A stretch of DNA of 63,544 nucleotides, counting the filler. It is 5 parts of 5 records of this genome, joined end to end, with 100 filler letters (N's around TTAATTAATTAA, not from the genome) between each part and the next. Parts side by side here need not be neighbours in the genome. Positions count along the whole stretch, not along the records: positions 5,891 to 22,050 come from SRR31156797_3864; 4 more parts are not named here. One strand, given 5' to 3'. The position numbers and the translations under genes are program-made. This document shows, in pieces, positions 1-63,544 of this stretch (position 1 is the stretch's first letter; the number at the start of each line of letters is the position of its first letter). The notes beneath the pieces are model-generated. The model saw nothing but the letters and a program-made list of their open reading frames with translations, had not been told where the DNA came from and made no database searches.

Positions 1-2260
1 GGATTTCATGGCTCATGTTGGCAAGGAAGTCACTTTTGGCGTGGGTGGCCTCCTCGGCCTTTGCCTTCTGCATATCCAGATCTTCCATCATGTTCAGCAT
101 GGCGGACTGGGCGGCGTCCAGCTCCTGCAGGTTTTTGTTTAGTTCCTCCTCGTCTTTCTTGCGGTCGGAGATGTCTATAATGGTGGTGATCGTTACCAAG
201 TCCCCGTCGGGAAGTTTAAATGCGGAAGAGTTCATTAGAACATCAAAGGAGCGACCGACCAAGGTGCACAAACGTGTCTCAAGCGATACCGCCTCTCCAT
301 TCCGTAGGGCTGGATAGATGATCTGTCCCGCGCGTTCAAATTCCTCTTCGTCCACATAAAAGGTTCGCACTTCCATGCCAACCATTTTCTCAGGGTCAAT
401 ACCCAGCATTTTCCCCAGCATATTATTCGCCAGGATGAATTTTCGGTCCTTCACAAGGGCGATGCCGATTGGAGCGGTATTGACGATCGATCGCAGACGT
501 TCTTCGTTCTCCTGCAACCTTTCCTCCACTTTTTTGCGGTCGGATATATCTAAGAATGTAACGACTATTTCCGCGGGCCCCGTGGCAAGTACAAATGCGG
601 TGGCGTTCAGGAGGACATCAAACGGCTTTCCATCCGAGTGGCGCATTCGCACTTCTAAAGACACCGTCTCACCCCGCCCCAGTGGTGGGTACACCGCCTG
701 CCCCACACGTTCAAATTCCTCGTCGTCCACATAAAAGGATCGCGTTTCCATGCCAACCATTTTGTCGGGGTCATATCCCAGCATTTTCCCCAGCATATTG
801 TTTGCCATGGTGAATTTCCGGTCTCTCACAAGCGCCATTCCGATTGGAGCGGTATTAACGATCGCCCTTAGACGCTCTTCGTTCTCCTTAAGCCGCGCAG
901 CCACCTTTTTGCGGTCGGTGATGTCTTCCTTGATAGCCAGGTAGTGGGTTATGCTTCCATCGGCTGATTTCACGGGTGAGATGTGAGCAGACTCCCAGTA
1001 TTGCTCGCCGTTTTTCTTTTTGTTCAGCAGTTCACCCCACCACTCCCTACCGGTACTGAGCGTTTTCCAGAGTTCCTGATAAATCTCAGGCGAGGTTTCA
1101 TCCGACTTGAGGATGCGGGGGTTTTGGCCAAGGGCTTCCTGTTTACTGTATCCGGTCACCTCGCAGAATTTGGCGTTCACATATTCAATGTTTCCGGCAA
1201 GGTCGGTAATGACCACCGAAGCGGGACTTTGTTCCACAGCTTTGGAAAGCTTACCAAGCTCCTCAGTGAACTCTTTGAGTTCCTTTTCCGCCCGTTTGCG
1301 TTCGCCTATTTCGCGCCGCAATTTCCTGTTCCAAAACAAGAAACTGAACAAAATAAGCAATGCGGCGCCACCTGCGACGAATAACCATTTCAGGATATCC
1401 GATGAGACGAGGGCATGCTCGTAGCGGATTGATGTCCAACGCTGTTGAATGAAATCCCGCTCGGTTTGAGTGATGGATGCCAGCACTTTATTAAGAATGC
1501 CCACCAGCATGGGCCAATCCTTCCGGACACCCATTCCCAGTTCATTGATCTTATCGGCGGTGGGTGCGGCCACTTTCAGGTTGGCAAGGCCCAATTGCCC
1601 AATGTAGTAACTCCCCACAGCTAGATTTATAACGTAGGCATCGGCTTTTCCCAGGGAAACCGCTTCGAGAGCCTCGGGAATGGATTTCACAAAATAAAAA
1701 TCTATCTTGGGATAACGTTTCTTTAACCTGGCGTAATAGGCAAGCGTTTTAATTTCCGCAACCTTTTTGCCGCTCAAATCGGCCAAGCCGCCGATAAAAG
1801 GGTAGTCCTTGCGAGTGATGATCACCAGGGGAAAAGAGAGGTATGGTTTGGTGTATGTCAAGAAGTCTTTACGTGCCGGCGTTTCGGCAACGCAGGGGAA
1901 AAGGTCTATCTTTTTGGCCCGGCCCATGGCCAGGGCCTGCTTGAAGGTGATCCCAAAAACCACATCCATCTTGACGCCAAGACGTTTTTCAATGAGGGAA
2001 ACATAGTCAGAGACCATTCCCTTGAACTGGTAGGCCCCGTTCTTCTCTTCCACGTACATGATGGGGATAAACTTGGTGCCCACACCCAGACGCAGGGTTG
2101 GGTGCTCCTTGAGCCAATGCTGTTCAGACTGTGTCAGATTTTGTTTGGGCCAGGTGCCGTGGTCTTCAGGTGGGTTCTCCTGGTTCCCTGCCGCCACGGG
2201 GGGGACAAATAGAAATATTGCCCAAAGAACGAAGGTGACGATAACGGTATTCAATCTCAC
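1..2260 (-). CDS. Sensor histidine kinase (periplasmic family-3 substrate-binding domain, TM, 3 PAS, HisKA); 3' end truncated by window edge
   Basis: Absent from the ORF track because there is no stop in the window. Manual translation: GTG at 2260 with AGGAG SD, signal-like N-terminus, LTQSEQHWLKEHPTLRLG PBP start, three PAS domains ending DITDRKK/DISDRKK, then AKSDFLANMSHEI (H-box typical of hybrid kinases) at positions 2-40. Confidence 0.92.
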   Translation of the reverse strand, partial: MRLNTVIVTFVLWAIFLFVPPVAAGNQENPPEDHGTWPKQNLTQSEQHWLKEHPTLRLGVGTKFIPIMYVEEKNGAYQFKGMVSDYVSLIEKRLGVKMDVVFGITFKQALAMGRAKKIDLFPCVAETPARKDFLTYTKPYLSFPLVIITRKDYPFIGGLADLSGKKVAEIKTLAYYARLKKRYPKIDFYFVKSIPEALEAVSLGKADAYVINLAVGSYYIGQLGLANLKVAAPTADKINELGMGVRKDWPMLVGILNKVLASITQTERDFIQQRWTSIRYEHALVSSDILKWLFVAGGAALLILFSFLFWNRKLRREIGERKRAEKELKEFTEELGKLSKAVEQSPASVVITDLAGNIEYVNAKFCEVTGYSKQEALGQNPRILKSDETSPEIYQELWKTLSTGREWWGELLNKKKNGEQYWESAHISPVKSADGSITHYLAIKEDITDRKKVAARLKENEERLRAIVNTAPIGMALVRDRKFTMANNMLGKMLGYDPDKMVGMETRSFYVDDEEFERVGQAVYPPLGRGETVSLEVRMRHSDGKPFDVLLNATAFVLATGPAEIVVTFLDISDRKKVEERLQENEERLRSIVNTAPIGIALVKDRKFILANNMLGKMLGIDPEKMVGMEVRTFYVDEEEFERAGQIIYPALRNGEAVSLETRLCTLVGRSFDVLMNSSAFKLPDGDLVTITTIIDISDRKKDEEELNKNLQELDAAQSAMLNMMEDLDMQKAKAEEATHAKSDFLANMSHEI

Positions 2261-2313
2261 TAGGTTCTCCTATGCGCACCAATGTCTTCGGTGCAATCCG
2301 GTCAAGCGTTAAC

Positions 2314-5300
2314 TCAGTGGATCTTGTACTCTTCCGGCCTGCCGCTTTCAGTCAGCAGCTGGTTGATCTCCTTTTTCAGCTCAATCATCATGTGCTCCCG
2401 GCCGACGGCAAGCCTCCGGAAGCGGGTCAGTTCATCGAATTTAATTTCCAGTTCCTTGGTCGTCTCTTTCATTTCAGTGGTGTCTACCCACCAACTGAGG
2501 ATTGCAGGTTTTCCGTTGTATTCGATTTTGAAATAATAGGAAAGTACGTCGCAAACCCCTCCTTTGGAATCATAGGCTTTTAATTCATAATTTCGAACCA
2601 TTCCGGTTCTTTCAAGTTCTTTGATAACATAATCGCGATCTTCCGGATTCACATAGATGTCAATCGGCATATCCCCTTTTTTGAGACCGAAAAATTCGGT
2701 CAAGAACTCATTTGAATATTGTATGATGCCATCGACAGAAATAACCACGGCGACAGGGCAGGTATCGAGTATCCGTTGAAGTCGCTCATGTTCCTCGGAC
2801 AAGGCTTTTTCCATGCGTCGGCGCTCCGTAATATCACGGACGGAAGCGACCACAAGAAGTCCTTCGGCTGTTTCGATGGGACTCAGGCCGATATCCATGG
2901 GCATTTTCCGCCCGTCCTTGGCAACACCATAGAAATCACTCCGAAATCCCATGGAAAACCGCTTCCGATCGGCATAAAACCTGGTGCGATAATCCGGATG
3001 CACATCCCGGATCTCCTCCGGAACCAGCATTTCAATCTTCTTGCCGATCAGCTCTGCCCGAGAATATCCAAAAACAGCTTCCGTTTCGGAATTAACCAGG
3101 ACAATGTTGCCGGCTTCATCGGTGACAATCATGGCGTCGGGCGCCGATTCAAGCAGGGCGGAGAAACGCTCTTCGGCGGCTCTTCGTTCGGTAATATCCG
3201 CAAAGGTGATCACCGCACCCACAAGGCTGCCGTTTTTCTCCATGGGCGTACTCGCGTATTCCACGGGAAAATGGCTCCCATCCTTTCGCCAGAGAACTTC
3301 GTTAGCCACGCGATGGGCAGTCCCTTCGGTAAAGGATTTAAACATGGGACAGTGTTGTATTAAATAGATCGTTCCGTCCTCATGGGAGTGGTGAATGGTC
3401 GGATGAATATTTTTTCCGATGAGTTCTTCTTCGCTGTACCCGAGCAGGTTCAGGGCGGCCGGGTTTGCGAAGATACATACCCCCTCTTTGTCCACGCCAA
3501 AAATACCCTCGCCGGCCGAATGGAGAAGCAGGCGGGACCGTTCCTCGGCGGTTTGAAGCAGTTCCTGTTTTTCCGCCAGTTCCGCGGTTCTTTCTTCAAC
3601 CTTATCTTCCAGGGTGTCTTTTGCCTCGATCAACGACTTGTGAGTGCGTTCACCCATGGCCAGGACAAATAATGTTGAACAGAGAAACAAAACCAGGGTC
3701 AGCCCCAGCACGGTCAGAATAATGAATCTAACCCGAAAATAGTTCGATAGCGCCTCGTCGAAACCAATTTCCGCCGCGATTCCCAGTTCGAGGTTCTTGT
3801 CCCAGACCCATGCGCCAACCACGGGAACGCCGCGGTAGTCCGGGTAACCACCAATATCCACTTCGATGTTTGAATGACCGAAGGTGGCGCCCGCAGCCTC
3901 CATTCTTGCTTTGAGAGCAATGGCTCCGGCTGCCGCACGTGTCAGCGGCAGACTGGATCTTTCGGATGCGGGATGGTGACCTTCCAGCATGTTGCCGCCG
4001 GGGTCTCTTATCTCGAGGTTTAAGGCTGCCGTTTGATCTTTTTCAATCAGGCCTATTTCACGCAACTGGGTGTCAAATTTCGTGTCGGTTACAAGCCTTC
4101 CGCTAACATCAAAGGCATAGGTTTCCTCGGTTCCCTTTCTACCCAGCATTCCCAGGATTTTTGAAAAATCTTTCAAAGGGTCTACCCTCAGGGTCATGGC
4201 CGCGATGGTCTTCCCTGTAGAATTTTGGATGGGTCCGATAAAAAACATGGTGGGAGGCTTGCGCTTCTGCTTTGAATCGGGAACTTCCTTCAGTTGAACA
4301 TCAGATTCCATGGCAGGCACGAAGTTTACCTGCCCATCAAGAGCCTTTTGGATCAAACCCGGATATTTGTCTACTATCAAATTACGTGTCCCGACGTTGG
4401 AATTACGCATGGAACCAATGCTGATATCTTGAGGGCTAATGATAAAAAATCCTATATTGGAAAAAATGTCTTTATTGTTTTTGAAGTAGTGGCGGACTTT
4501 CTCCAAGGCTTTCGACGTCAGCAAAGATTCGGGATTGGGGGGGATCGTCAATAATTCTTCCACGAGTCGCACCAACTCGGGATCTCGCCCCAGTTGCTTC
4601 ATAAATGCTTTTCTGTCAGCTTCCCAAACGCCGAGACCCTCTTCCGATATCAACAGCACCCTCTTAAGATTTTGCCCCACCCCTTGCAAAACCGCAGCCT
4701 TGATGCGCGTCAGAGCAAACCAACCAAGCGATGCAACAATAAGCACGAAGAAGCATAAACCGGCGATAACGATAGAACGAAAACGGCGCGAACCGAAACC
4801 GGCCAACATACTTTCTTGTTTGCTTAATTTGAGGAAAACCAAAGCGAGTAAAATGATAGCGATAAGAGTGGCCCCGGCGTAGCCAAGCAGCTTTCCAAAA
4901 GATAGGGGCAGGTCAGATTCCGACTTGGCCGCGCTCATTGTTATGGGAATCCATTTGTTTAAAATCGCGTTCATCTCCGCTTTGGTGATGGACTCCAATC
5001 CCTTGTTGATGATGCTGACCAGTTCAGGCCAGTCGGACCTAACCCCAATGTGGAAAGGCGGCGATTTCACTCCGGCTTGGGCGGCGATTTTTAAATTTGT
5101 AAGCCCGTTTTGCTCGATCAAATAACCAACCACGCCCAAATTGTCGATATAGGCGTCCACCTGGTTGCTCATGACCGCTTCCAGCCCGGCCAGAGGCGTC
5201 TTAACCATGATGATATTGAGATCGGGGAACGCTTTGCGACTTAGTTCGACAATGGCAAAATCTTTTGCCATTGCAACCTTGTCTTTGGTCATGTCGCCAA

Positions 5301-5790
5301 GGTTCTTTACAGACCGGAAATTCTTGTTGGTCACGATGACATAGGGACTCTTTAGCAGGGGCTTGCTGAATTTGAGATACTTTTCCCTTGTCGGTGTCTT
5401 AACTAGAATGGAAATGACGTCCAGGCGGCGGTCACGGCCAGCCTCGAGAACCTGCGTCCAGGTCAAATCGGGGAGAAGGTCGAACTTTATGTCCAGGCGC
5501 TTGCTCAGCAAAGCCATCACATCCGCGGCAACACCCCTTTGCTTTCCGGATGCATCGAAAAAATCATAGGGTGGCCATGCGGAATCGGCTCCCAGGCGGA
5601 GCACCCTGTGCTTTGCCAGCCAGGTCCTTTCCGCATCGGTCAGCCGAATGTTATCTTCATGGGTGAGTTCATCTTTCTGCGAATCCGAAGGCATCCAGCG
5701 TTTGGCCAGGCGCCTGTGCTCCTCGGGTGTAATTGACAACAGGGCTTTATCCAGGATTGTTGCCAGAATCGGCCAGTCATTACGAACGGC
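2314..5790 (-). CDS. Membrane sensor with at least 2 periplasmic substrate-binding domains, Cache-like domain and 3 PAS domains, no kinase/output domain; 5' end truncated
   Basis: 1141-aa ORF, open to the contig end (AVRNDWPILATILDKAL is the end of an earlier PBP repeat). PBP motifs (WPPYDF, GVRSDWPEL), TM helices, three PAS domains; ends LAVGREHMMIELKKEINQLLTESGRPEEYKIH*. Confidence 0.9.
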   Translation of the reverse strand, partial: AVRNDWPILATILDKALLSITPEEHRRLAKRWMPSDSQKDELTHEDNIRLTDAERTWLAKHRVLRLGADSAWPPYDFFDASGKQRGVAADVMALLSKRLDIKFDLLPDLTWTQVLEAGRDRRLDVISILVKTPTREKYLKFSKPLLKSPYVIVTNKNFRSVKNLGDMTKDKVAMAKDFAIVELSRKAFPDLNIIMVKTPLAGLEAVMSNQVDAYIDNLGVVGYLIEQNGLTNLKIAAQAGVKSPPFHIGVRSDWPELVSIINKGLESITKAEMNAILNKWIPITMSAAKSESDLPLSFGKLLGYAGATLIAIILLALVFLKLSKQESMLAGFGSRRFRSIVIAGLCFFVLIVASLGWFALTRIKAAVLQGVGQNLKRVLLISEEGLGVWEADRKAFMKQLGRDPELVRLVEELLTIPPNPESLLTSKALEKVRHYFKNNKDIFSNIGFFIISPQDISIGSMRNSNVGTRNLIVDKYPGLIQKALDGQVNFVPAMESDVQLKEVPDSKQKRKPPTMFFIGPIQNSTGKTIAAMTLRVDPLKDFSKILGMLGRKGTEETYAFDVSGRLVTDTKFDTQLREIGLIEKDQTAALNLEIRDPGGNMLEGHHPASERSSLPLTRAAAGAIALKARMEAAGATFGHSNIEVDIGGYPDYRGVPVVGAWVWDKNLELGIAAEIGFDEALSNYFRVRFIILTVLGLTLVLFLCSTLFVLAMGERTHKSLIEAKDTLEDKVEERTAELAEKQELLQTAEERSRLLLHSAGEGIFGVDKEGVCIFANPAALNLLGYSEEELIGKNIHPTIHHSHEDGTIYLIQHCPMFKSFTEGTAHRVANEVLWRKDGSHFPVEYASTPMEKNGSLVGAVITFADITERRAAEERFSALLESAPDAMIVTDEAGNIVLVNSETEAVFGYSRAELIGKKIEMLVPEEIRDVHPDYRTRFYADRKRFSMGFRSDFYGVAKDGRKMPMDIGLSPIETAEGLLVVASVRDITERRRMEKALSEEHERLQRILDTCPVAVVISVDGIIQYSNEFLTEFFGLKKGDMPIDIYVNPEDRDYVIKELERTGMVRNYELKAYDSKGGVCDVLSYYFKIEYNGKPAILSWWVDTTEMKETTKELEIKFDELTRFRRLAVGREHMMIELKKEINQLLTESGRPEEYKIH

Positions 5791-5890
5791 NNNNNNNNNN
5801 NNNNNNNNNNNNNNNNNNNNNNNNNNNNNNNNNNTTAATTAATTAANNNNNNNNNNNNNNNNNNNNNNNNNNNNNNNNNNNNNNNNNNNN
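5791..5890. other. Artificial contig spacer (N44-TTAATTAATTAA-N44)
   Basis: Identical 100-nt linker with six-frame stops occurs four times. Confidence 0.99.
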
Positions 5891-5918
5891 ACCGGGGGTT
5901 CGAATCCCCCCCTCTCCG
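5891..5918 (+). tRNA. tRNA 3' fragment, probably tRNA-Ser (T-arm and 3' acceptor strand, CCA not encoded)
   Basis: ACCGGGGGTTCGAATCCCCCCCTCTCCG: GGGGG-TTCGAAT-CCCCC T-arm and a Ser-type ...CTCTCCG end. Anticodon not in the contig; tRNA-Ser before ffs-dnaX is a common arrangement. Confidence 0.8.
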
Positions 5919-5925
5919 TATTTTT

Positions 5926-6048
5926 CCCTTCAGTGTTGATTCCCAGGCTCCATGCAATTGAACATCGCCCAACCCGGTCAGGACCGGAAGGTAGCAGCCG
6001 TAAGCGAACGTTTGATGTGCCATGGCAGGCTTGGAGGGAGCTGGAGGG
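5926..6048 (+). ncRNA. ffs: Small SRP RNA (4.5S)
   Basis: Helix-8 signature GTCAGGACCGGAAGGTAGCAGC at 5977-5998 inside a long hairpin (CCCTTCAG...CTGGAGGG) followed by a T run; directly upstream of dnaX. Ends approximate. Confidence 0.93.
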
Positions 6049-6072
6049 ATTTTTTTTGCCCTCCCCTTAATC

Positions 6073-6101
6073 TTGATGGCAGCCCCCCTTTCAGATATAC
6101 T
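6073..6101 (+). promoter_or_regulatory. Sigma70-type promoter for dnaX
   Basis: TTGATG (6073-6078), 17-nt spacer, TATACT (6096-6101); ATG 9 nt downstream with no SD. Confidence 0.6.
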
Positions 6102-6110
6102 TGACCCCAT

Positions 6111-7313
6111 ATGGAATTTGAAGTTACCGCCTCACGGAAACGACCTCAATCTCTCGTCGAGTTGTCGGGTCAGGATTTTGTCGTAGCCACCCTCAAGAAC
6201 TCTATCGAATCGGGACGCATAGCCCATGCCTATCTCTTTTCCGGTCCCCGCGGAGTGGGTAAAACATCGTCGGCCCGCATTTTGGCCCGGTCTCTCAACT
6301 GCGAGAAGGGCCCCAGCATCACACCCTGCGGCGTCTGTTCCAACTGCGTGGAGATAGCCCGGGGCAATTCGATGGACGTTATCGAGATAGACGGTGCCTC
6401 CAATACGGGTGTCAACGATATCCGGGAGATCAAGGACGAGGTCCTTTTCGGACCCGGAAGCTCCCGTTATAAGATCTATATTATCGATGAGGTCCATATG
6501 CTCTCCAACAGTGCTTTCAACGCCCTGTTGAAGACTATCGAAGAGCCCCCTCCCTATATCATATTCATCTTCGCCACCACCGAGATCCACAAGGTGCCCG
6601 CCACCATCCGGTCCCGCTGTCAGCAGTTTAATTTTCGGCTTGTGGAGCTTGGAGAGATCAAAAGGCTTTTGGCCAATGTCTGCGACGAGATAGCCGTCAA
6701 GTACGATGAGGACGCCCTGTTCTGGATCGCCAGGGAGTCCACGGGTTCGGTCAGAGACGCCTATACCCTTTTCGATCAGATCGTATCCTTCTCGGAGGGC
6801 TATATCACCCTGGATAAGATCCGGGAGAAGCTCGGCCTTATAGGTATGGATCAGCTGAACGATCTGATGAGCCTGCTGGTGGAGGAGAAGGTTAACGATG
6901 CCCTGGATCTTCTGGATGCCATCCTCTCCGGAGGCGTATCGGTTGAACAGTTCATCATCGACCTGGCGGAGTATCTGAGGAACATCCTTTTTATCATTCA
7001 CGGCGTGAAGAAAGAGTCCCTTCTCGGGTATACGGCCGACCGCTTCTCATCCTCCCTGTTTGAGAATCTAAATGCCAAGCAGATAGAGTGGGCTCTGGAA
7101 GAAGCCATCACCCTGTTCAGGGAGATAAGATACTCTCTGAATCCCCGTTTTGAACTGGAACTTCTGATCAGCCGGATTTCATCCATCCGCTATCATATAG
7201 ACCCGAAGGAACTCCTGGGCGAACTGGCACGGATGCGGGAAAAACTCGGTTCCGCCGGCTCCCCCTCCGCCGTGGCTGCGCCTGTACGGGAGGCCCCAAA
7301 AAAAAAAGCCTGA
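6111..7313 (+). CDS. dnaX: DNA polymerase III subunit gamma/tau, zero-frame (gamma-length) product
   Basis: HAYLFSGPRGVGKTS Walker A, C..CGVCSNC Zn module, IIDEVHML Walker B, SRC motif; 400 aa ending at an A10 run. Confidence 0.98.
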   Translation: MEFEVTASRKRPQSLVELSGQDFVVATLKNSIESGRIAHAYLFSGPRGVGKTSSARILARSLNCEKGPSITPCGVCSNCVEIARGNSMDVIEIDGASNTGVNDIREIKDEVLFGPGSSRYKIYIIDEVHMLSNSAFNALLKTIEEPPPYIIFIFATTEIHKVPATIRSRCQQFNFRLVELGEIKRLLANVCDEIAVKYDEDALFWIARESTGSVRDAYTLFDQIVSFSEGYITLDKIREKLGLIGMDQLNDLMSLLVEEKVNDALDLLDAILSGGVSVEQFIIDLAEYLRNILFIIHGVKKESLLGYTADRFSSSLFENLNAKQIEWALEEAITLFREIRYSLNPRFELELLISRISSIRYHIDPKELLGELARMREKLGSAGSPSAVAAPVREAPKKKA

Positions 7314-7867
7314 AGCCCGCTGAGACGGGCTTGAGCGATGCCTTTGACAAGATGCTCCGCGATCGTGGAGAGAGGGTCCCCGACTCTTCTCCCGTTACAA
7401 CGGAGAAGCTTCCGGAAGAGCTCCCTCCGGTTTCTGCCGCTCCCCCCGCGGAGCTGAAGACGGAGGAAGCGGAAACCGAGGAAGAGCCGGAGATATCTCC
7501 TCATGCCGTTCCTTCCGCCGTCCATTCTGGCAATCTGCCGCCCATGGACACCCTCAAGGATCAAATATTGGGCGCCCTTCGTAGGGTGAGGCATTCCCTG
7601 GCCGCTACTATGGAGAAGGCCGAGCAGTGGGAGATGAACGGCGATACCCTCGTTCTGACATTCCGATCGACATTCGAGAAGTCTTTCCTCGAGAAGGAAC
7701 GGCATGAAATTGAAAAAATAATACTGGAAAGCCTGAACTACAGACTTCATCTTGATACGCAGCTCAGAAAGCGCGAAGAGCAGAGTACGTCGCATGAAGT
7801 GGAGGAGCAGGTGGAGTTGGTCCGCTCGGTTTTCCGCGGAACCATCATGAAAAGGAGTGAATCATGA
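7307..7867 (+). CDS. dnaX: C-terminal tau-specific part of DnaX, in the -1 frame
   Basis: The -1 frame is open from the A10 run (AGC CTG AAG CCC GCT GAG ACG GGC TTG...) into the 7331 ORF. P/E-rich linker, then a domain ending VELVRSVFRGTIM as in tau C-termini. The TTG at 7331 has no SD and sits in a hairpin. Confidence 0.82.
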   Translation, partial: SLKPAETGLSDAFDKMLRDRGERVPDSSPVTTEKLPEELPPVSAAPPAELKTEEAETEEEPEISPHAVPSAVHSGNLPPMDTLKDQILGALRRVRHSLAATMEKAEQWEMNGDTLVLTFRSTFEKSFLEKERHEIEKIILESLNYRLHLDTQLRKREEQSTSHEVEEQVELVRSVFRGTIMKRSES

Positions 7868-8184
7868 GTTTCAATCCCCTGGATTTTGTGAAGAATCTGC
7901 AGGAAATGCAGGGAAAGATGGGAGAGGTGCAGGAGAAACTCAAGGATATTGAGGCTGAGGGCAGTTCCGGAGGCGGACTGGTCAACGTCAAGATGAACGG
8001 TCAGATGGAGATCGTCGGCGTCACCATCGATCCCCTGGCGGTGGATCCCCGGGACGTGAAGATGCTTGAAGAGCTGATCGTGTCCGCGTCCACGGCCGCT
8101 TCCACAAAGGTCAGGGAGAAGATCAAGGAGGAGGTCAGCGGCATGGCAGGACTTCCTCCAGGGTTTCCCGGTATGAACATATGA
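7864..8184 (+). CDS. ybaB: YbaB/EbfC nucleoid-associated protein
   Basis: EGSSGGGLVNVKMNG, DVKMLEELIVSA; dnaX-ybaB-recR synteny. Confidence 0.96.
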   Translation: MSFNPLDFVKNLQEMQGKMGEVQEKLKDIEAEGSSGGGLVNVKMNGQMEIVGVTIDPLAVDPRDVKMLEELIVSASTAASTKVREKIKEEVSGMAGLPPGFPGMNI

Positions 8185-8768
8185 ACACCCTGGACAATCT
8201 TATCACTCTGCTCTCCCGCCTTCCGGGAATCGGGAAGAAGAGCGCCGTCCGGATGGCCTACGCTCTCCTGAAGGGAGATGAGGAGTATAACCGCCTTCTG
8301 GGTGAAGCGGTCTCCGAGCTCAAGGAGAGGATCCGAAAATGCAGGGAGTGCGGGAACTATACGGAGGAGGAGCTTTGCCCCATATGCTCCTCGGCCGACC
8401 GTGACAGTTCTCAGCTCTGTGTCGTCGAAGAGTCCCAGGATGTGATGATGATTGAGAGCACCGGGGAGTTCAGAGGGCTTTATCATGTCCTCCACGGCGT
8501 CCTCTCTCCCCTGGACGGCATGGGTCCCCGCGAACTGGGCTTCGACAGTCTGATTGAGAGGATAGACCGTCTTGATGTGAAGGAGCTCATCCTGGCGACC
8601 AATCCGACTATGGAGGGCGATTCCACGGCCCTGTACATCAAACAGCTTCTTGCGAATAGGGAGCTGAAGGTCTCCCGAATTGCCACGGGACTGCCCGTGG
8701 GGGGTGATATGGAGTATGCCGACAAGATGAGCATCTCCCGGGCCCTGAAGGGTCGGCTGGACTATTGA
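8181..8768 (+). CDS. recR: Recombination mediator RecR
   Basis: LPGIGKKSA HhH, C4 zinc finger, Toprim (ILATNPTMEGDSTA), GLPVGGDMEYAD. Confidence 0.98.
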   Translation: MNTLDNLITLLSRLPGIGKKSAVRMAYALLKGDEEYNRLLGEAVSELKERIRKCRECGNYTEEELCPICSSADRDSSQLCVVEESQDVMMIESTGEFRGLYHVLHGVLSPLDGMGPRELGFDSLIERIDRLDVKELILATNPTMEGDSTALYIKQLLANRELKVSRIATGLPVGGDMEYADKMSISRALKGRLDY

Positions 8769-8785
8769 CGACGAGAAGATAAGCG

Positions 8786-8815
8786 AAAAAAAAGAGCGCC
8801 CGCAGCGCTCTTTTT
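8786..8815. terminator. Bidirectional intrinsic terminator between recR and the GH63-like gene
   Basis: AAAAAGAGCGC-CCGCA-GCGCTCTTTTT between convergent genes. Confidence 0.8.
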
Positions 8816-8830
8816 CTGTTTCCCGCGGAT

Positions 8831-10249
8831 CTACAGTTTGTCTATCAGCATGGAACATTTTCCCGAAGGGATGGGAAGGGTCTTCTTCTTTTCTCCCAGT
8901 ATATCAATGGTGAAGTAATAAAGCTTTTCCGATTCAAGGCGGATCTCCCAGCCACGGCCGCTCTTATTGCTCAGAATGGTGATCATGTTCCGCTTGAGGG
9001 AGAGATCCTCAATACCCATCAGTTCCAGGGTGGGAACGATCCAGTCCACCGTCTTGCGGGGAAGGCTGATATAGAGCCCCACGATATTTTCAATCATCAG
9101 GGTGATGGTCGAAAGGGCCGTATAACTGATAAAAAGCTGTCTGTTCTCCATGGACTCATCCTGCATGACCGCAGGCCCCTCGCTCATGGGAGAATAGGCT
9201 TCCCAGAGGGTCCCCTTCTTGTTTCCATCGGGATGAAAGGTATCCAGGATATAGTACATATGGCGTATGGAACACTCGCGCGCGAAGTCATAGCGACCGT
9301 ACTTCTCCAGCCCCTTGATGATCATAAAGGTGAGAAAGGGATACACAGAGCCGCAGAAGCCGTTTCCTTTCTTATCGAATGCCTTTTCGCTCGCCGAAAG
9401 GGAGGGAAAGGGATTGTCCGTACCGAAATGGTCGGGATCCTTTAACAGCTCTATCATATCTTCCGCTCTGGCTTCGTTGGGAATCTCAGCAAGAAGGGGC
9501 CAGAAAGAGGCGGCCGTTTTTACCTTAATATGCTCAAGATCGGCATCCAGGTCATAGTAAATGCTGTCGTCCTGATTCCACATCAGGCTGTTGATTCTTG
9601 TTTTCAGGGAGAAGTACTGCTTCTTGTACTTGAAGCTCAGCTCCTTGTCGTTCAGGATATCACCCAGAGCCGACATATAGAGTGAATTCAATGCCTGCTG
9701 GGCGTTGAAATCAATGGCGAATTTCATCCCTTCCCGGGGTGAGTTCACCATCTGGGTCGCTTCAAGGGGAACGGCGTAAAGTCCCGAATCGGGATCCTTG
9801 AAATTGACATCCAGCCACTCGTAGTACTTTTCCAGATAGGGCATCACCTCTTTGATCCGCTTTTTCTGACCTACCTTGTGATAGAGGTTGTACTCTACCC
9901 AGGCCAGCAGGGGAGGAGCTATTCCCTCGGGGTTGTTGTCAGTGAACACGGCTTCTCCGCTCTCCTGATCATAGCGCTGGCGGATGGCGCCGCTCTCTTC
10001 CTGTTTCTGGTAGAAATTATCCAGCATGGGAGCCACGGGATACCTTATGTTATGATAGACAAGGAAGAACGTAGACATACATGTTTCGAAGAGATCTATA
10101 AAACTGTTTTCTTTGTGATTGAAAAAATTATTATTGAGAGTAGAATTTCCTTTGAACCAGTAATCCTGTATCCACGCCCAGGAGCGGTTGTAGATATCTA
10201 CAAAATCCTGATCATAATAATGTACTTTAGGAAAATCTTTTTTTACCAC
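8831..10249 (-). CDS. (alpha/alpha)6-barrel GH63/MGH1-like (trehalase-like) glycoside hydrolase homolog
   Basis: PPLLAW, MVNSPR, DFNA, LMWNQDDSIYYD, FWPL, GSVYP, GLEKYG and LWEAYSP match the family motif order. Confidence 0.75.
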   Translation of the reverse strand: MVKKDFPKVHYYDQDFVDIYNRSWAWIQDYWFKGNSTLNNNFFNHKENSFIDLFETCMSTFFLVYHNIRYPVAPMLDNFYQKQEESGAIRQRYDQESGEAVFTDNNPEGIAPPLLAWVEYNLYHKVGQKKRIKEVMPYLEKYYEWLDVNFKDPDSGLYAVPLEATQMVNSPREGMKFAIDFNAQQALNSLYMSALGDILNDKELSFKYKKQYFSLKTRINSLMWNQDDSIYYDLDADLEHIKVKTAASFWPLLAEIPNEARAEDMIELLKDPDHFGTDNPFPSLSASEKAFDKKGNGFCGSVYPFLTFMIIKGLEKYGRYDFARECSIRHMYYILDTFHPDGNKKGTLWEAYSPMSEGPAVMQDESMENRQLFISYTALSTITLMIENIVGLYISLPRKTVDWIVPTLELMGIEDLSLKRNMITILSNKSGRGWEIRLESEKLYYFTIDILGEKKKTLPIPSGKCSMLIDKL

Positions 10250-10440
10250 TTATATCACCTCAGATGCTTGCATCAATTAATTCAAATATTTAGAACTTTG
10301 TATAATACTATAAAAAAAGTATTAACACAATGTTCGAGAGTCAAATTTAACCGATAGGAAAAGATGCAGAATAGAGGAGAAAAGCTATTCTTTCCATTGG
10401 AAAATTATAGTACATTTTTAGTCTGCAGGGTTAAAAAAAT

Positions 10441-11046
10441 ATGAAAAAAATAATGGTTCCCTCCGGAACATTTGAAAGCGAATTCACTGAAAAAAAATCA
10501 AGGTTTATCAGCCATCTCTGTCCGGTGGACGATGATCGCGAGGTAAAGCGACTGCTCAAAGAATTCAGAAAGGACCATCCCGAATCACGGCACGTGGTCT
10601 GGTCCTATGTTCTGGGCGACGGGGGAACGCTTTACGGTCTCAGCGATGACGGCGAACCCCATGGTACGGCGGGACGTCCGGTGCTTGAGGTTTTGAAAGG
10701 GAGCGGACTGACCTACGCCGCCCTTTTTGTGATCCGTTATTTCGGAGGAGTCAAGCTGGGTACGGGGGGACTTGTCTCGGCCTATACACGGGCGGCCCAG
10801 GACGTTCTCGCCCTTGCTGAATCGGTGGAAAGGGTCGAACGGATTCCCGTCGGCCTGAGCTGCAGTTACAGCCAGTTCGAAAGGATCAGATCCGTCCTGC
10901 TGGAAAGAGATCTGAAGGATCTGAAGGAAGAGTTCAGCGATGCTGTCGTGCTCGAGGGGGATCTGCCCCTGAGGGAGTACGATCCGTGCAGCCGGGAAAT
11001 TCTCGATCTCAGTAACGGAACTGTTGAGCTGATCAGAATGGACTGA
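10441..11046 (+). CDS. yigZ: YigZ/IMPACT family protein
   Basis: KKSRFI, SDDGEPHGTAGRP, RYFGGVKLGTGGLVSAY. Confidence 0.95.
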   Translation: MKKIMVPSGTFESEFTEKKSRFISHLCPVDDDREVKRLLKEFRKDHPESRHVVWSYVLGDGGTLYGLSDDGEPHGTAGRPVLEVLKGSGLTYAALFVIRYFGGVKLGTGGLVSAYTRAAQDVLALAESVERVERIPVGLSCSYSQFERIRSVLLERDLKDLKEEFSDAVVLEGDLPLREYDPCSREILDLSNGTVELIRMD

Positions 11047-11101
11047 ATCTGTTGCGGTTATCTGATGATTATGTCTATTATGGCGATACTAAGGAGATAT
11101 T

Positions 11102-11938
11102 ATGGGTCATAGTGTTATTCCCGAAGCGGAAGCCGTTCTGGATAAGGAGTTCCCTGTTCTTGATAAGGGATTTGTCCGTTTAGTTGATTATATGGGAGGG
11201 GACGATCGTATCGTGCAGTCCGCGCGGGTCTCCTACGGAAGCGGAACAAAATCCTTCCGCGAGGATAAGGGACTGATAAACTATCTTCTGAGAAACGAGC
11301 ATACCTCCCCCTTCGAGCAGGTTGTTTTCACGTTCCATACCAAGATGCCTATCTTCGTGGCCCGTCAGTGGGTAAGGCACAGAACGGCCAGGGTGAATGA
11401 GATTTCCGGTCGCTACAGTGTTATGAAAAACGAGTTCTATGTACCTTCTGAAGAGGATGTGGCCTTTCAGAGCGTCGATAACAAACAGGGACGTTCCTCC
11501 GAAGAGATACCCGCCGAATTGAAGCGGAAGGTGATCGCCATGCTGGAGGACGAACAGAACAAGGTTTATCAGGGCTATACGGAGCTGCTGGAAGAGAATG
11601 TGGCCCGGGAGCTTGCCCGAATCAATCTCCCCCTGAGTCTGTACACCGAATGGTACTGGCAGATGGATCTGAAGAATATGTTTCATTTCCTGAAGCTCAG
11701 GATGGACGAGCATGCCCAGAAGGAGATCCGGGTCTACGCCGACAGGATCCATGAACTGGTTTCAAAAGTTTGCCCCATTGCCATGGAAGCATTTGACAAC
11801 CATGTCCGCGGTTCTGTACGTTTTTCCGCCGATGAACTGGACGCTCTGGACAGGATTCTGGGAGGGGAGGAAAATCCTCTGACAGGCCGTGACCTGCAGC
11901 GTTTTGAGACGAAGCTGAAAGAGCATAAACAGATCTGA
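11102..11938 (+). CDS. thyX: FAD-dependent thymidylate synthase
   Basis: HTSPFE, ARQWVRHRTARVNEISGRY (RHR-X7-S), ELARINLP, HAQKEIR; AAGGAG SD. Confidence 0.98.
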   Translation: MGHSVIPEAEAVLDKEFPVLDKGFVRLVDYMGGDDRIVQSARVSYGSGTKSFREDKGLINYLLRNEHTSPFEQVVFTFHTKMPIFVARQWVRHRTARVNEISGRYSVMKNEFYVPSEEDVAFQSVDNKQGRSSEEIPAELKRKVIAMLEDEQNKVYQGYTELLEENVARELARINLPLSLYTEWYWQMDLKNMFHFLKLRMDEHAQKEIRVYADRIHELVSKVCPIAMEAFDNHVRGSVRFSADELDALDRILGGEENPLTGRDLQRFETKLKEHKQI

Positions 11939-12024
11939 CAGCAGGCAGGTTCACTGCCGCATTAATACAGCATAGGAGCGGAGCCGATCAGAGGCTGAGG
12001 GCCTGTGGGGATGCCGCTCCCTTT

Positions 12025-14388
12025 TTACAGGTAGGGTTTGATCTTCTGCATCAGCTCGTCCATCTTTTTCGTAAAGGCCGAGCTGATCATCGTATCCGGA
12101 TGATGCTCCGTAAGATTCCGGAAAACCGAGAGGGAGCTCTTCATCTTCGATCTGTCAATATTGAATTCCCTCTTTCTTCCGCGTCTCCTGTCGTAAACAG
12201 AAACCTTCTCTTTGAACTGTTTTCCTCCCGACAGCCTCTTTATTACCGATGCCATCTTCAGGGGTATGGCCTTGTCTATCAGAACCTGTTTCTTCTCCTC
12301 GGGAAGATCATGGGACAGCTCGAAGAGATAGTTCATCATCCCCGCTATATTCAGCGGCTCCTTATCCTCCCCGAGCGGATCCTCTGCCGGAAGATCGTCC
12401 TTCCGGGGGGGATGGGGGCTCTCTTCGGAACCCTGATCGTGCTCCGTCCCCGGCTCACTCGCATCCTGAAACTCGGGATGTCCTTCCAGATAAGGATCCT
12501 CGGGAATGGGCGTTTCGGGGGGATAATAGTCAGGTGGCGGAGGAGGGTAATAGGGAGGCTGCTGCATCTCCGGGGGAGGGGCGATCTCTTCCTCGTCCTC
12601 CCCGGGAATCAGGCCTTCGTTCATCAGCTCGGTATAGACGTCTTCCATATCCTCACTGTTTTCCTCGAGGATAAGGGTGTCCTCCTCCTCGTTGATCTTG
12701 ATCACCGGCTCCATGGCATTTATATCCAGCAGGCTGACCGCGTCCTCTTCCTCCAGAGGGATCCCGGGCGCCCGGGGACCGGCGGTGTAAGCCGTATCGC
12801 CGCCGGGATTCATATCCCTCATGGCTATCTGACGCATCTTGTTCAGGTTGTTATGCCAGTTTTCCGAACCCGCTTCGAAGGAGGCGACTGTTTTTTCATA
12901 GAGCTCCAGGGTATTCGTCAGCTGGTCGAAGTCTTCGCTCCTCCCCGAGGTTCCCTGCAGATTGAGAAGGGATTCCAGTTTGCCCACCGCTTTCTCTCTG
13001 TTGCCGGACTGAAAGTAGGCTTCAGCCATATCGGTCAGGGCGCCGGCATCCTGATTCAGATCGGGATCGTCATCCAGCTGCTCGTAATAGGAAGCCGCGT
13101 CCTCCTGACGTCCGAGACTTTGAAGGATTCTGGCCTTTACGGCCAGGGCCTTCTTGTCCTCCGGATTGCCTTCCAGGTACTCGTCGATATACTTGAGAGC
13201 GTCCTCTCCCCTGTTCACCCTCAGATAGGCCTCGGAAAGGGTGAGGAGAATGGACTTGTCAGAAGGATCTATCTTGAAAATTTCTATGACGCAGGAGCGA
13301 ACCAGATCGGGTCGCTTCTCCAGGGCGTACAGTTCCGCCAGGCATCTGTAGGCCTCGAGGCTGTCGTTCTGTCGTTCCAGGATATGATTATAAACCTTTT
13401 CCGCCTCTTTATAACGCCCCTGTTTTGTCAGGATAGAGGCTATCTGAAGCCTGATATTCATGTCCTCGGGGTGGTAATTGGCCAGCTTGTTCAATTCTTC
13501 CAGGGCCTCCTGGAGAGAGTTTTCACTCATGTAAAGCTGTTTCAGATTGAATGTCGCCGCCTTGTAACTGGGATCCTTGGTCAGAGCTTTCTTGAAAAAC
13601 TGGCGGGCCTTTTCGTTGTCGCCCTTCTGGGCATGGATGGTTCCCATATTGCTGATGGCCCGAATATTATCCGGATCCTTATCCAGAAGCTGGGAAAATT
13701 TCTGCTGAGCTTCGTCGAGGTGGCCCTGGTTCTGAAGGACCTCGCCCAGATTGCTCAGGCTGGGTGTCCATCCGGGTCTGAATTTTAAGGATTCCTCATA
13801 CTGGCTGCGGGCCTGATCCATGTTTCCCCTGTCCTGGTAGGTAATTCCCAGGTTGTAATGCAGGGTGGCGTTGTTCCCGTCGATGGAAAGCCCCTGGCGA
13901 TAGACCTCCTCCGCCTTTTCATAGTCGTTACTTTGCTCGTAGATGGTTCCCAGGTTGTTGTAGGAACGGATATATGAGGGATCCTGCTCTATCGATCTTC
14001 TATACCATTTTTCTGCGGATTCCGTGGAGCCGCTCTTTTTGAAGAGGTTTCCCAGGTTATAGCTGATATCCGGCCGTTCAGGCGCCAGTTCTGCCGCCTG
14101 AAGAAAGGCTACCTCCGCCTTGGCGAAGTCTCCGCTGTTCTTATAGGCAACGCCGAGATTATTATAGGCCTCCGGATTGTCCGGCGCCAGGTTAATGGCC
14201 TTTTTATACTCGCCTATGGCCTTGTCCGGTGCCTGCTGAGCTTCATGGATGTTTCCGGAAAGAATAAGAAACAGGGGATTCTCTCCCGCCGTATTCAGAA
14301 GCTGATCTATCATCTTACGGGACAGATCGTAGTCTTCCAGAAGGTAGGCTGAAACAGCCCTGTTGTACTTATTCTGATAATCGCTCAT
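12025..14388 (-). CDS. Tetratricopeptide-repeat protein with acidic/Pro-rich linker and C-terminal helical domain
   Basis: Many TPRs (AYNNLGVAY, YNLGNLF, YNNLGTIY, SNLGEVL), then an E/P-rich region (PPYYPPPPPDYYPP). Confidence 0.88.
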   Translation of the reverse strand: MSDYQNKYNRAVSAYLLEDYDLSRKMIDQLLNTAGENPLFLILSGNIHEAQQAPDKAIGEYKKAINLAPDNPEAYNNLGVAYKNSGDFAKAEVAFLQAAELAPERPDISYNLGNLFKKSGSTESAEKWYRRSIEQDPSYIRSYNNLGTIYEQSNDYEKAEEVYRQGLSIDGNNATLHYNLGITYQDRGNMDQARSQYEESLKFRPGWTPSLSNLGEVLQNQGHLDEAQQKFSQLLDKDPDNIRAISNMGTIHAQKGDNEKARQFFKKALTKDPSYKAATFNLKQLYMSENSLQEALEELNKLANYHPEDMNIRLQIASILTKQGRYKEAEKVYNHILERQNDSLEAYRCLAELYALEKRPDLVRSCVIEIFKIDPSDKSILLTLSEAYLRVNRGEDALKYIDEYLEGNPEDKKALAVKARILQSLGRQEDAASYYEQLDDDPDLNQDAGALTDMAEAYFQSGNREKAVGKLESLLNLQGTSGRSEDFDQLTNTLELYEKTVASFEAGSENWHNNLNKMRQIAMRDMNPGGDTAYTAGPRAPGIPLEEEDAVSLLDINAMEPVIKINEEEDTLILEENSEDMEDVYTELMNEGLIPGEDEEEIAPPPEMQQPPYYPPPPPDYYPPETPIPEDPYLEGHPEFQDASEPGTEHDQGSEESPHPPRKDDLPAEDPLGEDKEPLNIAGMMNYLFELSHDLPEEKKQVLIDKAIPLKMASVIKRLSGGKQFKEKVSVYDRRRGRKREFNIDRSKMKSSLSVFRNLTEHHPDTMISSAFTKKMDELMQKIKPYL

Positions 14389-14398
14389 TAAACTTCCT

Positions 14399-15880
14399 TC
14401 AGGGTCTTACGGAGATTTCTTCCGAGAAATCGCTGTATCTTGGTTCGGCTCCGCCAGTGTATGATCTTACGGAAAAGAAATACTGTTTGAAAGGTGAGAG
14501 CCCGTCAATAAAAGTATAATTCTCTTTTTCAATTTTAACGGGGCTTCCCGGATAAATATACTCTCCCGGCTTTTCCCCGAAGAACAGGAGGTAACCCACC
14601 ACATCCGGAGTCGCCGAGGGAGTCCATTCCAGGCGAATGCCCTCTTCCTCTTTCTCGAAGCGGATATGGGTAGGCGGCAGTGGGGGGAAGGAGGGGGTGT
14701 ACCCGATATCCAGAAACGAAAGGCTGGGAGATATGTCGTTTTTCATGTCCGGAAAAAGGAGGAAGGATATGACCAGAAAGCGGCCCTTCGCTCCCTGGAT
14801 GCCATCTTCGACGGGGGTCCATATCCCGTCATTCGCCATGATGCTCTCTTCGCCCTTGAAGGATTGGCGGGCCCGTTCCGCCTCGAGAAGACTGTTGGTG
14901 GCCAGATAATAGCCGTAGACAGCCGTGTTGTCCGGGCTGCCTGCCATAACCTCGATCTTGTCTATACGGGAATCGCTGAAGTCCAGGTCCAGAACGGGGC
15001 TGACCCCGTAGCCCGGTCTGTTATAGCGGCTGATAGACGGGGCGTCGTTGAATCGGCGTTCTATTCTGAACTCATCCATAAAACCGGTGAAGCCGTCGCC
15101 CAGTATGATCTTTCCCGGTTCCTCGCCGATGCGGGGAGTGAAAACGGTGTTGGACTCATTCCCCCCGGGGGTGGTGTAGATAATTGCCGAAGGGAGTCCG
15201 TTGATCAGATACTCCAGCATACCCGTACGGCTGTCAAACCTCAGCAGATGATGGTTCCACTGCCGGGGCAGGACGGCGTCGCCGGATATATCATAATGGG
15301 ATTCGGGGGTATCCGGAAGCTGAAACACGTTGTTGAAGCTCCACACCAGACGGCGGTTGATGAAGTGGCAGAGTATGGACTGGGAGTAGATCTCGTCGTC
15401 CTTGCGGCCGAGTCCTTCCCAGGAGATGATTCGCTCTCCCTCCCTGGGATTGGCGGGATAGAGCCAGAATTCGATGGAGAAATCCTCCCAGTTGGAGTAG
15501 GGAGAGAAGAGGGTATCCGAGTCGTCCGACTGGAGGACAAGCCTGTTCTCCCTGTTGAAGGTGGCGCTGCCGCTTCCGGATTTGAAGTAGCGGCTGCCGT
15601 ATACGGGGTGAGCTTCCAGACGGTAGTGCCCGGTCCTGTCCGTAGCGCTTTCCCGGTTAAGGGAGAGGAGGAGGTCCGTATACTCATCGCTGACCGTCAG
15701 TTCCGTCCGGCTCAGGACCAGATCCAGGAATCCCCCTTTTCCCGGAGAGCTTTCCAGGTTATGGAGGATCGTGCCTTTCCATCCGTCTTCCGCGCCGAGC
15801 TGAATGTTTTCCGCCGCGAGAAAGGGAAATATGAGAAAGAGATGAAAAAGCAGTATAAAAAGAGTTGATTTTATTTTCAT
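14399..15880 (-). CDS. Exported LamG/concanavalin-like plus fibronectin type III protein
   Basis: Signal peptide; FSIEFWLYP, QWNHH, FTGFMDEFRI (LamG); C-terminal PPT..LEWTP..VGY..GLSP..YFFSV (FN3). Confidence 0.8.
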   Translation of the reverse strand: MKIKSTLFILLFHLFLIFPFLAAENIQLGAEDGWKGTILHNLESSPGKGGFLDLVLSRTELTVSDEYTDLLLSLNRESATDRTGHYRLEAHPVYGSRYFKSGSGSATFNRENRLVLQSDDSDTLFSPYSNWEDFSIEFWLYPANPREGERIISWEGLGRKDDEIYSQSILCHFINRRLVWSFNNVFQLPDTPESHYDISGDAVLPRQWNHHLLRFDSRTGMLEYLINGLPSAIIYTTPGGNESNTVFTPRIGEEPGKIILGDGFTGFMDEFRIERRFNDAPSISRYNRPGYGVSPVLDLDFSDSRIDKIEVMAGSPDNTAVYGYYLATNSLLEAERARQSFKGEESIMANDGIWTPVEDGIQGAKGRFLVISFLLFPDMKNDISPSLSFLDIGYTPSFPPLPPTHIRFEKEEEGIRLEWTPSATPDVVGYLLFFGEKPGEYIYPGSPVKIEKENYTFIDGLSPFKQYFFSVRSYTGGAEPRYSDFSEEISVRP

Positions 15881-15911
15881 GGTATTCTACTAAAAGTATT
15901 ATCGGTGAATT

Positions 15912-17729
15912 ATGGAAAGGAATAAAGACAGAGTCGAATCTCTTAAGGAACAGATACGGGATTTTCCCCTTCAGCCCGGCGTCTACCTGATGAAGGACGC
16001 CCATAAAAAGATTATTTATATTGGGAAGGCCGTCAATCTGAGGAACCGGGTGCGCTCCTATTTTTCGGGAGAGAAGGACATCAAGACCAGAACCCTGGTG
16101 CGTCAGATACACGGGATCGAACATATCGTCTGCAAAAGCGAGTATGAAGCCCTTCTTCTGGAGAACAATCTCATAAAGAAGTGGAATCCCCGCTATAACA
16201 TCAACCTGAAGGACGGGAAGAGCTATCCCGTCATCCGCATCACTTCGGAGGATTTCCCCCGGGTGTTCAGGACCAGAAACGTCGTCAATGACGGCTCCCG
16301 CTACTACGGTCCCTATCCGGATGTCAAGGTTCTGGACGAGACCCTGGATCTGATCAAGAAGATGCTTCCCCTGCGGCGCTGCCGGGTGCTGAAGAAAAGG
16401 GAGAATCCCTGCCTCTACTACCATATGGGCAAATGCGCGGGGCCCTGTGCCGGTCTGATCAGCAGGGAGGAGTACCGTTCTCTGGTCAACAAGGCCCGGT
16501 CCATCCTGACAGGGCGGACCGCCGGGCTGGAAAAAGAGCTGCTGAAGGAGATCAAGGCTCTGTCGGAGGCCCTGGAGTTTGAAAAGGCGGCGGAGCTCCG
16601 TGATCTGATCCTGGCCATGCAAAAGCTGCAGACCGAACAGAAGGTGGAGGATTTCGAGCAGGAGAGCCGGGATTATATCGGCGTGGACAGCTCGGGAAGC
16701 CACTATGTTTTTGCGGTGATTCAGATGCGGCGCGGCAAGCTGCTGGGGAAGGAGTCTTACAGAAGCGAGTACTACGGCGAAGAGAAGGAAGCGGTTCAGG
16801 AGTTTCTTCTGCGCTATTACGGAAACCCGGACAGGGACTTTCCGGTACGCACCTTCATCTCTCTCCGTGAGCGCTCTCTTATCCAGGACTACCTGAGGAG
16901 GGAGGTCAGGGGAGCCGAAGAGCTCAGTCTGGAGATACCCCGTTCCAAGAGAGACCAGGCCGTACTGAACATGGCTGTGGAAAACGCCCGCAGCGATCTG
17001 GCCCGGAAGCTTCAGGACCTGGGAAACATACCCGCCCTGGAGGATCTTCAGGCCGTCCTGGGGATGAGCAAGCTTCCCAGAAGGATAGAGGGTTTCGATA
17101 TCGCCCAGCTCGATGGTCACTTTACCGTGGCCTCGCTGATCTCGTTCAAGGACGGGAACCCGGACCGCCGCAACTACAGGCACTTCAATATCCGCTCCCT
17201 CCAGGGCGGCATAGACGATTTCAAGGCCATCAGCGAGGCCGTGGCCCGGCGCTATACCAGGCTGATGAACGAGAAGAAGGAGCTGCCCGACCTGATCCTG
17301 ATCGACGGGGGAAAGGGGCAGGTGAGCGCCGCTGTATCCGTACTGGAGGCGCTGGGCCTGAATATTCCCCTGATCGGCCTGGCCAAGAAGGAGGAGCTGA
17401 TCTACCTTCCCGGAGAAAGCGACCCAATAGACCTTCCCGAAGGGGACAGGGCCCTCAGGGTTCTCCAGCATGTGAGGGACGAGACCCACCGCTTCGCTAC
17501 GGGGCACAACCAGAAGCTGCGGAAGAAACAGCTCTCCCTGAGTTCGCTGGAAAACATCCCCGGCATCGGTCCTGCCAGGAGCCGCAAGCTGCTGACGGGA
17601 TTCGGCTCCATGGAGAATCTCTATGCGGCCGCCGCCGAGGATATCTCCCAAACCGGAGGAATCAGTTTGGAAGCGGCAGAAATGATAAAGCAGTATCTCT
17701 CACGGAAGGAGCGTGCCGAGGAGACATAA
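15912..17729 (+). CDS. uvrC: Excinuclease ABC subunit C
   Basis: GIY-YIG (PGVYLM..IYIGKA), RIEGFDI, LIDGGKGQ, RDETHRFA, HhH tail. Confidence 0.98.
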   Translation: MERNKDRVESLKEQIRDFPLQPGVYLMKDAHKKIIYIGKAVNLRNRVRSYFSGEKDIKTRTLVRQIHGIEHIVCKSEYEALLLENNLIKKWNPRYNINLKDGKSYPVIRITSEDFPRVFRTRNVVNDGSRYYGPYPDVKVLDETLDLIKKMLPLRRCRVLKKRENPCLYYHMGKCAGPCAGLISREEYRSLVNKARSILTGRTAGLEKELLKEIKALSEALEFEKAAELRDLILAMQKLQTEQKVEDFEQESRDYIGVDSSGSHYVFAVIQMRRGKLLGKESYRSEYYGEEKEAVQEFLLRYYGNPDRDFPVRTFISLRERSLIQDYLRREVRGAEELSLEIPRSKRDQAVLNMAVENARSDLARKLQDLGNIPALEDLQAVLGMSKLPRRIEGFDIAQLDGHFTVASLISFKDGNPDRRNYRHFNIRSLQGGIDDFKAISEAVARRYTRLMNEKKELPDLILIDGGKGQVSAAVSVLEALGLNIPLIGLAKKEELIYLPGESDPIDLPEGDRALRVLQHVRDETHRFATGHNQKLRKKQLSLSSLENIPGIGPARSRKLLTGFGSMENLYAAAAEDISQTGGISLEAAEMIKQYLSRKERAEET

Positions 17730-18777
17730 AGCGGATCTTGTCCTGGATGTAGCTGAGCTTTTCACTGTTCAGGACGACCCTCTTCAGCGGGGTGCCCCGG
17801 ATCTCACTCTGTTCATATCCGTAAAAATTCCTGTACTGACTGCTCTTCCCCGAGTCGTACCAGTAGACCAGTTCCATCTTTTCGTTATCGATCTCGATGG
17901 CGGATATTCCCCTTTTCCCGATGGCGCATCCCGAGTTGAACAGGCAGGGAATCAGCTCTTCCGCGCTGTAAAGCTTTGAGATATGGAGTTCGCTGGCCTG
18001 CCGTACCAGGAAGAGCTCCCTCTGGGTGGCCCTGATCTCCCTCTCTATGGTTTTCCGGGAATAGCTGTCCGAACTGCGGTAGTTCCGGATAAGAAAATCC
18101 AGACGGTAGCGAAGGGAATCGGTCTTGGAGAGGGATTCGAAGAGGGGCCTGTGGGTATGTCCGATAATAGAGATAAGGCCGGCCCTTGAGGAGGCCTCAT
18201 AGGCGCGGATCTCGGTTCTCAGCTTCTTACGATTGGTAGGGGACTTTGAGTAATTCATAATGCCCAGGGGGTAGGCTATGTACTGCAGGGTGTAGCGACA
18301 GAGCTTTTCGAAGCGCATCAGCAGCTCTGAGAACTGATGGCCGTGATAGATCAGAATCTCCCCGTTTCCCGTTTCCATACTGAGGGCCTCATGGAGGGGG
18401 AACGGATAATCCCCTGGAGGAGAGTGAAGCGGAAAATCATGATTCCCCAGGGTCTTGGAGAACCGGCCCTCCCTGTGGAAGGCCTGAAAGAGCTCATAAT
18501 GGGAGGACCAGCGTCTGCGAATTTTCTCCCATTGGAACTTCTGGAGTTCCTCAATATCCCCATTCAGGATAAGATGGTGGCCCGAAGGGTAATAGTAGCG
18601 GCTGAGTATATCGAACACGGGATCGGCGTTTCGTTTGAAATCATCCCTTGAGCCGCCGTTTCCCATATGGAAATCACTGAGGATAACGAATCTGCGACCC
18701 TTGAAAGGGATTTTCAATGCTTTTTTTCTAGTCTCCTGGAGGATCTGGCTCCAGGGGGAGAACTGTATGGAATCCAT
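17662..18777 (-). CDS. Calcineurin-like metallophosphoesterase (LpxH-like)
   Basis: SDFH, NGDIEE, GNHD, HGH, GHTH, NSG motifs. Start taken as ATG 18777 because the track's 18921 start overlaps the divergent gene; 3' end overlaps uvrC by 68 nt. Confidence 0.85.
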   Translation of the reverse strand: MDSIQFSPWSQILQETRKKALKIPFKGRRFVILSDFHMGNGGSRDDFKRNADPVFDILSRYYYPSGHHLILNGDIEELQKFQWEKIRRRWSSHYELFQAFHREGRFSKTLGNHDFPLHSPPGDYPFPLHEALSMETGNGEILIYHGHQFSELLMRFEKLCRYTLQYIAYPLGIMNYSKSPTNRKKLRTEIRAYEASSRAGLISIIGHTHRPLFESLSKTDSLRYRLDFLIRNYRSSDSYSRKTIEREIRATQRELFLVRQASELHISKLYSAEELIPCLFNSGCAIGKRGISAIEIDNEKMELVYWYDSGKSSQYRNFYGYEQSEIRGTPLKRVVLNSEKLSYIQDKIRFMSPRHAPSVRDTALSFLPLPN

Positions 18778-18871
18778 AATCTTAATATCAATCATGAGAT
18801 GACAGGTTTTGGTATGAAATTGGTTAGGATTCTGTTCAATAATCTCATAACCGAAGGTTTGTAATAGTGTA

Positions 18872-20632
18872 ATGAAAGTAATAATCGTCACCATCCACCT
18901 GGAACCGTCCACTCGGGCCATCCCCCTGGCGGCGGCCTGTCTGAAGGCCGAGGTCCCGGAGCATAAGGTCCATCTGATGAATGCCTATCTGGGGGAGGAC
19001 TGGGAGAGGAAGGCGGAAGAGATAGCCGCCCTGGAACCCGATCTCGTCGGTCTGTCCGTCTACCTCTGGAACAGATCATCCTCCCTGGAACTTATAAGCC
19101 ATTTGAAAAAGCTGATGCCCGAGCTTCCTCTGGTCGCGGGAGGTCCCGAGGTGACCGCCGCGCCCGCCGCCTTTCTGGAGGAGAGCGGAATCACAGCCGT
19201 TATGGAGGGGGAGGGGGAGCCGATGATGCCTCCTCTGCTGAGGGCTCTGGAGGAGAAGGCGATTCTCCCTGAAATTCCGGGTCTCAGAACGAAAAGCTAC
19301 TCCCCCGTCAGGCCGGCCTTCTGCGCCGATCTCAACGCCCTCCGTTCCCCCATCCTTTCGGGGGCCCTGAAGCTCGGCGACAATCCGGGGCTGTTATGGG
19401 AGCTGTCCAGGGGCTGCCCCTTCGCCTGCTCTTTCTGTTTTGAGTCCAAGGGCTCGACCAAGGTGCGCGGATTCTCTCTCGAGAGGATCCGCAAGGAGCT
19501 GGAGTCCATTGCCGGGGCGGGAGTCGAGCAGGTCTTCGTCCTGGATCCGACCTTCAATGTGGACAGGGAACGGGTTCTTACCCTTCTGGGGTGGATCCGC
19601 GAGCTGACCCCCGAAACCTACTACTACTTCGAGGCCCGCAGCGAGTTTATCGATCAGGAGACGGCGGAGGCCTTCGCGTCGATTCCCTGCACCCTGCAGA
19701 TAGGTCTTCAAAGCTCATCGGCAAGGGTTCTGAAGAATATCAACCGCAGTTTCGATCCTGTGAAGTTTTCAGAGAAGATGGCCATACTGGGGGAGGCGGG
19801 CGTCTCCTTCGGGCTGGATCTGATCTACGGCCTGCCCGGTGACAGCCTCGAGGGATTCAGAGAGTCTCTCAATTACTCTCTGAGCCAGGAACCGAATCAT
19901 CTGGATATCTTTCCCCTGGCCGTATTGCCCGGCACGGTTCTCTATGACAGAAGGGAAGAGTTCGGTCTGATATCGGACAAGGGGGATCCCTATCTCGTAA
20001 GGGAGACGGGGACCTTTCCTCCCGAAGACATGGAGAGGGCCGCAGCCCTCAGCCGGGCCTGTGACGTCCTCTATAACCGGGGAAGGGGAATCAGCTGGTT
20101 TTCCCGGGCCGCCTATGATCTGGATTTGAGTCCGGCCGAGATTCTGGAACTCCGGGAAGAAGAGGAAACGCCGCCCTCCTTTTTAATGAGAGTCTATGGG
20201 AGCAGGCGTCCCGAACTGGCTCCGGTCATCCTGGATCTTCTGAATTTTCTGGAACAGCTGGAAAAGATTGAGGGCTCCGTCCCCGCCATGACCCCTCTGG
20301 AGGAGATCAGGCTGGATGAGGGCACCGGCCTCTCTCTCCAGGATTCGGCGGTGCTGCATCTCTATCACATCCATCCGGATCTTGTGACAAACGGATTTCC
20401 GGGGGCGACGGAAGACCTGGCCGTCCATACCGGGGAATTCAGAACGATCCTCTGGAACAGGGAGGGGGAGATCTGCGCCGAACTGCTCTCCATGGAAGAG
20501 TGGGAGCTGCTGGGCCGCCTGGAACAGGGCGAGATCGCGCTTGGCGATCTGTCCGGACTAATGGAGGATCCTGAACTCAGATCCGTATTGATGAACGGCA
20601 TCCTGGAGGGATATATCGTTCAGAAAGGCTAG
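18872..20632 (+). CDS. B12-binding-domain radical SAM protein
   Basis: DLVGLSVYLWN and AGGPEV cobalamin-binding Rossmann domain; SRGCPFACSFC CxxxCxxC; DLIYGLPGD. Confidence 0.92.
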   Translation: MKVIIVTIHLEPSTRAIPLAAACLKAEVPEHKVHLMNAYLGEDWERKAEEIAALEPDLVGLSVYLWNRSSSLELISHLKKLMPELPLVAGGPEVTAAPAAFLEESGITAVMEGEGEPMMPPLLRALEEKAILPEIPGLRTKSYSPVRPAFCADLNALRSPILSGALKLGDNPGLLWELSRGCPFACSFCFESKGSTKVRGFSLERIRKELESIAGAGVEQVFVLDPTFNVDRERVLTLLGWIRELTPETYYYFEARSEFIDQETAEAFASIPCTLQIGLQSSSARVLKNINRSFDPVKFSEKMAILGEAGVSFGLDLIYGLPGDSLEGFRESLNYSLSQEPNHLDIFPLAVLPGTVLYDRREEFGLISDKGDPYLVRETGTFPPEDMERAAALSRACDVLYNRGRGISWFSRAAYDLDLSPAEILELREEEETPPSFLMRVYGSRRPELAPVILDLLNFLEQLEKIEGSVPAMTPLEEIRLDEGTGLSLQDSAVLHLYHIHPDLVTNGFPGATEDLAVHTGEFRTILWNREGEICAELLSMEEWELLGRLEQGEIALGDLSGLMEDPELRSVLMNGILEGYIVQKG

Positions 20633-20662
20633 AAGCCTTAAAAGGTTGAGGACCCAATGCTT

Positions 20663-21391
20663 TTATACTCCCTCGTTCAATCGGTTTCTCAGGAATTCTG
20701 AGAATCCTACTCTCTCCATCTTCGCCTGGGTGGGGCCGGGATCATAAGGAGTTCTGAAGAAAACGAACTCCTTCTTCCGGCTGTCAATGATGCCCCAGGC
20801 CGCCCGGGGATCCCTGTCCCTGGGCTGACCGACGCTGCCGGGATTGATGAGGATGCGGCGCTTCTTCCAGCTGACCGTCTCCCCCGATTCGGGTTTGATC
20901 CGTGAAATTCCGTTCCCGTCGGATACGAAGCACTCCTGCCGATGGGTGTGACCGAAGAGGACGCAGCTCTTTTTGGCGAGGGCCAGGTTCCGCTCCGCAT
21001 CGGCCTCGTTCAGGATATACTTATCCGAGGGGCCTTCGGGGCTGCCGTGGACAAGATGTATACCCTTCCTCGTCTGCTCGTCGGGGAGCGCGTTTATCAG
21101 CTCCAGCACCTTCTTGCTTACAAGAGAACGGGAGAGGACCAGAGCCTTCCTGGACTCATCGTTGAAGAAATCCGCCTTGAAGCGTCCGCTGAGGGCCAGA
21201 TCATGGTTGCCTGGGATAAAGCAGAGCCTCTCCCGGCTGAGCCTGTCGAAGCAGGGTTCGGGATCCGGTCCGTAGCCGCAAAGGTCTCCCAGGAACCAGA
21301 GCTCCTTCCATTCCCTGCTCACAGCATCCTTCAGGACGGCATTCAGGGCCTCCAGATTTCCGTGGATATCGGACAGTACAAGTGCTTTCAT
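20663..21391 (-). CDS. Metallophosphoesterase (YfcE/PPP-like)
   Basis: SDIHGN, LGDLCGYG, GNHD, HGSP, FGHTH, NPGSVGQPRD. Confidence 0.93.
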   Translation of the reverse strand: MKALVLSDIHGNLEALNAVLKDAVSREWKELWFLGDLCGYGPDPEPCFDRLSRERLCFIPGNHDLALSGRFKADFFNDESRKALVLSRSLVSKKVLELINALPDEQTRKGIHLVHGSPEGPSDKYILNEADAERNLALAKKSCVLFGHTHRQECFVSDGNGISRIKPESGETVSWKKRRILINPGSVGQPRDRDPRAAWGIIDSRKKEFVFFRTPYDPGPTQAKMERVGFSEFLRNRLNEGV

Positions 21392-21454
21392 GCAATGACC
21401 CTCAGAATTTGGTTCTTGTTTTATAATGGTGTTTCAATTATATAATAAGATGTA

Positions 21455-22045
21455 ATGGAAAGAATAGGATTCAGATCAGCCATCAGCAATATCAACGAGT
21501 ACTTCGCCTCCGTCTGGACATTGATGTCTGATACGACGATCTTTCTTTCCAACAATACCAAGATCTTCCACCAGTACGAGATGCAGCTGAGGGAGCTGCG
21601 GCATATGCTGGAACGGAACAGAAAGGACAGCGAGGTCCTCCATCATGTGCGGTCGGAGCTTGTGGCCATCCGCAAGTCACTGCGCATGCAGGGGTATAAT
21701 CTGAGGCTGGGATCTCTGGATCTGAGGCTCCAGGGCTTCCGTAATGACGACGCCCTGGCCGAGGGATTTACCCGTTGCGTCCTTTTCCTTCTCGAGGACG
21801 AGGATGTGCTTTACATCACCGGCACGGCCAACCATATCGAACTGGACTCGGCTCTCGAAAGCCGTTTGTCGTCAGTCGGTTACAGGCCTATTTCCCAGAA
21901 GCACTATCTCTGGTTCAAATGGGAAAACCGCGTGCTTATCCTTTCCGGTGCCGCTTCGGAGACGAAGGATGATTTTGAGGCCTTGCGGGAGTATGTGGGA
22001 GAGAAGAAGGCCCATCTCATCAGAAAGTTGGCTAAAATCGGCTGA
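21455..22045 (+). CDS. Hypothetical protein
   Basis: 196-aa ORF with normal coding character; TATAAT 8 nt upstream of ATG; no family recognised. Confidence 0.8.
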   Translation: MERIGFRSAISNINEYFASVWTLMSDTTIFLSNNTKIFHQYEMQLRELRHMLERNRKDSEVLHHVRSELVAIRKSLRMQGYNLRLGSLDLRLQGFRNDDALAEGFTRCVLFLLEDEDVLYITGTANHIELDSALESRLSSVGYRPISQKHYLWFKWENRVLILSGAASETKDDFEALREYVGEKKAHLIRKLAKIG

Positions 22046-22050
22046 TCCTG

Positions 22051-22150
22051 NNNNNNNNNNNNNNNNNNNNNNNNNNNNNNNNNNNNNNNNNNNNTTAATT
22101 AATTAANNNNNNNNNNNNNNNNNNNNNNNNNNNNNNNNNNNNNNNNNNNN
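22051..22150. other. Artificial contig spacer
   Basis: N44-TTAATTAATTAA-N44. Confidence 0.99.
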
Positions 22151-22155
22151 AAATA

Positions 22156-23592
22156 ATGAAAAACGGCATTCAACTGATTACCTATCCCGATAGTCTCGGG
22201 ACAAATCTGAAAGAACTCTATCAGGCGCTGGACGGTCCGCTTAAGGACTGTCTCAAGGGGGTTCATATCCTCCCCTTTTTTCCCTCTTCGGGGGACCGGG
22301 GATTCTCCCCTCTCGGCTATAAAGAGGTCGATCCGGCATTCGGCGATTGGGATGACGTGAGGCGCATCTCGGCCGATTACGATCTTATCGTGGACTTTAT
22401 GGTCAATCATCTGTCCCGTCAGTCCGCCGAGTTCCGGGATTTCGCCGAGAAGGGGGACGCCAGCGAGTGGGCGGGGCTTTTCCTGCCTGTGGACCGGGTC
22501 AAACCGGAGGGCGAGTTCTCCAATGATGAGCTGTCCAGGATCTATACCCGGAAACCCCGGGCCCCCTGGATTGAGGTTACCCACGCCGACGGGACGGTCC
22601 GTAAGGTCTGGTGCACCTTCAGCGAGGAGCAGATAGACCTGGATGTGAGATCCGGAACCGGACGGAACTACATCCTGGACAGTCTTAACTTTCTGGCAGA
22701 ACAGGGCGCTGCGATGATCCGCCTGGACGCCTTTGCCTATGTCACCAAAAAGGCGGGGACCAGCTGCTTCTTTCTGGAACCTGACACCTGGGATATTCTG
22801 GGAGAGCTCCGGGATGCCATGATCGAAAAGGGTGTGGCCCTCCTGCCCGAGATCCACGAGCACTATACAATCCCCCTGAAGCTGGCCTCCAGGGGCTATC
22901 CGATTTATGATTTCGCCCTGCCCATGCTGATGCTTCACGGCCTGTTCAGCGGAAGGGCGGACCGTCTGGGAAGCTGGCTGGAGAAGTGCCCCGCCGATCA
23001 GTACACCACCCTGGATACCCACGACGGCATAGGCGTGGTGGACGTGGCCGATCTTCTGACACCGGAAGAGGTGGATGAAACGGTCAATAGCCTTTATAAG
23101 AAGGGCTCCAATGTCAATCGCCGCTACAGCTCTGAGGAGTATAACAATCTGGATATCTATCAGATAAACTGTACCTACTACTCCGCTCTGGGCGAGGATG
23201 ACGGGGCTTACCTGCTGGCCCGGGCCGTGCAGTTCTTCGCCCCCGGCATACCCCAGGTTTACTATGTGGGCATGCTGGCGGGACGGAACGATCTGAAGCT
23301 GCTGGAGAGCACGAAAAACGGCCGGGACATCAATCGTCACGGATACAGCCTTGAGGAGATCGGCCGGGAGGTCGAGCGTCCTGTTGTGAAAGAGCTGATG
23401 ACCCTGATGAAGCTGCGAAACAGCCATCCCGCCTTTGACGGGAGCTTTTCTGTGTTAAAGAGCAGCCGGGAGGGGGAGTTTGTTCTTCGGAGGGAGAACG
23501 GCTGCGCCGCCCTTACCCTGGAAGCGAATCTGAAGACCTGGAGCTTCCGCATCCTGGACGGGGACGCTACGATCTACAACTCCGGAAAGTAG
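22156..23592 (+). CDS. gtfA: Sucrose phosphorylase (GH13_18)
   Basis: QLITYPD, RLDAFAY (nucleophile), PEIHEH (acid/base), THDGIG; NLDIYQ acceptor loop of the sucrose-phosphorylase type. Confidence 0.92.
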   Translation: MKNGIQLITYPDSLGTNLKELYQALDGPLKDCLKGVHILPFFPSSGDRGFSPLGYKEVDPAFGDWDDVRRISADYDLIVDFMVNHLSRQSAEFRDFAEKGDASEWAGLFLPVDRVKPEGEFSNDELSRIYTRKPRAPWIEVTHADGTVRKVWCTFSEEQIDLDVRSGTGRNYILDSLNFLAEQGAAMIRLDAFAYVTKKAGTSCFFLEPDTWDILGELRDAMIEKGVALLPEIHEHYTIPLKLASRGYPIYDFALPMLMLHGLFSGRADRLGSWLEKCPADQYTTLDTHDGIGVVDVADLLTPEEVDETVNSLYKKGSNVNRRYSSEEYNNLDIYQINCTYYSALGEDDGAYLLARAVQFFAPGIPQVYYVGMLAGRNDLKLLESTKNGRDINRHGYSLEEIGREVERPVVKELMTLMKLRNSHPAFDGSFSVLKSSREGEFVLRRENGCAALTLEANLKTWSFRILDGDATIYNSGK

Positions 23593-23597
23593 ACGGG

Positions 23598-24803
23598 TTA
23601 GGCCCTCTCTCCGCGGGTCCTGGCTCTGGATCTCCCCATCAGGAGGATAAGGACTAAACCCGCAAGAGGAAAGACCGTGAAGATCTGAAAGAGGAGGGCG
23701 AATCCTGAGTACTTCAGGATGATCCCCCCCAGAATCCCGCCTGTAAAAAGGGACAGCCCCATACCTACCGCCGCACTAATGGACATGGCCAGGCCCCGGT
23801 TCTCCTCCCTTGTATGGTTGTTGATAAGAGAGACCATGGCCAGATGGTTGAAACTGAAACTGGGGCTGTGCAGTATCTGCACGAGGTACAGAGGCAGAAG
23901 CGTATCGGCCATGGCATAGACCTGCAACCGGATGATACAGGACGCGAGGCTGATGATCCACAGTCCCTTTTCCCCCAGATGTTTCAGCAGAAATCCGGAA
24001 AAGAAGAAAAGGGGAATCTCAAACAGGGGACCCAGGGCCCAGAGGGCCCCGATATTATCCATCCCGAATTTGTTATGAAGCAGCAGGGAGAAGAAGGTGT
24101 AGTGACCCGAAAAGCCTGTGTAGTTCAGAAAGACGATGACCAGACCGGCCCAGTAGATCCTGGGGAACTGGCTGATGCTGGTTTTGAATGAGTTTGTTCT
24201 GACCGACTCCTCTTTCGTGTGAGGGCTCCCGGGAAGGAAGATGATCAGGACCGAGCTGATCAGCAGGGGGACGGCGTATCCCCAGAAGACTGTGAGAGGT
24301 TTTCCCCCTTCCACCATGGCCGTGATCTGGATCAGCATGGCAAAGAGGAAGAAGCCCAGACTGCCGTAGAGCCTGGTCCGTCCGTAGAGTTCGGGCCTTC
24401 CGGGATGGGTCTGGCCGAAGTGGGCATCCAGCAGCGAGGCCGGTGATTTGACAACGAATCCCAGCAGAAGGGTGATCGGGATCAGAAGGACGAGATGGCT
24501 CAGCCTCGCTACGGAGTAGAGGAAGAGCAGGGCTGCCAGATTCAGGACGATCATGGTCCTTTTGGGAGATCTGAAGCTGTCGTAAAGATGGCCCAGGGTG
24601 AGAAGGCCCAGCATGCTGAACACCTCATAGCATCCCATGATAAAACCGACCCGGGAGGGACTGAAGCCCTTTCCCTGGAGCACGAGGGGGATATAGGGAT
24701 AGAGGGCCGCAATCCCGGCGAAAAGGAACAGATAGCTGAGCTTGTATACTTTCAGGCCGGCGGCCGGGTTCTTCATGGCTCCCATTCTAGATCCACGTGT
24801 CAT
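23598..24803 (-). CDS. MFS transporter (LacY/MFS_1-like, probable sugar permease)
   Basis: About 12 hydrophobic segments, YGRTRLYGSLGF motif; start may be 24776. Confidence 0.9.
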   Translation of the reverse strand: MTRGSRMGAMKNPAAGLKVYKLSYLFLFAGIAALYPYIPLVLQGKGFSPSRVGFIMGCYEVFSMLGLLTLGHLYDSFRSPKRTMIVLNLAALLFLYSVARLSHLVLLIPITLLLGFVVKSPASLLDAHFGQTHPGRPELYGRTRLYGSLGFFLFAMLIQITAMVEGGKPLTVFWGYAVPLLISSVLIIFLPGSPHTKEESVRTNSFKTSISQFPRIYWAGLVIVFLNYTGFSGHYTFFSLLLHNKFGMDNIGALWALGPLFEIPLFFFSGFLLKHLGEKGLWIISLASCIIRLQVYAMADTLLPLYLVQILHSPSFSFNHLAMVSLINNHTREENRGLAMSISAAVGMGLSLFTGGILGGIILKYSGFALLFQIFTVFPLAGLVLILLMGRSRARTRGERA

Positions 24804-24850
24804 GTGGAATCAATCCCCCCGAAACTTCCTTCAGGGGGACGAGGGAAGGG

Positions 24851-24878
24851 AAAGGCCCGAGAGTCCGTAGCTCTCGGG
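24851..24878 (-). terminator. Stem-loop between the GH1 and MFS genes (terminator or stabiliser)
   Basis: Minus strand CCCGAGAG-CTACGGA-CTCTCGGG followed by CCTTT. Confidence 0.55.
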
Positions 24879-24886
24879 AGCCCTGT

Positions 24887-26361
<1,475 letters not shown>

Positions 26362-26367
26362 CCCTCT

Positions 26368-27219
26368 ATGGAAGAGGTTATTACGGTCCAGGCGGGTGAT
26401 ATCGAGCCCCATACCTATGTTCTCCATCGCATACAAACGAATAAGACCTGGTCTTTTCCCAGGCATAATCACAGCAAGGTTATTGAGTTCTACTATCTGT
26501 TCCAGGGCGAGCTGGTTCAGGGCCTGGATTCGGGTGATCTTACGATGAGTGAGGGGGATTTCGTCTATATCGCAGAGAAGGAATTTCATGATGTTAAGGG
26601 GCGCAGCTTCGATTTCTTCAATCTCATTCTGACCGTCGAATACTGGGACCGCCTACAGGACTTTCTGGGGCTGCGTCCCGTGTTCGAGGCCCACAGTCCC
26701 GGGGGGCGCCTGTGGGTAAAGCTATTCCGCAAACCCTGGGTGGCCGAAGAGCTGGAGCAGATGTTCCTCTATCAGAAGAGCCGTTACGGGGATATCCTTC
26801 TGGCCCGGTTTTTTCTCAACCTGGCGGCGGAGCTGCAGGGGCCTCCCGATATGACGGGGAAGGGGAATCGGGATATGCCTCTCTGGATGAAGTCCCTTAT
26901 CCTCGAAGCGGAAGGGCGGTGCACCGAGATTCTGAAGGTAGGGGATCTGGCGCGTATGGCCGATCGCAGCCCCGAGCATCTCTCCCGGAGCTTTCGCACG
27001 TTTCTGGGTAAAACGCCGTCGGGCTGGCTGAACGATCAGAAGCTGGAGAGGGCGGCTCTCCTTTTGGAGCACTCCAACGCGGCCGTCCTGGATATAGCCC
27101 TCTCCCTGGGCTTTGATAATCTTGGATACTTCTATCGCCTTTTCAAGCAGCGATACGCCGTCCCGCCGGCTGAGTACAGAAGAAGCCATTCACTGATCTC
27201 TCCCCGGGGAGAGTCCTGA
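26368..27219 (+). CDS. AraC-family transcriptional regulator (ChbR/CelD-like)
   Basis: Cupin HNH..E..Y..G and C-terminal SPEHLSRSF...IALSLGFDNLGYFYRLFK..PAEYR; divergent from GH1. Confidence 0.95.
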   Translation: MEEVITVQAGDIEPHTYVLHRIQTNKTWSFPRHNHSKVIEFYYLFQGELVQGLDSGDLTMSEGDFVYIAEKEFHDVKGRSFDFFNLILTVEYWDRLQDFLGLRPVFEAHSPGGRLWVKLFRKPWVAEELEQMFLYQKSRYGDILLARFFLNLAAELQGPPDMTGKGNRDMPLWMKSLILEAEGRCTEILKVGDLARMADRSPEHLSRSFRTFLGKTPSGWLNDQKLERAALLLEHSNAAVLDIALSLGFDNLGYFYRLFKQRYAVPPAEYRRSHSLISPRGES

Positions 27220-27223
27220 GTTC

Positions 27224-28450
27224 TCAGTTCCCCTCCGAGCCGTCCCAGGGTTTCAGATGCTCCTCTTCCCTGTGGAGGCCCTGATAGATATCGCTGCGCC
27301 ATACCTGGTAGGAGAGGTCCCAGCGTGTGGCGTAACTGCAGTCCAGTTCGATCTCAACATCCAGCTTCTCCAGTTTGATCTCAATCTCTTTCTCCTCTTC
27401 GGGAAGGCATGTGATTTCGTGCTTCTCCTGTTTCCCCTGATAGTTAAGGTCTATAATGGCTCTGCCCTTTCCATCCCCTTCCTTTATCATACTGAGGATC
27501 AGGTCCAGTTTGATCTCCTCTCCCTCCCTGTCGAGGAAGGAGACGCTGTGCGCCGCCGATCCGCTGGACTCCTCTTGAGGGTTAATGGTGATCCTCTCCC
27601 ATAGCTGCTGGGAAAGGTTGTACAGTTTGGAATTGAAGTGGCCTGTTTCGTCCTCCAGTACAAGGGTTTCACCGGGCTTCAGGTCGAACTCCATGATCCA
27701 GTCGCTGAACTTTATCTCCGGCTCGTGGACCACTCCGAAATTCTGAGTCAGATGGGTTCGCACGATATGTTTTCCCGGATCCAGAGGGATCTCCAGGGGA
27801 ACCGTGCTGTCTCCCGTGGTATAGGCGACGAACTTCCCGTCTATATAGACCCTGGCGTCGATGATGCGGGAGAAGAGGTTCAGCGTCCCGGGAGTCTGCT
27901 GGCGAACAGCGATTACCGTTCTTTCTCCCTGATCAGACTGAAGGCTTAACTCTTTGTCGGTCAGATGAAAGAGAAGTTGTTCGGTCAGCGCATGGACCGT
28001 ATTCTCCTGGTATCCTCTTTCAGAGAAACTGAGGCTTCTGGCCGTTTCCGTATCTATGAGGTCCAGATTCAGGAAGAGGTCTTCTCCCAAGAATACATAG
28101 CCCCCCTTGATGATATAGGAGGCTCCTGCCATCCTGCCTGTCCTTACGGCGGTCTCCTCGTCCAGAACCCCCGTAAACTGGAGTTTCTGCTCCTTCAGTA
28201 CCTCTTCCATATTTTCACGGTCCACGAGAAAGACATCGTCAGAATGGGAAAGACCCTGCCTGATAAGGGAACTTATGATCCCGGAGAGGTATTCCTGCTC
28301 AGGATCCCTGTTGAGGTTTTCGAAAGGAAAGACGGCAAGACTGATCTTCCGGTTCTCAGCCGAGAGGCCCGGCACTGAAAACAGGGAGGCGATCATGATG
28401 GCGGCAAAGGCCAGAAACTGTATGGAGCGGTTCAAAGGATTGTTTTTCAT
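27224..28450 (-). CDS. Exported protein with CsgG/TolB-N-like domain and PEGA-like domain
   Basis: Signal peptide; LAVFPFEN, LVDRENMEEVLKEQKL, GRMAGASYIIKG; DARVYIDGK..LDPGKH. Confidence 0.75.
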   Translation of the reverse strand: MKNNPLNRSIQFLAFAAIMIASLFSVPGLSAENRKISLAVFPFENLNRDPEQEYLSGIISSLIRQGLSHSDDVFLVDRENMEEVLKEQKLQFTGVLDEETAVRTGRMAGASYIIKGGYVFLGEDLFLNLDLIDTETARSLSFSERGYQENTVHALTEQLLFHLTDKELSLQSDQGERTVIAVRQQTPGTLNLFSRIIDARVYIDGKFVAYTTGDSTVPLEIPLDPGKHIVRTHLTQNFGVVHEPEIKFSDWIMEFDLKPGETLVLEDETGHFNSKLYNLSQQLWERITINPQEESSGSAAHSVSFLDREGEEIKLDLILSMIKEGDGKGRAIIDLNYQGKQEKHEITCLPEEEKEIEIKLEKLDVEIELDCSYATRWDLSYQVWRSDIYQGLHREEEHLKPWDGSEGN

Positions 28451-28467
28451 ATCAAAGATTATAGCCT

Positions 28468-28567
28468 NNNNNNNNNNNNNNNNNNNNNNNNNNNNNNNNN
28501 NNNNNNNNNNNTTAATTAATTAANNNNNNNNNNNNNNNNNNNNNNNNNNNNNNNNNNNNNNNNNNNN
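28468..28567. other. Artificial contig spacer
   Basis: N44-TTAATTAATTAA-N44. Confidence 0.99.
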
Positions 28568-29023
28568 ATAGAGACAGAAGACCAAGACGTTAAGACTTTG
28601 GTAAAATTCAAACTTGCCCCGGGAGCCGCTCTTCCAGCTTATGAGACTGACGGCTCTTCGGGTCTTGATATACGTGCAAATGAAAATTCTGTAATACAGC
28701 CAGGATCGTGGGGAATGGTTGGAACAGGCCTTTTTCCTGAAATTCCCAAAGGGTTTGAGATCCAGGTTAGAAGCAGAAGTGGACTTGCAGCTAAGAAGGG
28801 AGTTTTTGTTCTTAATTCTCCCGGAACTGTTGATAGCGATTACCGCGGAGAGATCAAGGTCATTCTTGCCAACATGGGTAAGGAGGAATTTGTGATCGAA
28901 AAAGGTGAAAGGATCGCTCAGATAGTTGTCTGTCCTGTAATTCAGGCACAAGTCTCAAAAGTTGAAGAGATCTCTGAAACTCAAAGAGGTTCAGGCGGTT
29001 TTGGAAGCACCGGAACGAAGTAG
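28568..29023 (+). CDS. dut: dUTP diphosphatase (frame open to contig start; true start uncertain)
   Basis: SGLD, RSRSGLA, GTVDSDYRGE, GERIAQ, RGSGGFGSTG motifs. Confidence 0.97.
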   Translation: METEDQDVKTLVKFKLAPGAALPAYETDGSSGLDIRANENSVIQPGSWGMVGTGLFPEIPKGFEIQVRSRSGLAAKKGVFVLNSPGTVDSDYRGEIKVILANMGKEEFVIEKGERIAQIVVCPVIQAQVSKVEEISETQRGSGGFGSTGTK

Positions 29024-29051
29024 ATTCTCACAACACTTTTCTAATCAAAAA

Positions 29052-29079
29052 TTGACACAGAATCTCACAGGTATATAAC
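29052..29079 (+). promoter_or_regulatory. Sigma70-type promoter
   Basis: TTGACA, 16-nt spacer, TATAAC upstream of the 29101 ORF. Confidence 0.5.
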
Positions 29080-29100
29080 TTCACTGTTAATAGTAATAAT

Positions 29101-30819
29101 TTGGTGAAAGCTATGAAACACATCCCTGTTCTGTTTTTGGTAATATTCAGTTTTTCTTCAATTTTTTGTGAAGGACATCCTGTTCATAAAGAGGAAAAAG
29201 TAGTCAGGACGGGTAGCATCAGTGCTGTTTATCTGACAGGGATCGGTTGTCCGAACTGTGCAAAGACAGATCCCGTGCTTCTTAAAGAAACGCTCAATAA
29301 AATACCAGAGTTATATCTTTTTGAGTATGAGGTTTATAAGCAGAAGAAACATAACAGGGAAATTGCTCTTGGATATTTTAAGAACTATTTTCCGGATGAA
29401 AGCAGCGCTATTCCAACTCTTGTTGTAAATGACGAATATCGTGACATGGGAAAGTGGAATGTGTTTGCACTTGCTGAAGATATAGAGCTTTTAAAAGAGG
29501 CTCCCTTTCCAATGATAGATGGAAAAACTTACACAAAATTTGAAGACCTGGATATTACAAAACTTCCGGGAAAACCCAAGATCTGGCACTTGAACAGAGT
29601 TCTTGTGAAAATGAAGGATGGCGGAGATAATGAAACTCTTAAGAAATTACTTTCCACCAAATCCATAAAGAAAGTTCTTAAATCTGTTAAGCATAAGAAA
29701 CTTAAACCGCAGGATGTAGCGATCTCAAAGGGCAAGATCTCATTTAACAATGCTGTAATGGTTGGTGGCTGGAAGTTTTTGTGGAGAACCGGTACTGGAA
29801 AAAAATTCATAAAACCGCCAAAAGGCCTGACAGATGTAATGGCTGGAAAACAAGTTGTTATTAAAGAGGACAATGTTTTTAATCCTTTTGGAATTGCAGC
29901 ACTTATAATTGCTCTGGTTTTGGCAATTTTCTTTCTTATTGACAGGCATAATTTAAAGAAAAACGGAATCTTGCCGGGCTTTACGGACAAACAGAAAAAT
30001 ATGGTAGTAGTCGGACTTTCTCTTGCATTCCTCGCAGGATTTTTCGCTGTTGCCAAGATCGTCTCTCCCGAGTTTTTAAAAGAAATGGGATATACGTTGC
30101 CACTTCCTGTCTTTACGTTCATGATAGCGGTCGTGGATGGCTTTAATCCATGTAATATGTTCGTCCTTACCTTCCTTTTGGCTCTAATGGTCTCAGTTTC
30201 TCATTCAAGACTGAGAATTTACACAGTCGGATACACTTTTGTTATTGTTGTTTATATTATCTATTTCCTGTTTATGGCGGCTTGGCTGAATATTTTTAAG
30301 TATATCGGTTTTATTGATCCACTTCGAATATCAATTGCCGTTATCGCTCTTATTGCAGGCGCAATTAACTGTAAAGAACTATTCTTTTTTAAAAAAGGTG
30401 TTTCGCTTACTACTTCTGATAAAGGTGCAAACTTCCTTCAGAAAAAAGCGCGCAATATGAAAGAGACGATCAAGAATGGAACAATGCCTATGCTCATCGT
30501 TTCATCAATTGTTCTTGCATTTTTTGCTTCATTGATCGAACTTCCATGCACTGCAGGCTTTCCAATTGTGTACACAAGTATTCTTTCAGGAATGAAGATA
30601 GCAAGCGGATCTTTTTTCTATTACTTCTGGATCGCAATTTATAACTTATTCTATGTTATTCCTCTTGCTGTCATCATTGGAGTTTTCGGATACACATTCA
30701 GAGGAAAGGCAATTTCAGAAAAGACAGTTCAGAGAATTAAGTTTATCGGTGGATTTATAATGCTTCTTCTTGGAATTGTTCTTCTTGTGAATCCTCAAAT
30801 GATAGGAATTGGAATGTAG
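29101..30819 (+). CDS. Thioredoxin-like (CPNC) domain fused to CcdA/DsbD-like transmembrane domain
   Basis: Signal peptide, GCPNC; membrane domain with DGFNPC and IELPCTAG Pro-Cys pair. Start probably ATG 29113. Confidence 0.75.
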   Translation: MVKAMKHIPVLFLVIFSFSSIFCEGHPVHKEEKVVRTGSISAVYLTGIGCPNCAKTDPVLLKETLNKIPELYLFEYEVYKQKKHNREIALGYFKNYFPDESSAIPTLVVNDEYRDMGKWNVFALAEDIELLKEAPFPMIDGKTYTKFEDLDITKLPGKPKIWHLNRVLVKMKDGGDNETLKKLLSTKSIKKVLKSVKHKKLKPQDVAISKGKISFNNAVMVGGWKFLWRTGTGKKFIKPPKGLTDVMAGKQVVIKEDNVFNPFGIAALIIALVLAIFFLIDRHNLKKNGILPGFTDKQKNMVVVGLSLAFLAGFFAVAKIVSPEFLKEMGYTLPLPVFTFMIAVVDGFNPCNMFVLTFLLALMVSVSHSRLRIYTVGYTFVIVVYIIYFLFMAAWLNIFKYIGFIDPLRISIAVIALIAGAINCKELFFFKKGVSLTTSDKGANFLQKKARNMKETIKNGTMPMLIVSSIVLAFFASLIELPCTAGFPIVYTSILSGMKIASGSFFYYFWIAIYNLFYVIPLAVIIGVFGYTFRGKAISEKTVQRIKFIGGFIMLLLGIVLLVNPQMIGIGM

Positions 30820-30820
30820 C

Positions 30821-32512
30821 TTACTTTTCCATTACTCCTGATGGAACAATAATAAGAACATCTCTTGAATCAAGAATAGTAGTTTCATCACCATAGACGT
30901 CAATCCTTGCCTTAAAAACAGGAGTCTGGTCTTTGGCAGGAATACAGAAAGAGTTTTCAAAAACCACATCAAAAAGAACCTGCGTTCCAGGAAGAACATC
31001 AATAAAAGTTGTTGGATCTATTGAGCCCACGTTTTCAGGTGGAATTGCTTCCACTGGAGAGATCGTTTTAATAAAATCAACTGACTGATAGCCTTCACAG
31101 TCACCGTCAACATGCTCTTTTCTTGTTGACACGTTTATCTGTACATGGGCAACAAGATCAAGAACAGCGGTAACGATCTGATCGCTCATTCCACTACCGT
31201 CACTACTTATCTTATAGTTGAAGTATGCACCGGAGCCATCCTTTGAGCCGGTTCCTTCTGAAATTGCATTAAAGTCATCGGTTGAATCTCCGGAATCTAT
31301 GCCGATAAATTTGGCATTTATACTGTTCATAGCTTCGATTGCTTCAGTTTTATGAATAACCGGATCTCCGCTGGAACTGTAGCTGTTGTCAGCAAAATCC
31401 TCGTCACTTGCCATAATAAAGATTGGAAGAGAGCCAGGTCTGAAACACATTCCACCATAAGTTTCTCCCGGGCAAGCGCTACCGATAATACCTAAGTTGT
31501 AGCCGTCTACATTGGCATTGTAAGGCATTCCGTTTGCAGTTCTCCAAAGAGCCAGTGTGTGATATTCATCAGAGCCACTGCAGTCATCAATAGTGTTAAC
31601 TGCGTTTTGGATCTCAGTTATGTCAAGCGTGATATTCTGCTGAATAAAATAAGGTGTATCTTGAAGTGTTCCAAATTTAACAAGTCCAAATCCAGTGTTT
31701 GGGATCTCAGCTTTTACACCATTAATAATAACGTTGTTAATTCCCTGCTTAAGGTTGCTGTGTTCTCCGCCCATTGATCCTGAAAGGTCAACAAGGATGG
31801 CGATATCTGCCTGCTGGATATCAGTTTTAAAATTAAGTGTTTCTGTAAGTTCAAACTGTGGTTTATATGGTAAAATTACATAAAAAACGTCTTCAGGGAT
31901 CACATCCGCTGAACTGGTTGGATCCGTGCCGTAGGCGATCTCAGCAAGATCATCGTATCCATCGCCATCTGTATCTTTTTTTGTAGGATCAGTTCCGTAC
32001 TGAGTTTCCTGAAAGTCTGTAAGACCATCACCGTCTGAATCAGAGTTATAGGGATTTGAGCCATTGTCATGTTCAACTTTATCCGCAACTCCATCATCAT
32101 CTGAATCTTTATCCAGGCAATCCGGTGTTTCGTCGCCATCAGTATCTCTACAAGGAAATGTCGGACATTCCATACTGTTGTTGTAGCCGTCGTTATCAGC
32201 ATCACCATCTCTTTCATAACATGGATCGTTTTTGTTCGGGTCTTCTCCGGTATTTCCTGTGTTTCCAGTATTTCCGCTGTCCCCTGTATTTCCAGTATCT
32301 CCAGAATCACCAGTATTTCCTTCATCAGGATCATTAAGATAGTCGCCGGTCTTTGGATCATAGCAGCGGTTGATCTCAAGGTCACATATACGATAAGTGA
32401 GAGGACAGTCGTCATCGCTTGCACAGTAGAATTGGCTTTGTTCCGCAGTGTCTTCAGGGCCGCAACTTACCAGAATTAATGTAAAAATCAGGAAAATAAT
32501 TAGTTTTTTCAT
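30821..32512 (-). CDS. Surface lipoprotein: Cys-rich module, G-N/D-T/S repeats, TSP3-like Ca-binding repeats, vWA domain
   Basis: Lipobox LVSC; CASDDDC..C......C; DSDGDGLTD repeats; MIDAS DLSGS. Confidence 0.85.
   Translation of the reverse strand: MKKLIIFLIFTLILVSCGPEDTAEQSQFYCASDDDCPLTYRICDLEINRCYDPKTGDYLNDPDEGNTGDSGDTGNTGDSGNTGNTGNTGEDPNKNDPCYERDGDADNDGYNNSMECPTFPCRDTDGDETPDCLDKDSDDDGVADKVEHDNGSNPYNSDSDGDGLTDFQETQYGTDPTKKDTDGDGYDDLAEIAYGTDPTSSADVIPEDVFYVILPYKPQFELTETLNFKTDIQQADIAILVDLSGSMGGEHSNLKQGINNVIINGVKAEIPNTGFGLVKFGTLQDTPYFIQQNITLDITEIQNAVNTIDDCSGSDEYHTLALWRTANGMPYNANVDGYNLGIIGSACPGETYGGMCFRPGSLPIFIMASDEDFADNSYSSSGDPVIHKTEAIEAMNSINAKFIGIDSGDSTDDFNAISEGTGSKDGSGAYFNYKISSDGSGMSDQIVTAVLDLVAHVQINVSTRKEHVDGDCEGYQSVDFIKTISPVEAIPPENVGSIDPTTFIDVLPGTQVLFDVVFENSFCIPAKDQTPVFKARIDVYGDETTILDSRDVLIIVPSGVMEK
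32246..32320 (-). repeat. 9-bp degenerate coding tandem repeat, (G-N/D-T/S)8-G
   Basis: Encodes GNTGDSGDTGNTGDSGNTGNTGNTG. Confidence 0.9.
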
Positions 32513-32603
32513 TTTTTTTTACCAAGTAATTTAGTCAACACTGATAAAATTATACTTTGTAACATATAAAAATCAATGGGGAATTTGTATTTTGACGGTA
32601 TGT

Positions 32604-35388
32604 TTATTTTTCTTTGAGCATCTTATTTATATTAAATCCTGATCTTTCAGCGATTTCAAGAAGACCTGAAAGTGTTTTATATCTGGTCTTAAAAGCCTTT
32701 TTCTTTTCAGGTGCTTTTGAAGATGATCTGACGATATCAAGCACGGAAATAACGAAAAGTCCGGCAATGAAGTTGTCAAAGGATTCCTTGTTAAACCAGA
32801 GTTCGTCCTCATATTCATTGATCTGAAGAATATCTGTCATGTTTGGATCTTCAAAAACAGCAGTCAGTATCTCTTTCCCGTTTTTGAAATCTTTCCACCA
32901 GTTCTGATAGAAAACAAAAGCCCTGATGTGGCGAGTAATCTTTTGAGCGTGAAAATCACTAATATTGAGATCTTTAAAAAGTTCCATAAAAACAGTGTCA
33001 AGGCGGTATTTCAAAAAAAGCTGGTTGCTTTTCTTTCCACTATTCTTTTTCAGCTCTATCATTGAAAGTCTTGCAGTGGTTGCAAATCCAAGGACCATGA
33101 AAAAGTGATATCTATCCTGCGAAAGATTTTTAGAAAGATATTCGGCCGCCTCTTTATCGAAATTCTCAAGTTTATATTCAGGCAGGTTGATGACTGCCAG
33201 AAGATCTTTTTCAAAAAGTTCAGACACAGTAGAGTTTTTAAGTTTTCGATCTTCAAGGCGAGATAATTCTTCAATAAAAAGCGAATGGCTGGACGATATT
33301 TCTTTTAGTAATTTTTCGTTAGCAGATTTTTTCTTTGTTAAAGCCCGATACGAAAGAAGATTCTCAAAACTATCACGGTTTACTATCTTTTTAAGAGCGC
33401 AGTGGAGTTCTTCATATCTTATCTTATCAAGCTCAGTTTCAATATCACTGCATCCTTTACCATCAAGTTTTTTCCATAATTTTTTCCATAGATCAGTTTG
33501 GTCACTCACCTTTCTAAAATCTGTAAAAACATGATATTTATATGCCTCAAGAGATACAAAAAGACCATTTGCAGCTAGATCGGCACAGTTCCTGACATAT
33601 TCAAGTCCGTTTATATCTTTAAAAACAACATAATCGCTATGATCAGACGAGTTGCAGATAGTTTCACTAAGACTGCGTGATCTTGTTTCCCCGGATCGCT
33701 TATCAAGAAAGTTGCACGACATATTGATCCAGCCTGACGTGTTCCCGAAGACGTTGTTAAAGATCACAAGAGAGCTTTGACCTTCAAATTCATTTGAATA
33801 GGCTATAACATTTTCGTCAACTGAACCAGTTCCTGTATAGAAATCGTAAAGACTGAAGTTCTCAACATGAGCAAAAAGATATCGATTGTGCATCAAAGGA
33901 AAAACTTCTCTTTCATGCCTGTGAACAAGGTCCCAGTTTATTGATTCATTCCAGTATGCCCGTTTGTACTCCATGCCGTATTTTTCTGAGAATCCTTCCA
34001 CCTGTCCGTGTCCGAACATTGGAAGTCCCGGAAGAGTTGACATGCATATCGTCACACCAAAATATTTGTCAGAATCTCCAAACTGTTTTATAGCAGTTTC
34101 TTCATCAGGATTGTTTAGAAAGTTGACATGGCGCTCAAGAATATGCGGATCAAATTCAAGAACATTTTTTATCGACTGTCTGAACTTATAGTTATCTTCA
34201 TCTTTCATAAAATTCATAAAAGCGGAGTTGTAGACCCTATGCATTCCCAAGGTTCTAACGAAATATCCTTCCATAAGCCAGAACGCTTCAGCAAGAAGTA
34301 GGGTTTCCGGAGCTTCCTGAGCCACTCTGTCAACAACTTCTCTCCAGAACTCTTTTGGAAACACTTGATTGAACTCGGCTTTTGACATTGCGTGTTCAGA
34401 TCTTGAAGCAATATCTCCACCAGTTCCGGGTTCCGGAAACCAAAGTCTGTGATAGTGTTTTTTTGCTAAAGTCATTGCAGCGTCAAAGCGGATCACAGGA
34501 AAGGTTTTCGCAATTTCAATTATAGTTGAGATGACGTGTTCTCTAACATCCTCACGAAGATAATTTAGCTGAGCGGTGTCATTCCAAGGCATACATGTTC
34601 CGTCATTTCCATGATAAACGTAAAGCGTTTTTCCAGTACGAAAATCAACTCTTTTAAAAGTTACAGCTGCGTCAGTTTTGTCAAAATAATGATCGTCAAT
34701 ATAAATTCCGATATCCGGATCGCTTGAAAGATTCTCTCCGTTGTATGAATAAGCTGGAAAAGGAGGGTTGTCGCATGAAACAAACCATTCAGGATGATCG
34801 TTAAGCCATTTTGAATCAATTGCCATGTGATTTGGAACCATGTCGCTTGCAAGTCTAATCCCGTATTTCCAGGCTCTTTCTTTTAGATCCTGTAAAGCCG
34901 CTTCTCCACCAAGTTCCTCGGCGATTGTGTAGTCATGCAGTGAATATGCTGAAGCAACTGCGTCATGATTTCCCATGATCTGTTTTATTCTTTTTGAAGC
35001 TTTGCTTCTTTCCCAAAGACCGATAAGCCACAGAGTTGTAAATCCTCTCCCGGCAAGAGTTTTCAATTCATCTTCAGGTATATCTGAAAGAGTTCTGATC
35101 TCTTTGGAGTATGCTTTTGAAAGCTGGTCAAGCCAGACAAATGCGTTTTTTGCAAGCATTATTGTTCTTGGCATCCAGAATGAATCTTGAGAAAAATTCT
35201 CAACTTCCTCACCGTAACTGCTATTTTGACTAAGGGAATCCATTGTGATCATTTCACCCTGATTTCCATTTGGCGGAAAGTAAGGCTTATTTTCTTCTTT
35301 TAAAATATCAGTTGAAAGAAGCATTTTATTTGAGAAGTTTCTAATAAGCTCCATTCCCCAGTTTTTCTTAATATATCGCAATTGTTCT
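32604..35388 (-). CDS. Large GH13 alpha-amylase-family protein, 5' truncated
   Basis: DMVPNH, RFDAAM, LAEAFW, NNPDEE catalytic regions; frame open to the contig end. Confidence 0.9.
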
Positions 35389-35488
35389 NNNNNNNNNNNN
35401 NNNNNNNNNNNNNNNNNNNNNNNNNNNNNNNNTTAATTAATTAANNNNNNNNNNNNNNNNNNNNNNNNNNNNNNNNNNNNNNNNNNNN
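35389..35488. other. Artificial contig spacer
   Basis: N44-TTAATTAATTAA-N44. Confidence 0.99.
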
Positions 35489-35489
35489 A

Positions 35490-36158
35490 GATGGCGATAG
35501 CATTCCTGATTACCGTGACTTGGATTCAGACAATGATGGCATATGGGATGAAGATGAAGGAAATGTAGATAAGGATGGCGACGGAGCACCAAATTATAAG
35601 GATTTAGATTCCGATAGTGATGGTATCTCCGATGCCGAAGAAGGTGATGCGGATGTGGATAATGACGGAGATGGAAATTATTTAGATCTGGATTCCGATG
35701 CTGATGGAGTTTTAGATAGCGAAGAAGGTAATGTAGATACAGACCTGGATGGAACTCCTGATTATGCAGATACCGATTCGGATGACGATGGCGTTTTAGA
35801 TGGAGATGAATCCACCGGAGATTGCGACAACGACGGTGTGCCTAACAGATTGGATGAAGATAAATGTTACACAGAAGAAGATCTTCCACTATACGAAGGT
35901 TTCTCTCCGAATGGTGACGGAGAAAATGATGTGTATTACATCGAATGGTTAAATCAATATACGAAAGTAAGTATCGAAATATTTAACCGTTGGGGTAACA
36001 TTGTTTACAAACAAACCAAATACGAAAATAACTGGAATGGTGAATCAAATGTTGGTTTCAGCATTGGTAAAGAACTTCCGGTAGGTACATATTATTATAT
36101 CATTCATATTCATGATATCAATAAAAAAATGAACGGATACATTTATCTAAATCGTTAA
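35490..36158 (+). CDS. 3' end of a T9SS cargo adhesin: 28-aa TSP3-like repeats plus type B (gliding motility-associated) CTD
   Basis: DSDxDGIxDxxEG repeats with 28-aa period; [31 protein letters not shown]. Confidence 0.93.
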
Positions 36159-36231
36159 AAATGAATAGAGGTAAGGGTAATAGAATTTAACCTGTTATCA
36201 CTTACCTCAACATTTAATAATCTGAATAATC

Positions 36232-37182
36232 ATGCAAAAAATAAAATCACTAATTAATCGTATTGGCTTGCTGACCATCTTTATTTTAGGGATGAATGCA
36301 ACAGAGACAAAAGCACAACAGGAGCCTTTGTATACCCAATATATGTTTAATACAGTTTCTGTAAATCCGGCGTACGCAGGTACCCGAAATGCTATGAATA
36401 TTCTGGCTCTGTCCAGAATTCAATGGACGGGTTTTGAGGGGGCACCCCGAACTCATAATGTAACCATGCATACGCCACTGAACAATTATAAAATGGGATT
36501 GGGGTTCTCCATTGTTTCGGATGACATTGGACCGGTTAATAATTTCTATTTCAATTTTAATTATGCCTATAGAGTTAACCTTACCGAAAAAATGATTCTT
36601 TCGATGGGAATTAAAGGAGGTATCTATAATTACAAAGTTGGTTTGAATGAGTTGGCGATACAAAGCGGAACTGATGCTTCTTTTCAAGGAGAAATAGAGC
36701 AAAAGTTACAACCCAATGCAGGTATGGGTTTATACCTGTACACCGACCGATGGTATGCTGGAGCTTCTGTTCCTAAATTAATACAAACGGATTTGGCTGG
36801 ATCATTTTCATCTGCCAGCAATTTGGGATCACTTAAGCGCCACTATTTTATTATGGCCGGATATGTATTTGATATCAACCAGGATGTAAAATTTAAACCA
36901 TCATTTATTAATAAAGTGGTGGAAGGTGCTCCTCCTTCAACAGATATTACAGCGCAGGTTCTGTATCTCAATAAATATTGGTTAGGTGCTACCTATCGTA
37001 TTGGAGATGCTGTGGCCTTTTTAGCCAATATCCAATTAAACAAACAGTTGATGGTAGGATATTCCTATGATTTCTCCGTTTCGGGTTTAGGAAGCTATAA
37101 TAGCGGATCTCACGAAATAATCATCAGTTATGATTTTGACGGATTCCTGAAAAATAAAGTGATTTCACCAAGATATTTTTAG
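36232..37182 (+). CDS. PorP/SprF-family T9SS outer-membrane protein
   Basis: QQEPLYTQYMFN..NPAYAG, RxQW.G.EGAP, GYSYD, GSHEI; directly after a type B CTD gene. Confidence 0.95.
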   Translation: MQKIKSLINRIGLLTIFILGMNATETKAQQEPLYTQYMFNTVSVNPAYAGTRNAMNILALSRIQWTGFEGAPRTHNVTMHTPLNNYKMGLGFSIVSDDIGPVNNFYFNFNYAYRVNLTEKMILSMGIKGGIYNYKVGLNELAIQSGTDASFQGEIEQKLQPNAGMGLYLYTDRWYAGASVPKLIQTDLAGSFSSASNLGSLKRHYFIMAGYVFDINQDVKFKPSFINKVVEGAPPSTDITAQVLYLNKYWLGATYRIGDAVAFLANIQLNKQLMVGYSYDFSVSGLGSYNSGSHEIIISYDFDGFLKNKVISPRYF

Positions 37183-37316
37183 AGAGTAGATAATTGACAA
37201 TAGACATTAGATTGATAAGTATGAATTGTGAGATGAGAATAGAAACTTTTCCGAATCATTTATATTGGAAAAACCCTGTGTCTCCGTGTCTCTGTGTTTA
37301 TTAATCTTAATACTAA

Positions 37317-39527
37317 ATGCTAAAGAAAATGAGATTTATTACATGCATCATAATTGCCTTGGTAATCCAACTTACATTACCAGCGCAATCTTATAAAAAT
37401 AAGCTTGATAGTCTGATAACCACTTTCAGGATTGCTCAGGCAGGCAAAGCATACGAAAATCTGGCTTATGCCAAAGCAATTAAACGATACGAAAAACTGA
37501 GCGAAACCAGGGAGCTTTCCGATTCTGTGATGGGAATATTAGGTGAAGCCTATTTAAAAGTGGGACAAACCATTAAAAGTGAGCAGGTATTGGGCTATGT
37601 TTCTGAAAAGAATTTAAGCGATGATCAGCTGTTTTTGTACGCCATGGCACTAAAATATAATGGTAAATATGCGGAGGCTGACAGAATGATTGAAAAGTAT
37701 GAAACAAGAAAACCGGATGACTCAAGAGCCAAGGAGCTTTTAAATGCGCTACCTAAAATCGAAAAAATACTTTCCGAAGAAAGATATCTTATTCAGGAGG
37801 TGGATTTTAATTCAGAGGAATCAGATTTTGCACCATTTGTGTTCGAGAATCAAGTGTATTTCTCTTCTGCGCGCGATTTAGATTATATTATCAAACGTGA
37901 GTATGCCTGGAAAGAAACCCCGTATTTAAATGTATTGTTATCTAAAATTAAAGAAGGCAATGTGTTTTCAAATCCAACACTATTTTCTACGGATTTAAGA
38001 AGTATGTATCATGACGGACCTGTGTTTTTTAGTAAGGATGGGCAAGAGCTGTTTATTACCCGCAACAGCTGGCATACTTTTGTCGATAACCTGACCAGTA
38101 AAAAAGGTAAGTATAATAATTTGCGTATTCTTCGCTCTGTGAAGGCGGCTGATGGTTCATGGATGAAACCAGAGGAATTACCGTTTAACAACAAGGAGTA
38201 CTCTTGCGGGCATGCTTGTTTATCTCCGGATGGAAACACCTTGTATTTTACATCAAATATGTCAGGCAGTATTGGAGGAACAGATATCTACTATGTAAAA
38301 AGAGATGGTGACAATTGGGGAGAACCTGTTAATTTGGGAGCAGACATCAATACTGAAGGTGACGAAATGTTTCCATTTATGCATGAGAGTGGAAGATTAT
38401 ATTTTGCTTCCAATGGAAGAGTCGGGGTCGGCGGTTTAGATATGTATGTGGCCGAAGAAAAAGGAAGTGGATTTGCAGTGAAAAACATGGGATATCCAAT
38501 CAATACCGAAAAGGACGATTTTGGAATTTATCTGGCAGAAGATGGTGTCAATGGTTACTTTTCTTCTAACCGTGAAGGAGGAGAAGGCGACGATGATATA
38601 TACCGATTCAAGGTTTTAAAAGATATCTCATTTAAAAAAGGTTTAAAGGGTAAGTTAATTGATAAAAATACACGCCAGATTATAGCCAATACACCGGTGA
38701 AATTAACAGGACCGGATGGTAGTTTAATTGCAGAAGTAAGCACTGATGCAGAAGGGTTGTTGGTAGCTGAGGTAGATGATATAGCAAGCATTACTGCAGA
38801 TGTGAATATTCCAGCTTATTTCCCTTATTCAGAAACTATTGCACTAACCTCGGAAACAGCTGAATTTGAAATGGCCTTAATTCCTCGTCCTTTCTGGGGA
38901 ATTTATGGTAATGTATTTTTATTGCCGGATATGACGCCAATTGCTGAAGTTTCACTTCGCATGGAAGCTAAAAATGGAGATATAGCTACCATCATAAGTG
39001 GTGCGGATGGTAAGTTTAAAACAAAGCTGGATGCCAATACTGACTACGATCTGGTATTTACCAAAAAAGGATTCTTTACCAAACGTATGCCTTATACCAC
39101 AGTTGGCCGTGATACCGGATATGTAAATATCAACGAATTTATGCAGTTGGAACTGGAAAAAGCAGAGGTTGGTAAAAGTATTGAGATAATGATACTTTAT
39201 GACCTTGGAAAATGGAACATTAGAGAGGATGCGGCCGTAGAATTAGACGATATGATCCAGTTCCTGAAGGATAACCCGGATATTAAAATTGAGTTAGGTT
39301 CACATACCGATGCCAGGGGTTCTTCTAAATCGAACCAGATTTTATCACAAAAACGAGCAGAGTCGGCAGTAAATTATATGGTGGAAAGAGGTATCGCACG
39401 TGAGCGTATGACTGCTAAAGGTTACGGTGAAACCAAGTTGAAAAACAGATGTGCAGACGGAGTTCCTTGTTCTGAAGAAGAACACCAGGCTAACCGACGA
39501 AGCGAAGTAACGATTGTAGCGATGTAA
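37317..39527 (+). CDS. PorE-like OmpA-family protein (TPR, PD40 propeller, carboxypeptidase-regulatory-like domains, OmpA C-terminus)
   Basis: LYFTSN..GGTDIY, INTEGDEMFP, HTDARG, LSQKRAES, NRRSE. Confidence 0.92.
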   Translation: MLKKMRFITCIIIALVIQLTLPAQSYKNKLDSLITTFRIAQAGKAYENLAYAKAIKRYEKLSETRELSDSVMGILGEAYLKVGQTIKSEQVLGYVSEKNLSDDQLFLYAMALKYNGKYAEADRMIEKYETRKPDDSRAKELLNALPKIEKILSEERYLIQEVDFNSEESDFAPFVFENQVYFSSARDLDYIIKREYAWKETPYLNVLLSKIKEGNVFSNPTLFSTDLRSMYHDGPVFFSKDGQELFITRNSWHTFVDNLTSKKGKYNNLRILRSVKAADGSWMKPEELPFNNKEYSCGHACLSPDGNTLYFTSNMSGSIGGTDIYYVKRDGDNWGEPVNLGADINTEGDEMFPFMHESGRLYFASNGRVGVGGLDMYVAEEKGSGFAVKNMGYPINTEKDDFGIYLAEDGVNGYFSSNREGGEGDDDIYRFKVLKDISFKKGLKGKLIDKNTRQIIANTPVKLTGPDGSLIAEVSTDAEGLLVAEVDDIASITADVNIPAYFPYSETIALTSETAEFEMALIPRPFWGIYGNVFLLPDMTPIAEVSLRMEAKNGDIATIISGADGKFKTKLDANTDYDLVFTKKGFFTKRMPYTTVGRDTGYVNINEFMQLELEKAEVGKSIEIMILYDLGKWNIREDAAVELDDMIQFLKDNPDIKIELGSHTDARGSSKSNQILSQKRAESAVNYMVERGIARERMTAKGYGETKLKNRCADGVPCSEEEHQANRRSEVTIVAM

Positions 39528-39652
39528 GTTAGTTGATTGGTCAATAGTTGATAGTCATTAGCAAAATAGAAGTTTGCATTTATTGAAATTACTAAAAAAT
39601 ATTGTCGCCTATTGTTGATTGGAGGGTAGGATGATTGGGCGACCAGAGAGAG

Positions 39653-39680
39653 AAAAGGGAGGCGAAAGCTTCCCTTTTTT
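39653..39680 (+). terminator. Intrinsic terminator after the T9SS cargo operon
   Basis: AAAAGGGAGGC-GAAA-GCTTCCCTTTTTT. Confidence 0.85.
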
Positions 39681-39812
39681 GGTATAGTTTAATTCGCATC
39701 TATGTTGGTTTGGAGAATAGAATTTTTAAAGTAAACAAGTGTATTACAGGAATGCCTATGTAGAATATCCGGATTCGAATCCATCACTTCATGCAATCTA
39801 TTGCTAATTTGT

Positions 39813-39820
39813 TATCTTTG
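39813..39820 (+). promoter_or_regulatory. Bacteroidota -7 promoter element upstream of holB
   Basis: TATCTTTG matches TAnnTTTG, 29 nt before the ATG. Confidence 0.6.
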
Positions 39821-39849
39821 GCAGATTGCAAAATTAACGCGCTTCGCAA

Positions 39850-40986
39850 ATGCTATTTAAACAAGTTGTAGGACAACAGGATATAAAGTCCAGATTGGTA
39901 CGTATGGTGGATGATAACCGGGTAAGTCATTCTTTACTTTTTACCGGTCCCGAAGGAAATGGAAAGCTAGCCATGGCCATTGCATTTGCACAATACTTAA
40001 ACTGTTTAGTACCAAGCAATGGAGATTCTTGCGGAGAATGTTCTTCCTGCAAAAAGTATAACAAATTGGTTCATCCCGATTTGCACTTTGTTTTCCCGGT
40101 TATAAAAAGTAATTCAACAACCAGCCCCGTAAGTGATAACTTTATTGCTGAATGGCGAGCTTTGGTTAATGAAACATCATACTTTACTTTAACGAACTGG
40201 CTTAATTGTATTCGTAAAGAAGGAGAAAATAAGCAAGGAGCTATTTTTACTTCTGAGAGTTCTGAAATCATCAAAAAACTAAGCCTTAAAACTTTTGAGG
40301 GAAAGTATAAGGTGATGATTATATGGATGCCGGAAAAGATGAATGAGTCTACGGCCAATAAACTGCTTAAAATTCTGGAAGAACCATCCGGAAATACGGT
40401 TTTTATTTTAGTCTCGAACCAACCCGATGAAATGATTTCTACCATTTTATCGCGTACACAGCAGTTAAAATTACCAAGCTATTCACAAGATGAAATTCAA
40501 CAATATCTATTGGATACTTTTGAGGTTAGCCAGGAGGATGCGGCTGGAGCAGCAAAGGTAGCCAATGGAAACCTGATACGTGGCGTAGAACAAGTGGAGC
40601 AGAGCGAAGAAAATAAATTCTTTTTTGAGAGTTTTATTCAGATGATGCGCCATAGTTATGCCCGCAAGGTGGGTGATTTATTAAAGTGGGTGGATGAAAT
40701 GAGTACGTACCCTCGCGAAATTCAGCGTAATTTCTTAAATTATGCGATTAATATGATTCGCGAGAATTATATAATGAACTTTAAACAAGCGGATATTGTT
40801 TACCTAACCCCGCAACAATTGGAGTGGAGTAAAAAGTTTTCACCTTTTATTAATGATAAAAATGCCATGCGTATTGCTGATGATTTTGCATTGGCCGATT
40901 CGCATATTGGACAAAATGGGAATAGTAAAATCATTCTGTTCGATCTGGGATTAAAGTTAACCATCTCGATAAAGGAAGGAAACTAA
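39850..40986 (+). CDS. holB: DNA polymerase III delta' subunit
   Basis: HSLLFTGPEGNGK, CGECSSC, HPDLHF, ANKLLKILEEP, TILSR. Confidence 0.93.
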   Translation: MLFKQVVGQQDIKSRLVRMVDDNRVSHSLLFTGPEGNGKLAMAIAFAQYLNCLVPSNGDSCGECSSCKKYNKLVHPDLHFVFPVIKSNSTTSPVSDNFIAEWRALVNETSYFTLTNWLNCIRKEGENKQGAIFTSESSEIIKKLSLKTFEGKYKVMIIWMPEKMNESTANKLLKILEEPSGNTVFILVSNQPDEMISTILSRTQQLKLPSYSQDEIQQYLLDTFEVSQEDAAGAAKVANGNLIRGVEQVEQSEENKFFFESFIQMMRHSYARKVGDLLKWVDEMSTYPREIQRNFLNYAINMIRENYIMNFKQADIVYLTPQQLEWSKKFSPFINDKNAMRIADDFALADSHIGQNGNSKIILFDLGLKLTISIKEGN

Positions 40987-41056
40987 ACAAAAGCATGAAA
41001 TGTCCTGATAGGACAATTAATATATATTCAAGGCATTGCCTTATAAAAAACAAAGA

Positions 41057-42202
41057 ATGGAAGAAGTACAGTCAAAGTGTAGTACTTGTGCCGACAGATG
41101 TGGAAAATTAGATGTGTTTGATTGGTTGGCCGATGTACCAGAGAGTTGTAATGTTTCAGATATAGTTGAAGTACAATTTAAAAATACCCGTAAAAGTTAT
41201 TTTAGAAATAGTAATGGTTTAAGATTAAAAAAAGGTGATGTAGTTGCAGTAGAAGCTTCTCCAGGTCATGATATAGGAACAGTGGCCTGTACTGGTGAAA
41301 TTGCAGTGATGCAAATGAAAAAGAATCGCCTTTCGATCAGGGACTTTGAGTTCAAAAGAGTTTATCGTCATGCTAAGCCGGTTGACTACGAAAAATGGGA
41401 AGAGGCCAAAGCCTTGGAACATGAAACGATGATCAAGAGTCGCCAGATTGCGCTGGATCTTAATCTGAATATGAAAATTGGTGATGTAGAATACCAGGGC
41501 GACAGAACCAAAGCCATTTTCTATTATATTGCTGATGATCGTGTTGACTTTAGACAATTAATTAAAGTATTAGCCGATCGCTTTAAAGTACGTATCGAAA
41601 TGCGTCAGATTGGTGCTCGTCAGGAAGCCGGACGTATTGGAGGTATTGGGCCTTGCGGACGGGAATTATGCTGTTCATCGTGGATTACTAATTTTGTTTC
41701 GGTAACCACCAATGCAGCCCGCTATCAGGAAATTTCTTTAAATCCTCAAAAGTTAGCAGGTCAGTGTGGTAAACTAAAATGCTGCCTGAATTTTGAGTTG
41801 GATGCCTATATCGATGCACAAAAAGATTTTCCAAAAACAGATATTCCACTTGAAACAAAGGATAACACTTACTATCATTTTAAAACAGATATCTTTAAGC
41901 GTATCATGTGGTTTTCTACCGATAAAGATTTTCCTGCTAATTTAGTTGAAGTATCTGTAGATAGGGTTAAGAATGTAATCCGACTAAATAAAAGAGGTAA
42001 AAAGGTTGAGAATTTAGTGGATGATAAAGTGGTAACTAACAGAGCTGTTAAAGAGCTGGATTATCAGAATGTAGTAGGAGAGGATAGTATCTCACGTTTT
42101 GATGACCCTAAAAAGGCCAATACACGTAATCGTAAAAAGCGTAGACGAAAACCTAATAATAGAAATGCGAGGAATAATAATAAAGACAATACCAGTAAAT
42201 AA
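41057..42202 (+). CDS. ricT: PSP1/RicT (YaaT) family Fe-S regulatory protein
   Basis: RVDFRQL, IEMRQIGARQEA, GGIGPCGRELCC, LAGQCGKLKCCL; ATG 41057 preferred. Confidence 0.93.
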   Translation: MEEVQSKCSTCADRCGKLDVFDWLADVPESCNVSDIVEVQFKNTRKSYFRNSNGLRLKKGDVVAVEASPGHDIGTVACTGEIAVMQMKKNRLSIRDFEFKRVYRHAKPVDYEKWEEAKALEHETMIKSRQIALDLNLNMKIGDVEYQGDRTKAIFYYIADDRVDFRQLIKVLADRFKVRIEMRQIGARQEAGRIGGIGPCGRELCCSSWITNFVSVTTNAARYQEISLNPQKLAGQCGKLKCCLNFELDAYIDAQKDFPKTDIPLETKDNTYYHFKTDIFKRIMWFSTDKDFPANLVEVSVDRVKNVIRLNKRGKKVENLVDDKVVTNRAVKELDYQNVVGEDSISRFDDPKKANTRNRKKRRRKPNNRNARNNNKDNTSK

Positions 42203-42668
42203 GCTGCTCATTTCTTTTGTAGTTTTTGTTTTGTTTTTTACTTCCTGTGGATCAGAAGTGATGTACAAACAATCGGTTGAGGTACCTCAAACAGGATGGC
42301 ACAAGGATACAGTGGCTATTTTTAAAAGTGAGGTTACGGATTTGGAAAGTACTTGTCATGTATTGTTACAGGTAAGTAATAATGCGAAATACAGCTATAG
42401 TAACTTATGGTTTTTTGTGGATGCCGTTTCTCCTTCAGGTCATAGACAGCGAGATACCTTAGAATGTTTGATGGCGGATAAAAGAGGAGACTGGTACGGA
42501 GAGAGTAGTATTTTTGATAGAGATACTTACAAAAGTCTTCATCCATATAAAATGAATATTCGTTTTCCTGAAAAAGGAGAATATAAGTACTTTGTTGTAC
42601 AAGGAATGCGAGATACTATTTTAACCGGAATACAATCTGTAGGTATTGAAGTTGTAAAAGCAAAGTAA
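42165..42668 (+). CDS. gldH: Gliding motility lipoprotein GldH
   Basis: Lipobox FTSC; GWHKD, YSYSNLW, DTLEC.MAD..G.WYG, QGMR; follows ricT as usual in Bacteroidota. Start uncertain. Confidence 0.9.
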   Translation: MRGIIIKTIPVNKLLISFVVFVLFFTSCGSEVMYKQSVEVPQTGWHKDTVAIFKSEVTDLESTCHVLLQVSNNAKYSYSNLWFFVDAVSPSGHRQRDTLECLMADKRGDWYGESSIFDRDTYKSLHPYKMNIRFPEKGEYKYFVVQGMRDTILTGIQSVGIEVVKAK

Positions 42669-42685
42669 TTTTAAATAATAAATAT

Positions 42686-42715
42686 AAAGGGTATTTCAGA
42701 TATGAAGTACCCTTT
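42686..42715 (+). terminator. Stem-loop after gldH
   Basis: AAAGGGTATTTCA-GATA-TGAAGTACCCTTT. Confidence 0.6.
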
Positions 42716-42746
42716 CATAGTATAATTGATTTTTGAACGAGAAAAA

Positions 42747-43514
42747 GTGGGTAAGAATAAGTTATTTAAGTTTGCCAAACTAGAAACCTATCCTCATGTG
42801 TTTCAGGCTAAATTCGATGAGACCAACAGGACGGACTTTCATATGAAAGGAAAATGGAAGCAAGAGTTTTTTAAAAATGATAAACCTCTTGTGTTGGAGT
42901 TAGGTTGTGGAAAAGGAGAGTATACCGTAGGTTTGGGAGAATTATATCCTGAAAAGAATTTTATTGGGATGGATATAAAAGGGGCTCGGATTTATACCGG
43001 AGCCACGCAGGCCTTAAATAAAGAAATGAACAACGTAGCTTTTATTAGGGCTAAAATAGAATTGATTACTTCTTTTTTTGAAAAAGGCGAGGTGGATGAA
43101 ATTTGGATTACTTTTCCTGATCCGCAGATGAAGAAAACGCGAAAGCGTTTAACGTCTACTCGTTTTCTCGATTTTTATAGAGAAATACTTAAGCCCAATG
43201 GCATCCTTCATCTAAAAACAGACAGTAACTTTCTGTATACTTACACCGATGCCGTGGTAAAAGAAAACAAACTTCCGGCAGAAATTAATACAAGTGATTT
43301 GTACAATAGTGATGTGGTTGATAAGGTATTATCCATTAAAACATTTTACGAATCGCAGTTTTATGAGCAAGGTATTCCAATTAAATACATCAAATTTCAT
43401 ATACCTCAGGATTTAACATTAGTTGAACCGGATATCGAAATTGAATTTGATGAATATCGAAGTTATAACAGGGGGTCTAAAATGCCGGAACAAAGCAAAC
43501 CAAGCAAAAGTTAA
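42747..43514 (+). CDS. trmB: tRNA (guanine-N7)-methyltransferase
   Basis: [31 protein letters not shown] start at 42747. Confidence 0.96.
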
Positions 43515-43522
43515 AAATTTAA

Positions 43523-43852
43523 GTGGAAGCCGATTTCTTTGAGCAGGTATATAAGGTTGTCATTGAAATACCCAAAGGCAGAGTTACATCATATGGTGCA
43601 ATTGCTAAATACCTGGGTGTGGCAAAAGCCAGTCGAATGGTAGGATGGGCATTGAATAAATGTTCATCGTACCATACTTATGTTCCGGCTCACAGGGTAT
43701 TAAATCGCAATGGATTGTTAACTGGAAAAGCGGCTTTCCCTGGCGAAAATACCATGCAGGAGTTGCTCGAAAACGAAGGAGTAAAGGTGGTCAATAATCA
43801 GGTTGTTGATTTTAAAACCCTGTTTTGGGATCCATTTGAATTGGATTTATAG
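43523..43852 (+). CDS. Alkyltransferase-like (MGMT family) protein
   Basis: IPKGRVTSYGAIA, RMVGWAL, VPAHRV (Ala in place of the catalytic Cys of PCHRV). Confidence 0.92.
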   Translation: MEADFFEQVYKVVIEIPKGRVTSYGAIAKYLGVAKASRMVGWALNKCSSYHTYVPAHRVLNRNGLLTGKAAFPGENTMQELLENEGVKVVNNQVVDFKTLFWDPFELDL

Positions 43853-44090
43853 TCGGTTATGCTTTATAAATAACTCTTGAAAAATCTAATAATGATTTCC
43901 TCTCTTTGACATTTAATTTTAAGGGATGCGTATCGCTTATTATTAAAGTTGTATATTTGCTATTATTTTTAATAAATTTAAATAAAAGCAAGGTTGGCAT
44001 ATTCCTATCTCAATCCAACCTGAATTTCTGATTTCTAATAATATTGAACTCAGACTTATTACGATTGTTAAATATTAAACAGATTTTTAG

Positions 44091-45200
44091 ATGAGTTTTT
44101 ATCCTCAGCTGGTTATCGATGCATTAAAGCATGTTCGTCACCCGGGAAAAGGAAAGGATATTGTATCCTTGGAAATGGTAGAAGACGATATAAAAATAGA
44201 TGGAAAAAGAATAAGTTTTAGCTTACTTTTTGATCGACCGAACGACCCCATGATTCCTTCGCTAAAGAAGGCATGTGTGCAGGCGATTAAAACATATGTT
44301 GGCGAAGATGCAGAGATTGAGGGAAATATTTATGTGAAAATTAAGCCAAGAGCTAAGGCAGAACCTGTGAGGCTTTTACCGGAGGTTAAAAACGTAATAG
44401 CGGTGGCTTCTGGAAAAGGAGGCGTTGGAAAATCAACAGTGACTTCAAATTTAGCTGTCGCTCTTGCAAAAGCAGGTTATGCTGTTGGTTTGCTCGATGC
44501 TGATATATTTGGTCCATCTGTACCTAAAATGTTTAAAACTGAAGAAGCTCGTCCATTATTGGAGAAGGTAGAAGGAAAGGACAGGATTATTCCGGTTGAG
44601 AAGTACGGTGTTAAGATGTTGTCAATTGGTTATTTTGTTAATCCGAAGGATGCAACTATTTGGAGGGGAGCCATGGCAACCAATGCGATAAAGCAATTGA
44701 TAACCGAAGGGAATTGGGGTGCACTGGATTATTTATTAATTGATTTACCTCCGGGAACCAGCGATATTCATCTAACGCTTGTGCAAACTCTTTCGATAAG
44801 TGGAGCTGTTATTGTAACTACCCCACAAGATGTAGCTTTAGCCGATGCCATTAAAGGAGTTAGTATGTTCCGAAGTAAGAATATCAATGTGCCTATTCTA
44901 GGTTTAGTTGAAAATATGGCCTGGTTTACGCCAGCTGAGCTTCCGGACAATAAATACTATATTTTTGGATGCGATGGAGGTAAAAAATTAGCAGAAAAAC
45001 TGGAGGTGCCTTTGTTAGGTCAGATTCCAATTGTTCAAAGTATTAGAGAAGGTGGAGATCAGGGAGAGCCTGCTGCATTAAGTGATGAAACCCTTACCGG
45101 AACAGCTTTTGCGGAACTGGCATCTAAAGTTGTAGATACCTTGCAAACAAGAAATAATAATCTACCACCAACAAAAATAGTTGAAATTAAAAACCGTTAA
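44091..45200 (+). CDS. mrp: Mrp/NBP35 (ApbC) Fe-S cluster carrier ATPase
   Basis: SGKGGVGKST, DADIFGPS, DLPPGT, VTTPQ, VENM; TATATTTG promoter element at 43952. Confidence 0.95.
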   Translation: MSFYPQLVIDALKHVRHPGKGKDIVSLEMVEDDIKIDGKRISFSLLFDRPNDPMIPSLKKACVQAIKTYVGEDAEIEGNIYVKIKPRAKAEPVRLLPEVKNVIAVASGKGGVGKSTVTSNLAVALAKAGYAVGLLDADIFGPSVPKMFKTEEARPLLEKVEGKDRIIPVEKYGVKMLSIGYFVNPKDATIWRGAMATNAIKQLITEGNWGALDYLLIDLPPGTSDIHLTLVQTLSISGAVIVTTPQDVALADAIKGVSMFRSKNINVPILGLVENMAWFTPAELPDNKYYIFGCDGGKKLAEKLEVPLLGQIPIVQSIREGGDQGEPAALSDETLTGTAFAELASKVVDTLQTRNNNLPPTKIVEIKNR

Positions 45201-45202
45201 TT

Positions 45203-45445
45203 ATGGAAAATAATAATCACTTTAATTTGATTGAAACGGCTCTTGAAGAAATTCGACCTTATTTAAAAGCCGATGGAGGAGACATTTCACTGGTGGAAGT
45301 TTCAGATGATTTGGTAGTAAAGGTTGAATTAATGGGTTCTTGTGTAAGCTGCCCAATGAGCTATCAAACCATGAAAAATGGAATTGAACAGGTGATTAGA
45401 AAGGCTGTTCCTGAAGTAAAGGAAGTACTGGCCGTTAATGGTTAA
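45203..45445 (+). CDS. NifU/NfuA C-terminal domain protein
   Basis: IRPYLKADGGDI, GSCVSCPMS. Confidence 0.95.
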   Translation: MENNNHFNLIETALEEIRPYLKADGGDISLVEVSDDLVVKVELMGSCVSCPMSYQTMKNGIEQVIRKAVPEVKEVLAVNG

Positions 45446-45512
45446 TTAAGATATTTTGATATTCAAAGAAAGTCGATAGTAATGTCGGCTTTTTCTTTTT
45501 TATAAAGGTTAT

Positions 45513-46214
45513 ATGTCAGAAATGAAGTATAAATGCATTGGTTTTGATGCAGATGATACGCTTTGGGAAAACGAAAATTACTTTCGCGAAACAGAGCAAC
45601 AGTTTGCCCAATTGGTAAAACCGTTTTGTAAAAAAAACGCTGCAATTGAATCTTTACTGAATATTGAGATTGATAACCTAAAAGATTACGGTTATGGAGT
45701 AAAGGGTTTTGTACTTTCCATGATTGAAGCTGCTATAAACGTGAGTGAAGGAAAGGTTTCTAATGAAGTGATATTGGAAATTATTGAGTTAGGTAAAGCT
45801 TTTTTGAATAAATCTGTCGTTTTATTGGATGGCATAGAAACGGTTTTAGAAGAACTTTACAACAAAGGTTATTTGTTGATTATGGCCACCAAAGGCGATT
45901 TATTGGATCAGGAAAGAAAGTTAGCCAAGTCCGGATTGAGTAAATATTTTCATCATATTGAGGTGATGAGCGACAAGAAAGAGGAGAATTACGAAAAACT
46001 GTTGTGTCATCTCGAAATTGAATCCCGTGATTTTTTAATGGTCGGTAATTCATTGAAGTCAGATATTTTGCCAGTGGTGAATTTAGGCGGCTCTGCGGTT
46101 CATATACCTTACCATACCACATGGGTTCACGAACATGTGGAATTAGATAAAAGCATCACAAACTATTGGGAATTAAAAAATGTTTCCCAACTAATTGCTC
46201 ACCTACAATTATAA
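45513..46214 (+). CDS. HAD-family hydrolase
   Basis: FDADDTLW, ATKGD, MVGNSLKSDI. Confidence 0.93.
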   Translation: MSEMKYKCIGFDADDTLWENENYFRETEQQFAQLVKPFCKKNAAIESLLNIEIDNLKDYGYGVKGFVLSMIEAAINVSEGKVSNEVILEIIELGKAFLNKSVVLLDGIETVLEELYNKGYLLIMATKGDLLDQERKLAKSGLSKYFHHIEVMSDKKEENYEKLLCHLEIESRDFLMVGNSLKSDILPVVNLGGSAVHIPYHTTWVHEHVELDKSITNYWELKNVSQLIAHLQL

Positions 46215-46304
46215 AATAGAATTTGTCTTATTGATTTCCGAATAGATTTTTTAAGAAAGAAGTATTAACTTGAAGACTATCAGGATTACTTTAAAAAAGA
46301 AATT

Positions 46305-46541
46305 ATGGAACCAATAATTGCAAAAAAAGGACCGTATGAGGTTAATTTAAAAGAAGGAGATAAGGTGTATTGGTGTGCTTGTGGCAGAAGTTCAAACCAA
46401 CCTTTTTGTGATGGATCACACAAGGGAACTGAATTTACACCTGTTGAATTTTCGGTGCCGAGTGATGGTAAATACTTTTTTTGTGGATGTAAAAGAACAG
46501 GTAATAAACCATTGTGCGATGGAACGCATAATAAATTATAG
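46305..46541 (+). CDS. Tandem CDGSH [2Fe-2S] domain protein
   Basis: [15 protein letters not shown] and [14 protein letters not shown]. Confidence 0.96.
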
Positions 46542-46576
46542 AGGAGTGAGGCTGTAGATATTAAACTGCAGCCATT

Positions 46577-47929
46577 CTATTTTTCTATATCACTTTCTTT
46601 TTCTCTTTTAATCATATTGTAAATGGTGGATTTTCCAATATCCAGTTTTTTGGCCACCTTAAGAACATTATTATCGTACTGACGAAGGTAGTGTCTGATA
46701 ATTCTTTCGGTATATTCTTTTAGTGTCATCTCCTCGGCAAGAATATCCAGTTCCGTATTTGAAGAGTTAAAAAGAATATTTTCTTCATCTATTTTTTGAT
46801 TGCCTGCCATCACGGCACTCAATTCGATAATTGCTTTTAGTTCGCGTACATTTCCGGGGAAAGCATAGCCCAATAGTTTCTTTTTAGCCCTGGACGTAAA
46901 AGTCATTGGCTCAAGTTTATTGTCTTCACAAAAACTATTTAAAAAGAACTGGCTTAAAGTGATAATATCGTTTTGCCTGTCTTTTAATGGTGGTAAATGA
47001 ATGGGCAGACCTAGTAATCTATAATAAAGATCTTCTCTGAAATTACCCTTTTTTACTTCATCCATTAAATCTTTATTGGTAGCTGTAATTATTCGGGTAT
47101 TTACTTTAATTACCTCATTACTACCAACACGTGTTATTTCTCTTTCCTGCAGTACGCGCAATAATTTTACCTGCAGGTTAATATCCATTTCGCCAATTTC
47201 ATCCAGAAAGATGGTGCCACCCTCTGCTTCTTCAAATTTTCCTTTTTTAGTTAAGATGGCTCCTGTAAAGGCTCCTTTTTCATGACCGAACAACTCGCTT
47301 TCTATTAAATCGCGTGGAATTGCTCCCATGTTCACTGCAATAAAAGGTTTTGACTTGCGGACAGAGTTGTAATGAATGGTTTTGGCTACAAGTTCTTTAC
47401 CAGTTCCGGTATCTCCATAGATAGAAACATTGATGTTGGGAACTTTAACCGCTTTTTCCAGCAAAGCAAATACTTCCCGCATAACCGGACTGTCGCCAAT
47501 AATGGCATTTCCAAAATTATATTTATGGGCAATTTCACTTTTTAAGTGAGAGATTTCATCCAGTAACTGTTTTTTGTTTTTTATGTTGTTAACGCTATTT
47601 AAAAGACGATCTTTAATATTCTCATCTTTGGTAATATAGTCGTAAGCACCTTCTTTTAGTAAATTAACGGCTGTAGTAATACTATCCTGACCAGAAATAA
47701 CAATGACATCAATATCTGGATTATACTTTTTTATTTGTCTTAATACTTCATCACCAGTGTAATCAGGTAGGCCTAAATCTAATGTTACCAAATCCGGGCC
47801 GTCAGGTAATTGCTTAAGGAAAGATTCTCCATCAAAAAAAGTATCAATTTCAAAGTCGGGATTTAACGACAATGAATGTTCAATTAGTTTATTAAAAACC
47901 CGGTCGTCTTCTACTACATGAATTTTCAT
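46577..47929 (-). CDS. Sigma-54-dependent response regulator (NtrC family)
   Basis: Receiver (VVEDD, LDLGLP), GDTGTGKE, GAFTGA, FLDEIGE, PGNVREL, Fis-type HTH. Confidence 0.96.
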   Translation of the reverse strand: MKIHVVEDDRVFNKLIEHSLSLNPDFEIDTFFDGESFLKQLPDGPDLVTLDLGLPDYTGDEVLRQIKKYNPDIDVIVISGQDSITTAVNLLKEGAYDYITKDENIKDRLLNSVNNIKNKKQLLDEISHLKSEIAHKYNFGNAIIGDSPVMREVFALLEKAVKVPNINVSIYGDTGTGKELVAKTIHYNSVRKSKPFIAVNMGAIPRDLIESELFGHEKGAFTGAILTKKGKFEEAEGGTIFLDEIGEMDINLQVKLLRVLQEREITRVGSNEVIKVNTRIITATNKDLMDEVKKGNFREDLYYRLLGLPIHLPPLKDRQNDIITLSQFFLNSFCEDNKLEPMTFTSRAKKKLLGYAFPGNVRELKAIIELSAVMAGNQKIDEENILFNSSNTELDILAEEMTLKEYTERIIRHYLRQYDNNVLKVAKKLDIGKSTIYNMIKREKESDIEK

Positions 47930-48128
47930 TAATAGCTAACTTTTTGTGATAATTCAGATATATTTGCTTTTTGTTATCAAGATCAGGTCGTATAGAGCAG
48001 CCTTCTCCCAAAAGATGGTACAATATATAAAATTGTTTGAGGGCAGTAGGTATTTTTACAGGATTGATATAATATTTTTGTTTAAAGATAGTTTTAATTG
48101 TGATGGTGGCCTGCCTAAAAATTGTACA

Positions 48129-51100
48129 ATGAATTTTAAAAAAACATATTTTCTGATATTGCTGATAGTTATGTGGGGGTGTTCTACTAAAAGAAATACT
48201 CGTTTAAGCAGAGGATATCATAACCTGACTGCTCACTATAATGTCTTTTTTAATGGGAATGAGAGTTTTAAAGAAGGGACTAAAGCAATTGAGGATGGAA
48301 ATAAAGATGATTATTCGCAGGTGCTGGCTGTGTTTCCTGAATCCAAAGAAGGCAGTGAGCAAATGGCTTCAAGTCAGATGGACAGGGCAATTGAAAAGGG
48401 AACTAAGTTAATTAAAAAGCACTCTATTCGAAAAAAGCCAGAAAAAAGGAGGGATGATCAGTCGATAAAATACAAAAAGTTCTTAAGCCAGAATGAATTC
48501 AATAAATGGGTGGACAATGCTTATCTCTTGATTGGTAAAAGTCAATTTTATAAAAAAGAATATTACCAGGCGCAGCAAACTTTTGCTTATATGTTCAGAG
48601 AGTTTCAGACAGGTCCGGAATGGTATGAAGCTGAAATTTGGAATGCAAGAACTGCTTTGGAATTGAATGATTTTGCACTAGCTAAAATTCTATTGGAGGA
48701 GTACGATCTGGAAGGAAAAGCTCCATCCAGTCTTTTTGGCCTATTTGCTGCAACTTATGCTGACTTCTATATTCGTCAGGAAATGTATGAAAAAGCTATT
48801 CCACTTATGAAAGAAGCTGTGGAAGGAGCCTGGTCCAAATACTACAGAAGAAGGTTTAACTTTATTCTGGCACAACTCTATCATAAACAAGGCGAATATG
48901 TAAATGCTGTCAAAGCATACGAGGCGGTCATCAAATCTAATCCTCCGTACGAAATGGCATTTAATGCTAAAGTAAACAGAGCAGGAATTTTGTTTGAAGA
49001 GGGTGGTTTGGAAGCTGTAAAAAAAGAGATTCGTAAGTTGTTGCGCGATAAGCGAAATATGGATTACGAAGATCAAATTTATTATGCTTTAGCGATGGCT
49101 TATAAAGCCGAAGAACAAGAAGATCTTGCGATGGATAACTTTCTTTTATCTATTGAGACAAGCCAGAATAACAATCACCAGAAAGGATTGTCTTATTTTG
49201 AAATTTCAGAAATCTACTACGACAAACCTTCTTATAAGCCGGCTTTTTATTATTTAGATACGGCTGTCGTAAATCTGAATGAAACCTATCCGGGATTGGA
49301 TAGAATTAAGGAGAGGCATGGTAGTTTATCAGACCTGGTGGATAACATCAACCAGGTGGAGATTCAGGATAGTTTAATAATGGTGGCATCTATGCCTGAG
49401 CAACAAAAGCTGGCTTTTATCGATCAACTTATCGAACAGGAAAAGATTCGTCAGGAAGAAGAGAAAAAGAGCCAGGAAGAAGAGCAGAGCGGTAATTCTT
49501 TTTACGATCCATCGGTTACTCAGGCGATAAATCAACAAAATAATACAGGGAACTGGTATTTCTATAACCCTACTTCAGTAGGAATGGGTAAAATGGAATT
49601 CGAGAAACGTTGGGGAAGCAGAAAGCTTGAGGATAACTGGCGTAGAGCTAATAAGCAGGTGGTTATTGAGGAACCTAAGGATATTTCCAATCCGGATGAC
49701 GTTTTTGGAGAAGATTTGCCGGGAAGTGATTCAATTGCAAACGAGGCCATACAACAGGCTATTGATAAGGAAAAAGCTAATGACCCATTGCAACGCGAAG
49801 CCTATTTAAAGAATTTACCAACGTCGCCTGAAGATATAATTGTTGCCAATAAAAAGATTCAGGATGGATTGTTAAATCAGGGACTGATTTATAAAGATGA
49901 ATTGTTAGATATTCCAAACGCAATTAAAGCTTTTGATGAACTAAGAACACGTTATCCTGATGGATATTACAAAGAAGATGCATTGATGAATCTTTATTTG
50001 TGTTATGAGGTTCAGGGAGATGCTGTGGGGATGGCCAATATTAAAAATCAGCTGATTAAAGAATTTCCAGAAGGAGAATTTACGGCTTTCTTGAATGATC
50101 CTGATTACTTTAAGAAAAGAGATGCTCGTAATAAGCAGTTGGAAGAATTGTATCAGCAAAGTTATACCGATTATTTGTTTAATGAATTTGCAACGCCTTT
50201 AGCCAATCTTGAAAAAGCAGAAAAATTAGATAGTGAGAATGAATTGCTACCTAAGTTTAAATTATTGGCTGCACTTTCCAATGCTAAACTAGGCAACCTA
50301 AAAGGATTTACTGGTGAGCTGACAGAAATAAAGGATAATTTTCCGAATAGTGAAGTTACGCCTTTAGCCATTGAAATGCTGAAGTTGTATACAGAAGGCA
50401 GAACTCCGGTTAAAGGAGCTGTAAGTTCAAATCTGGTGGCCAGAAGAAATGATGCTTTCGCTGAAGAGCAAAAAGCGATTGGTAACACAGGCTTGGCCGA
50501 GGATATAGCTACAGCCTACGAAGTGAATCATAAAGCACCACACGGTCTGATTTTGTTGGTAAACCCAGAAGCAGATCTTAACAGGTTGAAGTTTAATATT
50601 GCTGATTATAACTTTTCTAAGTTCTTGCTCAACGATTATGAAATGGGACAGAAAAAACTTCCGGATGGAGCACCTGTCTTTACTGTATCTGGCTTTAACA
50701 ACAGATTAGAGGCGTTGGATTATTTCTACTCTATAAGAGAGAGAAATGAGATTTTTGATGTTGATGAGCTAAAGGACAAAAAGTTATACGTAATCCATGA
50801 CAAAAACTTGGAGTATTTGATTTCTTCCGGAGATAAGGATGGATACGATGTGTTTTTTGCTGAAAACTATTTATCAGCAGATGCATTTGAGAATTTAAAA
50901 AGAGAACGTCTGGAAGAGGAAGCTCTAAAGCAAAACACTCAACAGCAGAATGTGCAAGAGATAGCAGTTCCCGAGAATGAAATGACTCAAACTCCAGTTA
51001 CAGAAACAACTCAAGCTAAAGTTGCGGTTGCAAAGGAGAATACAACACCTTCACAAGAAAGCTCTTTTGTTTTTGAAGAAGGAATGCATAAAGCGATTAT

Positions 51101-51419
51101 TCTCTTTAAAGCTGGTCGCATCGATACCAAAAGGATGGCGATGATTTTTGGAAACTATACAAAGAACACGTTCAAAGGCAAGTATACCGTTGAGTCAGGA
51201 GAAAAAGCCAAGGACTATTTCTATATCATAGCCAGTGGTTTTGCTTCTGCAGCAGAGGCTAAAAGTTACCTTACTAAAATTAATAGTAATAGCTTTTTAA
51301 TGCGCGAAATTTCCAGAACGCAGCATTATATGTGGGCTATTACCAATGATAATTACCTTAAACTAACAAATGAATCTAAGTTTGAGGATTATCAAAAATT
51401 CTATAAAACCAATTATTAA
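48129..51419 (+). CDS. sprE: T9SS/gliding lipoprotein SprE (PorW)
   Basis: Lipobox MWGC-STKRNT, YHNLTAHYNVFFNG, TPRs, WYFYN, WGSRKLEDNWRR; ATG 48129 preferred over the track start. Confidence 0.88.
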   Translation: MNFKKTYFLILLIVMWGCSTKRNTRLSRGYHNLTAHYNVFFNGNESFKEGTKAIEDGNKDDYSQVLAVFPESKEGSEQMASSQMDRAIEKGTKLIKKHSIRKKPEKRRDDQSIKYKKFLSQNEFNKWVDNAYLLIGKSQFYKKEYYQAQQTFAYMFREFQTGPEWYEAEIWNARTALELNDFALAKILLEEYDLEGKAPSSLFGLFAATYADFYIRQEMYEKAIPLMKEAVEGAWSKYYRRRFNFILAQLYHKQGEYVNAVKAYEAVIKSNPPYEMAFNAKVNRAGILFEEGGLEAVKKEIRKLLRDKRNMDYEDQIYYALAMAYKAEEQEDLAMDNFLLSIETSQNNNHQKGLSYFEISEIYYDKPSYKPAFYYLDTAVVNLNETYPGLDRIKERHGSLSDLVDNINQVEIQDSLIMVASMPEQQKLAFIDQLIEQEKIRQEEEKKSQEEEQSGNSFYDPSVTQAINQQNNTGNWYFYNPTSVGMGKMEFEKRWGSRKLEDNWRRANKQVVIEEPKDISNPDDVFGEDLPGSDSIANEAIQQAIDKEKANDPLQREAYLKNLPTSPEDIIVANKKIQDGLLNQGLIYKDELLDIPNAIKAFDELRTRYPDGYYKEDALMNLYLCYEVQGDAVGMANIKNQLIKEFPEGEFTAFLNDPDYFKKRDARNKQLEELYQQSYTDYLFNEFATPLANLEKAEKLDSENELLPKFKLLAALSNAKLGNLKGFTGELTEIKDNFPNSEVTPLAIEMLKLYTEGRTPVKGAVSSNLVARRNDAFAEEQKAIGNTGLAEDIATAYEVNHKAPHGLILLVNPEADLNRLKFNIADYNFSKFLLNDYEMGQKKLPDGAPVFTVSGFNNRLEALDYFYSIRERNEIFDVDELKDKKLYVIHDKNLEYLISSGDKDGYDVFFAENYLSADAFENLKRERLEEEALKQNTQQQNVQEIAVPENEMTQTPVTETTQAKVAVAKENTTPSQESSFVFEEGMHKAIILFKAGRIDTKRMAMIFGNYTKNTFKGKYTVESGEKAKDYFYIIASGFASAAEAKSYLTKINSNSFLMREISRTQHYMWAITNDNYLKLTNESKFEDYQKFYKTNY

Positions 51420-51429
51420 AACCGACACA

Positions 51430-52995
51430 ATGGTAGATCCTAAGAAAGTACATATTTTATGGGTGGATGATGAAATCGATTTATTAAAAGCTCATATTCT
51501 TTATTTAACCGAAAAAGGATTTGCTGTGCAAACTGCTACCAATGGTCAGGATGCCTTGGACATGGTAGATGAAGCACGATTTGATTTGATTTTTTTGGAC
51601 GAAAATATGCCCGGATTGAGTGGTCTGGAAATATTAAGTATGCTAAAAAATAAAATGCCGGAGGTTCCCGTGGTAATGATCACAAAGAGTGAGGAAGAGG
51701 ATATTATGGATCAGGCCATCGGCAGTAAAATATCAGATTACTTAATTAAGCCGGTTAATCCCAACCAAATTTTACTAACCATTAAAAAACATGTTGATCA
51801 GCGTAGATTGGTTGCTGAAAAAACAACCAGCAGTTATCAAACAGAATTTGGGAAAATAGGCCTGAAAATAAATGATTCCTATTCATATAAAGATTGGTCG
51901 GAAGTATACAAACAGCTCGTTTACTGGGAAATTGAACTGGAGGAAACCAAGGGCGAGATGGATGAGGTGCTCAAAATGCAAAAGAGTGAGGCCAACCATG
52001 CTTTTACCAAATTTATAAAACGGAATTATGTAGATTGGGTTAACCAACCGGATGAAAATTCTCCTTTGTTATCCAATCAATTGATGAAAGAAGTAGCTTT
52101 GCCTATGTTGGATAATGGGGAGAAAGTGGTAATGCTGGTCATCGATAATTTTAGGTTTGATCAATGGTTAATGATTAAGCCGGAAGTTCTGAAATCATTT
52201 CGTTTAGACAAAGAAGAGTTATACTGCAGTATTTTGCCTACAGCAACGCAATATGCCCGTAATAGTTTGTTTTCCGGTTTAATGCCGGCACAAATTAAAA
52301 GCATGTTTCCTCAATATTGGTTAGATGAACATGAAGAGGGTAGTAAAAATCAATACGAAGAAGAATTGATTGGTACTTTTATGGAGCGCTTTCGTAAGGA
52401 TTATTCTTACCATTACAGTAAGGTTAAGGATTTGGAATCCGGAAAGCAATTAATGGATAATTACAACCAACTTATCAGCAGCGATCTTTCGGTAGTGGTG
52501 TTTAATTTTGTAGATATGTTATCGCATGCACGTACGGAAAGTAAAATGATTAAAGAGTTAGCTTATGATGAGTCTGCTTATCGTTCGCTGAGTAAATCCT
52601 GGTTTTTGCATTCGGTAATGAAAGATTTGCTGCAAAAGCTGGAATCTGAAAATGTAAAAGTGATTATCACTACCGATCACGGAACAATTCGTGTAAAAAA
52701 TGCTTTAAAAGTAGTTGGAGATAGAAATACCAATACAAACCTGAGATATAAGCAAGGTAAAAACCTGGCATTTAAAGCAAAAGATGTTTTTGCAGGTTCA
52801 AAGCCGGAAGAATTGCAATTACCTAAGGTAAATGTCTCAACAAGTTATATTTTTGCAACCAATGATGATTTTTTAGCTTATCCAAACAATTATAACCATT
52901 ACGTGAGTTATTACAAGGATACTTTTCAACATGGAGGAATTTCTATGGAAGAAATGTTAATCCCTTATGTTGTTGTTACACCGAAGAATAGTTAG
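51430..52995 (+). CDS. porX: T9SS response regulator PorX (receiver plus PglZ/alkaline-phosphatase-like domain)
   Basis: ILWVDDEID, FLDENMPG, ILPTATQYARN, TTDHG, TFQHGGISMEEM; upstream of tsaE. Confidence 0.95.
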   Translation: MVDPKKVHILWVDDEIDLLKAHILYLTEKGFAVQTATNGQDALDMVDEARFDLIFLDENMPGLSGLEILSMLKNKMPEVPVVMITKSEEEDIMDQAIGSKISDYLIKPVNPNQILLTIKKHVDQRRLVAEKTTSSYQTEFGKIGLKINDSYSYKDWSEVYKQLVYWEIELEETKGEMDEVLKMQKSEANHAFTKFIKRNYVDWVNQPDENSPLLSNQLMKEVALPMLDNGEKVVMLVIDNFRFDQWLMIKPEVLKSFRLDKEELYCSILPTATQYARNSLFSGLMPAQIKSMFPQYWLDEHEEGSKNQYEEELIGTFMERFRKDYSYHYSKVKDLESGKQLMDNYNQLISSDLSVVVFNFVDMLSHARTESKMIKELAYDESAYRSLSKSWFLHSVMKDLLQKLESENVKVIITTDHGTIRVKNALKVVGDRNTNTNLRYKQGKNLAFKAKDVFAGSKPEELQLPKVNVSTSYIFATNDDFLAYPNNYNHYVSYYKDTFQHGGISMEEMLIPYVVVTPKNS

Positions 52996-52998
52996 CAT

Positions 52999-53421
52999 AT
53001 GTATACGTTTAATATTCCATCATTGGATAAACTGGATGAAGTTGCGGAAGAATTTCTAAACACATTTAAAGAACCTGCGGTATTTTGTTTTTATGGTTCT
53101 ATGGGAGCCGGTAAAACAACTTTTATTCAGGCACTGTGTAGAAAATTAAATGTGGTGGACGTGGTCAATAGTCCTTCGTTTGCCATTGTAAACGAATACA
53201 ATACCGATGAGGAAGATTCGGTTTATCATTTTGATTTTTATCGGTTAAAGGAAGAAGAAGAAGCCTTTGACCTGGGGTACGAAGATTATTTCTACTCCAA
53301 CAGTTATTGCTTTGTGGAATGGCCGGAGAAAATAGCATCACTTCTACCTCAAAAAAGATATGATGTAAGCGTGACTGTTTTAGATGATTTTTCACGCGAA
53401 ATCAAGGTGTCTAAACCATAA
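52999..53421 (+). CDS. tsaE: t6A biosynthesis ATPase TsaE
   Basis: GSMGAGKTTF, SPSFAIVNEY, HFDFYRL, FVEWPE. Confidence 0.97.
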   Translation: MYTFNIPSLDKLDEVAEEFLNTFKEPAVFCFYGSMGAGKTTFIQALCRKLNVVDVVNSPSFAIVNEYNTDEEDSVYHFDFYRLKEEEEAFDLGYEDYFYSNSYCFVEWPEKIASLLPQKRYDVSVTVLDDFSREIKVSKP

Positions 53422-56271
53422 TTATTCCTCAGTTCCAGTAGACGAATAATATCCGGGAATTCCATTAAACGATATCCCATTAATAGTGACTTTACATTCT
53501 TTATTTAAAGAAAAAGGAAGCTGAATAATAGCTTTCCCATTATTGTTGGTTACAATATGTGGATTCCAGTATATAGTGGGTTGGTTTAGTAATTGCTTGT
53601 AATCTATTCTGTCGTCGGAAGGAATATAAAACTTTTTAGGAGATGTAAAACCATGTAGTATCAAGCGCATGGTATTTTCAATAATCGTTTGCTGAAAGAT
53701 GCCTTGTCCTGTTCTTGTTTTAACAGAAACGATAATTTCTTTAGAAGCGGGTTGATACAGAATAGGATCGTTAGCCAGATAGTAAGGAACATATTTAGGC
53801 ATGCAATATAATTCATCTTCCATTTTCCTTTCTGTGGATAGATCAACAAGGGGTGATATTTTGGGATTTGTAATTACTCCAATGGATTTAATCTGTTTTA
53901 CATCCATTGTTGCGATATAATTATCTTTAAGCCATTCAATTTGCCCTAGATGGTTGGTTGATCCAGCCAATTCTCCATCTACATAAAAATATAAACGGGT
54001 ATTAGCATTTCCATTGTATAATAATCTATAAAATTGCCTGCTATAGTCGTAGTCGTTTGCATCCATTGAAGTCATTTGGGTAAAAGATAAGTTTCTGAAA
54101 GGATCGGTTCTTGATGTTTGGTTAGAAGCATCAATATTGGACTCTTCCAATTTTCTATCCTTTGTAGGACCTAATAAGTTGGCAATTTTTAGTTCGCCAT
54201 TTGTTGGTCCGGCATTTTCAACTCTAATCTTAATGTCGTCAATTACTTTATCCAAAATGCTAAATAAACCGGTATTCCACTTATTTTTTTCTTCAGTTAA
54301 AGCAATACTGGTTGAAGGGATAATATAATCTTCAGAGCCAAAACGATCTTGCATTTTTTCCACCTTGCTTTTTCGCCATACTTTTTCGATATCAATAGAT
54401 TCTAAAAGAACATCGCTTGTATCTACAAAAAACTCATTTTTCTGAATTTTATCGATAATGTTTAGTTTTTCATTGGAAAGAAGGGGTGTTGTTTTTGCCG
54501 CCAGAATCTCCTTCATGTTTATTTTTTGCTGTATCTTTTTATTTCCAATCTCAGAAGTATTTCCCATTGGATTGTATGAGTGATCAATGATCATATTAGA
54601 CTCCAAATCAAGGTTGATGTTTTTAAGCAATCGGTCTTTTTTTTCATCCTTGGCTTGAATTAAAATATCCTTTGAGCCATAAAAGAATTCCAGAGGTAAA
54701 GAAAAATAGCCTGAATCGTTTAATGCAAGTTGATGAGAGAATACTAAGTTGCGACCTGCAAAATTAACCATATTAAGAATGGTGTTGTCTGGCACATCTT
54801 TTTCCGAATAGCGATTTTTTAGCCGACCATTAAAATAAAAACCTTCTTCAAATGATTTTTCTTGATCTGATTCAACAGCATTAGAAACTTCATTCCAGGT
54901 ATATTTTCGCCAGGCATTGGTAAGCATGCTTAGTTCTCTTTTATAATGCGATGCTTTGTCATTTTTGAAAAAATAGGAGCAATCTTTTTCTAAACCAGGT
55001 ATTTCAGAATGCAAGTATGTATGGTAAATTATATTCGGAGCAATTTTGCTGGTGTCGTTTATAAAAGATGGGTTAGTAACAGAAAGTGCAAAACTTCCCG
55101 ACATAGGTCGATTTAAGCTATCGGTACTATAAATTTCCATTTCTCCACCCTTATTTGTGAAATGGATGTTTAGCTTATTTGCCTTAGGCATAAAAACCAA
55201 TCTTTCGCAATGTGGTTTAAATTGAGGGTCAAATAAAGTAAGCTGAATAATGCCTCCAGGAAGATTGGATTTAGGAATTTTAATATAGGCCTCTGTTTTG
55301 TCCATCTTTTGCTTATGCAGATGCAAAACGTTATATCGTTGAACGACACTAAGCAAAGTTTCTGATCCCAGAAGTTCATGAGAACACTGTATTTTTATTA
55401 ATAAATCGTCGCTATTATATTTGTTATCTACTTGCATTGTAAAACCATTTTCAAGAATGTGTGGTAATTCAAAAGCAAGTGTATCTCCCGAAGCCAGAAA
55501 GATCTTTGCCGTATATTGATCTTCGATATCCGGTGTAAAACTAAAAGAGCCTTTGTTATTAAATTCAGGAGCTAAATAGGCTACAAACTCACCCTTTTTA
55601 TTGACGATTTGCCCAGTGAATTGATGGTTTGTTCCAGACCTATTTTCAGCAAGAAAAGCTACTTTGTGGGGAATGCCATTTACAAGTTGTCCTCCTTCTG
55701 GGAAAAAGTGAATTTTAAAAGCTGGAGACAAACTTGCCTTTTTGGTTTTAACAGCAAGGTGTTTTTCGTTTTGAGAAGGAATAGAGTTTTCTGAATGTAT
55801 TTTTGTTTTTTTGTTAGAAGTTGAGACAGGTAAGTTGTATAATGTGATTTCCTTTTTGAAAATTAAGTCAGGACTTTGCTTAAGCATGTGGCTGGTGTAG
55901 GCAGCTAAAGTAAACTTACCTCCAGTTAAACTTTGAGGTATTTGAAATTGACCATAGCTTTTCCCCTGTTCAACTCTAAACATTTTTTTTAATGTAGTGG
56001 GCAAATACTTTGAAGATAATTCCAGATATAGGATTTTTTCGCCTTCTTCTGCATAATGAAAATTGTCATCAGTTAACCAGGCACTAAACCAAAGTGTGTC
56101 GCCGGTAAAATATTCTTCACGATCAGTTTGAATAAACAGTTTTTCACCGTAGAATTCATATTCAAAAGTACTGAGTTTTTCCTGTAGCTGCCCATTTACA
56201 TCTACTCCAAAATAGACTAACAAGCCAAATAAGATGCATTTTAATAAACAATGAAATATGGAATTCCTCAT
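53422..56271 (-). CDS. Exported macroglobulin (MG2)-like protein with plug-like insert, paralog 1
   Basis: EKLFIQTDREEYFTGDTLWF, FFPEGG, CERLVF, LTNAWRKYTW, TIYWNP, INGIS..G.PG. Confidence 0.8.
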   Translation of the reverse strand: MRNSIFHCLLKCILFGLLVYFGVDVNGQLQEKLSTFEYEFYGEKLFIQTDREEYFTGDTLWFSAWLTDDNFHYAEEGEKILYLELSSKYLPTTLKKMFRVEQGKSYGQFQIPQSLTGGKFTLAAYTSHMLKQSPDLIFKKEITLYNLPVSTSNKKTKIHSENSIPSQNEKHLAVKTKKASLSPAFKIHFFPEGGQLVNGIPHKVAFLAENRSGTNHQFTGQIVNKKGEFVAYLAPEFNNKGSFSFTPDIEDQYTAKIFLASGDTLAFELPHILENGFTMQVDNKYNSDDLLIKIQCSHELLGSETLLSVVQRYNVLHLHKQKMDKTEAYIKIPKSNLPGGIIQLTLFDPQFKPHCERLVFMPKANKLNIHFTNKGGEMEIYSTDSLNRPMSGSFALSVTNPSFINDTSKIAPNIIYHTYLHSEIPGLEKDCSYFFKNDKASHYKRELSMLTNAWRKYTWNEVSNAVESDQEKSFEEGFYFNGRLKNRYSEKDVPDNTILNMVNFAGRNLVFSHQLALNDSGYFSLPLEFFYGSKDILIQAKDEKKDRLLKNINLDLESNMIIDHSYNPMGNTSEIGNKKIQQKINMKEILAAKTTPLLSNEKLNIIDKIQKNEFFVDTSDVLLESIDIEKVWRKSKVEKMQDRFGSEDYIIPSTSIALTEEKNKWNTGLFSILDKVIDDIKIRVENAGPTNGELKIANLLGPTKDRKLEESNIDASNQTSRTDPFRNLSFTQMTSMDANDYDYSRQFYRLLYNGNANTRLYFYVDGELAGSTNHLGQIEWLKDNYIATMDVKQIKSIGVITNPKISPLVDLSTERKMEDELYCMPKYVPYYLANDPILYQPASKEIIVSVKTRTGQGIFQQTIIENTMRLILHGFTSPKKFYIPSDDRIDYKQLLNQPTIYWNPHIVTNNNGKAIIQLPFSLNKECKVTINGISFNGIPGYYSSTGTEE

Positions 56272-56298
56272 GTCGTTCTTGCTGTCAAATGGTTGAAA

Positions 56299-59052
56299 TT
56301 ATTCTATGTTTTTTACCAAAGTGTGCCCCGGTGTTCCGGAATAAGATATGCCATTAATATTGATTTGGCATTCTTTACTTAAGTTAAATGGCATTGGAAC
56401 AGTAGCTTCTCCATTTTTATCTGTAATAATGTTAGGATTCCAATAAACAGTAGGTCGTTCTAATAATTTTTGCTTATCAACGTAATCGTATAAGGGGGTG
56501 TAGAACTCTTTAGGATAGGAGAATCCGTGAATCATCATACTCATTGTTTTTTCGCTTGGCGGACGGCTAAAAATACCTTTACCCGTTTTTGTTTCAATTG
56601 AAATAATATGCTCTGGCGCATTGATATAAACCGCGGGATTATTGTTTCGAATATAGGGTAGATATCTTTTTATGCAATAAATTTCATCATCAGTTTTTCC
56701 TGCTCCAAGCGCATCTCCTAGTGCAGGCATGGGTGGGTTTTCGATAAAGCCAACATATTTAATTATCCGCATATCCAAAGATTGTAACATGTCGTTTTTA
56801 ATCCAGTCTACCTGACCATAATGATTGGTAAAAGCAGCTAAGTCTCCATCCACATATATGTAAATACGGTTGAAGGTTTTATTGTTATACATTAAGCGGT
56901 AAAAATCGCGATGGTAGCTGTATTCACATGCAGTATCACCAATTGGCGGAAGCGGTTGACCTTTAAAAGGATTTATTCGTGTATATGGATCTTCTAATTG
57001 AACAACAAGTCCAGGTATTAACTTGTCTAATACACTCATAACACCAGAGTTCCATCTGTTTTGTTCATCAATAAGGGAAACCATTTTCGTACTCACTTTA
57101 TAGTCGCTTAAACCATATTTACTTTTGAGTATTTCCATCAGGCTTTTTTCGCGTTTAGCAGTTACGTTTACAGTTTCAATTTGTACATCGGTGGTATCAA
57201 TAAAAAAGTCGTTTTTTTGTATTTTCTCCAGCGTAGTAATTTTGCTTTTGGGGATGCTGGCTTTGGTTGCGTTTTCTTTTAACTGTTTATCGTAAATGTA
57301 AGCTTGTGGAGCTGGTTCATCGATTAGTTTTATGTTGGTTTGCAGATTATAAGAATCATCTAAAATTAAATTAGAAGAAAGTTCAAGATTAATTCCACCT
57401 AAAGGCTTTTGTTTTTTAAAATGCTTGGCTTGCATAAACACTTTGTATGTGCCATAGAAATAATCAAAAGGGATTTCGAAGGCACCGGAGCTATCAATAA
57501 ATGTTGTTTCAATAAATTTTAAATCACCGGTAAAAAGACTTAATTCAGTATCCTCCGGCATAGTTTCTCCTTTGTATCGGTTTTTTATAACACCAGATAA
57601 ATAAAAGCCGGGCTCAATCTTTTTTTGAACGGTTGAAATATCCTTATTCAGAATTTGATCCCAGCTATATTTTCGCCAACCATTAGTTAGTAGCGTCAGT
57701 TCACTTTTTAAGTGCGAAGCCCGGTCGTCGGCATAAAAATAATCGCAATCGGGTTCTAAACCGGGAAGTTCAGAACGTAGGTTTAAATAGCGGCTGATAT
57801 TGGAACAAATAGTATTCGTATCGTTAATGAAACTTTTGTTGGTGACTGATATGGCAAAATTACCTTGAGCAGGTTGATCGTTGGGATAGGTAGTTTTTAT
57901 TTGTAAAGAATCTTCCTGACGACTCACAGATACCTGGAGTTGTTTTTGATTATTAATAAAAACTAATCGTTCGCATATGGGTTTAAAATGCTTGTTAAAT
58001 AGTGTGAGTTGGATAAGGCCATCGGGCAGTTGTTTTTTGGAAACCTTCATTATAAATTGATTGCCCGTCATGTATATTTTATTTAAGCCAAGCAACTGAT
58101 AACGATGAACAGCGGCCAGATAAACAGAATCTCCAATAAGATCAGGCGAACAAAAAACTTTTATTTGCATTTCATCTATAGCGTGTTTGTCTTCCACCAG
58201 TAAGCTATATCCTTGAGCTTGAACTTCCGGAAAATCCATTATTAATGAGTCGCCATTGTTACATTTGATTTTTACTTTGTATGTTTCATTGGCATCCGGA
58301 GTAAAGTAAAAATAGCCTCTGTTTTTAAAGGATGGCTGAATAAAGGCTGCAAATTCGTTATTCTTATTTAAAACCTGTCCAGAAAAATCGGCACGCCTGC
58401 TGATACTATCCTCTGCTATAAAAGCCACTTTAGTAGGAATGCCGTGCACCAAAGATCCACCTTCCGGCATTAGAGAAAATTGAAACGAAGAGTTTGGTTT
58501 TGTTTTTCTAGAGGTTTCTTGTGTTGTGGATGCGGAAGATTTTTTTGCAGTACTTTTCCTTACGGGAACATTGATGATTGGCTCATTATCATCCAGACTG
58601 TATAATGTAATTTTCTTTTGAAATATAGATTTCGGATGCTGCTTTTTTAAGAATGGGGTATAGGCTGATAGAGTATATTTTCCATTGTATAATCCCTGAG
58701 GAAGCATAAACTGACCGAAGCTTCTGCCGTTTTTAATCTCAAATACCCGTTTAAATGTTTCTGTTTGATCTTCGGGACAAAGTTCCAGGTAAAGCACCTT
58801 TTCATCTAAAATGGCCTGGTGGTTAATGTCGTTGACTAACCAGGCACTATACCATAAGGTATCGCCTAAAAAATACTCTTCTCTATCAGTTTGTACAAAT
58901 AGTTTTTCTCCCTGATTTTTTTTAGCAAACTGAATTAATTGATTTTGTATTTGACCTGAAGCCTGAATTGTAAAGCAAAGGCAAATAAGGATAAATAGAG
59001 GAGGCAGCCAATAATGCTTAATGCCAGGAGAGATGGGTAGCTTACTGAACAT
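56299..59052 (-). CDS. Exported macroglobulin (MG2)-like protein with plug-like insert, paralog 2
   Basis: Same ordered motifs: EKLFVQTDREEY, PEGG, CERLVF, LTNGWRKYSW, TVYWNP, INGIS. Confidence 0.8.
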   Translation of the reverse strand: MFSKLPISPGIKHYWLPPLFILICLCFTIQASGQIQNQLIQFAKKNQGEKLFVQTDREEYFLGDTLWYSAWLVNDINHQAILDEKVLYLELCPEDQTETFKRVFEIKNGRSFGQFMLPQGLYNGKYTLSAYTPFLKKQHPKSIFQKKITLYSLDDNEPIINVPVRKSTAKKSSASTTQETSRKTKPNSSFQFSLMPEGGSLVHGIPTKVAFIAEDSISRRADFSGQVLNKNNEFAAFIQPSFKNRGYFYFTPDANETYKVKIKCNNGDSLIMDFPEVQAQGYSLLVEDKHAIDEMQIKVFCSPDLIGDSVYLAAVHRYQLLGLNKIYMTGNQFIMKVSKKQLPDGLIQLTLFNKHFKPICERLVFINNQKQLQVSVSRQEDSLQIKTTYPNDQPAQGNFAISVTNKSFINDTNTICSNISRYLNLRSELPGLEPDCDYFYADDRASHLKSELTLLTNGWRKYSWDQILNKDISTVQKKIEPGFYLSGVIKNRYKGETMPEDTELSLFTGDLKFIETTFIDSSGAFEIPFDYFYGTYKVFMQAKHFKKQKPLGGINLELSSNLILDDSYNLQTNIKLIDEPAPQAYIYDKQLKENATKASIPKSKITTLEKIQKNDFFIDTTDVQIETVNVTAKREKSLMEILKSKYGLSDYKVSTKMVSLIDEQNRWNSGVMSVLDKLIPGLVVQLEDPYTRINPFKGQPLPPIGDTACEYSYHRDFYRLMYNNKTFNRIYIYVDGDLAAFTNHYGQVDWIKNDMLQSLDMRIIKYVGFIENPPMPALGDALGAGKTDDEIYCIKRYLPYIRNNNPAVYINAPEHIISIETKTGKGIFSRPPSEKTMSMMIHGFSYPKEFYTPLYDYVDKQKLLERPTVYWNPNIITDKNGEATVPMPFNLSKECQININGISYSGTPGHTLVKNIE

Positions 59053-59300
59053 AAATGTAGATTTTAAGGATTGTAGATTTTAAATATACATAACGCTAAC
59101 AATATGTATACCAAAATGATCTTAAAAATTTAGTTCTTGTTATAGCTTAGTCAATTATATTAATTAATACATATTATTAGTATGTAGTAGTATCATATCT
59201 GAAGAGTGATATGTGCTTCGAAATATGATAGTGGAAATTTTATAATACTTGGTATAATATTTGTTTATGTTCATGAACGTTAATGCTCTAGTTTTAATTT

Positions 59301-59462
59301 ATGAGATTGATCTACAGACTTCTATTTTCCTTCTTTGTTTTCAGAGGCAATAGTCAAATTTCATTAAAAGGTGTTATTAAAGATAGTTCTACAGGGAAGC
59401 CGATTCCATACACTACAATATATGTATGTGGTACAACTATAGGTATCTTATCTGGAGAATGA
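59301..59462 (+). pseudogene. Truncated carboxypeptidase-regulatory-like domain gene remnant (53 codons)
   Basis: Manual translation MRLIYRLLFSFFVFRGNSQISLKGVIKDSSTGKPIPYTTIYVCGTTIGILSGE*, resembling the G.V.D..TG.PIP...I...GT..G start of CarboxypepD_reg domains. Confidence 0.65.
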
Positions 59463-59511
59463 TATAGTATCAATTTGAATCCGTTTTTGTCTAATACATC
59501 CCAAATCTAAC

Positions 59512-62500
59512 ATGAAACAATTTTTCCTTTTATTATTTCTAGCCTTAATTAGTCTCGACTGTTTATCGCAGCAATCTATTGCCTATAAAATGGCAAAGTA
59601 TAGTTATTTAACACATCCTGAAAAGTTATTTTTATGCACAGATAAAGATGTATATATTTCAGGAGATACACTTTGGTTTAATGCGTGGTTGCTTAATGCT
59701 ACAGATTTAAGCCATGAGGAATTAGAAGAAATTCTTTATGTTGATTTAGTATCATCAGAAGGAAAAGTAGTAGAGCATCAATTGTTTAAGCTGAATAAAG
59801 GTACTGCAAATGGACATATAGTAATAAAGGAGATGTATAAGTCAGAAACTTTGTACATAAAGGCATATACCAACTTTATAAAAAATCATGGGCCTGACTT
59901 TATATTTCAGAAAACAATAAATGTGTATTCTCCTTTTCATAATGCCTTTGAGAGTGAAAAAATAGATGATCAAGAAATTTATCTAGCTCGAGATATTTTA
60001 AAACAAGATACGCTTAAGGAAATAATTTCACCTCTGGATATTCAGTTTCTACCTGAAGGTGGAAATTGGGTCGAAAATGTTCCATGCAGAATGGCTTTTG
60101 TAGTTTCTGCACCCAATTCGTACCCTAAAGATTTTTCAGGAATAATTACAGATCAAAATGATCGTACTATTACTCACTTTAGTTTACAGCAAAATGGAAG
60201 GGGAACGATAAGTCTTTTGCCAAAACCCAACACTACATATCGCGCCAAAATTATAGACCAGAATGGATATCTGGCTGAGTATAATTTACCATTAGTAGAT
60301 GCTGAGGGATATACTATAAAAATACAGGAAGCCCATGATAACCCTGATTTAATTAATGTTTATATCAAAACAAATGATCGAACGTTACGAGATAATTTAC
60401 TCACTTTATCTATCTCGCAGCATTATAAGGTACAAAAGACCTTGACATTAGATCCTTATAATAAGGAAAATAAAATAAGCATACCTAAAATCTTACTTAA
60501 AACAGGAGTAGCTGTTTTTACACTTTTTGATGCCAATCAGGTTCCGTTATGCGAAAGGCTTTATTGGGTCAACAATAAGGATTATTTAAATATTAAATTA
60601 AAAGAGGTTATTAACCAAAAGGATTCAAATGTTTACAGGATAATTGTAAATGACAAAAGCGGTCAACCGGTAAAAGGTACGTTTGCATACTCTTTTTCAG
60701 GAAATGCTTCACTAACGAATAACTCATTATCCGGTATGGTTGATTATTTGTATTTAAAATCGGAGTTGCCGGGAATAAAGGATGAATGTAAATACTTTTT
60801 TCAAGCAGATGCTCAATCAAAGAGGATTACCGATCTCACAATGCTTACGAATGGATGGCGTCGTTTTACCTGGCAAGAGATATTGGCGGATTCTGTCGGA
60901 AAGCCAGTGTTTCCATTAGAAAGAGGTTTTTATATTTCAGGGACTGTTTTAAGAACGGAAAGCTTTAAGCCTGCTAATAATATTGAAGTCACATTTGTTG
61001 GTCTTGCAAAAGACACTCTATTAGGAATTACAAAAACTAACGATGATGGAAAGTTCAAGTTTATGCTGGATCATTATACTGACACAATTGATTTTACAAT
61101 ACAAACTAAAAGTAGATTAAATAAAAGATGGGATTATCTTATATTACTTAGTACTAATTTGGGTGATGGGAGAACAGATAAAGTAAAAGCATCCAATAGA
61201 AGATTGGGACTAATTACATCTGGTAATGCTAAAAATCTGCTATTCTCAAAATCTAAAACAAGAGATGAAAATGATAGCTTATTACAGAGGTATCAAGGTG
61301 CATTCAATTCTTCATTTGTTTTATCTGATACAAACCATAAGTTTGTTGATTCAATCAATGACCAAATTAAAGTATTACATAAAGAACGAATGGAGCTAGT
61401 AGATCAGCCACCAATAATTGACTCAACAGACTATCAAATAGAAGAGGTAGATGTATATGCCAACAGGATATTTTCTCCTATTGAAGAACTACATCAGAAA
61501 TACGGAAATGCAACCAGAGCTTTTGAGAAGAAACAATTGTTTTTAATACAAGAGCGTAAACCTAATATTAAAGGATTTCACAGTATTATTAATCATTTAA
61601 TACCAGAATATAGATCATTACAATCCAAAGCAAGAATTTATGTTTTTGTTGATGGAGAACTCTACTATTTTACACATAGGCCTGCTATTTGTAACTCTGA
61701 AAATAGAATTATATCACCTCTTATTCAATGGTATAGATCCATTTTGAATGGCTTAGTCATCAGCGATATTAAATCCATTGAATTAATAGAAAACCCAGCA
61801 CGTAGCCCAATTGCCGATGCCATGGCATTAGATGGAGGACTTAATTGTGAGAAGCGTTCTCCAGAGCATATTATTTCTATTGAGACGGTAAATGGAAAGC
61901 AATTGACTCCAATTCAGGAGTATATTGGTATTGCAGAAACTTCTCTTAATGGATTTACAAGAGTTAAAGAGTATTATCGTCCCAAATATACAAAAGAGGA
62001 AAGTTTTAGTAACAAACTTTCTACTTATGCATGGTCTCCCAATACATATTCTAATAAAGATGGTGAAATATTAATAAGTTTACCCAAGAACCTGCCTATT
62101 AATGATTATGCTTTACAAATAAATGGTATCTCCCAAAGCGGTCTTCCCGGGTATTATTTTAAGTCATTTAGTAATGATACTGTAAAAGCAAATAAGAATG
62201 TTAAACTGTCATACAACAGCAAGGTAAAAGGTGTTGCAAAAGTCTTTGCAAAAGATAAAATCGATAACGATACAACGGTTAATATAAAAATTTTCTGTGA
62301 TGCTAAAGTTAAGCTGGAAAATGCTGTAATCGGATCACAAAAAAGCGCATTTCCAATTCAAACGATAAGTGACGGATCTATAACAATTAGTAAAAAGTAT
62401 TTACTAATGGATGATTCTTTACAGATTTCCGTTCCGGGGTGGGGACATCTTACTATTTCGCAAAGGGATGCATTAAATAAGCAGTATAAATTAAGAATTC

Positions 62501-63411
62501 CATTAGGTGTCTTTGCTCAAGATGCCAAGTTTGATGCAAGGGAGTATATGGAAAAGGTTTTTGAAACTGTTGTCAGAAACATTAGTTTGAGAAAATATGG
62601 TGTAAAAGGGGTTGCCACTCAACAATTTTATAAAAACGATTCCTTAATTCAGTTTTCCGATTTTGAAGTTGAGCAAAGACAAACGGGTTATCCGAAATTA
62701 CCACGAGAATTCAAACAGTTTACCGGGGAGATTCATCGTTTTAAAGTTGCTGATTATAATAGAAGAATTCCATTTAACCTCAAATATGAGAATACAACAG
62801 TAATACCTCCTCTCAATCCAATGAACATATATCTCACTTTTTTAACCTCATTTAATGATTATAAATGGGAGTATATTGGCCAGCAGTATTTTAATAATAG
62901 GTTATCAAACATTATATCTTTTGTTGATAAGCAAAACTCTTCAAGGTCTCATCACTCAGGTATCTATATTATAGATGTTCAGACAAATGCTATTGCCCAT
63001 GTTCAATGGGATGTTTCAAAAAATAAAAAAGTATTTGTTGTAGCTGGGTATTATCTTGCCGCTATGGAAGAAATAGGTGATTTTATCTTGCTTAAGGATA
63101 AAAGATATGCAACGTTTAGACTGGTTGATAACAATTGGAAGCTTTTAGGTGCCTCGCAGAATATTAACTTTATGTATGACGATCAGGATTATACGATAAA
63201 AAATAAAATGCTAATAAACTCTTGGCCAATAAAAACAAGCAAAGAGTTACAAGAACAGGTATGTAAGGAAGGTTTAAAGTGTATTAGTACTATAAAGCAG
63301 GCAAAATATAATCCTGTTGCGTGGAGAACAACAAAAGTTCTTAACCCTGATTCAGATCTAGTTAATAAGGTGAATGACCTTGGTGTTTTAGAAATATTTA
63401 TACCTTACTAA
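59512..63411 (+). CDS. Exported macroglobulin (MG2)-like protein, paralog 3, with about 415-aa C-terminal extension
   Basis: PEKLFLCTDKDVY..GDTLWF, FLPEGG, CERLYW, LTNGWRRFTW, TYAWSP, INGISQSGLPG, then extra domains. Confidence 0.8.
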   Translation: MKQFFLLLFLALISLDCLSQQSIAYKMAKYSYLTHPEKLFLCTDKDVYISGDTLWFNAWLLNATDLSHEELEEILYVDLVSSEGKVVEHQLFKLNKGTANGHIVIKEMYKSETLYIKAYTNFIKNHGPDFIFQKTINVYSPFHNAFESEKIDDQEIYLARDILKQDTLKEIISPLDIQFLPEGGNWVENVPCRMAFVVSAPNSYPKDFSGIITDQNDRTITHFSLQQNGRGTISLLPKPNTTYRAKIIDQNGYLAEYNLPLVDAEGYTIKIQEAHDNPDLINVYIKTNDRTLRDNLLTLSISQHYKVQKTLTLDPYNKENKISIPKILLKTGVAVFTLFDANQVPLCERLYWVNNKDYLNIKLKEVINQKDSNVYRIIVNDKSGQPVKGTFAYSFSGNASLTNNSLSGMVDYLYLKSELPGIKDECKYFFQADAQSKRITDLTMLTNGWRRFTWQEILADSVGKPVFPLERGFYISGTVLRTESFKPANNIEVTFVGLAKDTLLGITKTNDDGKFKFMLDHYTDTIDFTIQTKSRLNKRWDYLILLSTNLGDGRTDKVKASNRRLGLITSGNAKNLLFSKSKTRDENDSLLQRYQGAFNSSFVLSDTNHKFVDSINDQIKVLHKERMELVDQPPIIDSTDYQIEEVDVYANRIFSPIEELHQKYGNATRAFEKKQLFLIQERKPNIKGFHSIINHLIPEYRSLQSKARIYVFVDGELYYFTHRPAICNSENRIISPLIQWYRSILNGLVISDIKSIELIENPARSPIADAMALDGGLNCEKRSPEHIISIETVNGKQLTPIQEYIGIAETSLNGFTRVKEYYRPKYTKEESFSNKLSTYAWSPNTYSNKDGEILISLPKNLPINDYALQINGISQSGLPGYYFKSFSNDTVKANKNVKLSYNSKVKGVAKVFAKDKIDNDTTVNIKIFCDAKVKLENAVIGSQKSAFPIQTISDGSITISKKYLLMDDSLQISVPGWGHLTISQRDALNKQYKLRIPLGVFAQDAKFDAREYMEKVFETVVRNISLRKYGVKGVATQQFYKNDSLIQFSDFEVEQRQTGYPKLPREFKQFTGEIHRFKVADYNRRIPFNLKYENTTVIPPLNPMNIYLTFLTSFNDYKWEYIGQQYFNNRLSNIISFVDKQNSSRSHHSGIYIIDVQTNAIAHVQWDVSKNKKVFVVAGYYLAAMEEIGDFILLKDKRYATFRLVDNNWKLLGASQNINFMYDDQDYTIKNKMLINSWPIKTSKELQEQVCKEGLKCISTIKQAKYNPVAWRTTKVLNPDSDLVNKVNDLGVLEIFIPY

Positions 63412-63435
63412 AATGCTGTTTTAAAGAGAAAAGGA

Positions 63436-63488
63436 AGGAGGTAAAACAAGAATCACTTACCCTATACTATCATAATGTTTTACCTCCT
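63436..63488. terminator. 13-bp perfect inverted repeat after paralog 3, probable terminator of a convergent transcript
   Basis: AGGAGGTAAAACA (63436-63448) / TGTTTTACCTCCT (63476-63488); the U-rich tail is on the minus strand. Confidence 0.5.
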
Positions 63489-63544
63489 GATCCCGGTTGA
63501 AACTTAAACCTGAATTCGACATAAAATTTCGGATTCAGAACGCT

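What the first reader, a model, noticed from the sequence alone, without database searches (positions are those of the whole stretch)
1..5790. Kinase-less sensor plus histidine kinase pair with in-register helices of contrasting charge: candidate heteromeric sensor kinase
Seen: two adjacent co-oriented genes each encode periplasmic binding domain(s), membrane segment(s) and exactly three cytoplasmic PAS domains. The upstream gene has no kinase, cyclase or receiver and ends in DTTEMKETTKELEIKFDEL-TRFRRLAVGREHMMIELKKEINQLL..GRPEEY (about 2314-2485). The downstream kinase has, at the same distance from its last PAS end, DISDRKKDEEELNKNLQEL-DAAQSAMLNMMEDLDMQK (AMLNMMEDL at 77-103) just before the H-box. 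Both segments run 19 residues from D-I/T to the second EL; one is then Arg-rich and the other has acidic residues. From memory and unverified, GRExxMxELK tails and AxLNxxED inserts recur in PAS proteins of anaerobes and I know no assigned function. Inference: the output-less protein docks its tail on the kinase pre-DHp helix, forming a heteromeric receptor that integrates two ligand sets.
Basis: partly seen in the sequence, partly recalled or inferred. Interest (0 to 1): 0.78.

Follow-up and report, generated by a model that had tools for sequence, protein, structure and literature searches.

The report
Paired helices linking sensor and kinase
A membrane sensor protein with no enzyme part ends in a short conserved helix that, in many bacterial groups, is nearly always encoded beside (or fused to) a matching conserved helix just before a kinase's active site, pointing to a widespread and undescribed way of plugging extra sensors into a signalling kinase.

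Summary
On the minus strand, a kinase-less sensor (2314-5790, cut at its 5' end by a contig join) lies 53 nt before a sensor kinase (2-2260, cut at its H-box by the window start). The sensor ends in a 45-aa "tail" module (F..LAVGRE.KMIELKKEIN.LL...G...Y.I). The kinase carries an "LN" module (A.LN..EDL) 30 residues before the H-box. Neither is an ordinary linker. The tail defines at least 12,528 protein clusters with no Pfam family and no PDB relative. In the best 150 it sits at the extreme C-terminus, and the sensor's 38 closest relatives have no kinase domain, so the sensor is not a truncation.

The two modules are coupled. An LN protein follows the tail gene in 41 of 61 assessable operons. 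In ten whole genomes, 11 of 12 LN copies lie 1.0-4.3 kb downstream of a tail. Every LN-bearing genome in three phylum samples also has a tail, one of them divergent. Both modules also occur in one chain, in Chlorobiales kinases and PocR sensors.

Best reading: a cognate helix pair, used in cis or in trans, that couples output-less sensors to kinases. Physical contact is inferred, not shown. The charge contrast does not generalise.

The parts
2314..5790 (-). Kinase-less membrane sensor gene, 5'-incomplete because it runs into the contig-join linker. Stop codon at 2314-2316.
   Evidence: Pfam and NCBIfam find SBP_bac_3 and three PAS stretches and no output domain. It is 53% identical to P0002 residues 536-1693.
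5740..5790 (-). Last 17 codons of a further, upstream SBP_bac_3-type domain (AVRNDWPILATILDKAL).
   Evidence: It matches the end of the complete SBP domain in the same protein. It aligns to P0002 residues 536-552.
4948..5601 (-). Periplasmic SBP_bac_3 (Venus-flytrap) domain of the sensor.
   Evidence: residues 47-264 of the TTG-started ORF, which are P0001 residues 64-281.
3655..4890 (-). Three hydrophobic membrane segments (4825-4890, 4711-4782, 3655-3726) that enclose a second extracytoplasmic domain of about 330 aa with no Pfam match here.
   Evidence: Hydropathy scan. Some relatives carry dCache_1 (PF02743) in the precomputed Pfam column.
2485..3600 (-). Three cytoplasmic PAS domains of the sensor. 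Their terminal DIT/DTT motifs start at aa 865, 986 and 1103.
   Evidence: (TIGR00229, 3 stretches).
2317..2484 (-). PAS-exit helix plus the C-terminal 'tail' module. The 45-aa core is 2317-2451: LEIKFDELTRFRRLAVGREHMMIELKKEINQLLTESGRPEEYKIH.
   Evidence: (alignment A1; invariant L8 R18 E19 M22 L25 K26 E28 N30 L32 Y42).
2261..2313 (-). 53-nt intergenic spacer with AGGAG 6 nt before the kinase's GTG start.
   Evidence: Read.
2..2260 (-). Sensor histidine kinase gene, 3'-incomplete. The window starts inside the H-box (..FLANMSHEI).
   Evidence: The full-length syntenic relative in L001 carries HisKA, HATPase_c, two REC and Hpt.
1433..2095 (-). Periplasmic SBP_bac_3 domain of the kinase, flanked by hydrophobic segments at 2189-2242 and 1331-1387.
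176..1252 (-). Three cytoplasmic PAS domains of the kinase. PAS1 (aa 337-457) resembles NifL/LOV-type flavin PAS. DIT motifs start at aa 446, 571 and 696.
   Evidence: (TIGR02938 144.5 bits, below its 242 cut-off).
32..151 (-). 'LN' module of the kinase (EEELNKNLQELDAAQSAMLNMMEDLDMQKAKAEEATHAKS). AMLNMMEDL is at 77-103.
   Evidence: (alignment A2; invariant L19 N20 E23 D24).
2..16 (-). Start of the phospho-acceptor H-box (MSHEI).
   Evidence: HisKA profile positions 1-13.

Best explanation
The 'tail' and 'LN' segments are two halves of one conserved signalling junction.

The tail is the end of the coiled-coil helix that leaves the last PAS domain of a sensor with no output domain. The LN module is the first part of the long helix that runs into the kinase's phospho-acceptor helix or, in other operons, from a receiver domain into a PAS-kinase core.

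I propose that the tail helices of a sensor dimer pack against the LN helices of a kinase dimer, probably as a four-helix bundle. Ligand-induced movements in the sensor's PAS/helix stalk would then be passed to the kinase and change its autophosphorylation.

In the window, this would let a multi-domain periplasmic and PAS sensor add its inputs to those of a BvgS-like kinase that also has its own binding domain and PAS domains.

Shown here:
- both modules are conserved families;
- they are coupled in operons, in genomes and within single chains;
- each keeps a fixed heptad phase.

Inferred:
- physical contact between the two helices;
- the geometry of the bundle;
- the direction of the effect on the kinase.
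For: 1. The tail is a real, large family.
- An HMM of A1 finds 12,528 cluster representatives at E<=1e-3 and 2,966 at E<=1e-10 among 1.84 billion.
- In all but 2 of the best 150, the best-scoring stretch ends within 21 residues of the C-terminus.
- The 38 closest relatives of the sensor have no kinase domain.
- No Pfam family and no PDB sequence relative was found for either module.

2. Operons.
- In L001-L080 (80 kept of 597 confirmed hits), 41 of 61 assessable tail-gene arrays have an LN protein at >=30 bits within four co-directional downstream genes. At >=18 bits it is 44 of 61.
- 51 of 61 have a kinase core there.
- The closest locus, L001, repeats the window's order: sensor, then kinase with AMLNMMED.

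3. Whole genomes.
- In ten genomes there are 12 LN hits. Eleven lie 1.0-4.3 kb downstream of a tail on the same contig and strand. The twelfth is on a 4.7-kb contig filled by the kinase.
- Samples: 101 Desulfobacterota genomes have tail in 18, LN in 11, both in 10 (Fisher p 2e-8). 201 Pseudomonadota genomes have tail in 46, LN in 6, both in 6 (p 1e-4).
- The single LN-only genome has a divergent tail in the gene directly upstream.

4. Same-chain forms.
- 38 Chlorobiales hybrid kinases read PAS-tail-(30-75 aa variable acidic linker)-LN-HisKA.
- In the AlphaFold2 model the linker is disordered. The tail is the end of the PAS-exit helix (106-149). LN opens the helix (197-278) that continues into DHp helix 1. 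The only sensor domain therefore cannot reach the kinase through the backbone.
- 13 of 19 double-tail sensors have an LN-like motif after the internal tail and PocR domain, against 0 of 125 single-tail proteins (p 3e-14).

5. Divergent pairs stay together.
- In 9 of 12 loci from 'tail-only' Pseudomonadota, the adjacent kinase has A[ST]LNM[LM]LD or AALNLMED.
- Further variants are seen in L090, L094 and L095.

6. Heptad phase.
- DIT to tail is 28 (+7). DIT to LN is 24 (+7n in four more).
- LN to H-box is 30, 37 and 51 residues (51 read).

7. Window pair.
- The distance from the last membrane segment to the last DIT is 391 aa in the sensor and 386 aa in the kinase.
Against: No result here shows contact.

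- The tail is commoner than the canonical LN motif: 40 of 46 Pseudomonadota and 8 of 18 Desulfobacterota tail genomes had no A2 hit at E<=1e-4. In L091-L093 and L096-L099 no LN-like motif was found near the tail.
- Four archaeal loci (DUF169-tail-kinase-REC) have a kinase with no LN motif before its H-box.
- In 17 of 61 assessable arrays no LN at >=18 bits lies within four co-directional genes.
- In type-II operons the LN protein is not the nearest kinase. A CheR gene and a 4HB_MCP/HAMP hybrid kinase lie between.
- Loci were ascertained through the tail, and related operons are not independent events.
- The subtype co-variation seen is confounded by clade.
- The charge complementarity is not general.
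Confidence: 0.6

Rival explanations
1. The sensor and the kinase do work together, but through other surfaces such as PAS-PAS, membrane or periplasmic contacts. The tail only zips and caps the sensor's own coiled coil. The LN motif is only a lineage feature of the partner kinases.
For: Both modules have heptad hydrophobic patterns and a conserved Asn, as self-associating coiled coils do (read from A1 and A2). The tail occurs without a canonical LN motif in many genomes and in archaeal operons. Both window proteins have PAS domains and periplasmic SBP domains that could pair.
Against: It does not explain why LN is found almost only beside a tail genome-wide. It does not explain why LN persists while its context changes: after PAS, after REC or after PocR. 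It does not explain why an internal tail brings an LN-like motif in the same chain (13 of 19 against 0 of 125). It does not explain how the Chlorobiales PAS would signal across a disordered linker.
Confidence: 0.17
2. The two modules do not touch each other. Both are recognition or modification sites for a shared third factor, for example a CheR/RsbM-type methyltransferase, and that is why they travel together.
For: A CheR gene directly follows the tail gene in 25 of 76 arrays, often with a 4-nt overlap. CheB-CheR-PAS_10 fusions precede tail genes in L049, L065, L074 and L112. Four genomes with such operons show no MCP signalling domain, yet their only stand-alone CheR sits beside the tail gene. 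In Bacillus cereus the methyltransferase RsbM, encoded in one operon with the hybrid kinase RsbK, methylates RsbK on its signalling helix (PMC4574943, abstract and passages).
Against: The window-type operons (Desulfobacterota, Pseudomonadota) have no CheR next to the pair. In CheR operons an RsbK-like kinase (4HB_MCP_1/HAMP/(GAF)/HisKA/HATPase/REC) lies right after CheR and is the substrate expected from the precedent. Neither module shows the Glu-Glu/Gln methylation consensus of chemoreceptors (recalled consensus, compared by eye).
Confidence: 0.12
3. Nothing special is here. Both stretches are ordinary PAS-exit (J-alpha) coiled-coil linkers, and the in-register likeness is what any two PAS-linker sequences would show.
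For: PAS domains commonly end in D-I-T and continue as a helix whose length is heptad-constrained (established knowledge, recalled). The charge contrast does not generalise.
Against: Invariant polar residues in both modules hold across many phyla: R-E..M..LK.E.N and LN..ED. The tail family has 12,528 clusters and sits at the C-terminus in the best 150. The co-occurrence is strong.
Confidence: 0.03
4. The upstream gene is a decayed or truncated kinase gene, that is, a pseudogene or an assembly artefact.
For: The contig is short and both genes are cut by its ends.
Against: The gene ends at a stop codon directly after the conserved tail, as do the tail proteins. All but 2 of the best 150 representatives have their best tail stretch within 21 residues of the end. 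The next gene has its own start, ribosome-binding site, signal-like segment and SBP domain. The truncation is at the 5' end only.
Confidence: 0.01

Closest known systems
Signalling helix (S-helix) of Anantharaman, Balaji and Aravind 2006 (PMC1592074; passages read)
   Same: It is a conserved coiled-coil segment of about 40 residues that carries signals between sensor and output domains, with an Arg placed at a core 'd' position (ERT). By my heptad reading the tail's GRE also puts its Arg at 'd'. In REC-LN proteins a true ERT lies 13-15 residues before LN.
   Different: The S-helix works in cis, between two domains of one chain. The tail usually ends the protein and has GRE, not ERT. The window's LN segment has no ERT. 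S-helices are not described as coming in two cognate kinds encoded in neighbouring genes.
HAMP domains and the four-helix bundles of chemoreceptors (recalled)
   Same: Two helices per subunit, joined by a flexible connector, form a four-helix bundle in the dimer that relays signals to a kinase. The Chlorobiales form (tail-linker-LN) has this topology.
   Different: There is no Pfam HAMP or MCPsignal match in either module. The helices are longer and the connector is 30-75 aa and disordered. The two helices can lie on different proteins.
RetS-GacS and other kinase-kinase or accessory-protein controls of sensor kinases, such as LuxP-LuxQ, TorT-TorS and UhpC-UhpB (recalled, not read here)
   Same: A second sensor protein modulates a histidine kinase by direct protein contact, so that one kinase integrates several inputs.
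   Different: Those cases use DHp-DHp heterodimers or periplasmic or membrane contacts and are lineage-specific. Here a dedicated pair of short modules recurs across Desulfobacterota, Pseudomonadota, Bacteroidota (including Chlorobiales), Chloroflexota, PVC groups and others.
RsbK-RsbM of Bacillus cereus (PMC4574943; abstract and passages read)
   Same: A methyltransferase (RsbM) encoded in one operon with a CHASE3-HAMP-GAF-S-helix hybrid kinase methylates that kinase's signalling helix. Type-II tail operons contain a CheR gene followed by a 4HB_MCP_1/HAMP/(GAF) hybrid kinase.
   Different: This concerns related operons, not the window's contig, which has no CheR. RsbK/RsbM systems are not described with tail or LN partners.
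BvgS/EvgS-type Venus-flytrap hybrid sensor kinases (recalled; NCBIfam NF007420)
   Same: The window kinase has periplasmic SBP_bac_3, a membrane segment, PAS and an H-box. Its L001 relative adds HATPase, two REC and Hpt.
   Different: The EvgS model scores 51 bits against a cut-off of 1995. There are three PAS domains. The LN module and a partner sensor are not features of BvgS/EvgS.

Membership tests
S-helix (signalling helix) | ERT signature at heptad positions c-d-e of the central heptad | tested here: not met
   The tail has G-R-E (invariant R18, E19). The window's LN segment has no ERT. ERT is present upstream of LN only in REC-LN proteins. The definition is from PMC1592074 passages.
S-helix (signalling helix) | Lies between an upstream sensor domain and a downstream output domain in one chain | tested here: not met
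   The tail's best stretch ends within 21 residues of the C-terminus in all but 2 of the best 150 representatives. LN does lie between PAS and DHp.
HAMP | Match to Pfam PF00672 over the two-helix unit | tested here: not met
   No HAMP hit in the sensor, in the kinase or in the isolated modules, even at E<=10.
Methyl-accepting chemotaxis protein | MCPsignal domain (PF00015) | tested here: not met
   Not found in either window protein. Also not found in 4 of 5 genomes that carry tail-CheR operons.
Histidine kinase (for the upstream gene) | HisKA/DHp with phospho-acceptor His, and HATPase_c | tested here: not met
   The 38 closest relatives also lack both. No H-box is found by pattern in the tail genes listed.
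Hybrid histidine kinase (for the downstream gene) | H-box, HATPase_c, REC, Hpt | tested here: inconclusive
   Only the H-box start is inside the window. The syntenic L001 kinase has HisKA, HATPase_c, two REC and Hpt. No whole genome is held.
EvgS/BvgS equivalog | NCBIfam NF007420 at or above its cut-off | tested here: not met
   51 bits for the kinase and 60.4 bits for the sensor, against a cut-off of 1995.
RsbK/RsbM-like methylated kinase system | CheR-family methyltransferase gene next to a HAMP-containing hybrid kinase, and methylation of its pre-DHp helix | not testable with these tools
   The gene pair is present in type-II operons but not on the window's contig. Methylation needs an assay.
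Tail module (defined here, A1) | F..(L/M)(A/T)VGRE.(K/R)M(I/V).LK.E(I/V)N.L....G....Y at the end of a PAS-exit helix, 28 aa from DIT | tested here: met
   Window 2317-2451 is the first row of A1. The DIT-to-R spacing of 28 follows from the positions (DTT at aa 1103, core from aa 1114) and matches the family value.
LN module (defined here, A2) | EL-x5-A.LN(L/M)(L/M)EDL at the start of the helix leading to the next domain, 24 aa from DIT and 30 aa from the H-box | tested here: met
   Window 32-151 is the first row of A2. Spacing.

The most novel reading that the evidence does not exclude
Tail and LN are a general 'plug and socket' for signalling helices. Any sensor stalk that ends in a tail can be wired, in cis or in trans, to any helix that starts with LN. 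Arrays of one to four output-less PAS/GAF/PocR sensors would then converge on one kinase, much as chemoreceptors converge on CheA. In some lineages this would come with CheR-type methylation for adaptation in organisms that have no chemoreceptors at all. It would assign a mechanism to more than ten thousand clusters of 'PAS domain S-box proteins' with no output domain.
Probability: 0.4. Interest if true: 0.9.

Novelty: new variant of a known kind. Interest (0 to 1): 0.8.

Why it matters
Genomes of anaerobes, and many others, encode large numbers of multi-PAS, GAF or PocR proteins with no output domain. How these proteins signal is an open question. A census of archaeal two-component systems concludes that such proteins probably act through protein-protein contacts and that none has been studied (PMC5847659, abstract and passages).

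This work gives two short sequence signatures, a partner-prediction rule (the LN-bearing protein downstream) and natural fused forms. Together these make the question directly testable.

If the contact is real, it is a new modular way of building multi-input kinases. It would also be a ready-made part for engineering sensor-kinase chimeras in trans.

Tried and rejected
Structure and complex prediction.
- Complex prediction of the window's own pair (PAS3+LN x2 with PAS3+tail x2): no verdict. Scores were 0.02 and 0.01 against a mark of 0.34, with ESMFold2 and without my alignments. It counts neither for nor against binding.
- The AlphaFold2 model of the Chlorobiales fused segment gives secondary structure and confidence only, no contacts.

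Ideas rejected or downgraded.
- Charge complementarity as a general rule: rejected.
- 'Truncated kinase': rejected.
- 'CheR methylates the tail': downgraded after finding the RsbK/RsbM precedent and the RsbK-like kinase right after CheR.
- Tail as a degenerate DHp helix 1 (likeness to ELEQF..ASHDL-type H-boxes, seen by eye in P0047): not tested further.
- Subtype co-variation between tail and LN: seen, but confounded by clade, so not used as evidence.

Searches that found nothing.
- Sequence searches of the PDB with both profiles: only chance hits, E 1.7 and 2.2.
- Pfam at E<=10 on the isolated modules: nothing relevant.
- The motif strings LNLLED, LNILED, LNMMED, LNLMED, ELKKEIN and ELKKEVN are in no relevant paper.
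- Searches on CheR with PAS kinases and on output-less PAS proteins next to kinases found no description of these modules (listings only).
- The search for the S-helix literature gave the two papers read; the passages read do not mention these modules.

Limits of the tools.
- No whole genome is held for the window.
- The A2 profile is narrow and misses LD/DD/Y variants, so 'tail-only' counts are upper bounds.

Full report
WHAT IS IN THE WINDOW

Positions 1-5790 are one short contig. At 5791-5890 lies an N-run, TTAATTAATTAA and a second N-run, and three more such joins follow further on. No whole genome is held.

Two co-oriented genes on the minus strand fill the contig.

The upstream gene (2314-5790) is open at its 5' end. 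As read it has 1158 codons (P0001):
- the last 17 residues of one SBP_bac_3-type domain;
- a complete SBP_bac_3 domain;
- two hydrophobic segments, a stretch of about 330 aa with no Pfam match, and a third hydrophobic segment;
- three PAS domains;
- a 56-residue helical end.

No kinase, cyclase or receiver domain is found. It is 53% identical, end to end, to residues 536-1693 of P0002. P0002 has an NMT1-like and two SBP_bac_3 stretches in front, so roughly 535 residues are probably missing here.

The kinase gene starts 53 nt after the sensor's stop, with a GTG preceded by AGGAG. It runs off the window inside its H-box. It has:
- a signal-like segment, SBP_bac_3 and a membrane segment;
- three PAS domains, the first NifL/LOV-like (144.5 bits, below that model's cut-off);
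- then DISDRKK..ELDAAQSAMLNMMEDL..SDFLANMSHEI.

The local charge contrast (+3 against -4) is also correct.

THE TAIL IS A CONSERVED MODULE

A search with the last 174 residues of the sensor gave 393 hits at E<=1e-3. The best 120 were listed.
- The 38 closest hits cover 93-100% of the query, are SBP_bac_3/PAS proteins of Desulfobacterales and relatives, and have no HisKA or HATPase.
- In 69 of the 121 proteins then held, a motif E-L-x-(R/K)-F-x-R-(L/M)-A-V-G-R-E-x-K-M-I-E-L-K-K-E-I-N-x-L-L-x3-G-x3-K-Y-K-I lies in the last 60 residues.

A 14-sequence alignment (A1) has ten invariant columns. As a profile it finds 12,528 representatives at E<=1e-3 and 2,966 at E<=1e-10 among 1.84 billion. In all but 2 of the best 150, the best stretch ends within 21 residues of the C-terminus.

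They come from Desulfobacterota, Gammaproteobacteria, Magnetococcales, Bacteroidota, Chloroflexota, Victivallales, Kiritimatiellales, Verrucomicrobiota, Planctomycetota, Ignavibacteria, Nitrospirota-like lineages, and Methanosarcinales and ANME-2 archaea.

No Pfam family and no PDB sequence relative exists for the tail. The motif strings are not in the paper library.

The distance from the PAS 'DIT' to the Arg of GRE is 28 residues in 46 of 48 cases and 35 in the other two.

THE LN SEGMENT IS A SECOND CONSERVED MODULE

In the 80 loci kept, a motif A-x-L-N-(L/M)-(L/M)-E-D recurs in 55 of 651 called proteins at >=30 bits on a local profile.

It always opens a helix. Three contexts are seen:
- 24 residues after a PAS 'DIT' and 30 residues before the H-box, as in the window and other Desulfobacterota;
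- about 35 residues after an N-terminal receiver domain in REC-LN-PAS-kinase proteins;
- after a HAMP-like ERT helix.

Alignment A2 has L, N, E and D invariant. No Pfam or PDB relative was found.

THE TWO MODULES TRAVEL TOGETHER

Three kinds of evidence, all computed here, show this.

1. Operons. There are 84 tail-gene arrays (92 genes). Of these, 61 have at least 4 kb of downstream sequence.
- In 41 of the 61, an LN protein lies within four co-directional genes (44 at a laxer threshold).
- In 51 of the 61, a kinase core lies there.

Two layouts dominate.
- Type I (Desulfobacterota, Gammaproteobacteria, Magnetococcales; the window's type): tail gene, optionally a Peripla_BP_4 or ODP gene, then a hybrid kinase with LN before the H-box.
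- Type II (Bacteroidota, Chloroflexota, PVC, Ignavibacteria): a receiver gene, one to four tail genes, CheR, a kinase of about 990 aa with 4HB_MCP_1, HAMP, HisKA, HATPase and two REC but no LN, then a REC-LN protein.

L001, the closest locus (89% identity in the tail), has the window's order.

2. Genomes. In ten whole genomes reached through the loci there are 12 LN hits in all.
- Eleven lie 1.0-4.3 kb downstream of a tail on the same contig and strand.
- The twelfth sits on a 4.7-kb contig that the kinase fills.

Phylum samples:
- 101 Desulfobacterota (including the centre genome): tail in 18, LN in 11, both in 10 (p 2e-8). In 8 of those 10 the two lie within about 1-5 kb on one contig and strand. 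The one LN-only genome has a divergent tail (ELERFQKATINREFRMKEIREE) in the gene just upstream.
- 201 Pseudomonadota: tail in 46, LN in 6, both in 6 (p 1e-4).
- 101 Bacteroidota: tail in 10, LN in 1.

3. One chain. The nine 'tail-only' Bacteroidota-sample genomes carry hybrid kinases of the kind that sources name as Chlorobiales. Eight full genes and one fragment cut by its contig end were fetched.
- In these kinases a PAS domain is followed by the tail module.
- Then comes a variable, acidic linker of 30-75 residues.
- Then a divergent LN (ALINLVEDAN or ALLNLIEDAN), then the H-box. Thirty-eight such proteins were found.

In the AlphaFold2 model (pLDDT 72, pTM 0.38) the tail ends the PAS-exit helix (106-149), residues 161-194 are below pLDDT 50, and LN opens the helix (197-278) that becomes DHp helix 1. 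The only sensor domain is thus tied to the kinase core by a disordered tether. This makes sense only if the tail helix meets something on the kinase side.

Independently, 19 of the 144 representatives scanned have two tails. In 13 of those 19 an LN-like motif (AA[ML][NS][LV]AED) lies between them, after a PocR domain. None of 125 single-tail proteins has one (p 3e-14).

Further same-chain cases are L022_5, L049_9 and L078_2.

DIVERGENT FORMS STAY PAIRED

The A2 profile is narrow.
- Of 12 loci fetched around strong tails in Pseudomonadota (11 from genomes without an A2 hit), 9 have an adjacent hybrid kinase with A[ST]LNM[LM]LD 37 residues before the H-box, or AALNLMED at 62.
- Among 'tail-only' Desulfobacterota, L090, L094 and L095 have ASLSIMED, AMLYILED or ALLNLVDD proteins downstream.
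- No LN-like motif was found near the tails in L091-L093 and L096-L099. Some of these are short contigs.
- Four archaeal loci (DUF169, tail gene, dCache/HAMP/GAF kinase, REC) have no LN before the H-box.

The LN-to-H-box spacing takes the values 30, 37 and 51, in steps of seven (51 read). L110 (62) is an exception.

HOW IT PROBABLY WORKS

Each module keeps a fixed heptad phase to the domain it belongs to. By my reading of A1 and A2, both have hydrophobic residues outside the a/d seam and invariant polar residues. Those are features of helices with more than one interface. This is an inference.

The simplest model that fits operon, genome and fusion data is that tail helices pack on LN helices, passing the sensor's conformational signal into the helix that carries the phospho-acceptor His.

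In the window pair the last membrane segment and the last 'DIT' are 391 and 386 residues apart. This would let the two stalks run side by side, which is again an inference.

The single complex prediction allowed returned no verdict. Contact is therefore not shown.

THE CheR LINK

A CheR gene follows the tail gene in 25 of 76 arrays. Four of five genomes with such operons have no MCP signalling domain, one of them a complete 4.86-Mb chromosome. Their only stand-alone CheR is the one beside the tail gene.

In Bacillus cereus the methyltransferase RsbM, encoded in one operon with the hybrid kinase RsbK (CHASE3-HAMP-GAF-S-helix-HK-CA-REC), methylates RsbK on its signalling helix (PMC4574943). The kinase after CheR in type-II operons has a similar architecture. 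The expected substrate is therefore that kinase, not necessarily the tail. The window's contig has no CheR.

COMPARISON WITH WHAT IS KNOWN, AND VERDICT

The nearest concept is the S-helix (PMC1592074). Both modules fail its defining ERT signature. The tail also fails its position between two domains.

HAMP and chemoreceptor bundles are the nearest mechanical analogues, but there is no family match. Accessory-sensor control of kinases is a known kind of system. A dedicated, cross-phylum pair of helices usable in cis or in trans is, as far as searches show, not described.

Coupling of the two modules is close to certain. Direct docking is likely (about 0.6) but untested.

Noticed in passing
window 5791-5890, 22051-22150, 28468-28567, 35389-35488: N-run + TTAATTAATTAA + N-run linkers. 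The window is a chain of at least five contigs, so genes on either side of a linker are not neighbours in the genome.
   Followed up: yes
window 5941-6039 (+), 6111-8768 (+): Bacterial small SRP RNA (69.6 bits), followed by ORFs that I take to be dnaX (6111-7313), a YbaB-like gene (7864-8184) and recR (8181-8768). These three names come from reading the translations, not from a search. A T-arm-like stretch at about 5891-5925 looks like a tRNA gene cut by the contig end. ARAGORN called no tRNA.
   Followed up: partly
window 890-1252 (-), kinase aa 337-457: The kinase's first PAS domain is close to NifL/YtvA-type flavin PAS domains (TIGR02938 144.5 bits, NF052652 102.5 bits; both below cut-off). 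This suggests a redox or light input besides the periplasmic binding domain.
   Followed up: no
L024, L027, L035, L041, L044, L047, L049, L050, L058, L064, L066, L067, L076, L077, L079, L080: A conserved operon: REC, one to four tail genes, CheR, then a hybrid kinase of about 990 aa (4HB_MCP_1-HAMP-HisKA-HATPase-REC-REC), followed in most of these loci by a REC-LN protein. In G002, G206, G207 and G208 no MCP signalling domain was found at all, so this CheR must have a non-chemoreceptor substrate.
   Followed up: partly
L034, L053, L055, L061: Methanosarcinales and ANME-2 operons: tail gene, dCache/HAMP/GAF hybrid kinase, then REC in L034, L053 and L061 (minus-strand ORFs follow the kinase in L055). 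A DUF169 gene precedes the tail gene in L034, L053 and L055. The kinase has no LN motif, so the archaeal tail may have a different socket.
   Followed up: partly
L049, L065, L074, L112: CheB-CheR-PAS_10-PAS fusion proteins (950-1014 aa) end 1-4 nt before, or overlap, a short tail gene in L049 and L065, with gaps of 157 nt in L074 and not measured in L112. They may be split or fused versions of one protein.
   Followed up: no
L001 19110-19634, L038 10355-10873, L022 10278-11072: Small V4R-domain genes (L001, L038) and an ODP di-iron gene (L022) lie directly after tail genes. These are possible small-molecule or oxygen co-sensors of the same junction.
   Followed up: no
L082 7236-8447 (-), L086 7650-8858 (-): A FIST-domain sensor gene lies directly upstream of the two Chlorobiales tail-linker-LN kinases that were scanned with Pfam. 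The other fused loci have an unscanned gene of about 400 aa in the same place.
   Followed up: no
L102-L109: In Pseudomonadota the tail reads ..MIALKEE.. and the partner LN reads ..LNMLLDLE... A Glu-to-Ala change in the tail goes with a Glu-to-Leu change in LN. This may be a compensatory pair, but it is one clade only.
   Followed up: partly

Follow-up and report, generated by a model that had tools for sequence, protein, structure and literature searches.

The tau form of DnaX links the polymerase to the clamp loader. In E. coli dnaX, gamma is the product of a -1 ribosomal frameshift on the heptamer A_AAA_AAG, with an SD-like stimulator located some 10 nt before it and a stem-loop 5–6 nt downstream. 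In Thermus thermophilus, Larsen et al. are said to have reported, in PNAS in 2000, transcriptional slippage on an A9 run in dnaX. The poly(A) frameshifts known from insect endosymbionts come from AT-rich, reduced genomes in which such tracts are numerous.

The accessible text of PMC3017870 describes conserved endosymbiont poly(A) frameshifts that are rescued by polymerase slippage, including one in Blochmannia dnaX. For Thermus, the readable portions of PMC1088944 and PMC5009743 describe an RNA polymerase that adds or drops A's on the A9 run. The closest described system is the two-ORF dnaX of Antonov, Coakley, Atkins, Baranov and Borodovsky (2013; PMC3711429), whose tau depends on recoding at a stretch of A's. 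According to the available part of that paper, the set comprises 17 genes from 12 genera with a shift of -1 at the DNA level; 12 have a poly-A stretch (7–10 A's, mostly 10), nine have A10, and transcriptional realignment was predicted for the A10 genes. Atkins et al. (2016; PMC5009743), again in the text that is available, restated the two-ORF dnaX and proposed that at ~50% efficiency a change of one base can reverse the roles of the two products.

We studied the dnaX gene of a marine spirochaete within a window of 63.5 kb, the whole stretch of DNA that was analysed. As in the two-ORF genes of Antonov et al., insofar as these are described in the accessible text, the zero frame encodes gamma (domains I–III) and stops directly past the run, tau lies in the -1 frame at an A10 run, and the site is not annotated as one of recoding. 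The -1 frame shows homology with the C-termini of continuous taus, the fold matches to 5fku_E and 2aya being weak (E 0.007–0.02), and the position and direction of the frameshift are kept among relatives: of the 21 other loci with the run, 19 need -1. The split spirochaete dnaX shares all the testable features of this type, a layout known since 2013; it represents no new principle but a known kind that is widespread in the lineage of the window. Unlike the published set, as far as its available text describes it, one clade here holds runs of A10–A13 with -1, +1 and in-frame states, and the species of the window has an SD-like motif and a hairpin besides. Among the titles listed by our text searches, none concerned spirochaete dnaX recoding; the readable text on the 2013 set names only Chlorobi, and the accessible part of bioRxiv 10.1101/2025.10.02.679949 makes no mention of reversed dnaX.

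The comparison with Thermus is close in that there is a run of at least nine A's on the sense strand at the gamma/tau boundary, with stops soon afterwards in both non-tau frames. It differs in polarity, since in Thermus tau is templated and gamma arises by slippage, whereas in the window tau is in the -1 frame. The Thermus polarity is present in the close relative L086 and in another spirochaete clade (L097, L098, L100, L104 and L111). Like the E. coli gene, the locus has at the gamma/tau boundary an SD-like motif, an A-rich slippery site and, 5 nt downstream, a hairpin. However, the shifted product would be tau rather than gamma, the heptamer is A_AAA_AAA, GGGAGG lies 4–7 nt upstream in place of 10 nt, the Rfam element finds no match, and the two candidate stimulators lack conservation across the clade, each being in the top decile at 6 of 22 loci. 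The earlier note on this DNA had described the polarity as opposite to that of E. coli, with long tau as the recoded product, and had added that split dnaX genes are known in some other phyla; both points hold, the latter by the available text of PMC3711429. As in the endosymbiont cases, to the extent that their accessible description goes, an essential gene has long been maintained with its frame broken at a poly-A tract. In contrast to the endosymbionts, the window is not visibly AT-rich and has a single A10 run.

The dnaX locus and its two reading frames

The locus has the order SRP RNA, dnaX, ybaB and recR, the latter two being downstream operon partners (Table 1). The earlier note had read the zero frame as stopping at 400 aa and the -1 frame as open to 7867, giving about 585 aa, and the sequence, the ORF list and the translation agreed with this to the base. 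The SD-like motif, the A10 run and the stem beginning 5 nt past it were likewise each found where they had been placed. As read from the DNA, plain decoding of this gene would give gamma, and a slip of one base would be needed for tau.

Table 1. Coordinates of the dnaX locus and of its candidate recoding site, counted along the window
Feature	Position	Strand	Description
SRP RNA	5941–6039		upstream of dnaX
dnaX zero-frame ORF	6111–7313	+	400 aa, ends ...REAPKKKA*; ORF list
SD-like GGGAGG	7288–7293	+	4 nt upstream of the run and 7 nt upstream of the last in-phase heptamer A_AAA_AAA
A10 run	7298–7307	+	candidate recoding (slippage) site; sequence; conserved in relatives
-1 frame segment	7307–7867	+	putative tau-specific C-terminal part; 186 aa after KKK
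Zero-frame (gamma) stop TGA	7311–7313	+	two codons past the A10 run
Hairpin AAGCCCG-CTGAGA-CGGGCTT	7313–7332	+	5 nt past the run; arms 7313–7319 and 7326–7332, perfect 7 bp, loop CTGAGA; candidate ribosomal frameshift stimulator
ybaB	7864–8184	+	overlaps the tau stop; Pfam YbaB_DNA_bd 9.3e-29
recR	8181–8768	+	Pfam RecR domains

The zero-frame product is gamma-like, with domains I–III and a short linker. Its Pfam matches were DNA_pol3_delta2 (3.8e-47), DNAX_ATPase_lid (1.1e-9) and DNA_pol3_gamma3 (8.7e-11), and in the protein database it was 75–96% identical to DnaX of Oceanispirochaeta-like spirochaetes. Over the run the zero-frame codons are CCA AAA AAA AAA GCC TGA, with CCCC separating GGGAGG from the A's. 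The -1 frame is free of stops from at least 7196 up to the stop at 7865–7867, and a protein joined across the run would have 399 + 186 = 585 aa; its junction peptide, ...APKKKSLKPAETG, is the same as had been noted earlier. Beyond the junction, the -1 frame segment is made up of a linker, a folded domain and a EEQVELVRSVFRGTI tail.

By tblastn and alignment, the -1 frame product matches the C-termini of continuous spirochaete taus over both the folded part and the tail. Other searches gave less. No Pfam family matched the -1 frame product, and PDB sequence profiles returned only DnaA domain I (E 0.005–0.01). An AlphaFold (AF2) model built from the tau alignment had a confident domain at residues 80–158. 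Foldseek gave no match for this model at E <= 0.001; its best row was DnaA domain I (4tps, E 2.7e-3), and E. coli tau was represented at rank 3 by its chain in the Pol III complex (5fku_E, E 6.7e-3) and at rank 6 by its domain V (2aya, E 0.022). Because the Pfam, PDB profile and Foldseek results are weak, the identification of tau relies mainly on the alignment with continuous taus, and on that basis we read the downstream frame as the probable tau-specific, polymerase-binding end of DnaX. Automatic annotation calls the locus a short dnaX followed by a hypothetical protein, and the essential subunit tau is therefore missing from spirochaete proteomes and from comparative replisome studies.

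Several measurements bear on the elements around the run. The duplex of GGGAGG with the anti-SD (-10.3 kcal/mol) is the strongest of any 18-nt window of dnaX, and the fold of the 45 nt after the run (-15.2 kcal/mol) ranks among the best 2% for 45-nt windows in the same gene. Against shuffles of its 66-nt context the hairpin was unremarkable (z -0.9), 39 of 200 shuffles folding equally well. The heptamer A_AAA_AAG is absent in phase at the run, where the sole in-phase heptamer is A_AAA_AAA, and the Rfam dnaX frameshift element had no match at the gathering threshold nor at E <= 10. From the start of the run, stops are met after 4 and 7 codons in the two non-tau frames of the window, the +1 frame being the one of 7 codons.

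Conservation of the split among spirochaetes

Close relatives were defined as ten loci of 80–95% identity (L084–L093) from 401 genomes in the class of G001. All ten have a run of A10–A13 at the same site, and because the A run is conserved at the same place among relatives, the site exceeds chance. Relative to the zero frame, eight of these loci have tau at -1, L088 has it at +1, and L086, whose run is A10, has it in frame; stops in the non-tau frames are 3–7 codons away. The earlier note had proposed that related genes be checked for the same break, run and hairpin. The run was present in ten of ten close relatives and the frames were broken in nine of ten, but the hairpin was in the top decile at only 6 of the 22 loci with the run.

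In a peptide-pattern scan of genome contigs, the matches listed were all distant, 64% identity being the best among them. Thirteen more distant loci were taken up because the search of the 401 genomes gave short open frames there, and L105 was added, making 14; as the loci were picked for short frames, no frequency of the split can be derived from them. A run of A10 or A11 with tau in the -1 frame was present in 11, and the other three were continuous. In the 11 split loci the zero frame stops 0–3 codons past the run, and the -1 frame is 56–233 aa long and ends in a tail of the FRxxFKGEI type.

Across the 21 split loci the run is A10 in 12, A11 in five, A12 in three and A13 in one, and it is never shorter than 10. 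The direction needed at the 22 loci with a run is -1 in 20 (19 of 21 besides the window), +1 in one and none in the one that is in frame. The protein database gave a similar picture: among clusters of at least 75% identity, 11 of 17 measure 396–401 aa and terminate one residue past KKK, and the remaining six are long and read through KKK. No second dnaX was found at E <= 1e-30 in the genomes of the ten close relatives. In a quick tree with a midpoint root, the window falls within a well-supported clade of 11, all with the run, and a second clade holds eight split genes; in this tree the split state arose at least three times.

The out-of-frame part of dnaX is under purifying selection. Its dN/dS was 0.11–0.23 in six of eight species pairs, dS being saturated in the other two.

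The flanking elements have a narrower distribution than the run. The earlier note had pointed out the SD-like motif and the hairpin, which give the site an E. coli-like look. Both are strong in the window and its nearest relative, but in the whole set of 22 loci each of them is in the top decile at only six. When the window is compared with L084, dnaX is 78% identical overall, the best-conserved 60 nt are at 7290–7359 (97%), and the longest identical run is 36 nt (7288–7323) and begins exactly at GGGAGG. The hairpin stem is unchanged in L084, with one change in the loop. In the first 18 codons past the run, 13 of 16 synonymous sites are conserved between these two loci, versus 54% gene-wide (P = 0.023). 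The same test gave 11 of 14 for L090 and L093, which share a 10-bp hairpin (P = 0.027), and such conservation past the run was not seen in five other pairs.

The most useful by-product of these comparisons is the series of run lengths and frame states within one clade. The Oceanispirochaeta-like clade is a natural series, with A10–A13, three frame states, and the SD-like motif and hairpin present or not, and it could serve to quantify the influence of run length and of flanking signals on the tau:gamma ratio. It could also be used to test the idea of Atkins et al. (PMC5009743), as set out in its accessible text, that when efficiency is about 50% the change of one base reverses which product is the recoded one.

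Possible transcriptional and ribosomal routes to tau

Recoding of either kind, transcriptional or ribosomal, is very probable at the A10 run. As to kind, we favor the reading that this essential gene has a conserved site of programmed recoding at the run, with transcriptional slippage as its main route, and on the sequence evidence we consider this reading probable, if by no means assured. The occurrence of slippage, its level and its efficiency are what we infer here. Templated transcription and standard translation would give the 400-aa gamma-like DnaX. RNA polymerase slipping on the homopolymer would produce some transcripts with one extra A (A11; A8 and A14 would have the same effect), in which the downstream -1 frame would be in phase and a 585-aa tau with the C-terminal polymerase-binding domain would be made. 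Messages in the wrong frame would end within 4–7 codons, and therefore each transcript would yield either gamma or tau. A -1 split needs one extra A in the message, and slippage on such A runs mostly adds bases, according to the available text of PMC5009743.

The case for the transcriptional level comes principally from the runs themselves. Seven A's would suffice as a ribosomal heptamer, yet the split loci never have fewer than ten, and both run length and the direction required (-1, +1 or 0) vary among sister species. Because every split locus has at least ten A's and L088 needs +1, transcriptional slippage is favored as the general mechanism. In addition, there are close stops in both non-tau frames, as in Thermus, and the SD-like motif and hairpin lack conservation across the 22 loci.

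There are observations against a purely transcriptional reading. The stretch from GGGAGG to the hairpin is the best-conserved part of dnaX between the window and L084, synonymous sites past the run are conserved in this pair and between L090 and L093, and the -1 direction shared by 20 of 22 loci is also what -1 ribosomal frameshifting predicts. These observations belong to the leading alternative, that tau is made mainly by programmed -1 ribosomal frameshifting on A_AAA_AAA, stimulated by the SD-like motif and the hairpin, with the mRNA a faithful copy of A10. The geometry of the cassette fits this explanation (SD-like motif, 7 nt, heptamer, 5 nt, hairpin), no other SD in dnaX is as strong as GGGAGG, the hairpin ranks within the top 2%, and the synonymous sites past the run are conserved. 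There is also a precedent in a Chlorobium candidate for a reversed dnaX with E. coli-like signals, described in the accessible text of Atkins et al. 2016 (PMC5009743). However, the SD-like motif and the hairpin each reach the top decile at just 6 of 22 loci, no split locus has dropped below ten A's when seven would do, a -1 shift cannot supply the +1 that L088 requires, A_AAA_AAG is not in phase, and the Rfam dnaX element is without a match even at E <= 10. Based on these points, we regard ribosomal frameshifting as the main source of tau to be a serious possibility but a rather unlikely one.

Slippage as the main route leaves room for a ribosomal contribution in particular species. A hairpin that lies 3' of the run cannot act on the RNA polymerase copying the run, and its conservation therefore suggests a ribosomal component in these sublineages: some -1 frameshifting may occur in those of the window and L084 and of L090 and L093. 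In the species of the window, GGGAGG and the hairpin may thus add some -1 ribosomal frameshifting on A_AAA_AAA. We speculate further that recoding in the Oceanispirochaeta-like lineage could operate at two levels, with slippage on A10–A13 setting a baseline ratio that lineage-specific SD-like motifs and hairpins tune, although we would call this extension doubtful. On such a scheme, with an efficiency of about one half, single-base changes in the run would repeatedly flip the genomic polarity among sister species. If it were true, the clade would be a natural series for studying how slippage and ribosomal frameshifting replace each other.

There might instead be no recoding, the gene giving a gamma-like subunit together with a C-terminal protein that has its own start, such as the TTG at 7331. 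The ORF list does include an ORF from this TTG, and GGGAGG lies upstream of it, but at a distance of 38 nt, and this TTG is the first start codon available. The conserved residues KKK-SLKPAETGLSDAF start right at the run, before any start codon, and 9 of the 22 loci have no ATG, GTG or TTG in the first 25 tau-frame codons past the run. An untethered C-terminal domain would also lose the linking of polymerase and clamp loader by tau, and the in-frame relative L086 reads straight through. We consider separate initiation very improbable.

The A10 run in other assemblies and in the window

Least credible of all, to the point that we give it hardly any weight, is the view that the break comes from misassembly of the homopolymer or from a mutation that recently inactivated the gene (a pseudogene): 10-base homopolymers are error-prone and the support for A10 comes from consensus contigs, but A10 is the same in contigs of three sequencing runs, each from a different study (one possibly the source), the out-of-frame layout recurs in 9 of 10 close relatives and 11 distant loci from independent assemblies, the dN/dS of the out-of-frame part is 0.11–0.23 (at saturated dS), and the relatives' genomes have no second dnaX. 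The earlier note had itself envisaged such an error, with A11 or A8 in the DNA and relatives with a continuous frame. This was not what we found, as the contigs have A10 and nine of the ten close relatives are out of frame.

The contigs in question are Logan consensus contigs of runs X1, X2 and X3, which keep A10 free of gaps, X1 being possibly the source run. The X2 contig (depth ~575) covers 6700–7362 with 0 differences, and the X3 contig covers 6818–7900 with 2 substitutions and 0 gaps. The X2 contig has a break at 7333–7362, outside the A10 run, from which no inference was drawn. For X10, the one RNA run found, contig coverage was limited to 7745–7900.

A consensus scan flagged the hairpin together with the T10 of the opposite strand as a minus-strand terminator, and we rejected this candidate. 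The T run starts 5 nt past the stem. On the minus strand the closest gene ends at 8831, at a distance of 1.5 kb and beyond three plus-strand genes, and the run is conserved but the hairpin is not.

The A10 run at dnaX is the sole run of ten A's in the window. Runs of A8 are not enriched there, with 12 matches versus 15.6 expected. The only other A9 run is at 32512–32520 on the minus strand, just 5' of a start codon and outside genes.

The folded domain of tau and a clade with short tau-specific parts

By sequence profile and by predicted fold alike, the folded C-terminal domain of the tau-specific part encoded in the -1 frame of the window's split dnaX was nearest to DnaA domain I (4tps), with a profile E-value of 0.005 and, for the predicted model, a Foldseek E-value of 0.003 and a TM-score of 0.65–0.70. 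Domain V of E. coli tau was among the matches that came next, as was DciA.

The tau-specific part is only 56–101 residues long in one clade of eight spirochaete split dnaX genes (L116–L123). When these were searched by tblastn with folded-domain queries, no match was identified in seven of the eight, and L118 alone gave a weak match. All eight have an FRxIFKGEI-type motif at the C-terminal end. Tau in this clade may bind the polymerase via a short peptide alone.

An in-frame A run in another spirochaete clade

Five dnaX loci from a single spirochaete clade, which is not that of the window (L097, L098, L100, L104, and L111), have continuous tau genes with an in-frame A9–A10 run. The run lies where the C-terminal folded domain begins (R-KKK-LTLSAALEKA), elsewhere than the split site, and past it a stop is reached after 3–4 codons in the +1 frame and 9–13 in the -1 frame. 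This layout, an in-frame A run with stops in both other frames, is of the Thermus type, and slippage at the run would produce a gamma that retains the linker.

Surroundings of dnaX and other signals in the window

Features of the window and of the compared dnaX loci
Feature	Position	Strand, frame or locus	Evidence or remark
SRP RNA gene and T8 run	window 5941–6057		Rfam, 69.6 bits
Promoter-like site	window 6073–6101		ahead of dnaX start
Tau-specific part with folded C-terminal domain	window 7301–7864	-1 frame	sequence profile and predicted AlphaFold model mf50ec6ea2bd5
In-frame A9–A10 run	~nt 1245–1256 of each dnaX	L097, L098, L100, L104, L111	

The SRP RNA gene lies directly 5' of dnaX and is followed by the T8 run. 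The dnaX-bearing stretch opens at 5891 with GGTTCGAATCC, which looks like a tRNA 3' end; ARAGORN made no tRNA call for it. Positions 5792–5890 hold TTAATTAATTAA between two runs of 43 N, together resembling a six-frame-stop spacer that links contigs, and the window may therefore be a concatenated draft.

In a consensus scan, the minus-strand sequence made up of the hairpin at 7313–7332 followed by CAGGC and T10 (7298–7307) had a terminator-like score, a likeness we judged to be incidental. An A9 run on the minus strand (32512–32520) sits outside coding sequence, in an AT-rich leader immediately 5' of the ATG of a 563-residue minus-strand ORF.
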